A stretch of 44,850 nt of DNA, from IMG/VR virus record IMGVR_UViG_3300042756_000237. One strand, written 5' to 3'. Under the pieces are notes generated by a model, which saw only the letters and a list, made by a program, of their open reading frames with translations, did no database searches and was not told where the DNA came from. This document shows positions 1-44,850 of this stretch, piece after piece; position 1 is the first letter of the stretch; each line of letters opens with the position of its first letter. The position numbers and the translations under genes were made by a program. Source of the DNA: a virus.

Positions 1-127
1 CCTTGGAATATTAATTGATACAGCTGGATCAGCAACGCCAAACGACACCGACTACATTTTCACCGCCTTAACAAGTGGAGGCGTGATGAAGAAAATCACA
101 CAATTAGCGCAAAAAGCCTTCTTAAAA
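1..127. repeat. Terminal 127 bp identical to 44724..44850 (circular-contig overlap or terminal redundancy)
   Basis: Direct read: ccttggaatattaattgatacagctgg...aaaagccttcttaaaa occurs at both window ends. Confidence 0.95.
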
Positions 128-583
128 ACGTATTTCGACGCTCTTTACGCCAAAAACGGAACGATACCATTTTCTGATTTAATTGCCCGGCCAATCTCAG
201 GAACGGCCGGATCGTTATTTTATTCCGATCCCTATTTTGATTTCGTTTTGACTTCATCAGGAGGCGGTACCAAGTCGGGAGAAATCAGGTGCATGCAAGT
301 TCTCCCGGCCGATTTCGTTTCGTTCCCTGCCGCATGTGCTTCGCTCCGAATGTATAGGACAATAGCCGTAACAACATTGGAGTTCCGGGCGTACAATTCG
401 GCAGGAACGCTTATTTCACAAACAAATGTATCTCCGAGCTCCTTAAACACCTATCAAGAATTCACGCCATCAATATCCGGCACATGGACGGCCGGGGATA
501 AAATAATATTTGTGCTTTACTTCGAGGCAACCAACAACGGCTCTGTTCGGTACCTGCCTTTCCGGGTTAACTATAATAGATAA
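2..583 (+). CDS. Tail fiber protein, C-terminal part (the gene wraps the contig junction and continues from 44248)
   Basis: After subtracting 44723, the ORF opening at 44248 is in the same frame as ORF 83..583. There is no stop between 2 and 83. Stop at 581-583. Confidence 0.8.
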   Translation, partial: LGILIDTAGSATPNDTDYIFTALTSGGVMKKITQLAQKAFLKTYFDALYAKNGTIPFSDLIARPISGTAGSLFYSDPYFDFVLTSSGGGTKSGEIRCMQVLPADFVSFPAACASLRMYRTIAVTTLEFRAYNSAGTLISQTNVSPSSLNTYQEFTPSISGTWTAGDKIIFVLYFEATNNGSVRYLPFRVNYNR

Positions 584-585
584 AA

Positions 586-921
586 ATGGAAGTAGGAATA
601 ATTGAAAACGGGTACTTCTTGGCAACGGGAAGTCCATGTGATCCGACAAAGATCGATCACCGAAATTTGAACCTGTTCACAAAACGGGTGCCGCCAAATA
701 CTGAGGATCAAGCCGAACGTGTCGAATACTATTTGAATTACGAAAACCTTGTTTATTCGAATCTAGCCATTGAAGAAGTATTTGATCACCAAGATTCAAA
801 AACGATTGTAACCGTAAAATGGTATGCCAGGAGGCCGGAATATACCGATCTAAATGATGAAGAATCACTTTACTACGTCGATTGGGTAGCTGCCGAATCA
901 ACATTTGAAATTATCAATTAA
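586..921 (+). CDS. Hypothetical protein
   Basis: 111-aa ORF. The ATG is 3 nt after the upstream stop. Tight co-directional packing. Confidence 0.6.
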   Translation: MEVGIIENGYFLATGSPCDPTKIDHRNLNLFTKRVPPNTEDQAERVEYYLNYENLVYSNLAIEEVFDHQDSKTIVTVKWYARRPEYTDLNDEESLYYVDWVAAESTFEIIN

Positions 922-932
922 TATTTTTTACT

Positions 933-940
933 TATATTTG
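933..940 (+). promoter_or_regulatory. Bacteroidetes-type -7 box TATATTTG, 4 nt upstream of the ATG at 945 (leaderless-type arrangement)
   Basis: ttatatttgccttatggaatg is nearly identical to ttatatttgctttatgaatg at 25470. Confidence 0.5.
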
Positions 941-944
941 CCTT

Positions 945-1172
945 ATGGAATGCATAAAAATTTTTTGGAGCAAAATACTGGCCGACACGCCAAAACGAGA
1001 CAAGATAAAGGGTATTACCGCTTCAATTGGGGCATTGATTACCGAAATCTTTAACGAGATTCAATTTAGTGATGATCCTGAAATTGATACCTCACTTCAC
1101 ATGCTCCTTCATTCGGTTGCGGTGTCCTTATTTGCCAAGGCTATTTATCATGCTCAAAAAATCAAGAAATAA
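945..1172 (+). CDS. Hypothetical small protein
   Basis: 75-aa ORF. Its stop overlaps the next ATG (taATG). Confidence 0.6.
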   Translation: MECIKIFWSKILADTPKRDKIKGITASIGALITEIFNEIQFSDDPEIDTSLHMLLHSVAVSLFAKAIYHAQKIKK

Positions 1173-1492
1173 TGAATACGAAAATCAAAGAACTGAAAGC
1201 CTCGCTTCGGGATCAATCAGCATCTGAAACTGAATTGACTAATGACAGTATATTAAGAACTAACACGCTTGTAACGGGATTCAATTCACTTGAAAGCGAG
1301 TTAACAGAGCAGCAATTAACTGATTTCGTTACCTCGGTTGAATCTGAATCTACCGAATTTGCATTTGGCGATACGAACCCACTGTTTAATGCTATTGAAG
1401 CATCAACAGCTATGAGTTCAACCGCTAAGGCTACATTGATATCTTTATTGGAGGATGGAGTTGGAGGTAGGCCAAATGACCGAGGAAGATGA
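1172..1492 (+). CDS. Hypothetical protein
   Basis: 106-aa ORF. Start and stop are coupled to both neighbours. Confidence 0.6.
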   Translation: MNTKIKELKASLRDQSASETELTNDSILRTNTLVTGFNSLESELTEQQLTDFVTSVESESTEFAFGDTNPLFNAIEASTAMSSTAKATLISLLEDGVGGRPNDRGR

Positions 1493-1824
1493 ATTTAGAT
1501 TTTCGTATATTTCTAGCCTCATTTATTGTTTGGGTGGTGTCTTATAACGCATGGCAGTTTTTTGGTGTAAACATTTATTACATAGGCCAAGCATCATTAA
1601 TACTCGGTTGTGCGTGGCTAATATTCAAACAAAATAAGGGTGCTCAAAACAAAATGTCAGTAACCATAACGGAGATTTTCTTACTTTTCGCCGTTAATAA
1701 TATGGCTGACGAGTTGTTTTTTGACCCCACGCGGCTATCCGCTAATGAATTTATATTTGTTTTCGGTTATACTACCTTAAAACTCTACAAAACATGGATA
1801 AATACGAAACATACGAGTACATAA
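1489..1824 (+). CDS. Membrane protein, holin candidate
   Basis: 111 aa with about 3 hydrophobic segments (FLASFIVWVVSY, ASLILGCAWLIF, ITEIFLLFAV). Lies at the end of the late operon. Confidence 0.55.
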   Translation: MNLDFRIFLASFIVWVVSYNAWQFFGVNIYYIGQASLILGCAWLIFKQNKGAQNKMSVTITEIFLLFAVNNMADELFFDPTRLSANEFIFVFGYTTLKLYKTWINTKHTST

Positions 1825-2111
1825 AATCACTTATAATGTACTGCATTATCGGAGCGTTAGGGGGCTGGACGGTTGCGTTAAACTCTTCTGATTTATCTAT
1901 GTATCAAAAATTCGCTGCAACAATTACAGGGGCTTTGTGTGCTGCATTCCTAACGCCTTTTTTCTGCTACGTGGTGAGTTTTGGTGATAAATTCGACATG
2001 ACTATTGAGGCACATGGTTTTTTTGCTTTCATCACAGGGAATTTGGGAATTAAAGGAATTACAATTGTAATAGAGTATTTCCGTAGCAAATTTCCAAGAA
2101 AAAAAGATTAA
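1794..2111 (+). CDS. Membrane protein, holin candidate (alternative start 1836)
   Basis: About 3 hydrophobic segments (YCIIGALGGWTVAL, TGALCAAFLTPFFCYVV, FFAFITGNLGIKGITIV) and a basic C-terminus (RSKFPRKKD). Confidence 0.55.
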   Translation: MDKYETYEYIKSLIMYCIIGALGGWTVALNSSDLSMYQKFAATITGALCAAFLTPFFCYVVSFGDKFDMTIEAHGFFAFITGNLGIKGITIVIEYFRSKFPRKKD

Positions 2112-2332
2112 TGACCTTCAAAAACCGAAATGAAACCCCCTCAATGGTTACCAACTCAAAGGTGATAATCGGAGAAATCACAGCGGTAGTAAACAGGCTT
2201 GAAACCGACATTGAATATAGGACTGTTAACGGAATAGTTGTTTCGTGTTGTACCGCTGGAGGTAATCGAACGGGTACTATTTTAGCTAAAATCAAAATAA
2301 ATCTGCAAAATTATTTACTTGTTTCAAAATAA
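2111..2332 (+). CDS. Hypothetical protein, last ORF of the late operon
   Basis: 73-aa ORF. The ATG overlaps the upstream stop (taATG). Confidence 0.5.
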   Translation: MTFKNRNETPSMVTNSKVIIGEITAVVNRLETDIEYRTVNGIVVSCCTAGGNRTGTILAKIKINLQNYLLVSK

Positions 2333-2336
2333 GAAC

Positions 2337-2344
2337 TATATTTG
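2337..2344 (+). promoter_or_regulatory. Candidate -7 box TATATTTG
   Basis: Matches TAnnTTTG. Not followed by a credible ORF. Confidence 0.4.
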
Positions 2345-2436
2345 TTGTGTTATTTGATTGCAGGGTAATTGGAACAGCCCACACAGACAATAACAACTCT
2401 AAAGATATTTAACTACCGTAAAGTAGCCGTTTTTTG
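2345..2436 (+). ncRNA. Candidate small structured RNA
   Basis: A 7-bp closing helix pairs tgttatt (2348-2354) with aataaca (2389-2395). A weak hairpin ctac/gtag plus T6 lies at 2413-2436. Confidence 0.3.
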
Positions 2437-2881
2437 TGTGAATGTTCCAAAAATTTTCCCAAATCAATCGAACGGCTATACGGTTGTTTTTCCTGTTTGA
2501 ACCAAATAAAATTAAACGCTCATTTAAAGGGGTTGACCGAAAAAAAATATTAAAGTCCCGCAATGTGTGTAATCTTCACAACGGGCAGGTGAAAGCGAGA
2601 GCGAAAAAGGTCAACTTAACGAAAAATCCGAGTCATTTTGACGAATAAATAAGAAACGGTACACCTTCGGAAGTCTTTAAGAATGGGTTAGTAATATTCG
2701 TATTACAAGTAGGTTGTTAATTCACCTATAAAAGATTTCCTTTGAATAAAACCCAACTATTATATAAAAAACCTCCAAAATTTCATAAATAATAATCGCT
2801 GATTTTCAACACTTTAAAAACTAATTTGCATTTTTATTGAAAATAGTTTGTGATTTGTTTGGTAAACTAATATAAGTTTAG

Positions 2882-2900
2882 TACATTTGCTGAAACAAAA
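2882..2900 (+). promoter_or_regulatory. Early promoter: TACATTTG box plus cTGAAACAAAA extension
   Basis: TAnnTTTG with gtttgg about 22 bp upstream. The TGAAACA extension is shared with the promoters at 5598 and 7370. Confidence 0.6.
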
Positions 2901-2908
2901 CGATAAAC

Positions 2909-3175
2909 ATGAAAGCACAAGTTACACCCGATCAAGTTAGCAACATAGGAAATAAAATTATTTCTCTAACAATTACAAATGGAAACGTTACTTATTATAT
3001 TGCAAAGTATTTTACTATGTTTGATGAATTTGTGGTTGTTACACGAAAAGGACTCACGGACTTTATTGTTCACAAGCCTGAACTAATCCCTTTCGTTGGA
3101 AAAAAGGGTATTCATTTTGAAAAATTCAAAACAGCCGTTCAAGCGTCGGACTTTATTAATAATTTAAGCATTTAA
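2909..3175 (+). CDS. Hypothetical protein
   Basis: 88-aa ORF, 20 nt downstream of the promoter box. Confidence 0.65.
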   Translation: MKAQVTPDQVSNIGNKIISLTITNGNVTYYIAKYFTMFDEFVVVTRKGLTDFIVHKPELIPFVGKKGIHFEKFKTAVQASDFINNLSI

Positions 3176-3178
3176 CAT

Positions 3179-3544
3179 ATGAAATGGACAGAATGTAAAC
3201 TAAGTATGCCAAATAACAACGCGGTTGTTGATGTTAAATTTATAACCGGACACATCATGAGAGCCGAATATGTCAACGGGAATTTTTATGAGGTGTGCGA
3301 AAATTCAAATATGGGAGGCTCAGAGCTTAAAAAATCATCAATAGTGGCATGGTCAAATGCGAATATGCCAAACATCAAAGAAATGACGGTTGAAGAATAC
3401 GCAAAACTTCGCGGAATAACCAAGGGAGCGGTAAGCCAATCCATGAAAGATGACAATCTACCCCCTGCCGTGACAAAAATCGACAAGCCAACCACGTATA
3501 TTTTGCACGTGGATATTGATGAACTTAATAGGTTGAAGAAATGA
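3179..3544 (+). CDS. Hypothetical protein with a probable C-terminal HTH
   Basis: The segment TVEEYAKLRGITKGAVSQSMKDDNLP resembles an excisionase/MerR-like helix-turn-helix. Confidence 0.6.
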   Translation: MKWTECKLSMPNNNAVVDVKFITGHIMRAEYVNGNFYEVCENSNMGGSELKKSSIVAWSNANMPNIKEMTVEEYAKLRGITKGAVSQSMKDDNLPPAVTKIDKPTTYILHVDIDELNRLKK

Positions 3545-4026
3545 GCAGAAGACTTGAAGTACTTAAAAATTCACTCGTTAAGAAAGAACAGGAATTGCAA
3601 CGTAGATTTGATGTTCATTTTGCAACAGTCAAACAAGCCAACGGACAGCCGCTAAACGACAAACGAAACGGACAAGCTACCATGAATAAATGGGAGCGTC
3701 AAGACAATGCAATCCGTACAGCAAAAGCAAGCGTTGAGAAAACAAAGAACGCCATTGAAAAAGAGGAAAGTAAAATATCAGGTGTTCAACACGCAAACAA
3801 TCATATTCCAAAAGAAATATTAGCACTTGTTGAATCAGGCGAATTGGTTCAATGGAGAAAACACCCAACACACTTTTTTGTTCCCGGAGTTGATAAGGCT
3901 CGGATTTGGTGGGATGAAAGCCGTAAATCTGTTGCTCATAAATATGCCCACTTAATTACCGAACAAGAACAACGAACTAAATTTGTCCGCTTATATAACG
4001 GACTTAACTCTATTTTAAACAAATAA
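3541..4026 (+). CDS. Hypothetical protein
   Basis: 161-aa ORF with an ATGA start/stop overlap. Confidence 0.65.
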   Translation: MSRRLEVLKNSLVKKEQELQRRFDVHFATVKQANGQPLNDKRNGQATMNKWERQDNAIRTAKASVEKTKNAIEKEESKISGVQHANNHIPKEILALVESGELVQWRKHPTHFFVPGVDKARIWWDESRKSVAHKYAHLITEQEQRTKFVRLYNGLNSILNK

Positions 4027-4034
4027 TTTAACCC

Positions 4035-4208
4035 ATGACAAAATTCATCTTAACAATCCCCGAAGCGCGCGATATAACCATTCCTATTGATAAAGTTGAT
4101 CCGTTTGTACGGATTCAATCCAAGGCTTATAAGCCAAATACCGACCCTAAACCATTTTTCACAACTATTGACGGGATTCAAGCGGTAGTTTTCACAAATG
4201 TAAATTGA
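4035..4208 (+). CDS. Hypothetical small protein (57 aa, below the ORF-track cutoff)
   Basis: Hand translation gives MTKFILTIPEARDITIPIDKVDPFVRIQSKAYKPNTDPKPFFTTIDGIQAVVFTNVN. It exactly fills the gap between neighbouring genes. Confidence 0.45.
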   Translation: MTKFILTIPEARDITIPIDKVDPFVRIQSKAYKPNTDPKPFFTTIDGIQAVVFTNVN

Positions 4209-4211
4209 GAT

Positions 4212-4688
4212 ATGAAAGTAAAAACCATAAAACAGCCTTGGGCATCGCTAATAGTTGCGGGCATTAAAAACATCGAAAACAGAAGCCAACCAACAAAGTA
4301 CAGAGGGCGAATTTTGATACATTCATCAGCTAAACCTGCCGGATTAATTTTGGACTTACTCAATGAAAACCAATTAAGCCAATTAACCGATGAACAATAT
4401 ACAAACGTCCTTTGTTCTCCGTTTTCCGCAATTATCGGAAGTGTTGAGATAGTGGATTGTGTTGTAAATCATCCATCAATTTGGGCTGAGAAAACGTTTT
4501 TCGATGAATTTGACCCAACACACAATGAAAAACCAACCTACAACTGGGTATTAGCCAATCCCATCAAATTTGACGAGCCTATTTTGAATGTAAAGGGTAA
4601 ATTGTCGTTTTGGCAGCACGAAGTTGATTTGTGTGTTTACTGCGGACAACCAACAAGTGAAATTTTTTCATGTAAAAACTGTAAATGA
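4212..4688 (+). CDS. ASCH-domain (PUA-like) protein with a C-terminal CxxC..CxxC
   Basis: The N-terminus IKQPWASLIVAGIKNIENR..RGRILIHSS matches the ASCH signature. The C-terminus is CVYCG...CKNCK. Confidence 0.65.
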   Translation: MKVKTIKQPWASLIVAGIKNIENRSQPTKYRGRILIHSSAKPAGLILDLLNENQLSQLTDEQYTNVLCSPFSAIIGSVEIVDCVVNHPSIWAEKTFFDEFDPTHNEKPTYNWVLANPIKFDEPILNVKGKLSFWQHEVDLCVYCGQPTSEIFSCKNCK

Positions 4689-4839
4689 TATGAAACACTT
4701 ATTTAAAGCGAAAAGAGCCGATACAGGCGTCACGCTTTTATGATAGATGTTCAGGCGATAAAAAATAAATGGAACGGATCGTTTTTTGGCAAAATGAAGC
4801 CAGTCCATTAAAATTAAATAAAAATCCAAAATAAATCAC

Positions 4840-5367
4840 ATGAATAAAAAACGCCAATTCGTAGAAACATATCTACCATCAGCGAGAGCAACACAAACCA
4901 AAACAGGAATCAAAAGAATTGCGACCCTTGCACAGGCCGCTATTGAAAGCGGATGGGGCAAGCATGCGCCGGGCAATATGCTCTTTGGTGTCAAAGATAC
5001 GGATGGAGTAAATGGTAACGAACAGCTGCTCCGCACCATTGAATATAGCAAAAGAAGCGATTTAAAGTTTCCCGTAATTATCAGCGTTACCCCAGTAGTT
5101 CGAAACGGACAAAAATATTTCAAATATGTTGTAAAAGACTATTTCCGAAAGTACGATACCCCGGAGCAGTCGTTTACAGACCATGCGAATTTCTTCATCC
5201 GTAATAAACGGTACAAAAAAGCATTGGCCGTCAAAGATGATCCCTACGCATTTTTACAAGAAGTAGCAAGGGCAGGCTATGCAACCGATCCAAATTATTA
5301 CGCAAAGTGCCGTAAGGTTGCTATGTTGATAGAAAGGGAGGTAAGGAAGATTGAGAAAAGTAATTAA
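4840..5367 (+). CDS. Endolysin, glucosaminidase (GH73/FlgJ-like) domain
   Basis: Motifs LAQAAIESGWGK..NMLFGVK...TPEQSFTDHANFF...AGYATDPNY are typical of mannosyl-glycoprotein endo-beta-N-acetylglucosaminidase. Confidence 0.8.
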   Translation: MNKKRQFVETYLPSARATQTKTGIKRIATLAQAAIESGWGKHAPGNMLFGVKDTDGVNGNEQLLRTIEYSKRSDLKFPVIISVTPVVRNGQKYFKYVVKDYFRKYDTPEQSFTDHANFFIRNKRYKKALAVKDDPYAFLQEVARAGYATDPNYYAKCRKVAMLIEREVRKIEKSN

Positions 5368-5432
5368 AAACAAAATAAAAATGGAAGATTAATTGTATAT
5401 TTACCTTTTCATAATTCTATTTTAAGTTAGTT

Positions 5433-5460
5433 AAAGCGGTCTTTGGGTCGCTTTTTCTTT
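5433..5460 (+). terminator. Intrinsic terminator
   Basis: aaagcggt-ctttgg-gtcgcttt stem followed by a T-rich tract. Confidence 0.6.
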
Positions 5461-5466
5461 GTTTAG

Positions 5467-5518
5467 TCACATAAGAACTTAGCAAAATCAACGGTTTCAG
5501 AAAGTTTATCACATAAGA
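5467..5518 (+). repeat. Two direct copies of TCACATAAGA, 42 bp apart (candidate operator pair)
   Basis: Copies at 5467-5476 and 5509-5518, upstream of the early promoter at 5598. Confidence 0.5.
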
Positions 5519-5597
5519 CCTTATTTAGAATGAATATTGATAAGCATAATTTTGAAAAATAATCTTGATTTTTCATTGTCGAATCAAAATAAGTTTG

Positions 5598-5617
5598 TAT
5601 CTTTGTTGAAACAAAAA
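5598..5617 (+). promoter_or_regulatory. Early promoter: TATCTTTG box plus TTGAAACAAAAA extension
   Basis: TAnnTTTG followed by TTGAAACA. The ATG is 23 nt downstream. Confidence 0.6.
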
Positions 5618-5627
5618 CGAAAGGATT

Positions 5628-6347
5628 ATGAAAACAGGAAATGAAATAACAATTGAAGCCCTTGCAGAAAAACTAAACGGTAAAATGTGGGTTAAAGGTG
5701 ATTTGAAACGCATCTACTTAGACCGAGGGTACAATACAAAAAAAATGTCAACCAGAACTTATGTTTATCAAAAAGAAAACGGAAATTTTGGGGTTAGCTG
5801 TTATATCGATTGTCCATCGCAACCGCATCAATGGATTAAATCACAACAGGAAGAAATAATTGAAAGTGTTGAAAATGATATTGAAGAAGCCATGGCGACA
5901 TCATACTTTTCAATACAAGACAAAAACACAGGCCTTTACCTTAGTGGTTCTGATGATGTTTTTGATGTTCTTGATAATTGTACGGAATGTAATCTAAGCA
6001 AAAAAGATGCTGAATCCCGATTAGACGAAATATCAACTATTCGAGCAAACAAAACACGTCAGTTAATTGTTGTTGAAATTTCAAGACAAGAGCGTGATTC
6101 AGCCATCGAAAAGCAGTTTCAAATATATTGTGAAAAACCATCCACCGAAACCAAACCACAAGAAATTATACAGCCGCCCAAACCAAAAAAATTCCTTGAA
6201 AATTTTGAAATCGGCGAAACATTAATTCACGCCACATGGGGAAATGTTACCGTAATTTCAGAAGATGAAAAGATGGTAGTGATTGACTATAAAGGTGAGC
6301 AGAAAAAATTACTAAAAAGATTTGCTCCTTTAAGTCGTGAGATATGA
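5628..6347 (+). CDS. Hypothetical protein
   Basis: 239-aa ORF directly after the promoter. Confidence 0.7.
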   Translation: MKTGNEITIEALAEKLNGKMWVKGDLKRIYLDRGYNTKKMSTRTYVYQKENGNFGVSCYIDCPSQPHQWIKSQQEEIIESVENDIEEAMATSYFSIQDKNTGLYLSGSDDVFDVLDNCTECNLSKKDAESRLDEISTIRANKTRQLIVVEISRQERDSAIEKQFQIYCEKPSTETKPQEIIQPPKPKKFLENFEIGETLIHATWGNVTVISEDEKMVVIDYKGEQKKLLKRFAPLSREI

Positions 6348-6622
6348 TAAAGTCAGTCAGAATAAAGTTTGAAAAAATACTATGTGACACGGGTAAGGCA
6401 ATACTTATCCGTGTCGATGGTATCGAACATTGGATTCCAAAAAAACTGTGCCGAAATTTAATTATAAACAGTAAACTTGGTGGAAACGTTTGTGTTCCTG
6501 TTTTTAAAGCAGAAGAATTGGGATTAAATATTGACGACTGCAAACCTGATATAGAAATCATACACCACATTCCAGAAGAAATAAATCAAGAAATCAAGCA
6601 CGATGCAAACCTTTTTAAATAG
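6344..6622 (+). CDS. Hypothetical protein
   Basis: 92-aa ORF with an ATGA overlap to the upstream gene. Confidence 0.6.
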   Translation: MIKSVRIKFEKILCDTGKAILIRVDGIEHWIPKKLCRNLIINSKLGGNVCVPVFKAEELGLNIDDCKPDIEIIHHIPEEINQEIKHDANLFK

Positions 6623-7109
6623 TCAAAAAAAAGCCGTTAAAAAGCTTTCTGCTGTGAAATGTGGGGCTTTGTTTATGGAGGCAGGAACAGGCAAAACCCG
6701 TTCCGCATTAGAGCTAATAAGGAATACTGATACAGATTACATTCTTTGGCTTACGCCTTTTCAAACAAAGAAAAACCTTCAAAAAGAAATAGATAAATGG
6801 GGTGGATTAGACTGTGATATTGTCGGGATTGAAAGCCTGCAAAATAGCGATAGAATTTACTTGGATTGCCTGAATAGCCTTTTAAAGTTCAAAAAAGCAA
6901 CCATTGTCGTAGATGAAAGCTTGCTGATAAAAAACAACACGGCAAAACGCACAAACAGGATTTTAGAACTATCAAAACACAGCGAATACAGGCTTATATT
7001 GAATGGTACACCTCTTTCGCGAAACCTCTTAGATTTATGGGCGCAAATACAGTTTTTAAGCCCGAAAATACTAGACATGGATGAAGCAATTATAAATAAA
7101 TTAATATGA
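6603..7109 (+). CDS. SNF2-family helicase N-terminal lobe only (truncated or stand-alone)
   Basis: Motif I is EAGTGKT, motif II is VVDESLLIKN, and the LILNGTPLSRNLLDLWAQIQFL block is present. The ORF stops at 168 aa with no RecA2 lobe. Confidence 0.65.
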   Translation: MQTFLNSQKKAVKKLSAVKCGALFMEAGTGKTRSALELIRNTDTDYILWLTPFQTKKNLQKEIDKWGGLDCDIVGIESLQNSDRIYLDCLNSLLKFKKATIVVDESLLIKNNTAKRTNRILELSKHSEYRLILNGTPLSRNLLDLWAQIQFLSPKILDMDEAIINKLI

Positions 7110-7288
7110 AAAACCAAAAACCAAAACACGGAGGCGATCGGGAAGGTTCCGGTCGTCCTCCAAAATACGGGAAAGTGAAAACCAGGTCGCTTCAAAGAAT
7201 CGTGCCTAAAGATAAATTCGATCAGATTGCAGCCGAAGTAGATAAAATCATCGACCAAATTTGCGGTAAAAATCCGAAAGCAGACTAA
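7106..7288 (+). CDS. Small basic protein with a GGxxEGSGRPPK motif
   Basis: 60-aa ORF with an ATGA overlap. The glycine/arginine-rich N-terminus is common in phage DNA-binding proteins. Confidence 0.55.
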   Translation: MKNQKPKHGGDREGSGRPPKYGKVKTRSLQRIVPKDKFDQIAAEVDKIIDQICGKNPKAD

Positions 7289-7369
7289 TCCACTATTTAG
7301 AATCAATCTAAATTAGAGTGCAAACTGAAAATAAATGTATTAATGTTTGGAGTATTGGAATGTTATACC

Positions 7370-7388
7370 TACATTTGTTGAAACATTT
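7370..7388 (+). promoter_or_regulatory. Early promoter: TACATTTG box plus TTGAAACA extension
   Basis: TAnnTTTG with gtttgg 22 bp upstream. The ATG is 25 nt downstream. Confidence 0.6.
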
Positions 7389-7401
7389 AAACATTGAAGT
7401 T

Positions 7402-7554
7402 ATGAAAACGTTTCAAATTGACATAGATTTTTATAGTGCTGAATTCATCGTAAAGGCTAAAACAAAAGCAGAGGCAAAGAAGAAAGCTATTGCAAAATTT
7501 AAGGTTCAGGTAAAAAAGCACATAAATCATATTTACACAGACGAAATAAAATGA
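7402..7554 (+). CDS. Hypothetical small lysine-rich protein (50 aa)
   Basis: I trimmed the GTG-initiated ORF 7318..7554 to the first ATG downstream of the promoter. Confidence 0.5.
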   Translation: MKTFQIDIDFYSAEFIVKAKTKAEAKKKAIAKFKVQVKKHINHIYTDEIK

Positions 7555-7772
7555 CAAACGAAAATCTTAAAAAATACTTTGATGCGCCTTGGAATGAGGG
7601 CACAAAGTCAGCAGCTTGCAGAGAAGCAAAAATCAGCATTAGAACGCTTAATGATGCCTTAAATGGTACGGGTAAATTATCCAAAAAAACCAAATCAAAA
7701 CTGCTTGAATTTTTTAACAAACAAGCTAGTTATTCGATTGATGCCGCTAAATTGCTATCAGATGAAGCCTAA
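7551..7772 (+). CDS. Putative HTH DNA-binding protein
   Basis: AACREAKISIRTLNDALNG resembles a Cro/XRE-like HTH. ATGA overlap with the upstream gene. Confidence 0.55.
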   Translation: MTNENLKKYFDAPWNEGTKSAACREAKISIRTLNDALNGTGKLSKKTKSKLLEFFNKQASYSIDAAKLLSDEA

Positions 7773-7937
7773 CGTCTGCATAATAGCAAAGTCTTTCGCA
7801 AAGGATGCTGTTAAAATTCAAGACAGCTACACCGCAAAAGTTTTAGCCAAAGAAGTTTTCCGTATCAAAATCCCTTTGGCAAATGGACGGAAACGATTCA
7901 GGCGAATGAGGAAAATAAATCATTAAATAATTGAGTT

Positions 7938-8369
7938 ATGATTAAAGCGGAAGAATTGATGTTGGGTAACCTTTTAACTGATGAATTTTACGATGGTTTT
8001 AAAACAATCATAAAGGTAGATTCTATTAATGAAAAGGGCATAAATCTTGAAATTAACGACGATGGCAATTACCCCGAATGCGCTCAACAATGGATTGAAC
8101 CTGTTTACAAGTTTGATGAATTATACGGAATCCTACTAACGGAAGAAATTTTGTTGAAAGCAGGATTTGAGACAACATATTCGAGTAAATTCAGGCTTAG
8201 ACTCGACCATTCTAATCATTCTGAGATTGGATTTGATTTTTTGCATACTACCGAAAAATCAATGGATGGGTTTAGATTCTATGGCAAATACATTAAAATT
8301 CAACACGTTCACAATCTTCAAAACCTTTACTATGCCCTTACAGGAAAACAATTACAAATTAATCTTTAA
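7938..8369 (+). CDS. Hypothetical protein
   Basis: 143-aa ORF. Confidence 0.65.
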   Translation: MIKAEELMLGNLLTDEFYDGFKTIIKVDSINEKGINLEINDDGNYPECAQQWIEPVYKFDELYGILLTEEILLKAGFETTYSSKFRLRLDHSNHSEIGFDFLHTTEKSMDGFRFYGKYIKIQHVHNLQNLYYALTGKQLQINL

Positions 8370-8373
8370 AACC

Positions 8374-8565
8374 ATGAAAGCAGAAGATTACGACAAAGCG
8401 AAAATAATTCGTGAAACAATACAGCACATGGAGATTAAAAAATTGCAAATTGAATCAATGAAAAAACGAGATTCAGACGATGATTTTAATACGTTAAGGG
8501 ATTTGGCTCACTCCGCAATTCTTTACACAATTGAACGAATGGAGGAAGATTTTAAATTAATTTAA
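8374..8565 (+). CDS. Hypothetical small protein
   Basis: First ATG of ORF 8167..8565 that lies after the upstream stop. Confidence 0.5.
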   Translation: MKAEDYDKAKIIRETIQHMEIKKLQIESMKKRDSDDDFNTLRDLAHSAILYTIERMEEDFKLI

Positions 8566-8577
8566 TTTACATATCAG

Positions 8578-8802
8578 ATGAAAAAACAAAACTATTCAAA
8601 ACGAGACTTGTCATTTTGGGACAAGTATTTGATTCCGGCACTCGTTACGTTTCTTATCGTTGGGTGTGTTATTTCATTCGCTTGCTTACAAGGTGATGCC
8701 GAGAAAGCAAAAAACCCTCCTATAAGCCCTAATGAGGTAAAAACGACTACTGAGCCAACTCCGCAAGAAAGACTTGTTGAGCAGAGAACTAAAAACGATT
8801 GA
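8578..8802 (+). CDS. Small membrane-anchored protein
   Basis: One TM segment (LIPALVTFLIVGCVISFACL) followed by a Pro/Thr-rich tail. Confidence 0.6.
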   Translation: MKKQNYSKRDLSFWDKYLIPALVTFLIVGCVISFACLQGDAEKAKNPPISPNEVKTTTEPTPQERLVEQRTKND

Positions 8803-8803
8803 A

Positions 8804-9121
8804 ATGAACCTCAACCATAATTACACCCTCCTGACTGGAGAGATGCACCCCGACAAGCTTACTTCAATCGAGGCAAGTCACAACAACGATCAGATCATTT
8901 TGCTTTTTGCAGGCGATAATGGAGGTGTTGAAGTAAAGTTTGATTACACAAATGAACTTGAAAATATTGCAGATTACGGAAAAGAGCATTACGAATATCA
9001 GGTGCAAAATGTTACTTGCAACGGAATTGACTATGATAAATTCAACCTATGCAAAGAAATAGTTTTGCTTATTCAGAGCGAGGTTGATGTGATTAATCGG
9101 GATTTATTAGGAATAACTTAA
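8804..9121 (+). CDS. Hypothetical acidic protein
   Basis: First ATG after the upstream stop, in ORF 8774..9121. Confidence 0.6.
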   Translation: MNLNHNYTLLTGEMHPDKLTSIEASHNNDQIILLFAGDNGGVEVKFDYTNELENIADYGKEHYEYQVQNVTCNGIDYDKFNLCKEIVLLIQSEVDVINRDLLGIT

Positions 9122-9132
9122 AAACAGAAATA

Positions 9133-9534
9133 ATGAGTGAAAGACTTAAAGAATTGGTAAACAACAGCGAATTTTCGCAAATCCAAAAAAACATGATGAT
9201 TGGCTTTATAAGTAGGGCTAACGAAGATCAGGAAAAAAAATCAAATGACAGGAAATTAATTGAGGAAATAGCAAATGAAAAAAGGTTTTCCGAAGTAATA
9301 ATTTCTACTGACGAAATAAAGATTTATACGGTAAGCGGACATGGGGAGTGGGAGATTAAATACCCATTCAGAAGTATTTATTTAGATAAAAATGGGGTTT
9401 GGTCGCGAACTAATACTGTTTCGCCAAATTTAGATATTGCCTACCTTATTGTGCTTCAATGCAAGCACCTTGGTTTAAACAGTGAATTTGTAGGGTTCGC
9501 AATGAAAATGTTAGAAATGCCAGTTATTGAATAA
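9133..9534 (+). CDS. Hypothetical protein
   Basis: 133-aa ORF. Confidence 0.65.
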   Translation: MSERLKELVNNSEFSQIQKNMMIGFISRANEDQEKKSNDRKLIEEIANEKRFSEVIISTDEIKIYTVSGHGEWEIKYPFRSIYLDKNGVWSRTNTVSPNLDIAYLIVLQCKHLGLNSEFVGFAMKMLEMPVIE

Positions 9535-9554
9535 CTTAAAATAAAAACAGAAAT

Positions 9555-10502
9555 ATGAAAATTTACAACACAGAAGATTTGAGCGATGGGATTGTTCAAA
9601 TGAAGTACAACAAGGATAAAAACAGAGCTGCAGTTGTTTTTAGAGATATTAACCCTATTATGAATTTCTTTGGAATGTGGGATTTTTACCGATATGAAGA
9701 TAAAAGTTTCATACACTCCAAATCAGCCGATCCAAACATCCCAACCGCCACAGAATCCGAAATCCTGACAGTAGCGGAATATCGGGAAGCTTTTAAGAAC
9801 GCTATTATTGGGAGGTCGTTTTGGATTAAAACAAGAGAACAAGCAAAATGGCTTCTTGAAATGGTTGAGAAGTGGACGGAGTTTGTTTTATTTGGAGAAA
9901 AATTTAGAAAGCCAACCGAAACAAGTCTGTTAAATCTTCCATTCACACTTACTTTTGATGATTTTAACAGTTCTTTTCATTTTAGAAAAACAGGCGAAAA
10001 ATCCAAACTATCCACCCTCACACCATTCGGCTACGAAAAGCCACAACACCCATTTGAGGAAGCACTAAAAAAGCGACCCATTGAATGTAAGGACGAAATT
10101 GAGTTTAATGAGTTGATGAAGCTTATTGAGGAGAAAACGGGGATTGTTTGGGGCAACGGAATTAAGCCGACTAAGAGAAAATTTGATATTAATTATCCTT
10201 TTATTATTGTTGGCACTCAAAATATGCACAGTAGATCGGATATTCAAATAAAACCTACCAAAGCATCCAAACTACTCAAAAAGTACGGTAAGTCAAAGGC
10301 AGAACCACGTTATCCATTGCCTGTTTTTCCTCCTGTAAATGAAATCCGTCTATCCAACAGCGTCCAATCTATTTTTGTACCAAGCACGGTACAACTGCCT
10401 CACATCATCCAAGGTACAACGGAATCGTTTGTGATCACGGTGAGCAAAAATTTGGCCGATGAAATAAACCTAATAAAAATCGAAAAAGTTACGGTTGTTT
10501 AA
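9555..10502 (+). CDS. Hypothetical protein
   Basis: 315-aa ORF with no recognisable motif. Confidence 0.7.
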   Translation: MKIYNTEDLSDGIVQMKYNKDKNRAAVVFRDINPIMNFFGMWDFYRYEDKSFIHSKSADPNIPTATESEILTVAEYREAFKNAIIGRSFWIKTREQAKWLLEMVEKWTEFVLFGEKFRKPTETSLLNLPFTLTFDDFNSSFHFRKTGEKSKLSTLTPFGYEKPQHPFEEALKKRPIECKDEIEFNELMKLIEEKTGIVWGNGIKPTKRKFDINYPFIIVGTQNMHSRSDIQIKPTKASKLLKKYGKSKAEPRYPLPVFPPVNEIRLSNSVQSIFVPSTVQLPHIIQGTTESFVITVSKNLADEINLIKIEKVTVV

Positions 10503-10512
10503 ATAAATTCCG

Positions 10513-10520
10513 TATATTTG
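10513..10520 (+). promoter_or_regulatory. -7 box TATATTTG driving a noncoding unit
   Basis: Matches TAnnTTTG. The next ORF start is 117 nt away, beyond a terminator. Confidence 0.5.
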
Positions 10521-10615
10521 TTAGGTAATCCGATGCGAGCGGATAAGGGCATTTGACTGTTTTATCAGTCAGACCTAAGCCCCTAAGTATTCTCGCAAGT
10601 GCTTAGGGGTTTTTT
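10521..10615 (+). ncRNA. Candidate phage sRNA (about 90 nt) with its own promoter and terminator
   Basis: Closing helix ttaggt (10521-26) with acctaa (10573-78). Hairpins atccg/cggat (10528-44) and tgactg/cagtca (10554-71). Terminator cccctaag/cttagggg plus T6. Confidence 0.5.
10580..10615 (+). terminator. Intrinsic terminator
   Basis: 8-bp GC-rich stem pairing cccctaag (10580-87) with cttagggg (10602-09), followed by tttttt. Confidence 0.8.
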
Positions 10616-10636
10616 ATTAATCAAAAATTTATTATT

Positions 10637-10897
10637 ATGTCAGATGAAATCTTAGAAGTAGAAATAGAATTGGGAGACGGTTCTAAACAAAAATTATCAA
10701 TCAAAGAAATTGATGTAAGTGAATGGGAAGAAATAGAAAAAGGAAAGCGAGGGATTCTTACGCTTGTAAACGGTCAGCAAATGTTGATAGAAATTAATGA
10801 AGCCAATTATGAGGGCATTTCTTTTAAAACAATTGGAGGTAGTCAACTTTATTTCCATGAGGATATTGTAATACGCTCTTTATTTGTGGAGCAATAA
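10637..10897 (+). CDS. Hypothetical acidic protein
   Basis: 86-aa ORF rich in Glu and Asp. Confidence 0.6.
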   Translation: MSDEILEVEIELGDGSKQKLSIKEIDVSEWEEIEKGKRGILTLVNGQQMLIEINEANYEGISFKTIGGSQLYFHEDIVIRSLFVEQ

Positions 10898-10948
10898 TTT
10901 AACCAAACCAAGGGGCGCGACTTGGTAACGCGCAGTAAAATTTAAGTT

Positions 10949-12115
10949 ATGGAAAAGAATGAAGTAGTAAAAATTACACCTGAATTACAGGAAGTAGTAA
11001 AAACAAGTGGATTGCCCGATTTAACGAAAGCCGAAAAAATAGCCTCAAATTACGCACCATTTTTTAATCAGGTTTCGGAGCAATCAGCCATTTTTAAACA
11101 GCTAAAAAAGGGTGTAAAAGAAGACGTTGAGAAAGCAAAAAGGGTGGTGATCGATCTTGGTCACATTGTATCAGACACCGAAGCGCAAAAGAAATTAGAT
11201 AAAGAAGTTTTGCTTATTGAAACCCGTTTTATTGACGCGCTAAATAATACCGTAGTAAATGCTGCCCGACTAACACAGGCAGAGGCAAAAGAGATAGTGA
11301 AGCACGAAGAAAATCTTGAAAAAGAGCGCATTCAACAGCTTCAAATTGACCGTGTAAATATGCTTACTCCATACTATGAAGAAGCGCACATGATGAATTT
11401 ATCAGGCATGGAAGAAGAAGTTTTTCAGGCTTATTTTGATAAGAAAAAACAAGATTTTGAATTTATTGAAGAGGCTAAAAAAGCTGCTGAAAAAAAACGT
11501 ATTGAGGACGAAAAGCAAGCCGATATTGAACGTATTGCCAAAGAAAAAGCGATTGCCTTACACAATGAACGTAAAGAAAAAATACTGCCGTTTTGGAATT
11601 TCATTCCTGCCGATAAAAGAGCTATGGACTTCTCAACGCTTACAGAAGAAGAATGGAATGAGCGTTTTGATTATTCGGTAAAAGAAAAAGAAAAATACGA
11701 TGCTGAACAAAAAAAGATAGCTGATGAAAACGAACGCCTTAAAAAAGAAGCAGAAGAACGGGAAGCAAAAGCCGAGGCAGAACGTAAAGAACAAGCTGAA
11801 ATTGACCGTAAAAAACAAGAAGAAACAAACCGATTAATTGCGGAAGAAAAAGCTAAATCGGAAGCATTGGAGGCTGAATTAAAAGCCAAAAAGGACGAAG
11901 AAGAACGCCTGAAAAAAGAACAACAGGATAAATTGGAAGCCGAAGAAAGGCAGCGTAAACAAGCTGAAAAAGCACCCGTAAAGGATAAAATGAAACTTTG
12001 GGTTGATTCATTTGCTTTGCCTGAAATCTCCGTACAAAATGAAATCACCACCGAGATAAAAGCCCGTCACGATGGATTTGTAAAGTGGGCTAAAGAACAG
12101 ATTGAAAAACTTTAA
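10949..12115 (+). CDS. Coiled-coil protein with a long Lys/Glu-rich segment
   Basis: 388-aa ORF with a low-complexity EAEEREAKAEAERKEQAEIDRKKQEE... region. Confidence 0.7.
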   Translation: MEKNEVVKITPELQEVVKTSGLPDLTKAEKIASNYAPFFNQVSEQSAIFKQLKKGVKEDVEKAKRVVIDLGHIVSDTEAQKKLDKEVLLIETRFIDALNNTVVNAARLTQAEAKEIVKHEENLEKERIQQLQIDRVNMLTPYYEEAHMMNLSGMEEEVFQAYFDKKKQDFEFIEEAKKAAEKKRIEDEKQADIERIAKEKAIALHNERKEKILPFWNFIPADKRAMDFSTLTEEEWNERFDYSVKEKEKYDAEQKKIADENERLKKEAEEREAKAEAERKEQAEIDRKKQEETNRLIAEEKAKSEALEAELKAKKDEEERLKKEQQDKLEAEERQRKQAEKAPVKDKMKLWVDSFALPEISVQNEITTEIKARHDGFVKWAKEQIEKL

Positions 12116-12119
12116 GACA

Positions 12120-12614
12120 ATGGCACATTGGAAAAAAAATAATGATTCTGCCTACATAAGTGGTGAGGATTTACAAACATCATTTAACGGACTAAAACCG
12201 GAAATGGTCGTTAAAATAACCAAGGTAAACGATGCTAAAACGTTTGACCAAAACAAGCAAGCCGAACAGGTTGTATCAGCTATTTACCTACAAGAAATAG
12301 GAGGTAAAGACCTTTATAAACCTGTTATTCTCAATAAAACAAACGGTAAGTTTCTATGCAAGGAATTTGCCGATACCGAAATGGATAATTGGCTAAATAA
12401 GCCCGTTGTTTTGTACGCTCAAAAAGATTCAAGACACGGCTACGTAGTGCGGTTCAAGACATTCAAAAAAATACATTTGGTTGCAGGTGATGAAAATTTC
12501 AACAAATGCAAAACGGCTATTCAAAAATCAGGATTCACAATTGACCAAATCAGAGAAAAATACGAAGTATCAACCGAAATAGAAAAACTTTTGACAGATG
12601 GAAAGGATATTTAA
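12120..12614 (+). CDS. Hypothetical protein
   Basis: First ATG of the TTG-initiated ORF 12102..12614. Confidence 0.6.
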   Translation: MAHWKKNNDSAYISGEDLQTSFNGLKPEMVVKITKVNDAKTFDQNKQAEQVVSAIYLQEIGGKDLYKPVILNKTNGKFLCKEFADTEMDNWLNKPVVLYAQKDSRHGYVVRFKTFKKIHLVAGDENFNKCKTAIQKSGFTIDQIREKYEVSTEIEKLLTDGKDI

Positions 12615-13338
12615 AATTCACGCAAGCCAAACCCATAAAATTATGGGTAAGATGGGACTTACTGAAACGCAACAAAACAGGCTTAACGAATTGAAATTAC
12701 GCAATTCAGACCCATTAGCTAAGGCTTTAACTCAAAACATGAAAGACGAACTTTCGGGTTTGATTTTGAAAGCTGAAATGCCTGAATTACCACAGACCGC
12801 CAAAACTTTTTTACATGAGTGGTACGCAAACGACAATGAACAGGTTTGGTCAAAATATACCGACAAAGGCAACATGGTTGAGTTTGATTTAATTGAATTT
12901 ATGGCTGAAAAAATCGGCTACGGATTGGCTCAAAAAAATCAACATGAGCGTTCGGATGAATATTTTATCGGTTCGTGCGATGTGGAATTTCCTGATTTAA
13001 TTGTTGATGTAAAAGCCCCTTGGAACGTGAAAACACTTCATGAGCAGGTTATTTCGGGATTAGACGAAGCATACGAAATGCAGTTAAAAGTATATTGCCA
13101 CCTTTGGAATAAACCAAAAGGACTATTGTTTTTCGGCTTAATGGATACGCCTGAAGAAGCAAATTATGGAAATGAGATAATGTATTCAAGCATTCCTGAT
13201 AGTGAAAAATGGGTTGCCTATAATACGGTAGCGGATCCTGAATTTATAAAATCAGCAATCGAACGGGTTAAATTATGCCGAATCTACCTTGCTGAATATG
13301 ATAAGAAAATTAAATCCCGAATCGGTAAAATTCATTAA
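12598..13338 (+). CDS. Putative PD-(D/E)XK family nuclease
   Basis: The block GSCDVEFPDLIVDVKAP fits D...(D/E)xK. Size and genomic position resemble phage recombination exonucleases. Confidence 0.5.
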   Translation: MERIFKIHASQTHKIMGKMGLTETQQNRLNELKLRNSDPLAKALTQNMKDELSGLILKAEMPELPQTAKTFLHEWYANDNEQVWSKYTDKGNMVEFDLIEFMAEKIGYGLAQKNQHERSDEYFIGSCDVEFPDLIVDVKAPWNVKTLHEQVISGLDEAYEMQLKVYCHLWNKPKGLLFFGLMDTPEEANYGNEIMYSSIPDSEKWVAYNTVADPEFIKSAIERVKLCRIYLAEYDKKIKSRIGKIH

Positions 13339-13339
13339 A

Positions 13340-13498
13340 ATGACAAAACCAAAACACACACCCCGTAATTCGGCAGAGTTGCGGAGAGGGATTGAAAGTA
13401 AAAGACGTTCCAATATGCCAAACATCGTAATCTATTACTTTGAAAAAGGACAAAATAAGTCCATGAATAACAAATGTATCAACCCTGAATTTGATTAA
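13340..13498 (+). CDS. Hypothetical small basic protein
   Basis: First ATG after the upstream stop, in ORF 13289..13498. Confidence 0.45.
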   Translation: MTKPKHTPRNSAELRRGIESKRRSNMPNIVIYYFEKGQNKSMNNKCINPEFD

Positions 13499-13560
13499 AA
13501 TGAAACAACTAACAATTTTCATCGTTGCGCTGCCTTATGGTGACTTTAAATTATTGAGAA

Positions 13561-13746
13561 ATGGATGCAGATATTAAAGGATGCTTAAATCAGATTAATA
13601 AATCTTACAAAGCATTTGAACACAACGGAAAAAGTATGACAAAACAAGAAGTAAAAGCTGTTTTGGAATATGGAATCAGTAAAGGTTACAAGGTGGTTAG
13701 CGAGTTATCGGAAGATGAAATAAACCAAATATTAAACAGTTTATGA
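13561..13746 (+). CDS. Hypothetical small protein
   Basis: 61-aa ORF. Confidence 0.55.
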   Translation: MDADIKGCLNQINKSYKAFEHNGKSMTKQEVKAVLEYGISKGYKVVSELSEDEINQILNSL

Positions 13747-14033
13747 CCACACCAACCCAAACAGGCGAATATTTCTTCAATAAAATGACAGAAATAGAAC
13801 GCGACGAGTATTGCGAGAACTTCTACGCTCAACCACACTTTAAACCACGTGGCAACTTAGATTTTGAGCAGTTTATGAATACCGAATTTAAAACCTTTGA
13901 GAAATTTTTAGAGCGTTCATTTGATTTTGCCAAGTCAAAACAAGCCGAATTTTCAGAACGCAAAGGTAAAGCATATTGGTTTTGGATAGGTATTCAGTAT
14001 AATGTTTCACAACCCACTGGTTTTGGTGGGTAA
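13743..14033 (+). CDS. Hypothetical protein
   Basis: 96-aa ORF with an ATGA overlap. Confidence 0.6.
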   Translation: MTTPTQTGEYFFNKMTEIERDEYCENFYAQPHFKPRGNLDFEQFMNTEFKTFEKFLERSFDFAKSKQAEFSERKGKAYWFWIGIQYNVSQPTGFGG

Positions 14034-14046
14034 AAAATTAGAGATT

Positions 14047-14253
14047 ATGTCATACGAACAAGAAAATGAAGCGGAATTGCTTTACTTTAAAATGACCTTG
14101 TTGCAAGCAGAAATTGAAATGCAAGGCATGATTGCTGAAAATAAAATTCAGGAATTAAAAGGAGAACCGTTGTTTTATAACGAAAAATCCTTTAACGCAC
14201 TAATTGAAAAGCACCGCATACATCACAACGCTTTTCCGTCATTAAAATACTGA
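14047..14253 (+). CDS. Hypothetical small protein
   Basis: In-frame ATG after the upstream stop, in ORF 14002..14253. Confidence 0.5.
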   Translation: MSYEQENEAELLYFKMTLLQAEIEMQGMIAENKIQELKGEPLFYNEKSFNALIEKHRIHHNAFPSLKY

Positions 14254-14256
14254 GTT

Positions 14257-14514
14257 ATGAAAACAACGAAGCAAATCCCAACACGCAAAACAACGATTTA
14301 CCGCACAAAGAAAGAAACGGTATTTGAACCTGAAAGTTTGGCTAACTGCAAAATAGTATCTTATTTAGCAAACAGCGGAGTAGGAAGCAATAAAAACGTT
14401 TCATTTGACCTATTCGATAGCGTTACACAAATAAAGCAAGTAAAGGGCTTTATTCACGCGATTGGATGGAATGGAGCAAGTAAAGTAGCAACGATATTAA
14501 TTTTGAGAGTATGA
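14257..14514 (+). CDS. Hypothetical protein
   Basis: 85-aa ORF. Confidence 0.55.
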   Translation: MKTTKQIPTRKTTIYRTKKETVFEPESLANCKIVSYLANSGVGSNKNVSFDLFDSVTQIKQVKGFIHAIGWNGASKVATILILRV

Positions 14515-15017
14515 GTAAGGAAGAAATATGCGAAAACTGCGGAAAAACAGGTGTTCGCGCCAAAAAAATGTGTCGGGCTTGCTATCAAAGAAAAATGAGG
14601 CAAACTCCAAAAGGAAAAGCATCTTTGAAGTTGTATAACGACACCAAAGGAAAGATTGCACAACAAAAGCACCGCAGCAAAAAACCTAAAAAAATAACCG
14701 TGCCCAAAAAACCGTGCGAATGCGGAAAAGAATCTATTGCTAAAAACATGTGTAGAAATTGCTACCAAAAGAAACACAACGAAAAAAACCCGAATTATAA
14801 ACCAAGAGCAAAAAACGAAATAGACTTTACGCCTACCTATGAAAAAGTTTTAGATAAGGTGAAAAAGGGAAATACAATTGAGGTTTCTTGTAAATTGGTA
14901 GGCGTAGAAAGGACTAAATTTTACAAAAAAATTACCCCCGTTCAAAAGCAAGAGATAAGATCATACAAAGCAACTTTTAATAAGGCAACTCAACATTTTG
15001 GAAAACAAACACCATAA
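14511..15017 (+). CDS. Double zinc-ribbon protein with a C-terminal HTH-like segment
   Basis: Two repeats of CxxCG..(x9-10)..CRxCYQ+K, then a basic linker, then VSCKLVGVERTKFYKKI. Confidence 0.6.
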   Translation: MSKEEICENCGKTGVRAKKMCRACYQRKMRQTPKGKASLKLYNDTKGKIAQQKHRSKKPKKITVPKKPCECGKESIAKNMCRNCYQKKHNEKNPNYKPRAKNEIDFTPTYEKVLDKVKKGNTIEVSCKLVGVERTKFYKKITPVQKQEIRSYKATFNKATQHFGKQTP

Positions 15018-15021
15018 CACC

Positions 15022-15267
15022 ATGAAACCAGAAAATTACAAAACACCCCACGCGAAACTAACTAACACCCAAATAGTAAACGCGAAAATCAAAGCCAAAC
15101 AAGCCCTTTACGATAAAGCACACGCTGAATTAGTCGAAATGGGTACGAAGCATAAAGATTGGTACGCGAAAATAAGCGAGGTCAATAATTTGAGTGCTGA
15201 CATTGCGACATTAAACGATAAACTAAAAACCAAGCCCCAAATTTACGGGAGCGAAATAAGAATTTAA
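15022..15267 (+). CDS. Hypothetical protein
   Basis: First ATG of the TTG-initiated ORF 14998..15267. Confidence 0.55.
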   Translation: MKPENYKTPHAKLTNTQIVNAKIKAKQALYDKAHAELVEMGTKHKDWYAKISEVNNLSADIATLNDKLKTKPQIYGSEIRI

Positions 15268-15268
15268 G

Positions 15269-15793
15269 ATGATACAAGAAAACTTATACACAGAAAATTC
15301 AATCAGAACATTTACAGGAAAATATTTTGGTTTAAAAATACTTGACCCTGAAACTATTTGTATTGAAGATATTGCACACGCCTTATCTCATGTGAACAGA
15401 TTTGCAGGGCATTTACCTAAACCTTATTCGGTTGCTCAACATTCTTACTACGCATCATTAAAAGCTTCAAAAGAAAATAAGCTTGCAGCACTATTACATG
15501 ATGCTTCGGAGGCTTATTTGGGTGATATGCCGTCACCGTTTAAAAGAATGTTACCCGACTATAAGTTTCAAGAAAACCGAGTTATGGAAGCTATTTCTAA
15601 AAAATTCGGATTTCAATACCCTTTTCATCCTGAAATTAAAGAGATAGATAAGGGTCTATTACAAATTGAGTTTGATACTTTTGTTTTGAAAAAAGAATCT
15701 TCAATAGTTTCGAGCATCAATTATATGAGTGCTGCCGAAGCTGAAAAACAATTTTTAAGACAGTTTGCAATTATATACCATTTTAATACGTGA
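15269..15793 (+). CDS. HD-domain phosphohydrolase (YfbR-like)
   Basis: Motifs HALSHVNRFAGH ... AALLHDASEAYLGDMPSP give the H..HD..D metal-binding pattern. Confidence 0.75.
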   Translation: MIQENLYTENSIRTFTGKYFGLKILDPETICIEDIAHALSHVNRFAGHLPKPYSVAQHSYYASLKASKENKLAALLHDASEAYLGDMPSPFKRMLPDYKFQENRVMEAISKKFGFQYPFHPEIKEIDKGLLQIEFDTFVLKKESSIVSSINYMSAAEAEKQFLRQFAIIYHFNT

Positions 15794-15799
15794 AAACCA

Positions 15800-16150
15800 A
15801 TGAAAAAACAGAAAAATTCCAGCCTCAAAAATGGCAAAATAGCTATGATGTTTGGGGGAGATATTGAAAGATGTAGAACGCTTTGCGGCAACGACTGGAG
15901 AGCTGATTCAGAATCATTCACAGACGGTAGCTGTGTATTTCATTACCAACACGGAACACCATCGCTTACGGTGGTATATTACAATGCGAATCTAATGCCT
16001 GTGTACGATGAATCCCAAATCATGACCGAAGCAGAGGAAGCACATGAGGTTAAGCGCTTTAAAGAAAAGCTAATGGCAACCCTGTATTTGATAGTGGGTA
16101 TGGCTTTTATTGGGTTGGGTTGGTTGATAGCTAAAGGTTGTGCATCGTGA
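15800..16150 (+). CDS. Hypothetical protein with a C-terminal TM anchor
   Basis: 116-aa ORF with the hydrophobic tail LYLIVGMAFIGLGWLIA. Confidence 0.6.
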   Translation: MKKQKNSSLKNGKIAMMFGGDIERCRTLCGNDWRADSESFTDGSCVFHYQHGTPSLTVVYYNANLMPVYDESQIMTEAEEAHEVKRFKEKLMATLYLIVGMAFIGLGWLIAKGCAS

Positions 16151-16286
16151 ACATCTTACTAACTCATTTCATCCATTGTACGCATTGTAAATGGATTGAG
16201 CAAAAACAGAATCCCGAAGTTATTAGAATTTCGTTTGACCGCGAATTATACGAACGAATTTTGCTTGCTAAGTCGAAATAGTTTAG

Positions 16287-16294
16287 TATATTTG
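16287..16294 (+). promoter_or_regulatory. -7 box TATATTTG inside the 14-nt block TTAGTATATTTGTA
   Basis: The same 14-mer recurs at 19854-19867. Confidence 0.55.
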
Positions 16295-16400
16295 TAGGCC
16301 GTCCATTACCGGCATGAAAAAGCTTAGGTTAGATTTATTTAACCCGAATGCCTCAATTTGAAAGTAATGGTTCAGATTGGGGCATTTTAAATTTTATAGA

Positions 16401-18590
16401 ATGGAATATCAAGAATTTTTACAAACAAAAGAAAAATCATTTATCGAAAGTGGTTTTGAAATTAAAGAATCCCAATTAAACACATTACTCAAAGACTTTC
16501 AAAAATATGCCGTGAAAACTGCATTGTCAAAAGGTCGATTTGCCTTGTTTTTTGATTGCGGATTAGGAAAAACATTTTGTCAATTGGAATGGGCAAACCA
16601 AGTAAGTAAAAAAACAGGGCAAAAGGTAATTATACTTGCTCCGCTTGCTGTTGTTGAACAAACTAAAAGAGAAAATGTTAAATTCAATATCGGCATAGAT
16701 TTCTTTGATATTGATAACTTTGAGCAACTTAAAAACATTGACACATCTATTTATTCAGGCGTTGTATTAGATGAGAGTAGCATTTTAAAAGGTCGGGATG
16801 GTAAGCTATCAAACTACATAATCGAAGCTTTTAAATCAACCCCGTATAAACTTTGTTGCACGGCTACACCAAGCCCAAACGACCACATGGAATTAGGGCA
16901 ACATTCTGAATTTTTGGGCGCAATGTCTTATTTGGAAATGCTTGCAATGTATTTCGTTCACGATGGAGGCGAAACAAGTAAATGGAGGTTGAGAAAACAC
17001 GCGCAAGATCCATTTTGGAAATACGTATCGAGTTGGTCAATGGCAATCGATAATCCGGCAACACTCGGATTCGATGGCGATGGTTATTTTTTACCTGAAA
17101 TCGAATACATTGAACATATTATTCCGGTTCAAAATGATAGTGGAAATTTGTTTGGTGATGTATCAGTAAGCGCAACCGATTTACACAAAGATTTAAGTAA
17201 GTCATTTAATTTACGTATTCAAAAAACAGTTGAGTTAGTAAATTCAAACGAAAATCAATGGATTGTTTGGGGATTAAAAAATGACGAAACAGATGCGATT
17301 TGTAAATTATTGCCCGATTCTAAAAACGTTCAGGGTTCGGATAAACCGGAAATAAAAGCCAAAAATTTAAACGATTTCGGAGATTCTGAATTTAAAACAT
17401 TGATTACAAAGACCTCAATTGCATCATTCGGGATGAACTACCAACAATGCAATCAAATGGTTTTTATGTCTTATGATTTTAAGTTTGAGGCATTTTATCA
17501 AGCTGTAAGACGTTGTTACAGGTTTGGGCAAAAGAACAAAGTAACCGTACATATTTTGGTGCCGGAAAGTCAAATAAATGTACGTGCCACAATTTTAGAA
17601 AAGGAAAAACAGCATTTTGAAAGAATATCCGAAATGTCGAAATATTCCACAGAAACTAATTACAAAAAATCTAAATCAAAATTTACCGTGAAAAGCAAAG
17701 AAGTAAAAACAGAAGATTACCATTTATTAAACGGTGATTGCGTGCAGGAATCAAAAAAAATAGCTGACAATTCAGCCGGATTGTGTGTTTTTAGCCCTCC
17801 ATTCGCTGAACTTTATGTATATTCAGATAAAGCGGAAGATATGGGAAACGTAGCCAACTACAAGCAATTTGAGCAGCATTTTAAATTCTTAATCCCGGAA
17901 ATAAAAAGGATTTTGCAGCCGGGCAGAATTTGCGCTATTCATTGTATGGATTTACCAATTCAAAAAGGAAAAGAGGGCTATATCGGGCTTCGTGATTTTT
18001 CTGGAATGTTGATTGATTGGTTTCAAGAACAAGGATTTGTTTACCATTCGCGCACAACAATTTGGAAAAATCCGGTTACTGAAATGCAACGGACAAAAGC
18101 ACTCGGATTGCTTCATAAAACCATAAAAAAAGACAGTTCAATGTCGCGCGTTGGGATTCCTGATTATGTTCTATTTTTCCGAAATGAGGGCGAAAATTTA
18201 ACACCTATTGAGCACCAAGACAAAGACCATAATAAACCCAATTATTTGCCTGTTGATTTGTGGCAAAAGTACGCTTCTCCCGTATGGTTGGATATTGATT
18301 ATGGCAGAACTTTGCAATATCGTTCCGGGCGTGGTGGGAATGATGAAAAGCACATTTGCCCGTTACAACTCGATACGATTGAAAGGGTAATTCATCTTTA
18401 TTCAAATGAGGGTGAAACCGTTTTTAGTCCGTTTGGAGGTATTGGAAGCGAGGGTTTTCAGGCTATAAAAATGAACAGAAAATCAATTTCAATTGAACTC
18501 AAAGAATCGTATTTTACGATAAATGAGAAAAATCACTGCGATATTGTCAATGAGAAATCGGCAACTTTAACACTTCAATTTCCCGATTAA
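16401..18590 (+). CDS. SNF2-like helicase fused to a beta-class N4/N6 DNA methyltransferase
   Basis: N-terminal half: FFDCGLGKT, VLDESSILK, CCTATPSPND and helicase-C QAVRRCYRFGQ. C-terminal half: motif IV FSPPF comes before motif I FSPFGGIGSEG. The ATG at 16401 lies inside the TTG-initiated ORF 16377. Confidence 0.8.
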   Translation: MEYQEFLQTKEKSFIESGFEIKESQLNTLLKDFQKYAVKTALSKGRFALFFDCGLGKTFCQLEWANQVSKKTGQKVIILAPLAVVEQTKRENVKFNIGIDFFDIDNFEQLKNIDTSIYSGVVLDESSILKGRDGKLSNYIIEAFKSTPYKLCCTATPSPNDHMELGQHSEFLGAMSYLEMLAMYFVHDGGETSKWRLRKHAQDPFWKYVSSWSMAIDNPATLGFDGDGYFLPEIEYIEHIIPVQNDSGNLFGDVSVSATDLHKDLSKSFNLRIQKTVELVNSNENQWIVWGLKNDETDAICKLLPDSKNVQGSDKPEIKAKNLNDFGDSEFKTLITKTSIASFGMNYQQCNQMVFMSYDFKFEAFYQAVRRCYRFGQKNKVTVHILVPESQINVRATILEKEKQHFERISEMSKYSTETNYKKSKSKFTVKSKEVKTEDYHLLNGDCVQESKKIADNSAGLCVFSPPFAELYVYSDKAEDMGNVANYKQFEQHFKFLIPEIKRILQPGRICAIHCMDLPIQKGKEGYIGLRDFSGMLIDWFQEQGFVYHSRTTIWKNPVTEMQRTKALGLLHKTIKKDSSMSRVGIPDYVLFFRNEGENLTPIEHQDKDHNKPNYLPVDLWQKYASPVWLDIDYGRTLQYRSGRGGNDEKHICPLQLDTIERVIHLYSNEGETVFSPFGGIGSEGFQAIKMNRKSISIELKESYFTINEKNHCDIVNEKSATLTLQFPD

Positions 18591-18613
18591 GTTGAACAAA
18601 CAAAACTTGAATT

Positions 18614-19852
18614 ATGACAATAGCAAGCGATTTTAGCGGAGTAGGGGCTTTTAATCAGGCTTTAATTCGATTAGGCATTGAATATGATGAAGTATTTGCT
18701 TGTGAAATGGATAAGTTTGCCCGGAAGTCATTTATTGCGAATTACGGTGAACCAAAATATTTCCCTACCGATGTTTACGAACGTGAAATACCCGTTCAAA
18801 ACCTTGATGTTTACGTAACTTCGCCACCTTGTCAGTCGTTTTCGATTGCCGGAAAAAGACAAGGTAAACTTGATAAACGCGGAATCTTGTTTTTCAATTC
18901 ACATGAATTTATTCAGGTAAATAAACCCCGATTTTTCATCTTTGAAAACGTCAAGGGCTTGCTTTCACATGACAGACAAAACAAAGATGCTGCATACGGT
19001 AGAACATTTCAGGAATGGATTAATTTACTTGGTGGAAAATCGGTTAACGGTGTGCCTGTAATATTTCCTGATGCCGATTCCATACCTTATCACATTTATT
19101 TCAAAGTTTTGAACGGAACGGATTTCAATGTGCCTCAAAATCGGGAGCGTGTTTTTATCGTTGGTATTCGGGATGATGAAGATAATTCATTCTCCTGGCC
19201 CTGTGAGATTCCGTTGACCAAATGTTTAACTGATGTTTTGGAAGTGAATCCGGATAAGAAGTATAATTTGAGTGAGAAAATGATTGACTACTTACTAAAT
19301 CGTTCGGATAATTTCAATGGTGGTAAGGTTAATTTTAAAAGCAAAAAAGACATTGCGAGCTGCTTAAATAAATCGTCAGGGCATTTAGATATATCGGATA
19401 ATATTTTGCTTTTAGGCAATACAAATCCGTCTGGCAACGGTCAAAATGGAAATGTTTATTCAAGCGATGGAATTAGCCCAACACTATCAACAAACAAAGG
19501 TGAGGGGATAAAGATAATACAGATGAACGAAGCAAAAGAATTTGGTAGCCAACCGCGACAACATAACCGGGTATATGATTCAATTGGAATAGTGCCAACA
19601 CTAACCAAAGGAAACGCGGATGCAAATATCTACACAAACCAAGTCCTCCGCAAACTAACGCCTCTCGAATCATTCCGTTTGATGGATTTTCCTGATTCGT
19701 TTGTAGATAATTGTATCACTACCGGAATATCCGATTCTCAACTCTACAAACAAGCAGGGAACAGCGTAATTGTCGCCTGCTACGAAAAGATAATGCAACA
19801 GATTTTGAAAATTATAAATAACACACCTAAACCAATTGCCATTCCAAAATAA
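18614..19852 (+). CDS. dcm: DNA (cytosine-5)-methyltransferase
   Basis: Motif I DFSGVGAF, motif IV TSPPCQSFSIAG, motif VI ENVKGL, motif VIII QNRERVFIVG, motif X GNSV. Confidence 0.9.
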   Translation: MTIASDFSGVGAFNQALIRLGIEYDEVFACEMDKFARKSFIANYGEPKYFPTDVYEREIPVQNLDVYVTSPPCQSFSIAGKRQGKLDKRGILFFNSHEFIQVNKPRFFIFENVKGLLSHDRQNKDAAYGRTFQEWINLLGGKSVNGVPVIFPDADSIPYHIYFKVLNGTDFNVPQNRERVFIVGIRDDEDNSFSWPCEIPLTKCLTDVLEVNPDKKYNLSEKMIDYLLNRSDNFNGGKVNFKSKKDIASCLNKSSGHLDISDNILLLGNTNPSGNGQNGNVYSSDGISPTLSTNKGEGIKIIQMNEAKEFGSQPRQHNRVYDSIGIVPTLTKGNADANIYTNQVLRKLTPLESFRLMDFPDSFVDNCITTGISDSQLYKQAGNSVIVACYEKIMQQILKIINNTPKPIAIPK

Positions 19853-19856
19853 TTAG

Positions 19857-19864
19857 TATATTTG
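19857..19864 (+). promoter_or_regulatory. -7 box TATATTTG inside the second copy of TTAGTATATTTGTA
   Basis: Exact 14-nt repeat of 16283-16296. Confidence 0.55.
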
Positions 19865-20018
19865 TAAACGGGTTAGCACCCAAAACAAACATCATGCAAA
19901 AAGAAAATCACATATTATTAATATTACCCAGCGAGGTAGAAAATTTGAATGAGGCTTGTTTGTGCCTGTGCTAACATTTGAATTTTTTATTTTCGTTGGG
20001 TATTTTTTATTTTAGCTT

Positions 20019-20810
20019 ATGCCGGAAATTTATTTTAAAGCATTCATTCGAGTTGTTAAATCAATTGCAGCTAAGGATGATCATCACACAGGACTTGATA
20101 CGGTTGAGGTTATTAGAGAGCCTTTAATTGTCGCTGAATCAAAAGATATGGTTAAGCAAATTTTACTTGAAAAATACCCTCAATTCTTTCAAAATGGAAA
20201 GGTTTATGAAAAGGAAACCAAAAACGATAAAGCGCAATTTTTTTACGTTGTGATATTTCCGTTGTATCAATACGAATTAGACGAAATAAATGAGGGCGAA
20301 TGGAAATGCGATTATTGCGGTCATGTACACCAAAACAAATATATTTCAAGACCCTTAAAAAGCCAAAAGTTTGAAGGAAAAATATTTTGTGGCAATGATT
20401 ACAAAACCGGAAATGACATAGTTACATTACCTGATTGTTACGAAAATTTTAAACGCAGTTACTTTAAAAATGTAGATTTTCCTGATGATTTGAATTACAT
20501 AAATGCAGATAGTCCGGTTTATATTTACAAGATTACCGAAAAATCAACAGCTAAATGTTATGTGGGTAAAACTAAAAACGCACCGTTCTTTCGTTGGTGG
20601 AACCATTTAAAACACAGTAAAACACCGTTTGGCTTATACATTAGAGCGACAAAGTTAAGCGGTTGGAGTTTTGAGGTTTTGGAAGAGCTACCAAGTAATA
20701 TTTCAGACACCGAAGTATTTTCGATTGAATCAAAGTACATACGTGAATTTAATTCGATTGAAAACGGATATAATTCAGTAATAAGCAATAAAAATGAGCG
20801 GTTGGATTAA
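20019..20810 (+). CDS. GIY-YIG nuclease-domain protein with an N-terminal extension containing CxxC
   Basis: The C-terminal domain VYIYKI..KCYVGKT..R..H...E.KYIREF..ENGYN matches GIY-YIG. Confidence 0.7.
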   Translation: MPEIYFKAFIRVVKSIAAKDDHHTGLDTVEVIREPLIVAESKDMVKQILLEKYPQFFQNGKVYEKETKNDKAQFFYVVIFPLYQYELDEINEGEWKCDYCGHVHQNKYISRPLKSQKFEGKIFCGNDYKTGNDIVTLPDCYENFKRSYFKNVDFPDDLNYINADSPVYIYKITEKSTAKCYVGKTKNAPFFRWWNHLKHSKTPFGLYIRATKLSGWSFEVLEELPSNISDTEVFSIESKYIREFNSIENGYNSVISNKNERLD

Positions 20811-21603
20811 GTTACATAGGTCTCTTTTAAAGTGGGAATGGTGGGACGACCATAACACAACCCGACTACTCATTTATTTACTTGTAGCGGTCAACTATGA
20901 GCAAAAAAAATGGAGGGGAATGATAATCAACAAAGGTCAGTTATTTACGAGTTGGGAACACCTTTCAAATGAAACGGGCTTATCCGTGAAGCAATTAAGA
21001 AATTCAACTAAAAAATTAGAAGATTGTAAAGAAGTGGTAAGGAAGGGGCAAGCAAACGGGCAGCTTATAACCCTTGTAAAATGGGATAAACTGCAAGAAG
21101 ATGAAAAGCAAGGGGCAAGCAAAAGGGCAAGCGAGGGGCAAGCGAGGGGCAAGCGAGGGGCAAGCAAAAGGGCAACAACTAAAGAAGATAAAGAAATAGA
21201 AGAATTAAAAGAAGATAATAATATTTTACCCGAAATTTCGATTTCGGGAGTAATTCCTTCTTCTGAAAAATTCGACTTTAAAAAATCCCTTATCGAACTC
21301 GGAGTTGAAGATCAGGTTGCATCGGATTGGATGGAAGTGCGAAAAAAGAAAAAGGCAGCCAATACGCTAACGGCATTCAAAACCATAAAAAACGAAATTG
21401 AAAAATCAGGATTGACAGCAAATGAATGTATTGCGCGAGCCGCTGGCGGAAGTTGGGCAGGATTTAAAGCGGAATGGGTAAAAATTAATAATCAAAACAA
21501 TGGAACAATCACAAGAAAACAAACAGTTGACGACATACTCCGAGATCAAATCAAAGGAGTTTCAGACAGACTTGATAGGGAAATTAGCGAGCAAGGGAAT
21601 TAA
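20794..21603 (+). CDS. Putative replication initiator / replisome organiser (N-terminal wHTH)
   Basis: The N-terminus WIKLHRSLLKWEWWDD...KGQLFTSWEHLSNETGLSVKQLR is typical of phage replication-protein N-domains. The gene carries internal iterons. Confidence 0.55.
   Translation: MSGWIKLHRSLLKWEWWDDHNTTRLLIYLLVAVNYEQKKWRGMIINKGQLFTSWEHLSNETGLSVKQLRNSTKKLEDCKEVVRKGQANGQLITLVKWDKLQEDEKQGASKRASEGQARGKRGASKRATTKEDKEIEELKEDNNILPEISISGVIPSSEKFDFKKSLIELGVEDQVASDWMEVRKKKKAANTLTAFKTIKNEIEKSGLTANECIARAAGGSWAGFKAEWVKINNQNNGTITRKQTVDDILRDQIKGVSDRLDREISEQGN
21045..21176 (+). repeat. Iteron array: 7 copies of GGGCAAGC, including 3 tandem GGGGCAAGCGA
   Basis: Direct read: ggggcaagcaaac gggcagc ... ggggcaagcaaaa gggcaagcga ggggcaagcga ggggcaagcga ggggcaagcaaaa gggcaac. 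Confidence 0.85.
21229..21248 (+). promoter_or_regulatory. Perfect palindrome cccgaaat-ttcg-atttcggg after an AT-rich stretch (ori-associated)
   Basis: 8-bp arms. The preceding 21177-21228 is A/T-rich (aaagaagataaagaaatagaagaattaaaagaagataataatatttta). Confidence 0.6.
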
Positions 21604-22315
21604 CATTGTTGCAGCGGATTTCCAAAATTTTTCAGATGTTCGAATTTCAGATAAGCTCGATCAAAAAAAATGTGCCGTTGAAGTTTTTGAGATATTACGG
21701 GATGCTTGTATTCTGTTTTACGGAATTTACGCAGCCTCAATTCCTGAAATAGTTTTAGACAAAGCTGTATCGGAAATCCGAAAAAAGTTTTTTCAATTGA
21801 CAATTCAGGAACTAAAATATTGCTTTGAACGAATTGAAATCGAAAGAAGAGTTACCATTACCGTTGCTGATTTACTATCACCAATTCAGCGGTATGTTTC
21901 GGCTCAGGAATTTAAAAACAGGGAAATAAGTAAAATTCAGGATGAAGAAATGAAAAAGCAGGAAGGTTTGATTTTAGCGCAAGAATTTATTAATGAAAAC
22001 TTGAAAAAATACCAAGAGTGCCTAATTCAATCAACTGAATTTACCGAAAGAATAAGAGCCATAAACCTTGTTCGTAACAGTAATTTAGCGTCAAAAATTG
22101 AAGACCCACTAAAATCAATTCTTTGGAATGAATCAAAAATAGAATTGGAAAAAATAAGGGAGTCAATGGAGTGTGACGCGAGTTTGATTTTTCAATACAC
22201 AGACTTAAATCGAGAAAACAAAGATGCCCGAAAACACATTTACGCTTTGAAGCTTGTAAATGAGTGCCTGAAACGAAAAATTGAAATAGAATTAATCAAC
22301 ACTAAAACCCAATAA
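21500..22315 (+). CDS. Hypothetical protein; overlaps the upstream gene by 104 nt
   Basis: 271-aa ORF. The only in-frame ATG near the 5' end is 21500. Confidence 0.6.
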   Translation: MEQSQENKQLTTYSEIKSKEFQTDLIGKLASKGINIVAADFQNFSDVRISDKLDQKKCAVEVFEILRDACILFYGIYAASIPEIVLDKAVSEIRKKFFQLTIQELKYCFERIEIERRVTITVADLLSPIQRYVSAQEFKNREISKIQDEEMKKQEGLILAQEFINENLKKYQECLIQSTEFTERIRAINLVRNSNLASKIEDPLKSILWNESKIELEKIRESMECDASLIFQYTDLNRENKDARKHIYALKLVNECLKRKIEIELINTKTQ

Positions 22316-22317
22316 TT

Positions 22318-22479
22318 GTGACTAACCGAAAATCAAAAGTAAAGGCAATTAGCCTTAAAGCAGAGATAGCCGACAAAGTGGATTTATACGCTAAAAAAGA
22401 AAATCGAACGGTAAGTAATTTTGTCGAAACTGTTTTGATAGATTATTTTTCAAACAACCCATTGCCAAACCAAAAATAA
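22318..22479 (+). CDS. Ribbon-helix-helix (CopG/Arc-like) protein, 53 aa, GTG start (not in the ORF track)
   Basis: Hand translation gives VTNRKSKVKAISLKAEIADKVDLYAKKENRTVSNFVETVLIDYFSNNPLPNQK, which has a beta-strand then two-helix RHH pattern. Confidence 0.55.
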   Translation: MTNRKSKVKAISLKAEIADKVDLYAKKENRTVSNFVETVLIDYFSNNPLPNQK

Positions 22480-22483
22480 TACG

Positions 22484-22565
22484 TAGGTTTGTGCAATTAG
22501 TACGGCACAAATAAAGATTTTTTAATAGGAAGTTTAAATCACTGCATTCTTACGTCGTACTAATT
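22484..22565 (+). promoter_or_regulatory. Promoter-like TAGGTTTG box overlapping a hairpin, plus a 10-bp inverted repeat
   Basis: Hairpin tttgtgc (22488-94) with gcacaaa (22505-11). AATTAGTACG (22495-22504) is the reverse complement of CGTACTAATT (22556-22565). Confidence 0.5.
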
Positions 22566-22584
22566 TTGCGGTGACTTCCTTTTT

Positions 22585-23232
22585 ATGTACGACAAAATGA
22601 ATAAATTAACACAAGAACTAACTAGACAATTTAATGTCCATATGTTTGATTTTCTAATTGGAAGAAGACATATGAAACGCGAAATAACTGAACTATTCAA
22701 CTCTCTTCTTATGAAAATACACAGGACAGAGGTGGCGATATGTGGGTATGTCAAAAGAGATATAAGCCAAAGAGCCGATAAGTACAGGATATCCATAGAA
22801 AATGAAAATATCGAACTATCTTTTTCCATAAATAAAAACCTAACATCTGTTTTAGAGTTTCGATTTATAGAAACTAAAAAGTGCCTTTTTCAGGATAATT
22901 TTATAGAAAGACATGTTGATCTACAAAGAGATAAATACGTTTACTTTCTAAAATCCGACTTTGGATTTAAGATAGGAAAAACAAAAGATTTATCGAAAAG
23001 AAAAAACATTTTTGACGTTAGGCTTCCTTTTAAAACAGAGGTTTACGCATATATTTTAACTAAAAAAATGAATGAGTGCGAGCTGTTTTTTCACGACATA
23101 CTAAAGGAAAGAAGGATAAATGGCGAGTGGTTTGATTTGACAGAAAAAGATTTTATTACAATACAAGCCCTATCAAGGGAGTGGGGTAAGTTTATAAAAT
23201 ACACTCCAAAAAAAGAACATGAACAACTTTAA
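22585..23232 (+). CDS. T5orf172 (MUG113, GIY-YIG-superfamily) domain protein
   Basis: C-terminal YVYFLKSDFGFKIGKTKDLSKR...ECELFFHDILKERRINGEWFDL matches the T5orf172 pattern. Confidence 0.7.
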   Translation: MYDKMNKLTQELTRQFNVHMFDFLIGRRHMKREITELFNSLLMKIHRTEVAICGYVKRDISQRADKYRISIENENIELSFSINKNLTSVLEFRFIETKKCLFQDNFIERHVDLQRDKYVYFLKSDFGFKIGKTKDLSKRKNIFDVRLPFKTEVYAYILTKKMNECELFFHDILKERRINGEWFDLTEKDFITIQALSREWGKFIKYTPKKEHEQL

Positions 23233-23599
23233 TTTAATAAACTTGAATATTATGGAAAAGAAAGTACAACAAAAATTTGCAAATGATGATGCAAAAATTT
23301 ATTTTGAACAAATCGAAAAGTTCAAAGAGCGAAAAAAGGCTATTGATGAAGAAATCAGCAAGTATAAAGCTTACTACATCGACCTGTTCAAGCCTTGTAA
23401 CGCCGGAGATACGGTTACAATTGAATTAGCTTCGGGTAAAATGGTAATCGGACAAGCGAAAACATTTGGAATCTTACAGGACAAAGGTGTTTATATCACT
23501 TGCTACAAGATAGCCAATAAACCTCATTATATTTCAGTTCCTCATGGTGAGGTGATTGTTTTAAAACAAGCGGAAAATGAAAGCACCACAAACCTATAA
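23219..23599 (+). CDS. Hypothetical protein (alternative start 23252)
   Basis: 126-aa ORF. Confidence 0.6.
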   Translation: MNNFNLINLNIMEKKVQQKFANDDAKIYFEQIEKFKERKKAIDEEISKYKAYYIDLFKPCNAGDTVTIELASGKMVIGQAKTFGILQDKGVYITCYKIANKPHYISVPHGEVIVLKQAENESTTNL

Positions 23600-23716
23600 A
23601 GAACTGTTTTGGTGCGCGGTCAAGGTTATTGCGGTAATCTTGGTGCTTAGTTTTGTTTTGCCCGTAGCAACTAAGGCTAAAATTTACTTTCATAATTATT
23701 ACTACAACAATAAATA
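23576..23716 (+). CDS. Small single-pass membrane protein (46 aa, not in the ORF track)
   Basis: Hand translation gives MKAPQTYKELFWCAVKVIAVILVLSFVLPVATKAKIYFHNYYYNNK. Confidence 0.4.
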
Positions 23717-23760
23717 AAGCCCAATCCGTTAGGGCATGGTGATAACGGAAATAAATTGCA

Positions 23761-23801
23761 AGCCCTCCCGAATACGTGTTCTTAGGGAGGGTTAATTTTT
23801 T
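23761..23801 (+). terminator. Intrinsic terminator
   Basis: ccctccc (23763-69) pairs with gggaggg (23785-91), followed by ttaatttttt. Confidence 0.75.
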
Positions 23802-23806
23802 GAGAT

Positions 23807-23938
23807 ATGAGCGGAGTAATGCCTTGGGAAGAAGAAAACGAATGCGAAGAATGTGGACTAAAAAACACCTCTTTAATTGATGGTTTGTGTATTCATTGCA
23901 CAGGCGAAAAAGAAATGATAGAAGAAGATTTTGGATAA
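23807..23938 (+). CDS. Small zinc-ribbon protein (43 aa, not in the ORF track)
   Basis: Hand translation gives MSGVMPWEEENECEECGLKNTSLIDGLCIHCTGEKEMIEEDFG, with CxxC..CxxC. Confidence 0.4.
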   Translation: MSGVMPWEEENECEECGLKNTSLIDGLCIHCTGEKEMIEEDFG

Positions 23939-23978
23939 ACAATAGTCTTTCGGTGTTGGGTTAACCGAGTGAAAGAGT

Positions 23979-24410
23979 ATGAATAATTGGTTTACAGTAA
24001 AAGTAAAGTACACAAAACAGCTTGAAAACGGAGCATTCAAACGGGTTTCAGAGCCTTATTTGTTAGCTGCAATGACATTCACCGATGCTGAAGCGCGGAT
24101 TTATGAAGAATTGGGTTCCGTAATTCGCGGTGAGTTTGTAGTAACGAATATTGCCCGTACGGATTTTCATGATATTTTCCATTATGGGGACAGCGATATT
24201 TGGTTTAAATGCAAAATATCCTACGATTCAAATGATGGCGATTCAGAGCGTAAAAAACGAATTTCGCAAAATTTCCTTGTTTCTGCACACACAGTTAAAG
24301 AAGCAAGCGAAAGACTTCTTGAATCCCTATCAACATTAATAGTAGATTTCAAAGTTAATTCAGTTATTGAAACAGCAATAGTTGATATTTTTCCCTTTAA
24401 TCAGGAATAA
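23979..24410 (+). CDS. DUF4494-like protein
   Basis: The N-terminus WFTVKVKYTKQLENGAFKRVSEPYLLAAMTFTDAEARIYEELG matches the family pattern as I remember it from Bacteroidota and their phages. Confidence 0.6.
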   Translation: MNNWFTVKVKYTKQLENGAFKRVSEPYLLAAMTFTDAEARIYEELGSVIRGEFVVTNIARTDFHDIFHYGDSDIWFKCKISYDSNDGDSERKKRISQNFLVSAHTVKEASERLLESLSTLIVDFKVNSVIETAIVDIFPFNQE

Positions 24411-24414
24411 TTCG

Positions 24415-24422
24415 TATCTTTG
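24415..24422 (+). promoter_or_regulatory. -7 box TATCTTTG heading the noncoding tRNA-like unit
   Basis: Matches TAnnTTTG. There is no ORF before the terminator at 24764. Confidence 0.5.
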
Positions 24423-24555
24423 AATCTGTTAAACTTTTAGGTAATTCCCGTACGTCATTGGTTTGGTTTACGGGAACAAAGCTAGCCTCCCAGTGATTGA
24501 CCCCTAAGTACACAGGGTAAGAGGTCGTAAGTCAACCGCGTAAGAGTTGACAAAT

Positions 24556-24628
24556 GCGTGGATAGCTCAGTTGGTAGAGCGTTGGTTTGAAAAGCCAAAG
24601 AGAGGGTTCGATTCCCTAACTCGCACAC
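24556..24628 (+). tRNA. tRNA-Phe(GAA)-like element with a defective acceptor and T stem (possibly a pseudo-tRNA)
   Basis: Canonical TA-GCTC-AGTTGGTA-GAGC D arm. Anticodon arm ttggt-TTGAAAA-gccaa. T loop GGG-TTCGATT-CCC. Only about 4 of 7 acceptor pairs form and the variable region is short. Confidence 0.55.
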
Positions 24629-24637
24629 CCATAAATA

Positions 24638-24747
24638 GAATGGTTTGATTTGAGTTTTAGCAGGGCATCCAATCGGTTCACGCGAAATAAAACCGATAAT
24701 TATATGGTGGGTTTCGCGCAGGGTTCAAGTTAGTAACAAAACCATTC
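24638..24747 (+). ncRNA. Structured trailer RNA with predicted H-type pseudoknot
   Basis: 9-bp closing helix gaatggttt (24638-46) with aaaccattc (24739-47). Stem atcggtt (24672-78) with aaccgat (24691-97). Its loop cgcgaaa (24681-87) pairs with tttcgcg (24712-18). Confidence 0.4.
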
Positions 24748-24763
24748 GCTTGTAAGTAGAAGA

Positions 24764-24799
24764 AAACCCCGTTCAGAAATGTTCGGGGTTTGTTGTTTA
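24764..24799 (+). terminator. Intrinsic terminator
   Basis: aaaccccg (24764-71) pairs with cggggttt (24784-91), followed by gttgttt. Confidence 0.75.
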
Positions 24800-24847
24800 G
24801 AATCATTATATATTACATCAATCAGCACCACAATTGAAATTTATTGC

Positions 24848-24855
24848 TATATTTG
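24848..24855 (+). promoter_or_regulatory. -7 box TATATTTG for the moron gene
   Basis: Matches TAnnTTTG, 63 nt upstream of the ATG at 24919. Confidence 0.5.
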
Positions 24856-24918
24856 ATGTTCAAATTATTTTTAACTAAAAATCATTTATTATGAAAAAAA
24901 ATTAGTAGATTTATCGCC

Positions 24919-25281
24919 ATGAAACAATTGTTAATTGCATTTCTGTTTTTCGGATTAATTTCGACATTCAGCATCGGACACGCAAATATTCCGGTGGCAC
25001 AGAACAAGGATTTTGTTACGCAGATTGATGACGGTTTGACCGTTGTTGATTTGGTTACTGAAAGCCAATTTGCAAACAATGAAGCGTTGATAACTTCGGA
25101 TAACCGAGCAACTGACTTTGTTGTCATTGAAATTAACCATTTTCCCGACATCAGGAATATGGCGGAACTAAATTACTTACCGGGTACATTCTTACCTATT
25201 TTAAAAGTTCCGTTGACTTCCAGTCTGATCCAATCCAATTATCTAAAGCGACCGGGTTGGTGTAGTTTCGAAACGAATTAA
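24919..25281 (+). CDS. Secreted protein with a signal peptide (moron)
   Basis: The N-terminus MKQLLIAFLFFGLISTFSIGHA is signal-peptide-like. The gene is bracketed by its own promoter and terminator. Confidence 0.7.
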   Translation: MKQLLIAFLFFGLISTFSIGHANIPVAQNKDFVTQIDDGLTVVDLVTESQFANNEALITSDNRATDFVVIEINHFPDIRNMAELNYLPGTFLPILKVPLTSSLIQSNYLKRPGWCSFETN

Positions 25282-25301
25282 TGAATCTTTCCATATTATT
25301 T

Positions 25302-25335
25302 AAAGCGCATCAGTCATCCGGTGCGCTTTTTTTTG
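25302..25335 (+). terminator. Intrinsic terminator
   Basis: aaagcgca (25302-09) pairs with tgcgcttt (25322-29), and the T run extends to 25334. Confidence 0.8.
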
Positions 25336-25382
25336 TTATATTTGTACTTCAATATTAATTTTTATTATATTTGTACTTCAAT
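25336..25382 (+). repeat. Tandem duplication of the 18-nt promoter block TTATATTTGTACTTCAAT (period 29 bp)
   Basis: Copies at 25336-25353 and 25365-25382, each containing TATATTTG. Confidence 0.85.
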
Positions 25383-25468
25383 TCCTCCAACGGAGTTGTT
25401 TTCATAAAGTTGAATTAATGAGGTTAGGTAAGGAATGCGCTGATTTATGTTGGCGCATTTGTTTTTTG
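25381..25468 (+). ncRNA. Candidate sRNA (about 85 nt) between the duplicated promoter and a terminator
   Basis: Closing helix attcct (25381-86) with aggaat (25431-36). Contains TTAGGTAA at 25424. Terminator aatgcgc (25434-40) with gcgcatt (25453-59), followed by tgttttttg. Confidence 0.4.
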
Positions 25469-25470
25469 TT

Positions 25471-25478
25471 TATATTTG
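25471..25478 (+). promoter_or_regulatory. Late-operon -7 box TATATTTG, 4 nt upstream of the ATG at 25483
   Basis: Same block as at 933-947. Confidence 0.5.
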
Positions 25479-25482
25479 CTTT

Positions 25483-25656
25483 ATGAATGACAAGGAATTT
25501 GAACTACTCAAAAAGTACATGAATTATATTGATGAAATAGAAAGCGTCACCTATGTTGATACGTTTGACCGTGACGCTGAAAACAGAATGAAAGAAAAAT
25601 TTACAGAGCATGAAAAAATAGTTTTACAGGAAATATCAAAATCACTTCAACAATGA
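25483..25656 (+). CDS. Hypothetical small protein, first gene of the late operon
   Basis: In-frame ATG of ORF 25447..25656 that lies outside the terminator hairpin. Confidence 0.55.
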   Translation: MNDKEFELLKKYMNYIDEIESVTYVDTFDRDAENRMKEKFTEHEKIVLQEISKSLQQ

Positions 25657-26003
25657 AAACACTCGCAAACACACTTATAATTTTACTTCTTATCGCGATT
25701 TCAATTGTCGGGTTTCAGTTCCTATGGTTGTGGTTTGCTGTAATCGTAACCGTAGAATGTATTCATATCGGTTTTTTAAATCTTTATCCTGACAAAACAA
25801 AGCTTTATACCAAGCTGATTATTTTAGGCATTGCGATTTTCATTGAACGGATTTATTTAATTCCGGATCCGTGGTTGTATTCTCACTCACTTTCTGTAAC
25901 CTATAATTATGAACACGCAAAAACTGATTTGTTCAGGCATTTAGTTGTTGGTAGTGTGTTTTATGGGGTCATGTTTTCGATTGTTTACCTTTTTATTTTG
26001 TAA
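25653..26003 (+). CDS. Integral membrane protein (about 4 TM segments)
   Basis: 116-aa ORF made mostly of hydrophobic segments. Confidence 0.6.
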   Translation: MKTLANTLIILLLIAISIVGFQFLWLWFAVIVTVECIHIGFLNLYPDKTKLYTKLIILGIAIFIERIYLIPDPWLYSHSLSVTYNYEHAKTDLFRHLVVGSVFYGVMFSIVYLFIL

Positions 26004-26599
26004 TGTCCGATCCAAAATATAGAGCGTTTAAAGAAAAACCGGACGGAACTTCAATGCACGCTGGAGGTGGCAATAATGAGCCGAAAACAAAAAATCCTGC
26101 TAAGAAAAAAGCAAAACAAAACCCCGAAAATAAAACTGAGCACAATACAATAATTGAACCCGAACCGATATTGAAATTCCCGTCAGTAGGAAAACCAAGA
26201 ACTGTAAAAACAGTTGAAGATTTAATCTCTTTGATTGATGACTACTTTAAAAACGGTGTTCGAAAAAAAACAGTTATAATAGGCAAAGGAGACGAACAAG
26301 AAACTGTTGATATACCGATGCCAACGATAACGGGTTTATGCATCCATTGTGGATATGAATCACGTCAATCATTCTATGACAACGAAAAAATACCGGAATA
26401 TTCTTACATAATAAAAAAAGCGCGTCTTTTTATCGAATCGCTTTACGAGGAAAGTTTGATACAAGGCAATACAACAGGGGCTATTTTTGCGCTTAAAAAC
26501 ATGGGTTGGATTGATAAAACGGAAATAGCAAGCACTAATCACAACATCAATACCGAACGAATCCCTATAACATTCAAAGACCCTCACGGTGGCGATTGA
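26003..26599 (+). CDS. terS: Terminase small subunit
   Basis: ITGLCIHCGYESRQSFYDNEK...GAIFALKNMGWIDK matches the Terminase_2-type pattern. Lies directly upstream of terL. Confidence 0.75.
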   Translation: MSDPKYRAFKEKPDGTSMHAGGGNNEPKTKNPAKKKAKQNPENKTEHNTIIEPEPILKFPSVGKPRTVKTVEDLISLIDDYFKNGVRKKTVIIGKGDEQETVDIPMPTITGLCIHCGYESRQSFYDNEKIPEYSYIIKKARLFIESLYEESLIQGNTTGAIFALKNMGWIDKTEIASTNHNINTERIPITFKDPHGGD

Positions 26600-28034
26600 G
26601 TTTACAAAGAAGTATGAACCTCTTTTTCATCTACTTCATGCTTGGGAAAAGATTGAGCATTTTTCAAACATTGGATTAAATGATGATGAACAATCGGAGT
26701 TAAAACTTTTAATTGAACATGACAAGATAAACGACCCTCCGACTTGTGAGCAGCAAATTAACGATCTTCAATTCAAAGGACTTTCGGAAAACCAATCAAA
26801 AAACCTAAACTACTATTTATCGCTTTCAAAAGTCGATACTGTTTTAATTGGTGGAGGTAGAGAATCCGGTAAAACATTCGGGCTTTCGAGTATGAATGTA
26901 GTTGCAGCACGAGATTTTAACCATAGAATCTTATTTACAAGGCAAGTAATGAGTACTACCGATAGTTCCATTAAATCTGCCTTGGTGAACCGAATGAATG
27001 AATTAGGTGTTTCTAATGATTTTGATTTTGCAAACAATGAGTTCGCGGTAAAAGCACCCGATGCAAAAGGACTTATCACAATTACAGGGCAACAAACGGC
27101 ATCTTTAGGCCAAACAGCTAAATTAAAATCACTTGAAAATTATTCCATATTTGAAACAGACGAGGGCGAGGAATTAAAATCTTATGAGGAATGGGTAAAG
27201 ATTAAGCGATCAATGAGAGCTAAAGATGTGCAATGTTTGGCTATTATCGCATTTAATCCACCAAGCCGTTTACATTGGATGTACGACAAGTTTTACAAAG
27301 GTGTGCCGGATGATTTTAACGGAGTGATTGATAATGTGATGTACATTCATACGACCTATTTAGATAACGGTAAAAAAAATGTTGCACCTCAAAACTGGGC
27401 AGAGTTTGAGAAACTAAGGTTGAATTATGAGATTTACGAGGCGACAAGCAAAGACTACATAGATAAATTAGACAAGCAAATAGTTAAGGATTGGGCAATT
27501 TATAAATACGATATTTTAGGATTTTTCAAACCAAAACAAGAGGGCGTTATTTATCCGGATTGGAGGTTTGGTGAGTTTGACGCATCATTACCATATCGCT
27601 ACGGTCAAGACTTTGGAAGCAGCGATCAGGATGCAACCGTAAAAGTAGCCGTTGACCACGGAAGAAAACTAATTTATTTGCATGAAATTTTATTTCAAAA
27701 CGGACTTTCAACAGGCGCACTTTGTCAAATTTTAATGGAGCGCGTAGGCAGATATGATGTGATAGTTGGTGATTCAAACTCAAAACGAACGATTGAAGAT
27801 TTACAAGAATACGGCTTAAACTCTATAAAATGCCGAAAATATCCCGGCTCTGTTTTAGCAGATATAAAACTTTTACAAGGCTACACTATTATCATTACCA
27901 AAGAAAGTGTAAATTTGCGAGAGGCACTCGATAATTATTGTTGGATGGATGGAAAAAAAGACGTACCAAATCATAAATTCTCGCATCTTCCGGACGCGTT
28001 TAGATATGGGGCGATTAGTTTGATTAAAGATTAG
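26589..28034 (+). CDS. terL: Terminase large subunit
   Basis: Walker A GGGRESGKTF and a PBSX-type layout. GTG start overlaps the end of terS. Confidence 0.85.
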   Translation: MAIEFTKKYEPLFHLLHAWEKIEHFSNIGLNDDEQSELKLLIEHDKINDPPTCEQQINDLQFKGLSENQSKNLNYYLSLSKVDTVLIGGGRESGKTFGLSSMNVVAARDFNHRILFTRQVMSTTDSSIKSALVNRMNELGVSNDFDFANNEFAVKAPDAKGLITITGQQTASLGQTAKLKSLENYSIFETDEGEELKSYEEWVKIKRSMRAKDVQCLAIIAFNPPSRLHWMYDKFYKGVPDDFNGVIDNVMYIHTTYLDNGKKNVAPQNWAEFEKLRLNYEIYEATSKDYIDKLDKQIVKDWAIYKYDILGFFKPKQEGVIYPDWRFGEFDASLPYRYGQDFGSSDQDATVKVAVDHGRKLIYLHEILFQNGLSTGALCQILMERVGRYDVIVGDSNSKRTIEDLQEYGLNSIKCRKYPGSVLADIKLLQGYTIIITKESVNLREALDNYCWMDGKKDVPNHKFSHLPDAFRYGAISLIKD

Positions 28035-28037
28035 AAT

Positions 28038-29672
28038 ATGACACTTACCGAAATAGAAGTTCTTAAATTAGCAAAAAAGCATTCTGAAACAAAAATTGGC
28101 TGGATCACTGACGCGCGAATAAATGCCAAAAAATTAAACGCAATTGTTACGGGTGATGGATTTCTTGATTTATTAATCGAGAAAATCGAACACATCGAAC
28201 ATTCAAAAAGAGCAACAGCAAGGAAAAAGTATTCAAAAGATATTCGGGATGTAGTTGAACGGGTTATTGGTAAGCGTGAAAATGTTTTTCAATCATCTGG
28301 TGGTAGCGAATTAATAATCACAAATAATGAATCTGTAAAAGCTAAATTTGCTGATAAACTCACAAAAATCAAAGGTACAAAATCATTATCCCAATATCTT
28401 GCTGAAAACTATTTCCAACTGCTCGACATCGACCCTAACGGATTGATCATGCTTGAATATAAAATAAAAAACGAGGTCATTGATGTTTACCCCACGTACA
28501 AGTCGATCGATAAAATTAGGCATTACGTGCCGAATGGTCAAAAATTGGAATACGTTGTTTTTGAACCAGTAAAAGACAAAGAACCCAATAGCAATAAATA
28601 TTTTTGGCGAATAGTTGATGATGTGAGTGATTGGACTGTTATTCAAGAAAACAACGTGTTTACAATTGATTCGGAAAAAACATTTGATCACCCATTCAAA
28701 GAAGTTCCGGCAATAATTATTTCACCAATTGAACAACCTGGTATTGAAATCCGATTACCATACATAAACAAAATTATCCCATTACTTGAAGACTATGCCC
28801 GTGACAAGTCGGTGCTTACAATTTACAAATGTTTATCAGGTTTTCCGCGCCCTTGGAGTTACGCTCAAAAATGCCGTGAATGTAACGGAGTTGGTAAAAC
28901 AGGAATGAATGGTGACGCGTGCAAATCGTGTAATAGCACAGGTGTAGCGGCTTCAAAATCCGATGTTACAGACGAAATAGTGCTGCCAATGCCAAAGCAT
29001 ACAGATGATGCTAAAATAGGTAGTGATGTAGCCGGATTTATTGCGCCTGAACTCGAAACATGGACGCAGTACGAAAAATCACTTGACCGCACCGAGTCCC
29101 AAATGAAGCGCACTATTTGGGACGTTGAATCTGTGTCGGGTGAAAATGAAACGGCAACCGGAAAGTTTATTGATACACAACCAATAATCAATAAGCTAAA
29201 TACAATGGCTGATTCCGTTCAATGGGTACACAATCAGCTGGGCAATTGGGTCTTGTTGCTTTTCGACAAGACAAGCACGAGCAAGTATGTTAAAACATAC
29301 GGACGAAGGTATATCATTGAATCTTATGACGCTGTTCAGGAGCGATATATTAAGTCAAAGGAGGCTGGCGTTTCTACCTCTGTTTTAGATGAAATGCTTG
29401 AAGAAGTGGTGCTGACCAAATACAAATCGGACGTTATCATGCAGCAGCAAATGATAAAAAAAGTCAAAATAGAACCATTCGTTCATTTTACAATTGATGA
29501 AGTTTCGATGTTGTTTGGCAATCAAAAAGCGGCCGAAAAAATTCTTTTTGCTGAATGGTGGAAAACAGTTGACGGAACAAAAGAAATCGATGTTTTAAAA
29601 GCGGATTTTCAAAATTATTTTTCGATAAATAAGCCGGAGAAAATCGAAAAAACAAGTAACCAATTAAATTAA
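28038..29672 (+). CDS. Portal protein (positional call)
   Basis: 544-aa ORF starting 4 nt after terL. Confidence 0.6.
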   Translation: MTLTEIEVLKLAKKHSETKIGWITDARINAKKLNAIVTGDGFLDLLIEKIEHIEHSKRATARKKYSKDIRDVVERVIGKRENVFQSSGGSELIITNNESVKAKFADKLTKIKGTKSLSQYLAENYFQLLDIDPNGLIMLEYKIKNEVIDVYPTYKSIDKIRHYVPNGQKLEYVVFEPVKDKEPNSNKYFWRIVDDVSDWTVIQENNVFTIDSEKTFDHPFKEVPAIIISPIEQPGIEIRLPYINKIIPLLEDYARDKSVLTIYKCLSGFPRPWSYAQKCRECNGVGKTGMNGDACKSCNSTGVAASKSDVTDEIVLPMPKHTDDAKIGSDVAGFIAPELETWTQYEKSLDRTESQMKRTIWDVESVSGENETATGKFIDTQPIINKLNTMADSVQWVHNQLGNWVLLLFDKTSTSKYVKTYGRRYIIESYDAVQERYIKSKEAGVSTSVLDEMLEEVVLTKYKSDVIMQQQMIKKVKIEPFVHFTIDEVSMLFGNQKAAEKILFAEWWKTVDGTKEIDVLKADFQNYFSINKPEKIEKTSNQLN

Positions 29673-29679
29673 ACATAAA

Positions 29680-30066
29680 ATGAGTGCATTACACACCCAA
29701 GTGATTTGTGACAGGGTTAAATACTCTAAAACAAATGGAGAAATCAACGAAAAAGTTTTTGAGGTAATCGAAAAAGGTTTAACATTCGACAAGGACAGAA
29801 TGGAGGACTACAACGAACGAAGAAAAGGCTCTGGCAGTTTGTTTCGTTTAGTGATTAATGAAAAGCTAAACGATGAATTTCAGGCTAAAAAATTAGCAAA
29901 AGAAAACGGAGAGCAAACCGATGAATTGAACGAAAAAACGCTTTCAAAAATGAACGTGGGCGAATTGAAAGAAATCGCCTTCAAAAGACAAATCGAAGTT
30001 GCCGGGCTAAATAAGTCTGAAATTGTTGCCGAAATTTTAAAATCAATTGAATTAGAAAAACAATAA
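29680..30066 (+). CDS. Hypothetical protein with a C-terminal SAP/Rho-N-like motif
   Basis: The segment MNVGELKEIAFKRQIEVAGLNKSEIVAEIL. Confidence 0.55.
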   Translation: MSALHTQVICDRVKYSKTNGEINEKVFEVIEKGLTFDKDRMEDYNERRKGSGSLFRLVINEKLNDEFQAKKLAKENGEQTDELNEKTLSKMNVGELKEIAFKRQIEVAGLNKSEIVAEILKSIELEKQ

Positions 30067-30069
30067 TTT

Positions 30070-30900
30070 ATGTCAGAAATAGTTAAAATAACCATTGCCG
30101 GAAAAGAATTTGAGGTTCAAAAAGACTTGGTAAGTCAAGCAATGGAAAAAAACGAACCAATCTCAATCGTTGATGAAAATTTAGTAATCAACACTAAAGC
30201 TGAAATTGCCACTCGCGAAACGAATTTAAAAGAAATTCACGAAAAAGTAGGGGCTGATTTCGCGGTTAAAAAAGCAGCCGAAAAACTAAAGATTGACATC
30301 ACAGAGTTAAGTGAAAAATCAGTAAGCGCACTTGTTGAAGTGGCTACAAAAAAAGCCTTGGAATCCGCTAAAATAGAGCCGGACAAAAAAGTATTGGAGT
30401 TAACAAACGACATTAAAACATTGCAAAGCACTATTTCAGGGCTTGAAACGGAAAAAAACACGCTTTCAGGACAGCTAGTTGAGTTCAAGCAAAACACAAT
30501 TAGAAAAGGCGAGTATGAAAGGGCTATACCTGAAAACCTTGCAATCCCTAAGCAAGACATGATTACAATCCTTGAAGCACGAATAAAAACAACGCTTGAT
30601 GATTCAGGGCGTTTAGTTGTGTTGGGTGAAGACGGTCAGGTGATGAAGAACCCAACCACATTAGACCCGTTACCACTTTCGGATGTAACAAAAGATTTTT
30701 TTGCCAAAAACCAGCACTTCCTAAAGGGTGCTTCGGGCGGTAATGGTGGAGGCGACGATACAACACCTGCTGGAGGTAAAAAACCACTATCCCAATACGT
30801 AGCAGAAAAACAAGCTGCCGGGGTTCAAACCACAGGACAGGCTTTTGCTAAAGAATGCCAGGATTTAGCCAATGAGGGCAAATTGGATTTGAACGCATAA
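30070..30900 (+). CDS. Scaffolding protein (positional and compositional call)
   Basis: 276-aa helical, coiled-coil-like ORF between the portal and capsid genes. Confidence 0.55.
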   Translation: MSEIVKITIAGKEFEVQKDLVSQAMEKNEPISIVDENLVINTKAEIATRETNLKEIHEKVGADFAVKKAAEKLKIDITELSEKSVSALVEVATKKALESAKIEPDKKVLELTNDIKTLQSTISGLETEKNTLSGQLVEFKQNTIRKGEYERAIPENLAIPKQDMITILEARIKTTLDDSGRLVVLGEDGQVMKNPTTLDPLPLSDVTKDFFAKNQHFLKGASGGNGGGDDTTPAGGKKPLSQYVAEKQAAGVQTTGQAFAKECQDLANEGKLDLNA

Positions 30901-30928
30901 TAGATAAATTAGTTTCACATTTTGATTC

Positions 30929-30960
30929 AGGGCATTGGAAACGATGCCCTTTTTGTTTTT
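30929..30960 (+). terminator. Intrinsic terminator
   Basis: agggcat (30929-35) pairs with atgccct (30944-50), followed by ttttgttttt. Confidence 0.75.
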
Positions 30961-31011
30961 CTGTGTTTTGTAAAAATTTCACCCTTTTTGTGATTGATTA
31001 AAAAATTGAAT

Positions 31012-31019
31012 TACATTTG
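31012..31019 (+). promoter_or_regulatory. -7 box TACATTTG for the capsid gene
   Basis: TTTG lies 23 bp upstream. An 87-nt leader follows, with the direct repeat AGCGGTGCT at 31029 and 31049. Confidence 0.55.
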
Positions 31020-31106
31020 TAAAACAAAAGCGGTGCTTTTACCTCCGTAGCGGTGCTACAAAACAATCAGAAATTTTATTTTTTTTAATCCTTAAATTTT
31101 TATATC

Positions 31107-32135
31107 ATGGCTATATACAGTAGCACAGGGATGGTAAAGGCGCAAATCATGGTTAATCAGGCTTTCGAGCAAGATAAACGATTTAACACACCCGAAGTGT
31201 GGCTTTTATTCATGCGGTCAAACCCTCAATTTTTTGACCAATACGCCTCTTTACGGATTCGTGACGATAAGGCAGATGAAGCGAACTATTTCAAACGAAC
31301 TTCTCGCGCATTAGGATCATCCAAAACCCACAACCACACAGGAACAGTTGGTGACACGGGTGTTATTACGCTTGATTGGGGTATTTACTCCGATGTGTTT
31401 GCGAAAACACTCATGCAGGCAGATGGAAAAATAATTTCTGCAGAAGACATTATGAACAATGAATTGGTAAACACGTTTATCAACTTCATTGAGCAATTGG
31501 AAGACGAAAGTTCAAGTTATTTGGTTGATAACCGCTCAGGTGTCAATGTTGCCGCGATTAACGGTACTTTTGACGCTACAAATGACGTTTACGAAATCAG
31601 CGCAACAAATTATTTGACCTCCGGAATCCAAATCACGAAAGCTGTGATGTACGCCAATAAGTACGGGAAAGGTATGCCGATGACAATCGTTTGTGACCCT
31701 GTTGCATTCGTTGAGTTTGAAAGACAAGCCAACCAAGGCACGGGCAACTCAGCAAACACATCTTTTCAGTTCTCAAACGTTCGCTTCATCATGGATGTTG
31801 GACTAACTGCAAAAGCAGCCGCAATCGATGTAACCTATACAAAAGGGTTTTGGATTGTTGTTGCAGAGGGCACGATTGGAGCGGCTACATTTATCGAGCC
31901 GAAGTACAAACAAGGGGTTTCAACAACTGTAAATACTTACGGTTCAATTCAGAATCCTATTGACGGATTGCTTTACGGGGTTCATAGCTACGAAACAAGA
32001 GCAGACGGAACAAGTAAAGGTGGTACAACTCAGGACGTAGTAACAGAGGTTCAAATTTACCAAGAAGTTGCGTTTTCTAAAGCACCTCTTTCGGTAGCCG
32101 GAGAAACAACCATTCAGGCATTTACTTTCGTATAA
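31107..32135 (+). CDS. Major capsid protein (positional call)
   Basis: 342-aa ORF after the scaffold gene, with a dedicated promoter. Confidence 0.6.
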   Translation: MAIYSSTGMVKAQIMVNQAFEQDKRFNTPEVWLLFMRSNPQFFDQYASLRIRDDKADEANYFKRTSRALGSSKTHNHTGTVGDTGVITLDWGIYSDVFAKTLMQADGKIISAEDIMNNELVNTFINFIEQLEDESSSYLVDNRSGVNVAAINGTFDATNDVYEISATNYLTSGIQITKAVMYANKYGKGMPMTIVCDPVAFVEFERQANQGTGNSANTSFQFSNVRFIMDVGLTAKAAAIDVTYTKGFWIVVAEGTIGAATFIEPKYKQGVSTTVNTYGSIQNPIDGLLYGVHSYETRADGTSKGGTTQDVVTEVQIYQEVAFSKAPLSVAGETTIQAFTFV

Positions 32136-32138
32136 AGA

Positions 32139-33212
32139 ATGTTTGAAATCGAAAAAATACAAGAGGCATTATTAGGGCTTGTCGGTATTCGGCAGCCCTT
32201 AGATGCTACTATTACTTTGTATGAAGAATTATTAGCTTCATCAAGTGGCTTGTATTTGGATGAAATACCACATTTCAAATTGCAGTATTGGATTGAATCG
32301 CAGGATTATATTAATGCGGACACCTCCGAGTTGAGTCAACGAATGACCGAAATTTATAAAGATTCGGTTTCATCTGTTATTCATCAAATATTCAAAACAC
32401 CGTCCTACATAGACAGGAATAAGCTATTTGTAAATGCGTTTAGCCGGAAAGAAGTTGAAACAATTGTTGCCGATACCTTTTACGGGTATCAAATCGAATT
32501 GTCGTACAAAAAAAATATTGCTTTCAAAATCACAAACGCACTTATCGAAATGCAAGGCGTAGGAAGTATTGTTTTAGAGTTGTATCATAGTTCAAGCGAT
32601 GTTGCTTTAAAATCCGCAACGGTAAACAAATTACTTGCGGACGGAGACGTAAAAACAATTGATTTGAATTGGGTTATTTCCGCTTCCGATGTTCCATACA
32701 AAGGTTATTTTTATATCGGTTACAGAAATGTAAATGATGAATTGAAACCATGGAAACGTGATTTCAACACAGCCGGAAGAATGACAACGATTAGTGAAGT
32801 TTGCTTCCGTAATATTCGAAACCCTGAGCCGGATTTTACCGACCTGGAAAAAATTGATTTTGTTTCAGAACACAATGGTTTCAACTTTGATATTACCGTG
32901 TATGAAGATTATACTGATTTGATTAAGCAGAATGCTTTTTTGTTTGCTAAGTGTATTCAACTGCAATGGGCAATCAGCATAATGACCTCTTATGTTAGTT
33001 CCCTTCGTGTAAATGCAGAAACACGCAGAGCGCAGGAATTAATGAACACTTTGATTCAGATTAACGGACAAAAAGGGTATGGATTGCAGCGGATAGTTGG
33101 ATTAAGTGAGTTGGTTACATCTGAACTGCTTTCTATTCAAACCGAGATTGATAAGGTCAAGGATGGATATTTTGGAGCAGACAATCAAATTTATGTAGTC
33201 ACAAGATCATGA
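32139..33212 (+). CDS. Virion structural protein, function unknown
   Basis: 357-aa ORF in the head-tail module. Confidence 0.6.
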   Translation: MFEIEKIQEALLGLVGIRQPLDATITLYEELLASSSGLYLDEIPHFKLQYWIESQDYINADTSELSQRMTEIYKDSVSSVIHQIFKTPSYIDRNKLFVNAFSRKEVETIVADTFYGYQIELSYKKNIAFKITNALIEMQGVGSIVLELYHSSSDVALKSATVNKLLADGDVKTIDLNWVISASDVPYKGYFYIGYRNVNDELKPWKRDFNTAGRMTTISEVCFRNIRNPEPDFTDLEKIDFVSEHNGFNFDITVYEDYTDLIKQNAFLFAKCIQLQWAISIMTSYVSSLRVNAETRRAQELMNTLIQINGQKGYGLQRIVGLSELVTSELLSIQTEIDKVKDGYFGADNQIYVVTRS

Positions 33213-33766
33213 CCGAAATACTAAAAATATCGACAATCGGAGTAGATACCGAAATTGACCGATTTCAAAAGAAGTTGCACAGCCTACTAGGCCTCGGTAG
33301 AACAACTATGTTAGGTAATTGGGAAAGCAACCATAGGTGTTATATGATTCCTAACCAAAACGGAAGGTTGACACCTCATGTATATACTTCGAACGGAAAT
33401 TACCGCGAAGTGTTCACAAATGACAGGTTCGATTGCACTTCATTTTTTGTGGTTGACCCGGTTCGTGATATAAATAACGGCTTTCATTCATTTGACTTTT
33501 CGATCATTTTTCAATCGATTTTGCCAAAAATCTTTCCATCAATTGCTCATAGGGCAGATGAAGAAATGACGGCACTAATTGAAAGAGCGATTGCGAAAAC
33601 AACCTATTCAGAATACTTATCAAAAATATCAACCGGTATAGATGATTGTTACCGTGAGTTTGATAGGTCACAAATAGAATTGAACGACATGAGTAAATAC
33701 CACGTTGTTCGATTTGAATTTAAAAATGTGGGATACAACCCCCAAGAGTGTTGTGAGAATTGTTAA
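33209..33766 (+). CDS. Virion structural protein, function unknown
   Basis: 185-aa ORF with an ATGA overlap. Confidence 0.6.
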   Translation: MTEILKISTIGVDTEIDRFQKKLHSLLGLGRTTMLGNWESNHRCYMIPNQNGRLTPHVYTSNGNYREVFTNDRFDCTSFFVVDPVRDINNGFHSFDFSIIFQSILPKIFPSIAHRADEEMTALIERAIAKTTYSEYLSKISTGIDDCYREFDRSQIELNDMSKYHVVRFEFKNVGYNPQECCENC

Positions 33767-33786
33767 AAATTAAAAACTAAGAAAAA

Positions 33787-34788
33787 ATGGCAACAGAAAA
33801 TTGCACAATAGATGATTGCGGAACGCTTCAAAACTTTGGGCGTCCTGTGTGTGCTGCCGACTTCGGCAGAGTGGTTGGACTTGATTACTACCCCCGTGGA
33901 GCAGGTCAATTTCAAACAACACAATTAACGTACACCAACCTGATCGCTGAATATTTCGCCGATCAAATGGCGAGAGTATATCCGCTAACAAATGTGAAGA
34001 ATGGTAAAATCATGCCGTCAGATGATACTTTTGAAACAACGGAAGCCGGAGAAAAAACATTCGCGCTATCCGGGCTATATTCGGTTACAGGCGAAATTTG
34101 GGACGAGGCAGGCGTTGTTTTAGCCGGTAAACTTCAATCACTTCGCTGCAACAAATGGTCGTTTTGCCCGATTACAGAAGACAACGGACGTATTTATGAA
34201 TTGGTAGAGGTTGCCTCAATTACGGGGGCTATTCAGGTGTTGATTCCTGTTCGTTTCAACGAGAAATCGTTGTCCGCAAACTTCAATTGGAAGGCAGCCG
34301 GGACAAACGCAAAAATTCCAATATCATTTGACATCGATAGAGACGTGAAAATGGAAAACCTTTGGATTATCTACGGGGATAAAATTCACGATGCGCCCGG
34401 AGTTCCAAACCCAATAGACTTCATTAATCCTCCAAAAATTGTCGATTGCGTGCTTACAATTGAATCAGCTACAAGCGACCCGGGAGGCGTTACAGCATTG
34501 ATTACCATTAACACGCAGTATCGAAACGGACAACGTGTTGCTGGTGTTGATGCGCCGGGTAATATTTCCGGATTTGATTTCAATAACATCAAAGGATGGG
34601 ATGTTGAATTAAACGTAATTAACCCAGCTGTTTCAGCCGATGAAACATTTGCGGAATCAGGGCAATACCTTGTAACGTTTGCGGATGGAATGAATGTTGG
34701 TGATCGATTCTACGCTTACCTCACAATGGATTCTACAAACGCAACGAACTACTCCGGGAAAACAACAACAGTCGAATTACAACCATAA
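33787..34788 (+). CDS. Possible major tail protein (positional call)
   Basis: 333-aa ORF upstream of the chaperone and tape-measure block, within the terminator-delimited high-expression unit. Confidence 0.45.
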   Translation: MATENCTIDDCGTLQNFGRPVCAADFGRVVGLDYYPRGAGQFQTTQLTYTNLIAEYFADQMARVYPLTNVKNGKIMPSDDTFETTEAGEKTFALSGLYSVTGEIWDEAGVVLAGKLQSLRCNKWSFCPITEDNGRIYELVEVASITGAIQVLIPVRFNEKSLSANFNWKAAGTNAKIPISFDIDRDVKMENLWIIYGDKIHDAPGVPNPIDFINPPKIVDCVLTIESATSDPGGVTALITINTQYRNGQRVAGVDAPGNISGFDFNNIKGWDVELNVINPAVSADETFAESGQYLVTFADGMNVGDRFYAYLTMDSTNATNYSGKTTTVELQP

Positions 34789-34804
34789 AAAAAACAAGTA
34801 AGTC

Positions 34805-35050
34805 ATGGAAAAAAGTATAACAATCGGTTCGTTTTCCGTATCTACGGAGAAATTGAAATCAATGAGTTTAAGGGATGCAATCGCTCTTTTTGGTAAAGAA
34901 AAAAAGGATAAATCAGGAACAGTTCTATACAAGGGTACTGATCCAAAGATTATTGAAGATGCTTGGAAAATAGCGAATCCTGGCAAACCAAAAGCGACAA
35001 CACCAAACGATCCACCACCAGCTGAAGGCAAAAAACCAGTCGAAAAATAA
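34805..35050 (+). CDS. Hypothetical small protein with a Pro/Lys-rich tail
   Basis: 81-aa ORF followed by a strong terminator. Confidence 0.55.
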   Translation: MEKSITIGSFSVSTEKLKSMSLRDAIALFGKEKKDKSGTVLYKGTDPKIIEDAWKIANPGKPKATTPNDPPPAEGKKPVEK

Positions 35051-35054
35051 CCGG

Positions 35055-35096
35055 AAAAGGGGAGGTAAATTATTAATCGCCTCCCCTTTTTTATTT
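35055..35096 (+). terminator. Intrinsic terminator
   Basis: aaaaggggagg (35055-65) pairs with cctcccctttt (35080-90), followed by ttattt. Confidence 0.8.
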
Positions 35097-35108
35097 GATT
35101 CATCAACC

Positions 35109-35567
35109 ATGCCAATCGGACAAACGCCAATAGATGAATTTATCAAACGCGGTAAATTACTTAGTGAAGATGTTGCTTGGTTTAATGCTTTTGATACGTA
35201 CACCAAGAAGCAAATTATTCAGCTTATTCAAACAAGATGGACGGACGAGGGAACTGATGAAGACGGTAAAATCATTGGGCTTTACTCGCTTTCAACCGAA
35301 TTTATTACAAAGGGCAGAAAAAAAGAAGGTGATCCATACGATTTGAATATGTTCGGAGATTTCAGGCGTTCAATGTATGTTTTAGTGTTTTTGAATGAAA
35401 TATTTATAGGGGCAGACGGACAAAAGGGAGATGAAAACCTATTTACAAAATGGAACGCAAAGGAAAAAATAATAGGGTTAACAGATGAAGATTTTGAAAA
35501 GGTTAAGGAAACGGTCAAAGAAAAATACTTTGAGTACATCGATAGAACGCTATTCGGGGCTATCTGA
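35109..35567 (+). CDS. Tail assembly chaperone candidate (G-like)
   Basis: 152-aa ORF, two genes upstream of the tape measure. Confidence 0.5.
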   Translation: MPIGQTPIDEFIKRGKLLSEDVAWFNAFDTYTKKQIIQLIQTRWTDEGTDEDGKIIGLYSLSTEFITKGRKKEGDPYDLNMFGDFRRSMYVLVFLNEIFIGADGQKGDENLFTKWNAKEKIIGLTDEDFEKVKETVKEKYFEYIDRTLFGAI

Positions 35568-36072
35568 TATTACTTTGCTTGCTTATGAGAAGTGCTGCGC
35601 TGGAGAGCTTCAATTTGTCCGATTAAAGCCGTTATTGGGTGGTGAAATTAATCCGGAAGATATTTCCGCGTTTGAAGTAATTGAAGACGAGTATATCAAA
35701 AGGTTCGGGGTTGGAGAAACCTATTTGGAAATATTAAGGTTAAAAAAAGCCGTTGCTAATGCTCAATCCGATTTTATTCTATCACGTAAAAAAATAATGA
35801 TTTACGTTTTCGATGGATTTGATGAAGACGGAAACGAATTACAAAGATTGAAACAAATTGAGGTTCGAGATAAGTCACTTTTGAATGCCGTTGATTACCA
35901 CCAATTCCAATTAGATGATTACATTTCGAAACTAAAACCCGGCATAGATTCAACTAAAATGCTTATCCATGTGTCGAAGTACTTTAAGTTTCCAAGGCGA
36001 GCAAACGAAATAACAGCACTGGAATACTTTGAAACCGTTAAAATAATAACAAACCAACAAACTGAATCTTAA
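35485..36072 (+). CDS. Tail assembly chaperone candidate (T-like); may be made by a frameshift or from TTG 35575
   Basis: Overlaps the upstream ORF by 83 nt in the +1 frame. Ends at the tape-measure ATG. Confidence 0.45.
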   Translation: MKILKRLRKRSKKNTLSTSIERYSGLSDITLLAYEKCCAGELQFVRLKPLLGGEINPEDISAFEVIEDEYIKRFGVGETYLEILRLKKAVANAQSDFILSRKKIMIYVFDGFDEDGNELQRLKQIEVRDKSLLNAVDYHQFQLDDYISKLKPGIDSTKMLIHVSKYFKFPRRANEITALEYFETVKIITNQQTES

Positions 36073-39000
36073 TGACACAAGGTAAGGCATATAATAAAGA
36101 TACTTTTGCAACTAAAGACGTTTTAGTGCATCTTACAGACGGATTTGCGCAGGCTACGGTTCTTATCGAAAAAGCCAATGCAGGAATGCGTGAAACGGTT
36201 ACTTTGTCTGATAAACTACTGAAAAAGTCAATAAATATCAATGCCGCTAAAGATTTAAAAGACTACGAAACAGAACTGAAAAAGGTCAATATCGCAATGA
36301 CCGAAGCGATAAAACTCGATGCCGATAAGATCAATGCTGAAACGAAACTAGCCAAAGCCACAAGGTTGTCGGCAATGGAAGCTGAAAGAACGGTTAAAGC
36401 GAAAGAAAGATCGGTAGTAGCTACCGAAAGAGCTATTAAAGCAGAGGAGAATCTAAGTTCAATTTATTCAAAAGTAGATAAAAAATTAGCAGGGCTTACA
36501 AGGGAATACCGAGATTTAGCTATAAGAAAAAGGCTACATGACAATCTAAATCACCAAGAATTAAAGCGGTATTTACATTTAGAGAAGCAAATCGGTAGAT
36601 ATGATTCCGCACTCAAAATGACCGACACCTCAATGGGTAAACATCAAAGAGAGGTCGGGAACTATAAAAAAGGCTTTGACGGGCTTGGATCCTCATTTAT
36701 GCAACTCACGCGCGAAGCCCCTGCGTTTGCCAACTCAATCAACACGGGTTTTATGGCAATTTCCAACAACTTGCCAATGTTTGTTGACGAGTTGAATAAA
36801 TTGAAAGAAGCCAATATTGAACTTGCAAAATCCGGTCAACCAACGAAAAGCGTTTTAAAATCAGTTGGAGCAGCTATATTTAGCTTTCAAACATTATTAA
36901 GCGTTGGGGTAACAATGCTTACGCTTTACGGGGGCAAGTTAATTGAATCCATATTTGCCAACAAATCAGCGGAGGAATCGGAAAAAAGAAAAGCGGATGC
37001 TATTAAAAACTCAAACGAGCAGATAAATAAAGCCTCTGAATTTATCGGCAAGGAAGCTGCTCAAATGGTTGGGTATTTAATGCAGTTGAAAGCCACAAAT
37101 TCAGGAAGCAAAGAGCGTTCAAAACTAATTGAGGACATAAATAAGCAGTACGGAACAACCTTACAAAACTTATCTGATGAAGCCGATTTTCAGTCTATGG
37201 TTAATACCGAAGTGAAGAAATATATCCAATTCCAAAGGACTAAATATCAGATTCAGAAAAATGATGAATTGATTCAAAGAAATATTGAAAATCAAAATAA
37301 ATTGTCGCTTCAAACGCTCGATAAATTGAATGGAACTCAAAATTCAAGAATTAAGCAATTGAAGGAAGAAATTAGACTTTCCGAATTAAGAGGTGAAACT
37401 GTTTTTAAGTCCACGCGAAAAGAACTAAAAACACTTGAAGAACAAGAGAAATTTAACAAGAAACGGGAGCAAATAGAAGGCAGACGGATTTATACTCAAA
37501 AACAGCTTGACGAAATGGTTCAAAATTCCGCAGTAGTAATGGCTGGATTAGCCGGAAGAACTGATTCCGCTTCAATTGCACTAATGGAGTACATCACCGT
37601 CACCGAGCAAGCCAATAAAAGACTTGAAAATTACGGAGTAAATCTACTTAATGCCAATATTGAGGCAGATTCGTACGGAAAATACACCAAGGAAAACACC
37701 AAAAAAACCAAAGAACTTAACACATCATTAGATGATTTGAATCTTGCGTTTAAAGACAATCGTGACGTTTTGTTTGAGATAAATCAACTACTATTCGAAC
37801 GCAGAGCTACCGACGCAGCGAAGGATGTTGAGGCTGAAATGAGAACGCAGATTAAAAACATTGAGGACGGCAATAAACTTGAAACCGATTTACTCGATAA
37901 ATTGATTGGATATGAAGCCGATATACGCGAAGCGGCAGTTAAGCATCAATTTGATTTTGAAACAGAAATGCTCAAAAAGCAATTGGATGAAGAAATTAAA
38001 ATGCGTACCGAAGCAGCGGAAAAAAACAGGGATAGTCTTTTATCACAGGATGGATTAACACCTGAAGCAAGAGATAAAATTAACGATGACTATAAGAAGA
38101 AAATACAGGAATTAGCAGATTACCGCATTAACCAAACCGAGGTAATGAAATCCACTATTGAGAAAATGGAGATTCAATTGGCTATCGATTTAGGCAAGAT
38201 TGAGGATGAAAAATTTGAGAAAGTAAAGGATAAAAACGATGAATTGATTGATTTGCAGATCAAAACAAATGAGGAAAAAAACAAAATTACCAAGGACGGA
38301 AAAGAGCGCGACAAAAAAGACGGCGAAGAAAAAAAGAAAAATGACAAGGCAAATTTTGATCAGTCAAAGAAATACATTGATGACCTTATAAATTTGGAAA
38401 TTAAAGCACATGAAAACCGAATTGCTCAACTAGATAAAGAACGGGATGCAGCGCAAAAACACTTTGATTACTTGCAGCAATTGGCTGTAAACGGGAATAT
38501 TAAAGCCGAAGATTCACTTAAAAAAGCGGCTGCCGATATAAATGAAGCCAATAAAAAGAAAATTGAAGAACAGCAGAAAATAGAGCGATTGAAATTGTTG
38601 GAGGTTGAAATAAATTTGCTACTTAAAAACTTGGAAACCGAAACATCAACAGGCAAGGCGATTGCAAAAACAACGATCGAAACGGCTGCGATTGAATTAC
38701 TATTTGCTAAAGCGAAAGGATTCAGCGAGGGCACGGTAACGGATTTTAAATCGGAATTGGGTAAATCTAAACGACCGGGCATTGACGGGCATTTGGTTCG
38801 GGTTGATGATGATGAAAAATTGTTGAGCATAAAGGATTCTAAAAAAACAGGAGATTATACCACTAAAAAAATAGCCGATGTAGCTTATCAGCATCGAATG
38901 GGTAATCTCATTCATATTGACGATGCAAAAGCATTTAATCAGCCTCCGCAATACGCATTTTACAGTATGCAAAAAGTTGAGCAAGGGATCGATAAACTGA

Positions 39001-39134
39001 TTGAAATAACCAAAAACAAACCTGTTTATCCACCCTCAACGTTTGAACAGACGGATGCGTATTTTAAGGCAACAACATCAATGATACAAGGCAATAAAAA
39101 GGTTGTTAACGTCAAAACGCTTTTTAAAAAATGA
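36072..39134 (+). CDS. Tail tape measure protein
   Basis: 1020 aa, extended coiled-coil composition with a hydrophobic segment (SVGAAIFSFQTLLSVGVTMLTLYGG). Canonical position. Confidence 0.8.
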   Translation: MTQGKAYNKDTFATKDVLVHLTDGFAQATVLIEKANAGMRETVTLSDKLLKKSININAAKDLKDYETELKKVNIAMTEAIKLDADKINAETKLAKATRLSAMEAERTVKAKERSVVATERAIKAEENLSSIYSKVDKKLAGLTREYRDLAIRKRLHDNLNHQELKRYLHLEKQIGRYDSALKMTDTSMGKHQREVGNYKKGFDGLGSSFMQLTREAPAFANSINTGFMAISNNLPMFVDELNKLKEANIELAKSGQPTKSVLKSVGAAIFSFQTLLSVGVTMLTLYGGKLIESIFANKSAEESEKRKADAIKNSNEQINKASEFIGKEAAQMVGYLMQLKATNSGSKERSKLIEDINKQYGTTLQNLSDEADFQSMVNTEVKKYIQFQRTKYQIQKNDELIQRNIENQNKLSLQTLDKLNGTQNSRIKQLKEEIRLSELRGETVFKSTRKELKTLEEQEKFNKKREQIEGRRIYTQKQLDEMVQNSAVVMAGLAGRTDSASIALMEYITVTEQANKRLENYGVNLLNANIEADSYGKYTKENTKKTKELNTSLDDLNLAFKDNRDVLFEINQLLFERRATDAAKDVEAEMRTQIKNIEDGNKLETDLLDKLIGYEADIREAAVKHQFDFETEMLKKQLDEEIKMRTEAAEKNRDSLLSQDGLTPEARDKINDDYKKKIQELADYRINQTEVMKSTIEKMEIQLAIDLGKIEDEKFEKVKDKNDELIDLQIKTNEEKNKITKDGKERDKKDGEEKKKNDKANFDQSKKYIDDLINLEIKAHENRIAQLDKERDAAQKHFDYLQQLAVNGNIKAEDSLKKAAADINEANKKKIEEQQKIERLKLLEVEINLLLKNLETETSTGKAIAKTTIETAAIELLFAKAKGFSEGTVTDFKSELGKSKRPGIDGHLVRVDDDEKLLSIKDSKKTGDYTTKKIADVAYQHRMGNLIHIDDAKAFNQPPQYAFYSMQKVEQGIDKLIEITKNKPVYPPSTFEQTDAYFKATTSMIQGNKKVVNVKTLFKK

Positions 39135-40837
39135 TAACCGTAACCGTATTTGATGAGGCCGCAAATATTGGCGATAATCCAGCAATTGGATTTATAAGCA
39201 CATTTCCAAGCAGGCCGACTGCAATGTTTGAATCAGACGATTTGACCACAATGGAAATCGATGTAAGCGAATTGACTTTTTACGGTACAACTAAGGAAAA
39301 AATCAAATCCCACATTGATACATACGGTATGCACGTTGGTGTTCCATGCCAAATTACAGATGGAACCATAAATTTGGACTACATAATTGACCTTACGCAG
39401 GACGCGGAATTTAATGACTACTATATAAAGGCCAAAATAATGCGATTCAAAGGCAAGGATCATTTTTTCAAAGTAGCCGATGCCACTACGTTTCAATCCA
39501 TTGTTGATGAAGGCACAACGTTTAATACGTTTGATGCCTACTATGAGATCATACGAGAAGATCAGGCCGCCCAAGCGTTAACCATATTCGCAACGGAGTT
39601 TGTAACAGCCATGCAAGCCGCCCAAGCCGTAAGTAATGTGGCTAAGCAAGTGGCTGCATTTACAGCTGCCCTTGATGTAAGCCCGTCACACGCTGTTGCG
39701 GCTGGAATAGTGTTGGCTGCCGATATTGTTTACGCAGGGGTATTGCTTACTGCAGTTGTTGTAATGGGATTTAAGTTTAAAGAGGCAGTCTTCCCGTCTC
39801 GCAGGACGTTCAAAGTGTGTACGTTTATCGAACTTCTTTCAAAGTCATGCACGCATTTGGGATTTGGATTCAAAAGCACACTGTTGGAATCTGTGTCGGG
39901 AGCAACTTATCTGCCCGTACCCATTATAAAAGACAGGAAGGGCATATTTAAAGTGCTTGACAACTTACTTACCAAGTCATTTACAAAAGGCTATCCGACT
40001 AATGAATGCGGAGGTTTTCAATATGTTGGTGTGTTTTTCAGGGCGTGTGAAATTTTGTTTAACGCCAAAACAAAGGTAATAAACGGGGTCGTTCGGCTTG
40101 AAAGACGAGATTATTTTGATTCCGGATCAGTTGTTGCCGTTCAGTCTTCAATGACTAATCAAAGCAACCGTTCAACATCATTTAAGCGCAACACAGATGA
40201 TGCTTGGAAGCGATTGTTTATCGAATATCAAACAGACCCGTTGGACTTCCACACAATGGATAATTTCAATCCAACTACTTCCGAAAATGGAGCGGAAAAT
40301 ATTTTGAGTTTAGGGAAGGAATACGATTTATTGAAAGGTTATAAGAAAGCAAGCATACCGTTTTCGCTTGGCACTCGTAAAGACGATTACTCGTTTGTAG
40401 AGGAGCAATGCTTAAAACTGTTCAACTTTATGGATGAACATTTTGATACCAATTTCTCAAATGCAATTGAAAAGAGAATCGGGGATTTAATCATAAGCCA
40501 GCAGTTTTTTTCAACCCCAAAAGTATTATATTTAGATTCAGGAACCGGCCAGCAGCCATCTAATTACCTTGATTATATTGGGGCTGATGCGATAAAAGCA
40601 AAATATTACGGAATAGAGGCGATCGTAAATAATTCCTATCAGATATTTGAAAACATGCCGATACCAATGAGCATGGCAGATTATCAAAAAACAGTTGATA
40701 CCGAGGTTTTGAATATTGATGGGGTGGATTGTAAAATTACATCCATGCGTTATATTAGTGATGAATCGGAAGTAAATGTTTCTTTTTGGAAGCCCGAAGA
40801 TTGGGCAACGAATAAAATCAATACCTTTGCTTTATGA
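39131..40837 (+). CDS. Tail protein (distal-tail position) with an internal hydrophobic stretch
   Basis: 568-aa ORF with an ATGA overlap to the tape measure. Confidence 0.55.
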   Translation: MITVTVFDEAANIGDNPAIGFISTFPSRPTAMFESDDLTTMEIDVSELTFYGTTKEKIKSHIDTYGMHVGVPCQITDGTINLDYIIDLTQDAEFNDYYIKAKIMRFKGKDHFFKVADATTFQSIVDEGTTFNTFDAYYEIIREDQAAQALTIFATEFVTAMQAAQAVSNVAKQVAAFTAALDVSPSHAVAAGIVLAADIVYAGVLLTAVVVMGFKFKEAVFPSRRTFKVCTFIELLSKSCTHLGFGFKSTLLESVSGATYLPVPIIKDRKGIFKVLDNLLTKSFTKGYPTNECGGFQYVGVFFRACEILFNAKTKVINGVVRLERRDYFDSGSVVAVQSSMTNQSNRSTSFKRNTDDAWKRLFIEYQTDPLDFHTMDNFNPTTSENGAENILSLGKEYDLLKGYKKASIPFSLGTRKDDYSFVEEQCLKLFNFMDEHFDTNFSNAIEKRIGDLIISQQFFSTPKVLYLDSGTGQQPSNYLDYIGADAIKAKYYGIEAIVNNSYQIFENMPIPMSMADYQKTVDTEVLNIDGVDCKITSMRYISDESEVNVSFWKPEDWATNKINTFAL

Positions 40838-40998
40838 GTGTAATAGATGAATTAGTAAGGGCAAAAAACGAAATGGTCGCTAAATGGGCGTCCAAATCAA
40901 ATAAGTTCAAAACACCCGAATTAACTAAGGTGTATGAAAAAAATTTAGACGAAATCAACAAAATGATTGATGATTTGAACAAACTAAAAACCGAGTAA
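40834..40998 (+). CDS. Hypothetical small helical protein (54 aa, not in the ORF track)
   Basis: Hand translation gives MSVIDELVRAKNEMVAKWASKSNKFKTPELTKVYEKNLDEINKMIDDLNKLKTE. ATGA overlap. Fills the gap between neighbours. Confidence 0.45.
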   Translation: MSVIDELVRAKNEMVAKWASKSNKFKTPELTKVYEKNLDEINKMIDDLNKLKTE

Positions 40999-41002
40999 GA
41001 AA

Positions 41003-44000
41003 ATGTCAATATTAATTCAGCCGGGCAGTATAATTGTAACCGATACTTTTGGAGATACATTCACCAAGTATAAAGGTAATGCCGGAAGTGTCGTTACTTT
41101 CAAATGCACTATTGAAGAAAGTATCGATGTGCAATCAAGCGATTTGCAGCCTATTTACTTGAATAAAGCAGACAAGCGATTGACGTTTCAGAGCTACGGG
41201 TTGATGAATGGATTTATCGCAGGACAAAACGTGGATATTACACTTTATAAGTCGGGAGGCGGGTCAGTAACTAGATCAGTAACTATTGTTTCGATTGATT
41301 ACAACACAAACAGCATCGTTCTTTCAAATATATTTGTTGCGGCAGCCGACAACAAGCCTATATATGACGGATCAAACCGATTTGTAATGATTGCAACCGA
41401 CCCACGGGAAGACTTATATTTGAACCTGAATTACACATTCGAAGCCTTATCACCAAAATACGATTTCAACGCGTCTGCCATTATGCCGGGTGATTACATT
41501 AATAAAACAACCGCGTTCCGAGAATCAGTTATAGATCGAAATTTTACAAGGTACTTCGCCAACACAAGCGGACTTGCCGTTGGGGACACGGTAACACTTG
41601 TTCAACAGGGAATGAAATCGGGCCATTACTTCGCCTCTATTGATGTTAAGCGCATAGCCGATGTAAGAAGTTATGTAAGAGCGTTTGAAGTCACTATTCT
41701 ATCATTCAATGTTTCGGCATTTCTCAAAGACCCAACAAACTTGAATTTCTACTTCGATTTGGAATGGTATTCCGATGCAGGGGCAGCCACCGAGCCAACG
41801 GTTACGCAATGGAACTTCAAGCCATGTGAATCAGGGTGGTACAATTTGGGCTACAGAACCGAATCACCCATTGCAACATTAGGCACAGGGATAGTTGATC
41901 CCGTATATTACGACACCGAAACAGAGCACACCGTTACAATTGATTCAACGAGTTCAAATTTATCATTTGGAGCTACTTATTGCCCGTCTGACCCGTTTTA
42001 TTTCCAAAACAAGTTTGTAACGCAGTCTCAGTTGTCAATGGTTATTTCATTAAATATTGCTTTGTCAGTCGGTACCTATCAGAGTGGAATTAACCCGGAC
42101 GGGGCGCAATGGGAAATTGAAATAGTTTCATTGGATTACACTTCAAACGTTCATACGATTGTATTCAAAATTAGGCCTGTTTCGTCAGCGTTTGGAACAT
42201 TCATTGAGAGCCGGACAACTTCAGATAGGGTATTCAATATTTGGTTTCAATCGGGCAACACAAATGTATTGGTATGGCAGGGAATAATGGAAAAATCACC
42301 GCTTCCTGTACATGAATTAACAACTTACAAATCGGATGATCCCGTGCCGGACGAAAAGGGATGGGCAACACATTTTATTGACAAGTTGGATGCCCCGATG
42401 TGGTATTCCGCAACATCCGAGCCTCTTGGAGCAGATAACCAAGGACATTTATGGGCAAGCGTTCAGGATAATATTTTGTCAAGATTCTATGTGTCGTTCG
42501 AAAAGGGGCTGAGATTTAGTAAAGTAACGCTCCAAATTGTTTGTGCGGAAGTAGCTGATCCGGATAACTATTTTGTTTTGGAAGAAAAGATTTTGCCGCT
42601 TGATCAGCAGGTGTTTATTCCGTCGGGAGCAGATGAAGGGATTACGCAATTCAACATAAGCCAATTGAAACAGGATGGTTTGCCAGCTAATTCAGGAATG
42701 AACCACATTCGAATCACAAGGTTCAATTCTGCGCCCGACACCGAAACAACATTTGGCGCAACAATCTACTATCCGTTTGTTGTCGATTGGAAGTATTGGA
42801 TAGCGCAAGCAAACGCATTTATTGAATTGTACCCAAATCAAAACAGAAATTATTACAATTTACATACAGACGATTATAAGTTGTGCTTGCGGATGTTTAT
42901 CGAAACCGATCAATACAACATCCAACACTTATCGCCGTTCTTCCGTATATTAGATATTGGGGAGCAATTTGTCGATCACCCCGTGCATGGTTGGGGAGGA
43001 GCAAATACAGGTTTCACAAAAATACAATTGTTTGATCTTGATGACGTTGAGAAGCCCAATTTGATTAAAGGCACGATAATGAAGGCGGTGATAACTGTTG
43101 AGGCAGGGGAATATATTAACCCTTTAATAGTTTGGGGTCAGGTCGCAATAGAACCATTCGAAGGATCGCCACTTTATCGATTAAGCAGCAATTACGCGCA
43201 CGACAATAGCCCGGCAAATCCATTGTTCCCAATTGACGGAGAGGATCGAATAGTAATTAATCCAGCCGTGGGAGGCGATGACATTTTTGGATCATTCACG
43301 TTTATGATCGATTGTTCCAAACTCGTTCAATCGAATCAAACAATTTATTTAAAATATTGGAACATTGGAACGAGTGAAGGCGGCAAGATTGAAGAAGTAA
43401 GGCTAAAATTTGACCTCAATCTTCTTAACGAGCCAACATTGCAATTTATCGTAGAGCAAGCGGCTGGAGAATGTTGTGAGATCATGGATGTGTTTGCAAG
43501 TCAAGATGACACAACAGGGTATAAAAACAATGTTACAAGCGCATGGCATCTATTACAAGGAGGAGGTGATGAAATCGAATTTAAGCTGTATAAAGACTGT
43601 GCTTTAGCTGAGTTTCAACCAACCAAAAAAACGTTTGTAAACGAGCCAAATGGACGATATGTTCAGTTCAATTGGCGAGACGTACTATTGTCGGGTGATG
43701 GAGAAGGGGTATATGAATTACGATTAATCTACACGCTCCCGATTTCAGGCGCAGAAGCCGAATACGTATGGGGAAAGTATAGATTGCAGCAATGGAGTAG
43801 GCAGAATGTTTCGGGATTAGTTTCAATAGTTGCTGTTTTAAACAGGCATCAATCAATCGAAGGAATGAATTTCACGGGAACAAAGATTTTGGACACCCTA
43901 AATGTGCCGGGCGTGTTTGGATCATTGAATCCAAAAACAGAGATAAAAAACAACATTCTAAGCACTAGACAAGTAGTTTCGGTTGTGAACGAGAATGTAA

Positions 44001-44248
44001 ACGAATACTTTTTTGAAGCAAATTCGGTCACAAAATGGTTTTCGCGTCGAATGTTCAAATTATTCTTCCTTTCGGCAACCGACCTATATTTTACCGATTA
44101 CAATTGGAAGCAACATGAATCATATATCTATTTCCCAGCCGTTGTAAATTCAGTTGATGAACCAGTTGGTTACAATAGAGCAAGCCGAAATATTACCATA
44201 AGGGCTAAATTTGGCGATCAGTTTGTAAACGAAAGAGCGTATATCTGA
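41003..44248 (+). CDS. Large tail/baseplate protein (host-recognition module)
   Basis: 1081-aa ORF between the tail protein and the fiber. Confidence 0.6.
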   Translation: MSILIQPGSIIVTDTFGDTFTKYKGNAGSVVTFKCTIEESIDVQSSDLQPIYLNKADKRLTFQSYGLMNGFIAGQNVDITLYKSGGGSVTRSVTIVSIDYNTNSIVLSNIFVAAADNKPIYDGSNRFVMIATDPREDLYLNLNYTFEALSPKYDFNASAIMPGDYINKTTAFRESVIDRNFTRYFANTSGLAVGDTVTLVQQGMKSGHYFASIDVKRIADVRSYVRAFEVTILSFNVSAFLKDPTNLNFYFDLEWYSDAGAATEPTVTQWNFKPCESGWYNLGYRTESPIATLGTGIVDPVYYDTETEHTVTIDSTSSNLSFGATYCPSDPFYFQNKFVTQSQLSMVISLNIALSVGTYQSGINPDGAQWEIEIVSLDYTSNVHTIVFKIRPVSSAFGTFIESRTTSDRVFNIWFQSGNTNVLVWQGIMEKSPLPVHELTTYKSDDPVPDEKGWATHFIDKLDAPMWYSATSEPLGADNQGHLWASVQDNILSRFYVSFEKGLRFSKVTLQIVCAEVADPDNYFVLEEKILPLDQQVFIPSGADEGITQFNISQLKQDGLPANSGMNHIRITRFNSAPDTETTFGATIYYPFVVDWKYWIAQANAFIELYPNQNRNYYNLHTDDYKLCLRMFIETDQYNIQHLSPFFRILDIGEQFVDHPVHGWGGANTGFTKIQLFDLDDVEKPNLIKGTIMKAVITVEAGEYINPLIVWGQVAIEPFEGSPLYRLSSNYAHDNSPANPLFPIDGEDRIVINPAVGGDDIFGSFTFMIDCSKLVQSNQTIYLKYWNIGTSEGGKIEEVRLKFDLNLLNEPTLQFIVEQAAGECCEIMDVFASQDDTTGYKNNVTSAWHLLQGGGDEIEFKLYKDCALAEFQPTKKTFVNEPNGRYVQFNWRDVLLSGDGEGVYELRLIYTLPISGAEAEYVWGKYRLQQWSRQNVSGLVSIVAVLNRHQSIEGMNFTGTKILDTLNVPGVFGSLNPKTEIKNNILSTRQVVSVVNENVNEYFFEANSVTKWFSRRMFKLFFLSATDLYFTDYNWKQHESYIYFPAVVNSVDEPVGYNRASRNITIRAKFGDQFVNERAYI

Positions 44249-44850
44249 TGGAAATAGGGCACATAGGTAAAGATTCATTTTCAGATTTTCCCCCCATTGG
44301 GAGCGAAAGATACATTTATATTGATAAGTTAAACGGAAATGAATACTACTGGAGGGATTCGATTAATGACTATGTTTTGAAGTCAGAAGGGGGTGCGCAG
44401 GTGAATGTTGACGTTTCAGGCAAAGTAGATGCAAACGCACCAATAACGGGCGCAACAAAAACAAAAGTAACTTACGATTCGAAAGGGCTTGTTACGGGAG
44501 GCGCGGATGCAACACAAGACGATATAAGTGATGGAACAACTTACAAACAATATTCTCAAACAGAAAAAACCAAATTATCAGGAATAGCCACAGGGGCAAC
44601 AGCTAATAGTTCAGATGGTGTTTTATTGGATCGCGACAATCACACAGGAACTCAAACAGCGAGTACAATTTCAGACTTCAATGCCGCCGCAACATCTGCC
44701 GCACCTGCCGAGACAACCACAAGCCTTGGAATATTAATTGATACAGCTGGATCAGCAACGCCAAACGACACCGACTACATTTTCACCGCCTTAACAAGTG
44801 GAGGCGTGATGAAGAAAATCACACAATTAGCGCAAAAAGCCTTCTTAAAA
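44248..44850 (+). CDS. Tail fiber protein, N-terminal part (continues through the junction to 583; 352 aa in total)
   Basis: Open to the window end. Contains the fiber-like motifs KVTYDSKGLVTGG and NHTGTQTASTISDF. The ATG overlaps the upstream stop (tgATG). Confidence 0.8.
   Translation, partial: MEIGHIGKDSFSDFPPIGSERYIYIDKLNGNEYYWRDSINDYVLKSEGGAQVNVDVSGKVDANAPITGATKTKVTYDSKGLVTGGADATQDDISDGTTYKQYSQTEKTKLSGIATGATANSSDGVLLDRDNHTGTQTASTISDFNAAATSAAPAETTTSLGILIDTAGSATPNDTDYIFTALTSGGVMKKITQLAQKAFLK
44724..44850. repeat. Second copy of the 127-bp terminal overlap
   Basis: Identical to 1..127. Confidence 0.95.

Follow-up and report, generated by a model that had tools for sequence, protein, structure and literature searches.

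In phages P1 and P7 (c4) and P4 (CI), the leader carries a small structured RNA and its complementary target in tandem, and the pairs vary compensatorily between phages. The c4 and CI RNAs are processed, act in trans on ribosome-binding or Rho-dependent termination sites, and serve immunity. In pT181 and pIP501, the kissing of loops decides termination in the leader of the rep gene, and a countertranscript from an opposite-strand promoter is required. In guanidine-IV RNAs, the first hairpin and the terminator hairpin form a kissing loop that impedes full formation of the terminator stem, leading to read-through (PMC11611296). For Pseudomonas phages, an ONT-cappable-seq study describes 42 terminators inside 5′ UTRs, with short RNAs plus read-through (PMC10914365).

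Here we examine a 134-nt gap (10503–10636), bounded by a stop at 10502 and the next ATG at 10637, in an almost complete phage genome of 44.85 kb (the whole stretch analysed, hereafter the window). We refer to the promoter-to-terminator unit in this gap as unit A, and we read it, from its sequence, as a probable cis-acting 5′-leader attenuator with a kissing loop. As in c4 and CI, both partners of the putative pairing are carried on one leader; unlike in c4 and CI, the partner in unit A is the apex of an intrinsic terminator. Unit A also differs from pT181 and pIP501 in having both partners on the same strand and in the same transcript, and no TAnnTTTG promoter box was found on the minus strand within 10503–10636.

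Genome setting and promoter type

The window has 37% G+C, and every gene is on the + strand. Its gene content comprises terminase, structural and tail genes, an endolysin, helicase/methylases, and a recombination module. Close relatives of the helicase were found in MAGs named Bacteroidetes bacterium and uncultured Flavobacterium sp., and TAnnTTTG, the -7 box of Bacteroidota sigma-A promoters, is present in the intergenic gaps of the window. In flavobacterial promoters this box lies at -12 to -5 (PMC9723704). The exact octamer TATATTTG has 12 + strand copies, seven to nine of them in non-coding DNA, which makes up ~9%–12% of the window.

Several promoter boxes share the extension TTAGTAnnTTTG (2878, 16283, and 19853), and TTAGTA is the top-enriched hexamer of non-coding + strand sequence (seven of 11 copies). 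We rejected TTAGGT as a motif in its own right: four of its six copies are in non-coding + strand sequence, yet it ranks 10th among hexamers, while promoter extensions such as TTAGTAnnTTTG rank at the top. Two further stretches stood out. A consensus promoter at 2337 is followed by ~575 nt without a convincing ORF (2333–2908), with a second box at 2882 before the next gene, and the structural gene region holds a perfect bidirectional terminator hairpin at 35056–35088 (AAAGGGGAGG…CCTCCCCTTTTTT, about -16.5 kcal/mol on both strands).

Anatomy of unit A

The features of unit A and of a sister unit in the same genome are listed in Table 1. The sequence-only reading had described the gap as a self-contained small RNA (sRNA) unit with no room for an ORF, and indeed we found no ORF of at least 30 amino acids in 10503–10636. 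A seven-codon ATG..TGA lies inside the gap (10533–10556), but as a leader peptide it is without evident logic, and we set it aside. The promoter box that had been called at the upstream end was confirmed and fits TAnnTTTG; a TTG is found 15 nt 5′ of it (10495–97), as it is at the 2337 promoter. Because TAnnTTTG occupies -12 to -5 (PMC9723704), transcription is predicted to start at ~10525, and unit A is predicted to yield a promoter-to-terminator RNA of ~90 nt.

Table 1. Coordinates of unit A, its downstream genes, and the sister unit in the window
Feature	Coordinates	Strand	Description
Promoter -7 box	10513–10520	+	TATATTTG; Bacteroidota sigma-A type; octamer enriched in intergenic gaps
5′ hairpin (hp1)	10528–10544	+	Stem AUCCG/CGGAU, 5 pairs; 7-nt loop AUGCGAG
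Segment a	10534–10539	+	UGCGAG, within the hp1 loop
Middle hairpin (hp2)	10552–10573 (core 10554–71)	+	8 pairs, loop UUUUAU
Intrinsic terminator hairpin	10577–10612	+	15 pairs; 6-nt loop CUCGCA (10592–10597), segment a′
U-tract	10610–10615	+	T6
Spacer	10616–10636	+	A/U-rich, 21 nt, up to the start codon; without promoter box
First genes of the block	10637–13338	+	86-aa, 388-aa, and 170-aa proteins, exonuclease (12598–13338)
Sister unit	16287–16400	+	Box 16287–94; same architecture, before helicase/methylase ATG 16401
Sister 5′ hairpin	16297–16313	+	Loop CCAUUAC (16303–09)
Sister terminator hairpin	16346–87	+	17 pairs; 8-nt loop with GUAAUGG (16364–70), then UUUUAAAUUUU

Both hairpins proposed in that first reading are present, the second extending beyond its core in the RNAfold structure. 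It takes up most of the 32-nt linker that separates hp1 from the terminator; only some units of the class described below have such a middle hairpin. What had been taken for an 8-bp GC-rich terminator with a T6 tract is there (CCCCTAAG/CTTAGGGG plus T6), but the stem is longer than stated, at 15 pairs. This terminator has a folding energy of -19.5 to -20.1 kcal/mol, varying with the segment folded, and ranks among the top two of the coding strand's terminator-like hairpins in strength. The fold of the 96-nt unit A is strong as a whole (-37.2 kcal/mol, z = -4.4), and none of 200 shuffles was equally stable. A supposed closing helix of ttaggt with acctaa exists in the DNA, but the ttaggt arm (10521–26) spans roughly -4 to +2 relative to the predicted start, so it would lie largely outside the transcript of the 10513 promoter, with ~2 nt of the arm in the RNA, and the helix is absent from the minimum-energy fold.

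A likely leader of the downstream genes

The idea of a self-contained sRNA unit fared less well than its parts. The ATG follows the T6 tract by 21 nt with no promoter between, which is the layout of a leader instead. No TAnnTTTG box was found in the 10616–10636 spacer, and in the next 5.5 kb of + strand genes there is no intergenic consensus promoter before 16287. In two relatives (L056 and L057), a TATATTTG promoter stands ~30 nt before the homologous module without a terminator; the 10513 promoter would therefore be the promoter of this module, with the terminator lying within its 5′ UTR. The order promoter, terminator, gene is seen in the window at 10513 and 16287 only, and five other gaps run from terminator to promoter (5433, ~24766, 25302, 25433, and 30929). 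A check for trans targets, also suggested in the sequence-only reading, returned no outlier when the start regions of the phage itself were screened crudely for duplexes (best -31.0 versus a shuffle mean of -31.3).

Among the genes downstream from unit A, the 388-aa protein belongs to a large phage family that adjoins ERF recombinases in relatives, and the 86-aa gene has five homologs, found in other contexts where the element is absent. The 315-aa protein encoded immediately upstream (9555–10502) is an ORFan: in 5.8 billion proteins it matches only itself, and neither Pfam nor PHROG has a family for it. Two structures near homologous genes were noted in passing. Just before the 388-aa gene, the window has a hairpin GCGCG-acuugguaa-CGCGC (10915–10933) that is not followed by a U-tract and hence is not a terminator; an 84%-identical relative (L001:2966–2984) has AUGCG-acuugguaa-CGCAU, in which the loop is identical and two stem pairs are changed on both sides. 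Upstream of a homolog of the 86-aa gene (L004:3905–3980), a tRNA-like 3′ piece (…GGGGGTTCAAGTCCCTC…) overlaps the end of the called upstream gene.

Searches for homologs of the gap, which had been put forward as a check, came back empty. There was no Rfam family in the region, and the units of the class were likewise unmatched; over the whole window, Rfam gave nothing but a tRNA-Phe elsewhere, the weak matches to NsiR1 and GibS being terminator or AT-rich look-alikes. No homolog of the gap was found by blastn against INPHARED phages or, with exact patterns, in IMG/VR, JGI metagenomes, and GTDB genomes, and a search with the terminator-stem pattern returned 43 contigs, all of them unrelated. 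The tRNA-Phe (24555–24626) lies in a ~500-nt non-coding stretch (24411–24918) that runs from a TATCTTTG box at 24415 to a terminator at ~24766–95; its flanks fold weakly (z = -1.3 and -2.2) and have no Rfam family. Unit A and this tRNA-Phe leader have TTAGGTAAT and CCCCTAAGTA in common, but we rejected paralogy: the two did not align convincingly, and searching with a gapped pattern matched unrelated coding sequences only. A replication origin or other DNA-level site was rejected as well, because iterons are absent and the skew does not change at 10.5 kb.

Predicted loop–loop pairing in unit A and a sister unit

A complementarity between the loop of the first hairpin and the terminator loop (gcgag with ctcgc) had been the most speculative point of the sequence-only reading, and it ended as the best supported, both by the sequence and by recurrence elsewhere. 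The match is one base longer than first reported: segment a (UGCGAG, 10534–39) and a′ (CUCGCA, 10592–97) are perfect complements over 6 nt, the entire terminator loop. The a:a′ duplex has a calculated energy of -8.1 kcal/mol. It is part of the minimum-energy fold of nascent unit A RNA ending at 10598, which prefers the a:a′ helix plus GGGC:GCCC (-22.4 kcal/mol); with the full terminator, unit A is far more stable (-37 kcal/mol). The alternative of a classical antiterminator directed against the 5′ arm of the terminator was rejected, just 4–5 pairs being possible.

Taken alone, the unit A pairing is of modest strength. A back-of-envelope calculation from base composition puts the chance of a 6-nt match among its three loops at ~0.002, a shuffle test is weaker (p = 0.075), and 6 nt is the shortest pairing in a class that spans 6–12 nt. 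Neither the gap 10503–10636 nor the upstream gene had a homolog in any search, and the pairing in unit A is thus without direct co-variation. Unit A does show the architecture of the class throughout: the box, segment a in a 5′ hairpin loop at the typical spacing, a terminator loop made up entirely of a′, the U-tract, and a start codon 21 nt further along. Segment a begins 21 nt past the start of the box (~+10), and the range in the helicase leaders described below is 16–24 nt. The support from unit A itself being modest, its assignment to the class therefore rests on this architecture and on the presence of a sister unit elsewhere in the genome.

The sister unit has a 7-nt perfect loop–loop match in letters quite unlike those of unit A, and its linker is of the same length, 32 nt, again with a hairpin. 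A possible, weaker third unit is seen at 19857–19990: following a box at 19857, GUUAGCAC (19872–79) is complementary to GUGCUAAC (19967–74), T6 is at 19985–90, and a gene starts at 20019; this unit shares sequence with a 26-codon ORF (19895–19975), and its fold falls short of significance (z = -1.1). Elsewhere, the region 25282–25484 has the order terminator (25302–29), promoters (25337 and 25366), hairpin, terminator (25429–63), promoter (25471), with a promoter plus 17 nt (TATATTTGTACTTCAAT) duplicated. Within it, 25366–25466 looks like a free-standing 90-nt RNA, and its loop/terminator complement is partial (5 nt).

Recurrence in related phage loci

The hypothesis of a 5′ loop complementary to the terminator apex was built on units A and C of the window and on units in two unrelated contigs (CGGUCAA versus UUGACCG in L006, GUGACAUUU versus AAAUGUCAC in L058), and was tested on 80 newly fetched loci (1.2 Mb) from phages carrying the 388-aa family. 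Terminators were called as a hairpin plus a T-run, which gave 646 in the whole pool and 552 distinct ones in the 80 new loci. In the new loci, a perfect complement of at least 7 nt between the terminator apex and the upstream 100 nt was found for 17 of the 77 terminators with a promoter box and for 23 of the 475 without one (Fisher's P = 3.5e-6). Scored against shuffles, 18/77 promoter-preceded units reached p ≤ 0.02 (binomial P = 1.4e-14) versus 14/475 of the remainder, which is about the null rate. The 80 new loci contain ~20 units of this architecture, and roughly three-quarters of the promoter-preceded terminators in the sample are without the pairing.

Across the whole pool, window included, complementarity to the transcript's first 40 nt peaks at the center of the terminator loop, where the middle 3-nt bin takes in 19 of 84 units and each other bin about two (Poisson P = 2e-13); direct repeats, subjected to the same analysis in the whole pool, gave no such peak. 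Segment a starts 0–9 nt past the predicted start in most strong instances, the distance from box to a is 12–22 nt (17/23 units), the median spacing from a to a′ is 60 nt in the whole pool, and the predicted RNAs are mostly 77–126 nt long. In 15 of 23 units, the terminator is followed after 8–27 nt by an ORF start, and no promoter intervenes. When the nascent RNA was folded to just past a′, the minimum-energy structure included the a:a′ helix in all 18 strong instances, and segment a is mostly unpaired inside a 5′ hairpin in about 12 of these 18. In some members the complement reaches 11–12 nt, eating into the upper stem. Primase/helicases, primosomal-like proteins, and HNH endonucleases are among the products of the genes downstream.

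By BLAST, units across the class have no alignable sequence in common. Two leaders before primase/helicase genes (L081:3021–3129 and L104:2197–2094, the latter on the minus strand) are alike by eye, and their loop pairs differ as if compensatory (GCAUCAC/GUGAUGC versus CCUUCAC/GUGAAGG). BLAST detects no similarity between these two leaders, and the proteins downstream are DUF3987 versus BT4734-like.

Co-variation in helicase leaders

Helicase genes 75%–83% identical to the window gene at 16401–18590 were collected from 80 IMG/VR contigs, giving 65 distinct upstream regions. In 22 of the 65, the ATG is closely preceded by a strong hairpin with a T-run, and 20 of these 22 keep a complement of at least 6 nt, pairing the hairpin center with a segment that in nearly all lies 16–24 nt past the box. 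The pairs come in at least 13 different sequences, among them ACUGGAACU, GCAUCUCAC, UGCACUAC, GCUUCGAC, GUAAGGCA, GUUGCAG, GGUCUCA, GGUCGAA, UGUGCG, and CCAUUAC. The clearest case, L143, has two hairpins with fully complementary 7-nt loops (CUGGAAC and GUUCCAG). A MAFFT alignment of 20 helicase leaders was not structure-consistent, and co-variation was therefore scored with custom scripts. As so scored, the sequence pattern is that of compensatory evolution of a long-range pairing, with evidence drawn from orthologs of the sister unit and not of unit A.

Proposed mechanism and alternatives

On the evidence of sequence, the gap probably serves as the 5′ leader of the recombination operon that follows and is not an sRNA gene in its own right. 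The analysis shows the architecture, its recurrence, and its co-variation, and these mark the pairing of 5′ segment and terminator apex as a selected feature of the class. Host RNA polymerase would start at ~10525 from the TATATTTG promoter and transcribe the 5′ hairpin first, displaying UGCGAG in its loop, and then the spacer hairpin. The strong intrinsic terminator would be made next, its 6-nt loop CUCGCA being the exact complement of the first loop. Transcripts would either end at the U-tract, the ~90-nt RNA being the terminated product, or read through into the gene 21 nt on, and we infer that a:a′ pairing tunes the frequency of termination. Anything that masks the 5′ loop would then restore termination; candidates are a protein or accumulated terminated leader RNA acting via its a′ loop.

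Most likely, the pairing would favor read-through. We infer this direction because the guanidine-IV kissing loop hinders completion of the terminator stem, and an anti-terminator role is favored because nascent RNA to 10598 prefers a:a′ and complements of 11–12 nt invade the upper stem. Against certainty, the full terminator is far more stable, and a kissing helix of 6–7 pairs atop a stem of 15–20 pairs could leave intact the lower part on which termination depends, in which case the pairing might have no effect on termination or might aid it. It might instead nucleate or stabilize the terminator hairpin, or just compact the product.

Several other readings share parts of this evidence. If the ~90-nt RNA were a trans-acting phage sRNA that pairs with host or phage mRNAs, the kissing loop would serve only compactness and nuclease resistance. 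A predicted start plus an intrinsic terminator are high-confidence criteria for intergenic sRNAs in Bacteroides (PMC7366714), the fold of unit A is strong (z = -4.4), terminator loops reportedly can act as pairing seeds (PMC11979758), and the units at 25366–25466 of the window and in L001 and L059 precede a new promoter and could stand alone. An sRNA is nevertheless unlikely for unit A, with an ATG 21 nt past the U-tract that has no promoter of its own and a class that is glued to downstream ORFs; the loop letters, different in each phage and unit, suit a self-partner rather than a conserved external target, and the crude screen gave no outlier target among the phage's translation start regions. 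Under ordinary operon punctuation, a leaky hairpin would end the upstream 5-kb operon, the promoter would sit upstream by happenstance, and the complementarity in unit A would be chance. The unit A terminator is in fact the first strong one after the promoters at 5547–5598 and so must also stop upstream transcription, and 6 nt in unit A alone is modestly improbable (p ~0.002 to 0.08, by test). Terminators otherwise precede promoters in the same genome, however, and happenstance would have to extend to a sister unit with the same layout, a 32-nt linker, and a 7-nt loop–loop match, as well as to segment a occupying the 5′ hairpin loop, as far from the box as is typical of the class, and to a′ being exactly the terminator loop. 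Together with class statistics and co-variation that indicate selection for such matches, this leaves punctuation as a rather improbable account.

A phage antiterminator, of the kind of lambda N/nut, Q/PR′-tR′, or a NusG paralog/LoaP, would bring in an early protein that binds the 5′ hairpin, overrides the terminator, and times the middle genes. With promoter, hairpins, terminator, and genes placed where an upstream block of small genes of unknown function gives way to recombination/replication genes, the arrangement matches the logic of lambda PR′-tR′, and the two units of the window front successive modules. We think this very unlikely all the same. No such family was found in the upstream proteins scanned, nor in PHROGs and Pfam scans of ~30 window proteins overall, although most of the early proteins have no match at all; the two window leaders share no motif and the hairpin loop differs in each unit, which speaks against one sequence-specific protein; and the need for the terminator loop to complement the 5′ loop would be left unexplained. 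An elaboration of the attenuator that needs no protein is self-antisense control, in which each terminated 90-nt RNA, having both loops, would kiss the 5′ loop or the terminator apex of new leaders and alter their termination. We regard it as improbable, though attractive for replication genes. Were it true, the unit would let the phage time its replication, recombination, and homing-endonuclease genes or sense template copy number for them; no protein, ligand, or opposite-strand promoter would be required, and a private loop address for each unit would explain the unrelated sequences of the two units in one genome.

Our preferred reading, a cis-acting leader attenuator, bears on a subject, gene timing in Bacteroidota (Flavobacterium-type) phages, that is almost unstudied; host sigma-A promoters are apparently used throughout. 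A recurrent leader that pairs its 5′ loop with its terminator loop would be a simple RNA-only control of replication, recombination, and homing-endonuclease genes. Since the design is conserved in architecture and not in sequence, it would escape Rfam and alignment-based RNA discovery. The unit-specific pairs may be mutually orthogonal, and if so they would be candidate programmable attenuators for Bacteroidota genetics.

Comparison with known systems

The layout of unit A recalls the 5′ UTR-derived ncRNA candidates of Pseudomonas phages, which have a terminator at most 250 nt past the promoter, an abundant short RNA, and a minority of read-through (PMC10914365). Host phylum and promoter type are different, those terminators were found experimentally whereas the phage leaders described here are predicted, and long-range loop–loop pairing is not mentioned for them in the accessible text (PMC10914365).

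Unit A is like guanidine-IV (the mepA motif) in that the loop of an upstream hairpin would kiss the loop of the terminator hairpin, a likeness of mechanism only (PMC11611296). The guanidine-IV consensus was not matched when Rfam 15 was scanned with the region (to E = 10) and with the whole window, and neither Rfam 15 nor literature aimed at kissing-loop/terminator leaders yielded such a leader design. Guanidine-IV has conserved loop nucleotides that make a weak, guanidine-dependent contact, whereas the phage leaders have 6–12 perfect Watson–Crick pairs that are unit-specific and come without a ligand pocket. Ligand-free pairing of a terminator apex with a 5′ segment, most often a hairpin loop, in unit-specific letters and recurrent in Bacteroidota phage leaders, is thus apparently undescribed, and it differs also in what it would govern: guanidine-IV controls transporters, and the phage leaders would control replication, recombination, and HNH genes.

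Follow-up and report, generated by a model that had tools for sequence, protein, structure and literature searches.

A gene that joins an SNF2-type ATPase to a DNA methyltransferase, followed directly by a second methyltransferase gene and bracketed by identical 14-nucleotide blocks, raises the question of whether the two enzymes form one mobile anti-restriction unit, or whether the fusion, its neighbours and the repeats have separate explanations. The window examined here is the whole stretch of 44,850 nucleotides from IMG/VR record IMGVR_UViG_3300042756_000237. We favour, with fair rather than high confidence, an account in which the fusion is an anti-restriction motor-methylase of a known kind, followed by separate accessory genes and bracketed by generic promoters with probable attenuating leaders. 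The features concerned are as follows.

16283..16296, + strand: promoter block, copy 1; -7 box TATATTTG at 16287-16294, TTG 19 nt upstream
16297..16400, + strand: leader RNA of the fusion gene (left leader; fold, covariation)
16298-16313, + strand: P1 hairpin of the left leader; loop UCCAUUAC, 16302-09
16327-16344, + strand: P2 hairpin of the left leader (predicted fold)
16346-16387, + strand: P3 terminator-like hairpin of the left leader; loop AGUAAUGG, 16363-70, with a U-rich tail after it
16401..18590, + strand: SNF2-like ATPase fused to a beta-class N6/N4 DNA methyltransferase, 729 aa (domain, PHROG, PDB and alignment evidence)
16458..17600, + strand: two-lobe SNF2-type ATPase part, about residues 20-400, motifs I, II, III and VI invariant (phrog_62, PDB matches)
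17718..18560, + strand: beta-class amino-methyltransferase part, about residues 440-720, motif IV SPPF ahead of motif I FGGIGS (PF01555, 2zie)
18614..19852, + strand: Dcm-type C5-cytosine DNA methyltransferase (C5-MTase), 412 aa, with a variable target-recognition region (Pfam, TIGRFAM, motifs)
19853..19866, + strand: promoter block, copy 2, for the unit of the GIY-YIG gene; -7 box at 19857-19864, TTG 18 nt upstream
19867..20018, + strand: leader of the GIY-YIG gene (right leader; predicted fold, less certain than that of the left leader)
20019..20810, + strand: free-standing GIY-YIG homing-endonuclease-like gene, the first after the second promoter (PF01541, 3e-05; phrog_314, 5e-10)

A single open reading frame carries the ATPase motifs GLGKT (residue 54), DESS (124), TATP (154) and QAVRRCYRFGQ (367), followed by the methylase motifs SPPF (465) and FSPFGGIGSEG (675), that is, in the beta-class order. 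A sequence-only reading of this DNA had described an SNF2-type ATPase fused to a beta-class amino-methyltransferase and had proposed a domain search as a check; Helicase_C (2.6e-07, above its Pfam cut-off), PF01555 (2.5e-17, 64 bits against a cut-off of 26.7, residues 469-717), phrog_16 (2e-89 over residues 5-725, the full length) and the matches of a PDB profile search all agree with that description. Its N-terminal half is an ATPase by Helicase_C, by phrog_62 (1.6e-53, residues 24-432) and by matches to SsoRad54 and many SNF2 remodelers, while the lobe-1 Pfam matches fall slightly under their cut-offs and PF04851 (ResIII) gives a weak match (22.0 bits, cut-off 22.5). The methylase part matches TTHA0409 (2zie) at 6e-11. 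By sequence, its closest relatives with solved structures are TTHA0409, DpnA, CcrM, RsrI and MboIIA, all beta-class, whose specificities are mixed or unknown; M.PvuII, an m4C enzyme, was absent among the best 60 matches listed in the PDB profile search with the fusion. No nuclease family occurs among the Pfam, PHROG and NCBIfam matches of the 729-aa protein, and its AlphaFold model is poor (pLDDT 60). The length of 737 aa given earlier corresponds to a TTG start at 16377; the ATG at 16401, which is kept in relatives, gives 729 aa.

Judged by its sequence, the fusion belongs to PHROG 16, a kind of phage protein already known as "DNA helicase/methylase". In proteins of this kind an SNF2-like ATPase likewise forms the N-terminal part and a PF01555 beta-class methylase the C-terminal part, and nothing in their architecture sets them apart from the fusion. 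Examples include those of Arthrobacter phages BillyTP and Hestia, Mycobacterium phages Zerg and Sparky, and Synechococcus phage S-CBS3, and the gene is also present, unannotated, in the Flavobacterium columnare phages FCV-1 and FCOV (Ficleduovirus). Matches to these members are colinear over 86-100% of the length, at 78% identity for FCV-1, 44% for S-CBS3 and 29-38% for the actinophages. A tblastn search found the kind in 311 isolated phages, with at least 80% of the query covered in one place in 306 of them; it is annotated there as "DNA helicase/methylase" or as adjacent "DNA helicase" and "DNA methylase" genes, and the host genera are Mycobacterium, Arthrobacter, Gordonia, Pseudomonas, Rhizobium, Synechococcus and Flavobacterium. 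The find alone matters little: hundreds of phage genomes have annotated genes of this architecture, and the repeat is a generic promoter (see below). Within the kind, the Bacteroidota-phage branch stands out by its unusual uniformity, with about 80% identity between unrelated genomes.

Two further systems invite comparison. DarB of phage P1, like the fusion, places a DNA amino-methylase and a SWI2/SNF2-clade ATPase on one polypeptide; it acts in cis to shield phage DNA from type I restriction, and the shared logic proposed here is that of a motor carrying a methylase along incoming DNA. In the DarB-type dyads of polyvalent proteins (Iyer et al. 2017, PMC5512222), however, the methylase lies N-terminal to the helicase and is a gamma-class, EcoKI/TaqI-like adenine methylase with NPP(Y/F); these are very large, virion-packaged proteins that also include LPD36 as a domain. 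The fusion has the reverse order, a beta-class methylase with SPPF, a length of 729 aa and a gene located in an early replication block; since its ATPase precedes a beta-class SPPF methylase that matches only PF01555, its assignment to the DarB-type dyads was rejected. Type III restriction-modification systems such as EcoP15I also pair a beta-class methylase, Mod (M.EcoP15I is classed as beta in PMC7544214), with a DNA-moving SF2 ATPase, the helicase-nuclease Res, whose nuclease is of the PD-(D/E)xK type. The fusion differs from these in being phage-encoded, in forming a single chain rather than Mod and Res subunits, in having no detected nuclease domain, and in its motor, which is of the SNF2 clade rather than the Res clade.

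The most pronounced property of the fusion is its conservation. Homologs of the same length number more than 8000, the best 120 being 79-82% identical, and in an alignment of 72 sequences 413 of the 729 columns reach at least 97% invariance. Across 43 homologs all catalytic residues, of motor and methylase motifs alike, are invariant, from which it follows that methylation is itself under selection; the region between methylase motifs IV and I is 76-98% conserved. The gene is thus under very strong purifying selection. At identical residues the fraction of identical codons among homologs is 0.53-0.58, against 0.569 expected under random synonymous choice; synonymous sites are therefore saturated and there has been no recent transfer. 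The identity of about 80% extends to phages with no other detectable gene in common with the window. For each of the other window genes between 9 and 26 kb, at most 6 of 81 related loci have a homolog. All that the window has in common with the whole FCV-1 genome is the fusion, a second SNF2-like helicase (44%) carried by both, and one marginal match at 30%. Median identity among loci is 42% for pairs of flanking homologs and 82% for the fusion. In the window the gene lies in the early replication block, away from the structural genes, and its neighbours are primase-helicase, YqaJ-like exonuclease, SSB-like and DnaD-like genes. Being conserved and placed in such replication and recombination modules, it looks like a strongly constrained core gene rather than part of an accessory island, and, as by far the best conserved gene in a very large set of Bacteroidota phages, a practical marker. 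We take this region of the window to belong to the early block of replication and recombination genes in an uncultured phage of Flavobacterium (Bacteroidota) type, the host type following from the promoter type, the F. columnare phages, and contigs of Flavobacterium and of Bacteroidetes metagenome-assembled genomes.

The C5-MTase gene starts 23 nt downstream of the fusion and, as had been read from the letters, encodes a canonical Dcm-type enzyme (PF00145, 1.5e-57, 196 bits against a cut-off of 22; TIGR00675, 219 bits against 100.65) with the motifs FSGVG, PCQ, ENV, QNRER and GNSV, all of the Dcm hallmarks I, IV, VI, VIII and X being present. M.HhaI, of the same family, matches it at 1.8e-31 over the N-terminal catalytic part. 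Many matches reach about 70% identity but cover only 73% of the length, and its specificity cannot be named because the target-recognition region is unlike that of every close homolog. A C5-MTase accompanies the fusion in 4 of the 81 related loci, at 28-69% identity, and a single GIY-YIG homolog (59% identity) was found, upstream of the fusion in locus L044 and without the leader seen in the window. The Dcm-type and GIY-YIG genes are separate accessory genes, patchily distributed.

In Bacteroidota such as Bacteroides and Flavobacterium, the consensus promoter of sigma-A consists of a -7 box, TAnnTTTG, with TTG about 19 nt upstream. The identical flanking blocks reported earlier do exist as two exact copies of TTAGTATATTTGTA in the window, although the second starts at 19853 and not at 19854, and the core of the 14-mer is this -7 box. 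The form TATATTTG occurs at no fewer than nine intergenic sites in the window, and TAnnTTTG boxes occur at 15; the 14-mer is the predicted generic, host-type promoter of the phage.

Each copy is followed by a structured leader. That of the fusion has a fold energy of -33.1 kcal/mol (z = -3.6), and the ATG of the fusion lies 13 nt past P3. The segments reported earlier as leader helices are indeed complementary, at 16303-09/16364-70 and at 19872-79/19968-75. In the left leader, however, the two 7-mers, CCAUUAC (16303-09) and GUAAUGG (16364-70), both lie in hairpin loops of the minimum-energy fold, and a nested closing helix costs 13.6 kcal/mol; on these fold energies the closing helix was rejected, the pairing being a loop-loop contact between the 5' hairpin and the terminator-like hairpin. 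Of 14 distinct leaders that precede the fusion gene, 13 have a loop-loop complement of at least 6 nt, in different letters each time, against 7.7% in a null of cross-locus pairings; raising the minimum to 7 nt gives 64% and 1.6%. Many relatives have this type of leader ahead of the fusion; in others it comes after the gene, within about 10-500 nt past its stop. Its layout comprises a TAnnTTTG promoter, a 5' hairpin, an A-rich linker, a two-tier terminator-like hairpin with an apical loop complementary to that of the 5' hairpin, a U tract and a nearby start codon, from which the left leader departs in its weak U tract (UUUUAAAUUUU). The right leader fits only as a variant: its two-tier hairpin (19940-19986) has an apical loop (19957-63) complementary to 19885-91 and an internal loop (19968-75) complementary to 19872-79, and these 5' partners lie in the stem and linker rather than in a clean loop. 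It also contains a micro-ORF of 26 codons (19894-19974). A search of Rfam 15 with 16000-20200 gave no relevant match, and we found no published description of such kissing-loop terminator leaders in Bacteroidota phages. The leader before the fusion thus offers about a dozen independent covarying examples of a structured RNA class absent from Rfam. We suggest that each 14-mer promoter starts a transcription unit with a leader of about 100-150 nt ending in the terminator-like hairpin, whose loop or loops would pair back with the leader's own 5' end and probably set transcriptional read-through into the gene. The bracketing by predicted promoter and folded leader is real, but it is operon punctuation, with the leader class marking operon starts on both sides of the fusion gene.

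Could the same arrangement bound a mobile unit, or could the leaders be genes in their own right? A single mobile or recombining anti-restriction unit, made of both methylase genes and delimited by identical 14-nt repeats, would account for the exact copies flanking both, for the fusion's presence in otherwise unrelated phage genomes and for a homing-type nuclease gene directly behind the second repeat. The sequence-only reading had held that the repeats could mark such a module unless the 14-mer proved to be a generic promoter, which is what was found; an identical pair among the window's 15 promoters, expected about 0.1 times, has a chance of about 10%. The two-methylase cassette itself dissolves on comparison, the C5-MTase being missing at 77 of the 81 related loci and beside the fusion at none. 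The saturated synonymous sites argue against recent transfer, nucleotide similarity to the F. columnare phages ends within the coding sequence of the fusion (16416-18572), and the base composition of both genes is that of the rest of the genome. We consider the cassette exceedingly improbable and already largely refuted. Nor do we think it at all likely that the promoter-terminator units are self-contained small-RNA genes, each yielding an RNA of about 90 nt closed by the loop-loop contact and with a role in trans, such as in immunity or timing, rather than attenuating leaders of the genes behind them, even though every unit combines a promoter box of its own with a terminator-like hairpin and U tract, and the same design precedes many different genes. 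The terminator always lies 4-40 nt ahead of a start codon with no other promoter evident for the downstream gene, and the weak U tract in the window suggests leaky termination.

What the fusion does is a more delicate matter. Motor-assisted methylation as restriction evasion is, to us, its most plausible function: an SNF2-like double-strand DNA translocase in the same chain as a beta-class exocyclic-amino methyltransferase would move along phage DNA, so that the methylase could mark many sites quickly, and progeny DNA would be protected from host restriction. These marks are predicted to be at N4-cytosine. Residues S465, P466, P467 and F468 of motif IV are invariant in the 43 homologs and match the S-P-P-(Y/F) pattern of N4-cytosine methyltransferases; the rule distinguishing SPPY from DPPY for m4C is illustrated by N4CMT and CcrM in PMC10406627. 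The guess of N4-cytosine made from SPPF was thus a reasonable one, although a single motif underlies the inference of target base and specificity for the fusion methylase. The region between motifs IV and I, being frozen, points to either one fixed short target or low specificity.

It is unusual for an anti-restriction gene to be so nearly universal and so extremely conserved, and an essential role in replication fits both features at least as well. It is possible, though we lean against it, that the fusion is chiefly a replication or recombination motor (fork remodelling, branch migration) on which the methylase rides along, restriction evasion being secondary or absent, and that the methylase marks new phage DNA for a purpose internal to the phage, such as packaging, strand discrimination or origin control. 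The fusion always lies within replication and recombination modules and is their best conserved gene (82% against the median of 42%); there are homologs, 43-48% identical and about 460 aa long, that consist of the helicase alone, many phages encode helicase and methylase in two adjacent genes, and the window and FCV-1 each carry a second SNF2-like helicase. Yet this clade of helicases is not known to act in replication, and the methylase motifs are as invariant as those of the motor. A motor of this sort and restriction evasion are, moreover, not mutually exclusive. A bolder variant, which we judge unlikely, makes the protein an essential, replication-coupled "hypermethylase" that would place dense m4C at one universal target on all progeny DNA, its dose gated by the undescribed kissing-loop terminator leader; if true, it would explain how the recognition region stays fixed, at about 80-98% identity, in Bacteroidota phages that are otherwise unrelated.

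To our knowledge, proteins of the helicase/methylase kind have apparently never been examined biochemically. The fusion is a good first candidate for asking what a DNA methylase gains from a motor, and F. columnare phage FCV-1, whose fusion is 78% identical, offers a cultured model.

The gene at 16401-18590 codes for one protein in which an SNF2-like ATPase precedes a beta-class methyltransferase (hereafter, the fusion), and it lies among the following features:

16283, first copy of a 14-nt promoter block (14-mer)
16297-16400, left leader
16401-18590 (+), fusion gene
18614-19852 (+), Dcm-type C5-cytosine methylase gene (C5-methylase), 412 aa
19853, second copy of the 14-mer
19867-20018, right-hand leader
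20019-20810 (+), GIY-YIG gene
20794-21603, initiator gene

An earlier sequence-only reading gave the fusion 737 aa, a length which belongs to an upstream TTG start without support in relatives; from the ATG at 16401 the protein has 729 aa. All motifs quoted in that reading were recovered (GLGKT 54, DESS 124, TATP 154, QAVRRCYRFGQ 367, SPPF 465, and FSPFGGIGSEG 675). In Pfam, the fusion matched PF01555 (2.5e-17) and Helicase_C (2.6e-07), and the lobe-1 families ResIII, SNF2-rel_dom, and DEAD scored slightly below their cut-offs. PHROG 16 covered residues 5-725 (2e-89) and PHROG 62, a helicase family, matched at 1.6e-53. A profile of 43 homologs aligned lobe 1 with SsoRad54, lobe 2 with ISWI, Snf2, Sth1, Chd1, and INO80, and the C-terminal half with the beta-class methylases TTHA0409, DpnA, CcrM, RsrI, and MboIIA. 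These matches show the N-terminal half to be an SNF2-type ATPase, as had been proposed. AlphaFold2, run on 43 homologs, returned a poor model (pLDDT 60, pTM 0.38), as the homologs are too similar to each other.

The fusion belongs to an already known kind of phage gene. Searches with tblastn placed it in 311 of 50,697 phage records, with at least 80% of its length at one place in 306, and these genes carry annotations such as "DNA helicase/methylase", "DNA methylase N-4", and "SNF2 family helicase". Many mycobacteriophages and Gordonia phages have two adjacent genes instead, annotated "DNA helicase" and "DNA methylase", and this pattern of fusion and fission across phages supports a functional partnership of the two activities. 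Literature searches found no experimentally tested helicase-methylase of this type. The DarB-type dyad of Iyer et al. begins with an LPD36 domain, which is followed by a gamma-class methylase with NPP(Y/F) and, last, by an SNF2 ATPase (PMC5512222, section 14); the fusion has the reverse order of parts and a beta-class methylase, which rules out its assignment to that type.

A word-index search yielded at least 7999 significant proteins among 8000 candidates scored, the best 120 of which range from 726 to 743 aa in length and from 79 to 82% in identity to the fusion. With a cut-off of E 1e-30, a 50%-identity library gave 1038 clusters; these include longer forms as well as proteins of about 460 aa that consist of the helicase alone. 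Our comparison set comprised 81 IMG/VR loci bearing relatives of the fusion and the Flavobacterium columnare phage FCV-1. Of the ORFs at 9-26 kb in the window, the fusion alone has a homolog in more than six of these loci. Across 72 full-length sequences its median pairwise identity is 82%, with 413 of 729 columns at least 97% invariant; for flanking proteins with homologs among the loci, median identity is 42%. Specificity is usually set between methylase motifs IV and I, a stretch which here falls among the invariant columns (block means of 0.76-0.98 in the 72 sequences); so frozen a recognition region suggests either a single target shared by all or an enzyme with little specificity. Where residues are identical, the window and its relatives use the same codon in 53-58% of cases, as against 56.9% predicted by random synonymous choice. 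Synonymous sites are thus saturated, and the similarity is old and has been kept by purifying selection, so that we rejected recent horizontal transfer as the source of the 74% nucleotide and 78% protein identity to F. columnare phages. The whole FCV-1 genome shares with the window only the fusion (at 78% identity), a second SNF2-like helicase (at 44%), and a single marginal match (30%, E 2e-4), and its fusion gene has no C5-methylase beside it. As the genomic backgrounds are so unrelated, the fusion must at some time have passed between phage lineages.

The second helicase is represented in the window by a 168-aa ORF at 6603-7109 (+), which holds lobe 1 only (GTGKT, VVDESLL, LNGTP). Its FCV-1 homolog, 44% identical, has 403 aa; the window ORF ends and gives way to unrelated small ORFs, and is therefore a truncated or split gene.

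Recurrent neighbours of the fusion are a primase-helicase (about 590-750 aa), a YqaJ-like exonuclease, and SSB-like, Erf/RecT-like, and DnaD-like initiator proteins; in the window it is preceded by an HD phosphohydrolase and followed by the GIY-YIG gene and an O/DnaD-like initiator. The fusion is a core early gene and not part of an accessory island. The canonical C5-methylase reported directly behind it does begin 23 nt downstream. The idea of a two-methylase cassette did not survive comparison: C5-methylase homologs occur in only 4 of the 81 loci, to one side or the other of the fusion at distances of 1.4-4 kb and at 28-69% identity, and the juxtaposition is, judged from these loci, specific to this phage. 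A compositional island was likewise rejected, GC and GC3 of both methylase genes matching those found elsewhere in the genome. The single GIY-YIG homolog is located 5' of the fusion in its phage, without a leader of its own. A typical database homolog of the C5-methylase shows about 70% identity over 73% of the length. In many of them an identity of about 70% is limited to residues 1-250, with an unrelated or weakly related target-recognition part; that region would thus have been exchanged, which suggests swapping of recognition domains among phage C5-methylases.

The 14-mer occurs exactly twice in the window, as had been noticed, although the second copy starts at 19853 and not at 19854. At its core is TATATTTG, the -7 box of Bacteroidota promoters; of 15 intergenic TAnnTTTG boxes in the window, nine have this sequence, and the flanks of the 14-mer fit the extended preference for T-rich sequence 5' of the box and TA or CA 3' of it. 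Position frequencies taken from 35 promoters of this type put the chance that two match over all 14 positions at about 9e-4, and about 0.1 identical pairs are expected among the 105 pairs in the window. Given this expectation and the fit to the promoter consensus, we rejected an origin of the copies as insertion scars; the 14-mer is a generic promoter, and the suggestion that it marks a mobile module is thereby largely refuted. A sigma-70 promoter scan was uninformative for the window (22 sites vs 22.4 in shuffles). The 130 nt before the left promoter (16151-16282) hold only a 47-aa TTG-start ORF (16138-16281, +) and gave no fold signal (z = -0.3); they are probably plain spacer.

The left leader folds into three hairpins (-33.1 kcal/mol, z = -3.6). 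The last comprises 17 pairs and ends 13 nt upstream of the ATG, with UUUUAAAUUUU behind it. The two complementary 7-mers once taken for a closing helix are the loops of the first (16298-16313) and last (16346-16387) hairpins, and their nested pairing, if forced, costs 13.6 kcal/mol. The contact is thus a loop-loop (kissing) one, with a terminator-like hairpin. In 30 distinct upstream regions of relatives, the gap before the fusion gene is 70 nt or longer; 18 of these hold a hairpin of the terminator type, and 14 distinct apical loops occur among them. For 13 of the 14 loops, a perfect complement 6 nt or longer lies further 5', nearly always where a small 5' hairpin has its loop. Loop sequences are different in every case (ACTGGAACT, GCACTAC, GCTTCGAC, TTGCGGA, GTTGCAG, GTAAGGCA, GGTCGAA, and others). 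Complements of at least 6 nt were observed for 93% of loops, against 7.7% of cross-locus pairings, and those of at least 7 nt for 64% against 1.6%. On the coding strand, a descriptor scan of all loci returned 36 units where reversed loops gave 10; on the other strand the corresponding counts were 7 and 4. These statistics come from custom scripts on MFE folds, used in place of a covariance model, with cross-locus and reversed-loop controls. MAFFT alignment of 16 leaders reached 34% identity with misaligned helices, and Rfam 15, searched over 16000-20200 at E up to 1, gave only a spurious lncRNA match.

Eight to ten of the descriptor matches lie directly before the fusion gene and ten start about 10-500 nt after its stop codon (L015, L019, L020, L032, L046-L048, L052, L054, and L055); the remainder lie further out in the flanks or in loci without a placed fusion ORF. 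Units elsewhere were seen in L002, L021, L023, L053, L063, L069, and L075. In L020 and L055 a promoter box starts 1-10 nt past the fusion stop codon. In relatives, promoters with kissing-loop terminator leaders precede many different early genes, with loop pairs of 7-9 nt distinct for each phage. Bracketing by promoter and folded leader is therefore real but amounts to punctuation of early operons in these phages. The right-hand leader is a variant with a predicted two-tier terminator-like hairpin (19940-19986) whose apical loop is complementary to 19885-91 and whose internal loop is complementary to 19872-79. This leader, for which no relative was found, also holds a Cys-rich micro-ORF of 26 codons (19894-19974, +), with its stop codon in the internal loop of the hairpin.

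SNF2-type motors translocate on duplex DNA, and we infer that the motor of the fusion would move along the duplex carrying its methylase. The SPPF motif points to N4-cytosine (PMC10406627) as the base probably methylated, and beta-class methylases usually work as dimers (PMC7544214). The methylase and motor motif sets are intact and invariant, and the gene is strongly constrained in a replication-module setting. Protection of progeny DNA from host restriction would be the most economical purpose for such a protein; its main rival is a role internal to replication. The leader probably controls how much read-through the gene receives, the alternative being a stand-alone small RNA.

Every long ORF of the window lies on the + strand. 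The window has a G+C content of 36.9% and carries a tailed-phage set of genes. Its DNA-level relatives are Flavobacterium columnare phages only, and a species-genome collection gave two matches, one Flavobacterium MAG contig and one Bacteroidetes MAG contig. These matches and relatives, together with the TAnnTTTG promoters, make it very likely that the host is Flavobacterium or one of its relatives within the Bacteroidota. One contig of an ENA metagenome assembly (L083) is a twin of the window: the two are identical across 14 kb, apart from a single 11-nt GGGGCAAGCGA iteron unit that the twin lacks at about 21135-21165, inside the initiator gene. The difference shifts the frame of the O/DnaD-like initiator, called at 125 aa in the twin and 269 aa in the window, and is due either to variation in the copy number of iterons within the gene or to a slip in the assembly.

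Follow-up and report, generated by a model that had tools for sequence, protein, structure and literature searches.

A candidate gene for a non-canonical tRNA-Phe(GAA) with a structured 3' trailer in a phage that most likely infects Flavobacteriales

Most phage tRNA genes (Rfam family RF00005) lie in tight arrays, and single genes transcribed from a promoter of their own, such as that for T5 tRNA-Tyr, are also described; phage tRNAs made from their own strong promoter overcome host defence systems that degrade tRNAs (PMC11555353). Viral tRNA-like elements may also be joined to other RNAs. In the TMERs of the herpesvirus MHV68, a tRNA-like element is followed by stem-loops and is cut by tRNase Z (PMC4838037). 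In E. coli, the 3' external transcribed spacer of a tRNA operon is described as a sponge for small RNAs (mentioned in PMC6191717). In hairpins of the T7 RNase III type the stem is bipartite, being interrupted by an internal loop or a bulge; such a bulge can confine cleavage to one strand, so that a protective hairpin is left at the 3' end (PMC1540722). We compare these systems here with a small locus in an uncultured phage of about 45 kb, for which the reading that we favour, with a probability of roughly 55%, is a monocistronic phage gene for a functional, non-canonical tRNA-Phe(GAA) with a structured 3' trailer. The features of the locus are listed in Table 1, with positions given in the window, which is the whole 44.8-kb stretch of DNA that was analysed.

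Table 1. Positions of the features of the tRNA unit in the window and the basis on which each was assigned.
Feature	Position	Strand	Basis
Bacteroidota-type -7 promoter box TATCTTTG (consensus TAnnTTTG)	24415..24422	+	Read from sequence; homologous box in L029
Variable part of leader, including 8-bp hairpin 24445-52/24469-76	24423..24530	+	Complements exist; hairpin absent from L029
tRNA-proximal hairpin GTCAAC(9 nt)GTTGAC, then AAAU	24531..24555	+	Stem in window and L029
Non-canonical tRNA-Phe(GAA)	24556..24625 (Rfam); 24555-24626 (ARAGORN)	+	Called by both finders
Helix P1, 5' strand GAATGGTTT	24638..24646	+	Perfect pairing with 24739-47
Helix P2, 5' strand	24647..24658	+	Pairs with 24720-31 in minimum-energy fold
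Trailer apex, variable; site of proposed pseudoknot	24659..24719	+	Unrelated in L029
Helix P2, 3' strand	24720..24731	+	Minimum-energy fold; L029 comparison
7-nt 3' bulge AGTAACA between P2 and P1	24732..24738	+	AGCAGCA in L029; consensus AGYARCA
Helix P1, 3' strand AAACCATTC	24739..24747	+	Complement to 24638-46; L029 comparison
Intrinsic terminator: hairpin AAACCCCG...CGGGGTTT (U.U/U.U internal loop, GAAA loop) and TTTGTTGTTT tail	24764..24799	+	Complements; near-identical in L029

The locus occupies the interval 24411-24918 between a DUF4494 gene (23979-24410) and a gene for a 120-residue protein with a signal peptide (24919-25281). Genes for the small and large terminase subunits and the portal protein follow; the distance from the unit down to the terminase genes is 1.2 kb. 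Two related contigs, L003 and L007, also carry tRNA genes at the junction between the early and packaging regions. No open reading frame of at least 60 codons is present in 24411-24918, and the shorter frames, of at most 48 codons, overlap the tRNA or the hairpins. We considered a small protein gene inside the unit and rejected it, since none of these short frames is kept in the related phage described below.

The only informative relative is L029, a Logan contig reached through the downstream 120-residue protein (78% protein identity). It derives from a mosaic phage whose upstream gene and terminase differ from those of the window. The common stretch begins with the promoter box and reaches the genes that follow the unit; its nucleotide identity is 80-92%, except that the middle of the leader and the apex of the trailer are unalignable. 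The cassette was absent from 14 IMG/VR loci in which the DUF4494 gene is 53-71% identical, and from three Logan contigs; in these 14 phages other genes lie directly downstream of the DUF4494 gene, and some of the phages have ordinary tRNAs nearby. Look-ups by exact protein sequence recovered nothing but identical copies of the same phage and contigs that stop short of the unit. Scans with exact DNA seeds from the tRNA, trailer and terminator, which covered viral contigs and included one metagenome and one genome scan, yielded, as far as relatives are concerned, nothing or chance matches within coding sequence, and the GenBank phages gave only generic tRNA-Phe similarity. Judged by these searches, the cassette is rare. 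The host most likely belongs to the Flavobacteriales. Cellular DUF4494 homologues of up to 84% identity occur in Crocinitomicaceae and other Flavobacteriia, and the nearest terminases from cultured phages, which are about 37% identical, come from the Flavobacteriales phages of Riemerella, Nonlabens and Olleya; both results point to a host of Bacteroidota type.

The ends of the unit are defined by elements conserved in both phages. A sequence-only reading of the DNA had proposed a stand-alone noncoding operon of about 380 nt, free of open reading frames and running from a promoter box to an intrinsic terminator. The promoter box is found where that reading placed it, and box, tRNA and terminator are all kept in L029. 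The L029 counterpart of the -7 box is TATTTTTG, with a good TTTG element 19 nt upstream; the -33 element of the window itself is poor. Downstream of the box, both phages share GAA(A)TCTGTTA...TTAGGTA, and approximately the first 25 transcribed bases are conserved. Across the window, TANNTTTG is enriched (90 matches, compared with 62.5 +/- 8.7 in shuffled sequence), and TATATTTG recurs between genes on the plus strand; the copy at 24848 precedes the next gene and is also conserved in L029. At the other end of the unit, the strong intrinsic terminator that had been proposed is present as a G+C-rich hairpin whose stem (24764-71/24784-91) is perfectly complementary, followed by a U-rich tail interrupted by G. 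A simple terminator scan did not list 24764-99, probably because the 2x2 U.U internal loop allowed only the outer stem to be counted and so left a loop above the 8-nt limit. The exact terminator 22-mer occurs 3' of coding genes and of 5S rRNA, followed by T runs, in four Bacteroidota/Balneolaceae genomes, and also in four other viral contigs, with T runs after it in each case for which the following sequence was read. This distribution supports both the terminator role and a host of Bacteroidota type. In contigs L030-L033, which carry the same terminator, the noncoding sequence ahead of it shows no homology to our trailer, the terminator itself excepted. With a promoter and a terminator of its own, and with a separate promoter box for the next gene, the tRNA unit is therefore bounded on both sides, which supports its description as a self-contained noncoding transcription unit.

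Within these bounds lies the only tRNA that ARAGORN finds in the entire window, called as tRNA-Phe(GAA). Rfam likewise reports a single family for the locus, the tRNA family, at 46.4 bits compared with a gathering score of 29. The L029 copy scores 50.6 bits against the same model, and ARAGORN again calls it tRNA-Phe(GAA). Other tRNAs in the fetched phage contigs score between 32 and 71 bits, so that values of 46-51 bits are low without being outliers. The D arm, the anticodon arm with a GAA anticodon and the T arm that the sequence-only reading had described are all present, and ARAGORN and Rfam, both among the checks that it had suggested, each return tRNA-Phe(GAA). The invariant nucleotides can be read directly: U8, A14, G18G19, U33, GAA followed by A37A38, the G53-C61 pair, and a TTCGATT T loop with U59 and U60. 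Identity nucleotides of E. coli tRNA-Phe include U20, U59, U60 and the discriminator A73. The anticodon, U20, U59 and U60 are present here, and the ambiguity of the register leaves the discriminator as either A73 (Rfam) or C73 (ARAGORN). At positions 44 and 45 the tRNA has A and G in place of G and U. No CCA is encoded, the acceptor strand being followed by ACACCC in the window and by ACAAGC in L029. Phenylalanine codons make up 5.3% of the codons of the phage.

The acceptor and T stems depart from the standard cloverleaf. The earlier estimate that about four of seven acceptor positions pair agrees with the Rfam register, in which U4.U69, G6.A67 and A7.A66 are non-standard. The ARAGORN register is shifted by one base (U1-A72) and gives 5/7 acceptor pairs; the connector to the D stem and the variable loop are then 3 nt each, and the T stem contains a G.A mismatch. 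The variable loop of 3-4 nt is as previously read. So is the T stem with four good pairs: the Rfam alignment deletes one T-stem pair to leave 4 bp, and the stem can otherwise be described as four standard pairs with a G.A mismatch (A.A in L029). However it is divided, the stack of acceptor and T stems has 12 layers, three of which are non-standard, and a partition of 8 + 4 is also possible. Neither the window nor L029 has seven standard acceptor pairs. In contrast, a set of 17 other tRNAs, taken from the fetched phage contigs, has fully paired acceptor stems throughout (7/7), and the acceptor mismatches are unique among the 19 tRNAs compared. The view that this is not an ordinary phage tRNA gene is borne out to this extent. 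A well-paired acceptor stem together with flanking helices free of covariation had been named as evidence to the contrary, and that combination was not found. A perfect partner for GCGTGGA is available in TTCACGC at 24677-83, which could act as an alternative 3' acceptor strand; it was set aside as a chance match, L029 having no equivalent. The acceptor mismatches sit in the region contacted by EF-Tu and by processing enzymes, so charging or delivery of the tRNA could be impaired.

Comparison with L029 suggests that this unusual tRNA is maintained. The two tRNAs are about 92% identical, differing at approximately five positions, while their immediate flanks are unalignable and identity in the neighbouring gene is 80%. 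No change affects the anticodon arm, the T loop or the acceptor strands, whose mismatches are likewise the same. In L029, a C-G pair of the D stem is replaced by U-A through a double change, and an A-U pair of the T stem becomes G.U. The D loop differs by one base in length and retains its GG, and the variable region has one additional base. All of the differences between the two sequences fit the cloverleaf and none breaks a pair, so the tRNA fold is, on this comparison, under purifying selection and not that of a decaying pseudogene. The identity of the acceptor strands could partly reflect recent common ancestry because only two sequences are compared.

As with other phage tRNA genes, including the singles with their own promoter, the locus has an above-threshold cloverleaf, canonical anticodon and T loops, its own promoter, and a position between early and packaging genes as seen in related contigs. 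It differs from them in its two or three non-standard acceptor pairs, its short variable loop and its T stem of 4 bp, or of 5 if a mismatch is counted; L029 shares all of these. It also has a 130-nt leader and a 135-nt structured trailer in place of the usual tight array. The allo-tRNAs related to tRNA-Sec are non-canonical cloverleafs with an 8/4 partition between acceptor and T stems. Our tRNA would resemble them if its stack were read as 8 + 4, with eight layers running from U24555-A24625 to A24562.A24618 and four T-stem pairs making a total of 12. Unlike the allo-tRNAs, it has no long variable arm, two of its eight acceptor layers are purine-purine mismatches, and its anticodon and identity nucleotides are those of an ordinary tRNA-Phe.

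The 5' leader has a variable part and a conserved tRNA-proximal part. Its length is approximately 129 nt in the window and 57 nt in L029. The structured leader that had been proposed at 24445-76 rests on an 8-bp hairpin whose strands are perfect complements. The pairing does exist, but the L029 sequence is unrelated there, and an inverted repeat as long as this one arises in 12% of dinucleotide shuffles, so that the hairpin does not rise above chance. Beside dinucleotide shuffles, the folding energies of the leader (z = -1.27) and of the whole unit (z = -1.23) are unremarkable. The proposal fares better closer to the tRNA, where the pairing of 24531-36 with 24546-51 is read directly from the sequence and a stem occupies the homologous position in L029. 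There the arrangement is CCCAC(12 nt)GTGGG followed by UAAAU, with the stem kept and its sequence different. The AAAU directly before the tRNA is invariant in both phages and places U(-1) and A(-2) ahead of G+1. These are nucleotides favoured by bacterial RNase P (PMC5602109), and the conserved AAAU leader would suit cleavage by that enzyme.

The 3' trailer has a conserved base and a variable apex. Its helices were compared by hand between the two phages, because a MAFFT alignment did not bring the paired strands of the trailer into register. The 9-bp helix that had been described as closing the trailer, here called P1, is perfectly complementary and shows compensatory change: in L029 it reads GAAGTTCTTT/AAAGAACTTC, with the middle TGG/CCA replaced by GTTC/GAAC, so that three to four pairs are swapped on both strands. 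In helix P2, the first five pairs have the same sequence in both phages and the next five or so differ and are still paired. A 9-bp perfect inverted repeat occurs in 3% of shuffles and a 10-bp repeat in 1.2%, and the trailer folding energy is likewise unremarkable beside dinucleotide shuffles (z = -1.20). We estimate the chance that a basal stem of about 20 bp with a 7-nt bulge would be kept by compensatory changes at approximately 1e-4, which is a rough figure. Beside the hairpin and AAAU ahead of the tRNA and the conserved ends of the unit, P1-bulge-P2 is the sole feature of the flanks with support from this two-phage comparison. The tRNA-gene model offers no reason for the conservation of this hairpin base.

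The apex of the trailer is not conserved. It measures 61 nt in the window and about 140 nt in L029, where the sequence is unrelated. The pseudoknot proposed for 24672-24718 does consist of perfect complements, namely a 7-bp stem (24672-78/24691-97) and the pairing CGCGAAA/TTTCGCG between 24681-87 and 24712-18. Once the 9-bp helix is set aside, however, two 7-bp stems are within expectation, and the arrangement is absent from L029. In the scanned stretches (24300-24950 of the window and 3140-3620 of L029), no match of leader or trailer to any Rfam 15 family, tmRNA included, was better than E = 0.14, and no weak match was common to both phages; a permissive scan of 24300-24950 gave nothing beyond the tRNA better than E = 0.86. 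Neither leader nor trailer gave a tRNA match at E values up to 10, and the idea that one of them holds a second, degenerate tRNA was dropped. Pairing between the bulge and the terminator tail (24732-40/24789-97) could form in both phages and was put down to chance for an A-rich strand opposite a U- and G-rich one.

By analogy, P1-bulge-P2 may resemble a bipartite RNase III substrate. As in hairpins of the T7 type, a lower stem (9-10 bp) and an upper one (10-12 bp) are separated by an asymmetric bulge, here of 7 nt on the 3' side. In place of a small loop, however, the trailer hairpin carries a variable apical domain of 60-140 nt.

We favour the following model for the expression of the tRNA gene, in which processing, charging with phenylalanine and use in translation are inferred. 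Transcription would start a few bases past the TAnnTTTG box and give a precursor whose leader, about 130 nt long, has the small hairpin and AAAU at its 3' end. RNase P would cleave after U24555, or one base earlier. Because CCA is not encoded, a RNase Z-like endonuclease would be expected to cut past the discriminator, and a host enzyme would add CCA. The phage tRNA could then supplement or replace the single tRNA-Phe species of the host during infection. The trailer of about 135 nt would fold into the long bulged hairpin, followed by the ordinary intrinsic terminator. The hairpin may protect the 3' end of the precursor or serve as a double-strand-specific processing site, and it would be released as a by-product.

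Several other readings accept the tRNA-like fold and give it a different role. The broadest of them makes the locus a bacterial-virus counterpart of tRNA-linked noncoding RNAs, in which an imperfect tRNA-Phe look-alike would be a decoy for a tRNA-targeting host factor, a handle for RNase P and RNase Z that frees a trailer RNA, or both, and would not be translational, or not only so; we regard this as doubtful. Taken on its own, the decoy or defence-evasion role is unlikely. Such an RNA would keep the elbow and the anticodon arm while its weak acceptor makes it a poor substrate for translation, and it would soak up or resist a nuclease or modifier that targets tRNAs. The acceptor and T-stem mismatches fit this role in being kept unchanged in both phages while other positions vary, and in being unique among the 19 tRNAs, as does a unit with its own promoter, given the precedent of own-promoter phage tRNAs that counter tRNA-degrading defence (PMC11555353). 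The reported cases of evasion, however, use functional tRNAs and not dead ones, and the RNA described here has a wholly canonical anticodon loop, is accepted by standard tRNA finders and differs between the two phages only in ways compatible with the cloverleaf. To our knowledge, no defence nuclease specific for tRNA-Phe has been described.

A processing handle is quite unlikely. In this case the tRNA-like part would recruit RNase P and RNase Z and free a trailer of about 170 nt, comprising the bulged and terminator hairpins, as a functional small or protein-binding RNA. The preservation of the basal stem and bulge through compensatory changes in P1 and P2 and the rarity of such long inverted repeats in shuffles would be explained, and the order of a defective tRNA followed by a hairpin recalls the TMERs (PMC4838037). 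Both have a viral, imperfect tRNA-like part directly before a long hairpin in one short transcript, which is predicted in our case. TMERs differ in being transcribed by the eukaryotic RNA polymerase III and in carrying hairpins that are microRNA precursors, a pathway with no equivalent in bacteria. The small RNAs of tRNA-operon spacers offer a parallel in the structured 3' trailer of a tRNA transcript, closed by the operon terminator, which 3' processing of the tRNA would free. In contrast to these, no target complementarity was found here (none of at least 14 nt to the phage genome), and the apex is not conserved. We know of no Hfq-dependent system like that of E. coli in the host phylum. The apex is where a specific function would be expected to reside, and it is wholly different in sequence and length in L029; neither copy matches an Rfam family. 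The hairpin may be a mere stabiliser or a terminator-like element, because strong hairpins follow phage tRNAs elsewhere, as in L007, and template switching at the DNA level can keep the two arms complementary without selection on the RNA. A decaying, functionless tRNA pseudogene in a mosaic and fast-changing intergenic region is very unlikely. It would account for the lowish Infernal score, the three non-standard layers of the stack, the flanks scrambled by insertions and deletions, and the homing-endonuclease-like genes in the region, but the tRNA is better conserved than its unalignable flanks and its neighbouring gene, its changes are compensatory or compatible, and the unit has lost neither its promoter and terminator nor the AAAU before the tRNA. 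Phage attachment sites often overlap tRNA genes, and the unit is close to the terminase genes, which would suit an element acting as DNA, either an attP with a host tRNA copied into it, or else a site for packaging or recombination that the inverted repeat marks. We find this hardly credible, since no integrase domain was found in the larger open reading frames scanned, the tRNA is full-length with its own promoter and terminator, and the D-stem pair has changed in a compensatory way, as expected if the RNA is what is constrained.

Overall, the locus is best described, from its sequence and one relative, as a phage tRNA gene with unusual conserved features, which may prove to be more than that. 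Being small (about 380 nt) and self-contained, the unit lends itself to direct testing by expression in a Flavobacterium host. If it is simply a tRNA gene, it would be another case of a phage-supplied tRNA, and would show that selection can keep a tRNA with three non-standard acceptor and T layers, which is useful for the pseudogene filters applied in phage annotation. If the imperfect acceptor or the trailer hairpin is itself functional, the locus would be the first example from a Bacteroidota phage of a tRNA-linked regulatory or anti-defence RNA.

The terminator that closes the tRNA-Phe(GAA) unit contains a 22-mer, CCCCGTTCAGAAATGTTCGGGG, that forms a hairpin in which a U.U/U.U internal loop separates five G-C pairs from two more pairs capped by a GAAA loop. 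Four bacterial genomes contain exact copies, as do four unrelated viral contigs. In three of the viral contigs, a tRNA array beginning with tRNA-Pro(TGG) starts 10-15 nt downstream of the 22-mer; in one bacterial genome the 22-mer is preceded by 5S rRNA. The loop is identical despite such different surroundings. Positions of these and other features are collected in the table.

Two of the terminator-sharing viral contigs, L030 and L032, have a noncoding stretch flanked by a TAnnTTTG-like box on one side and the shared terminator on the other. The two stretches have a motif in common (GGGGATATTGTGTTTAATAGAT in L030, GGGGCTGTATTGTGCTTAAACGAT in L032) and could represent a small RNA encoded upstream of the tRNA arrays. 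A tmRNA gene is present in L033. In a related phage (L003), the DUF4494 homologue is immediately followed by a tRNA whose variable arm is long. This tRNA is assigned by ARAGORN to Tyr with anticodon ATA, scores only 40.3 bits in Rfam, and is a further atypical tRNA occupying the genomic junction where the window has its tRNA-Phe.

The terminator tail, TTTGTTGTT, is invariant between the window and L029, a mosaic phage contig carrying a diverged form of the same tRNA cassette. The trailer bulge together with the A's that begin the 3' strand of P1 (AGTAACAAA in the window, AGCAGCAAA in L029) is complementary to this tail when G.U pairs are included, and the pairing is possible in both phages. 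It would form as an alternative to trailer helix P1, in competition with it. The complementarity probably arises by chance, one stretch being A-rich and the other U/G-rich.

Positions of RNA elements, genes and gaps in the window and in other contigs
Feature	Sequence	Position (strand)	Details
Terminator 22-mer	Window	24767-24788	exact match
Terminator 22-mer	L030	13697-13718	exact match
Terminator 22-mer	L031	11494-11515 (-)	exact match
Terminator 22-mer	L032	594-615	exact match
Terminator 22-mer	L033	14068-14089 (-)	exact match
Terminator 22-mer	L034-L037		exact match
Noncoding stretch	L030	13540-13696	~110 nt
Noncoding stretch	L032	440-593	~110 nt
Bulge/tail pairing	Window	24732-24740 with 24789-24797	
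Bulge/tail pairing	L029	3517-3525 with own terminator tail	
tmRNA gene	L033 (IMG/VR viral contig)	12016-12331 (-)	Rfam RF00023, 71.4 bits
tRNA	L003	3497-3579	83 nt
Homing-endonuclease-like gene	Window	20019-20810	GIY-YIG
Homing-endonuclease-like gene	Window	22585-23232	T5orf172/MUG113
Second gap without long ORF	Window	23600-23978	379 nt
CxxC frame	Window	23807-23938	43 aa
DUF4494 gene	Window	23979-24410	143 aa
69-aa ORF, mostly missing from L029	Window	25487-25653	L029 4146-4149

The motif TATATTTG is repeated at intergenic sites on the coding strand (+) of the window, at 933, 2337, 10513, 16287, 19857, 24848, 25337, 25366 and others, and TANNTTTG is over-represented, with 90 matches against 62.5 +/- 8.7 in shuffles. 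Such sites are probably phage promoters recognised by a sigma factor of the Bacteroidota host.

Just upstream of the tRNA region lie two genes with homing-endonuclease-like domains, consistent with a genome segment that is mosaic and prone to insertions. The second gap without a long ORF holds a short frame that has two CxxC motifs and resembles a small zinc-ribbon protein. The closest homologues of the phage DUF4494 protein are cellular, at most 84% identical, and lie on large Bacteroidota contigs (Crocinitomicaceae, Flavobacteriia); they are 190-214 aa long, and the comparison suggests that the phage gene is host-derived and has lost a C-terminal extension. Downstream of the tRNA unit, the 69-aa ORF is mostly missing from L029, where its first ~13 codons are joined to a homologue of the 116-aa gene. 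Several contigs of this phage from metagenomes likewise break ~86 nt before the gene for the small terminase, which suggests variation between strains at that place.
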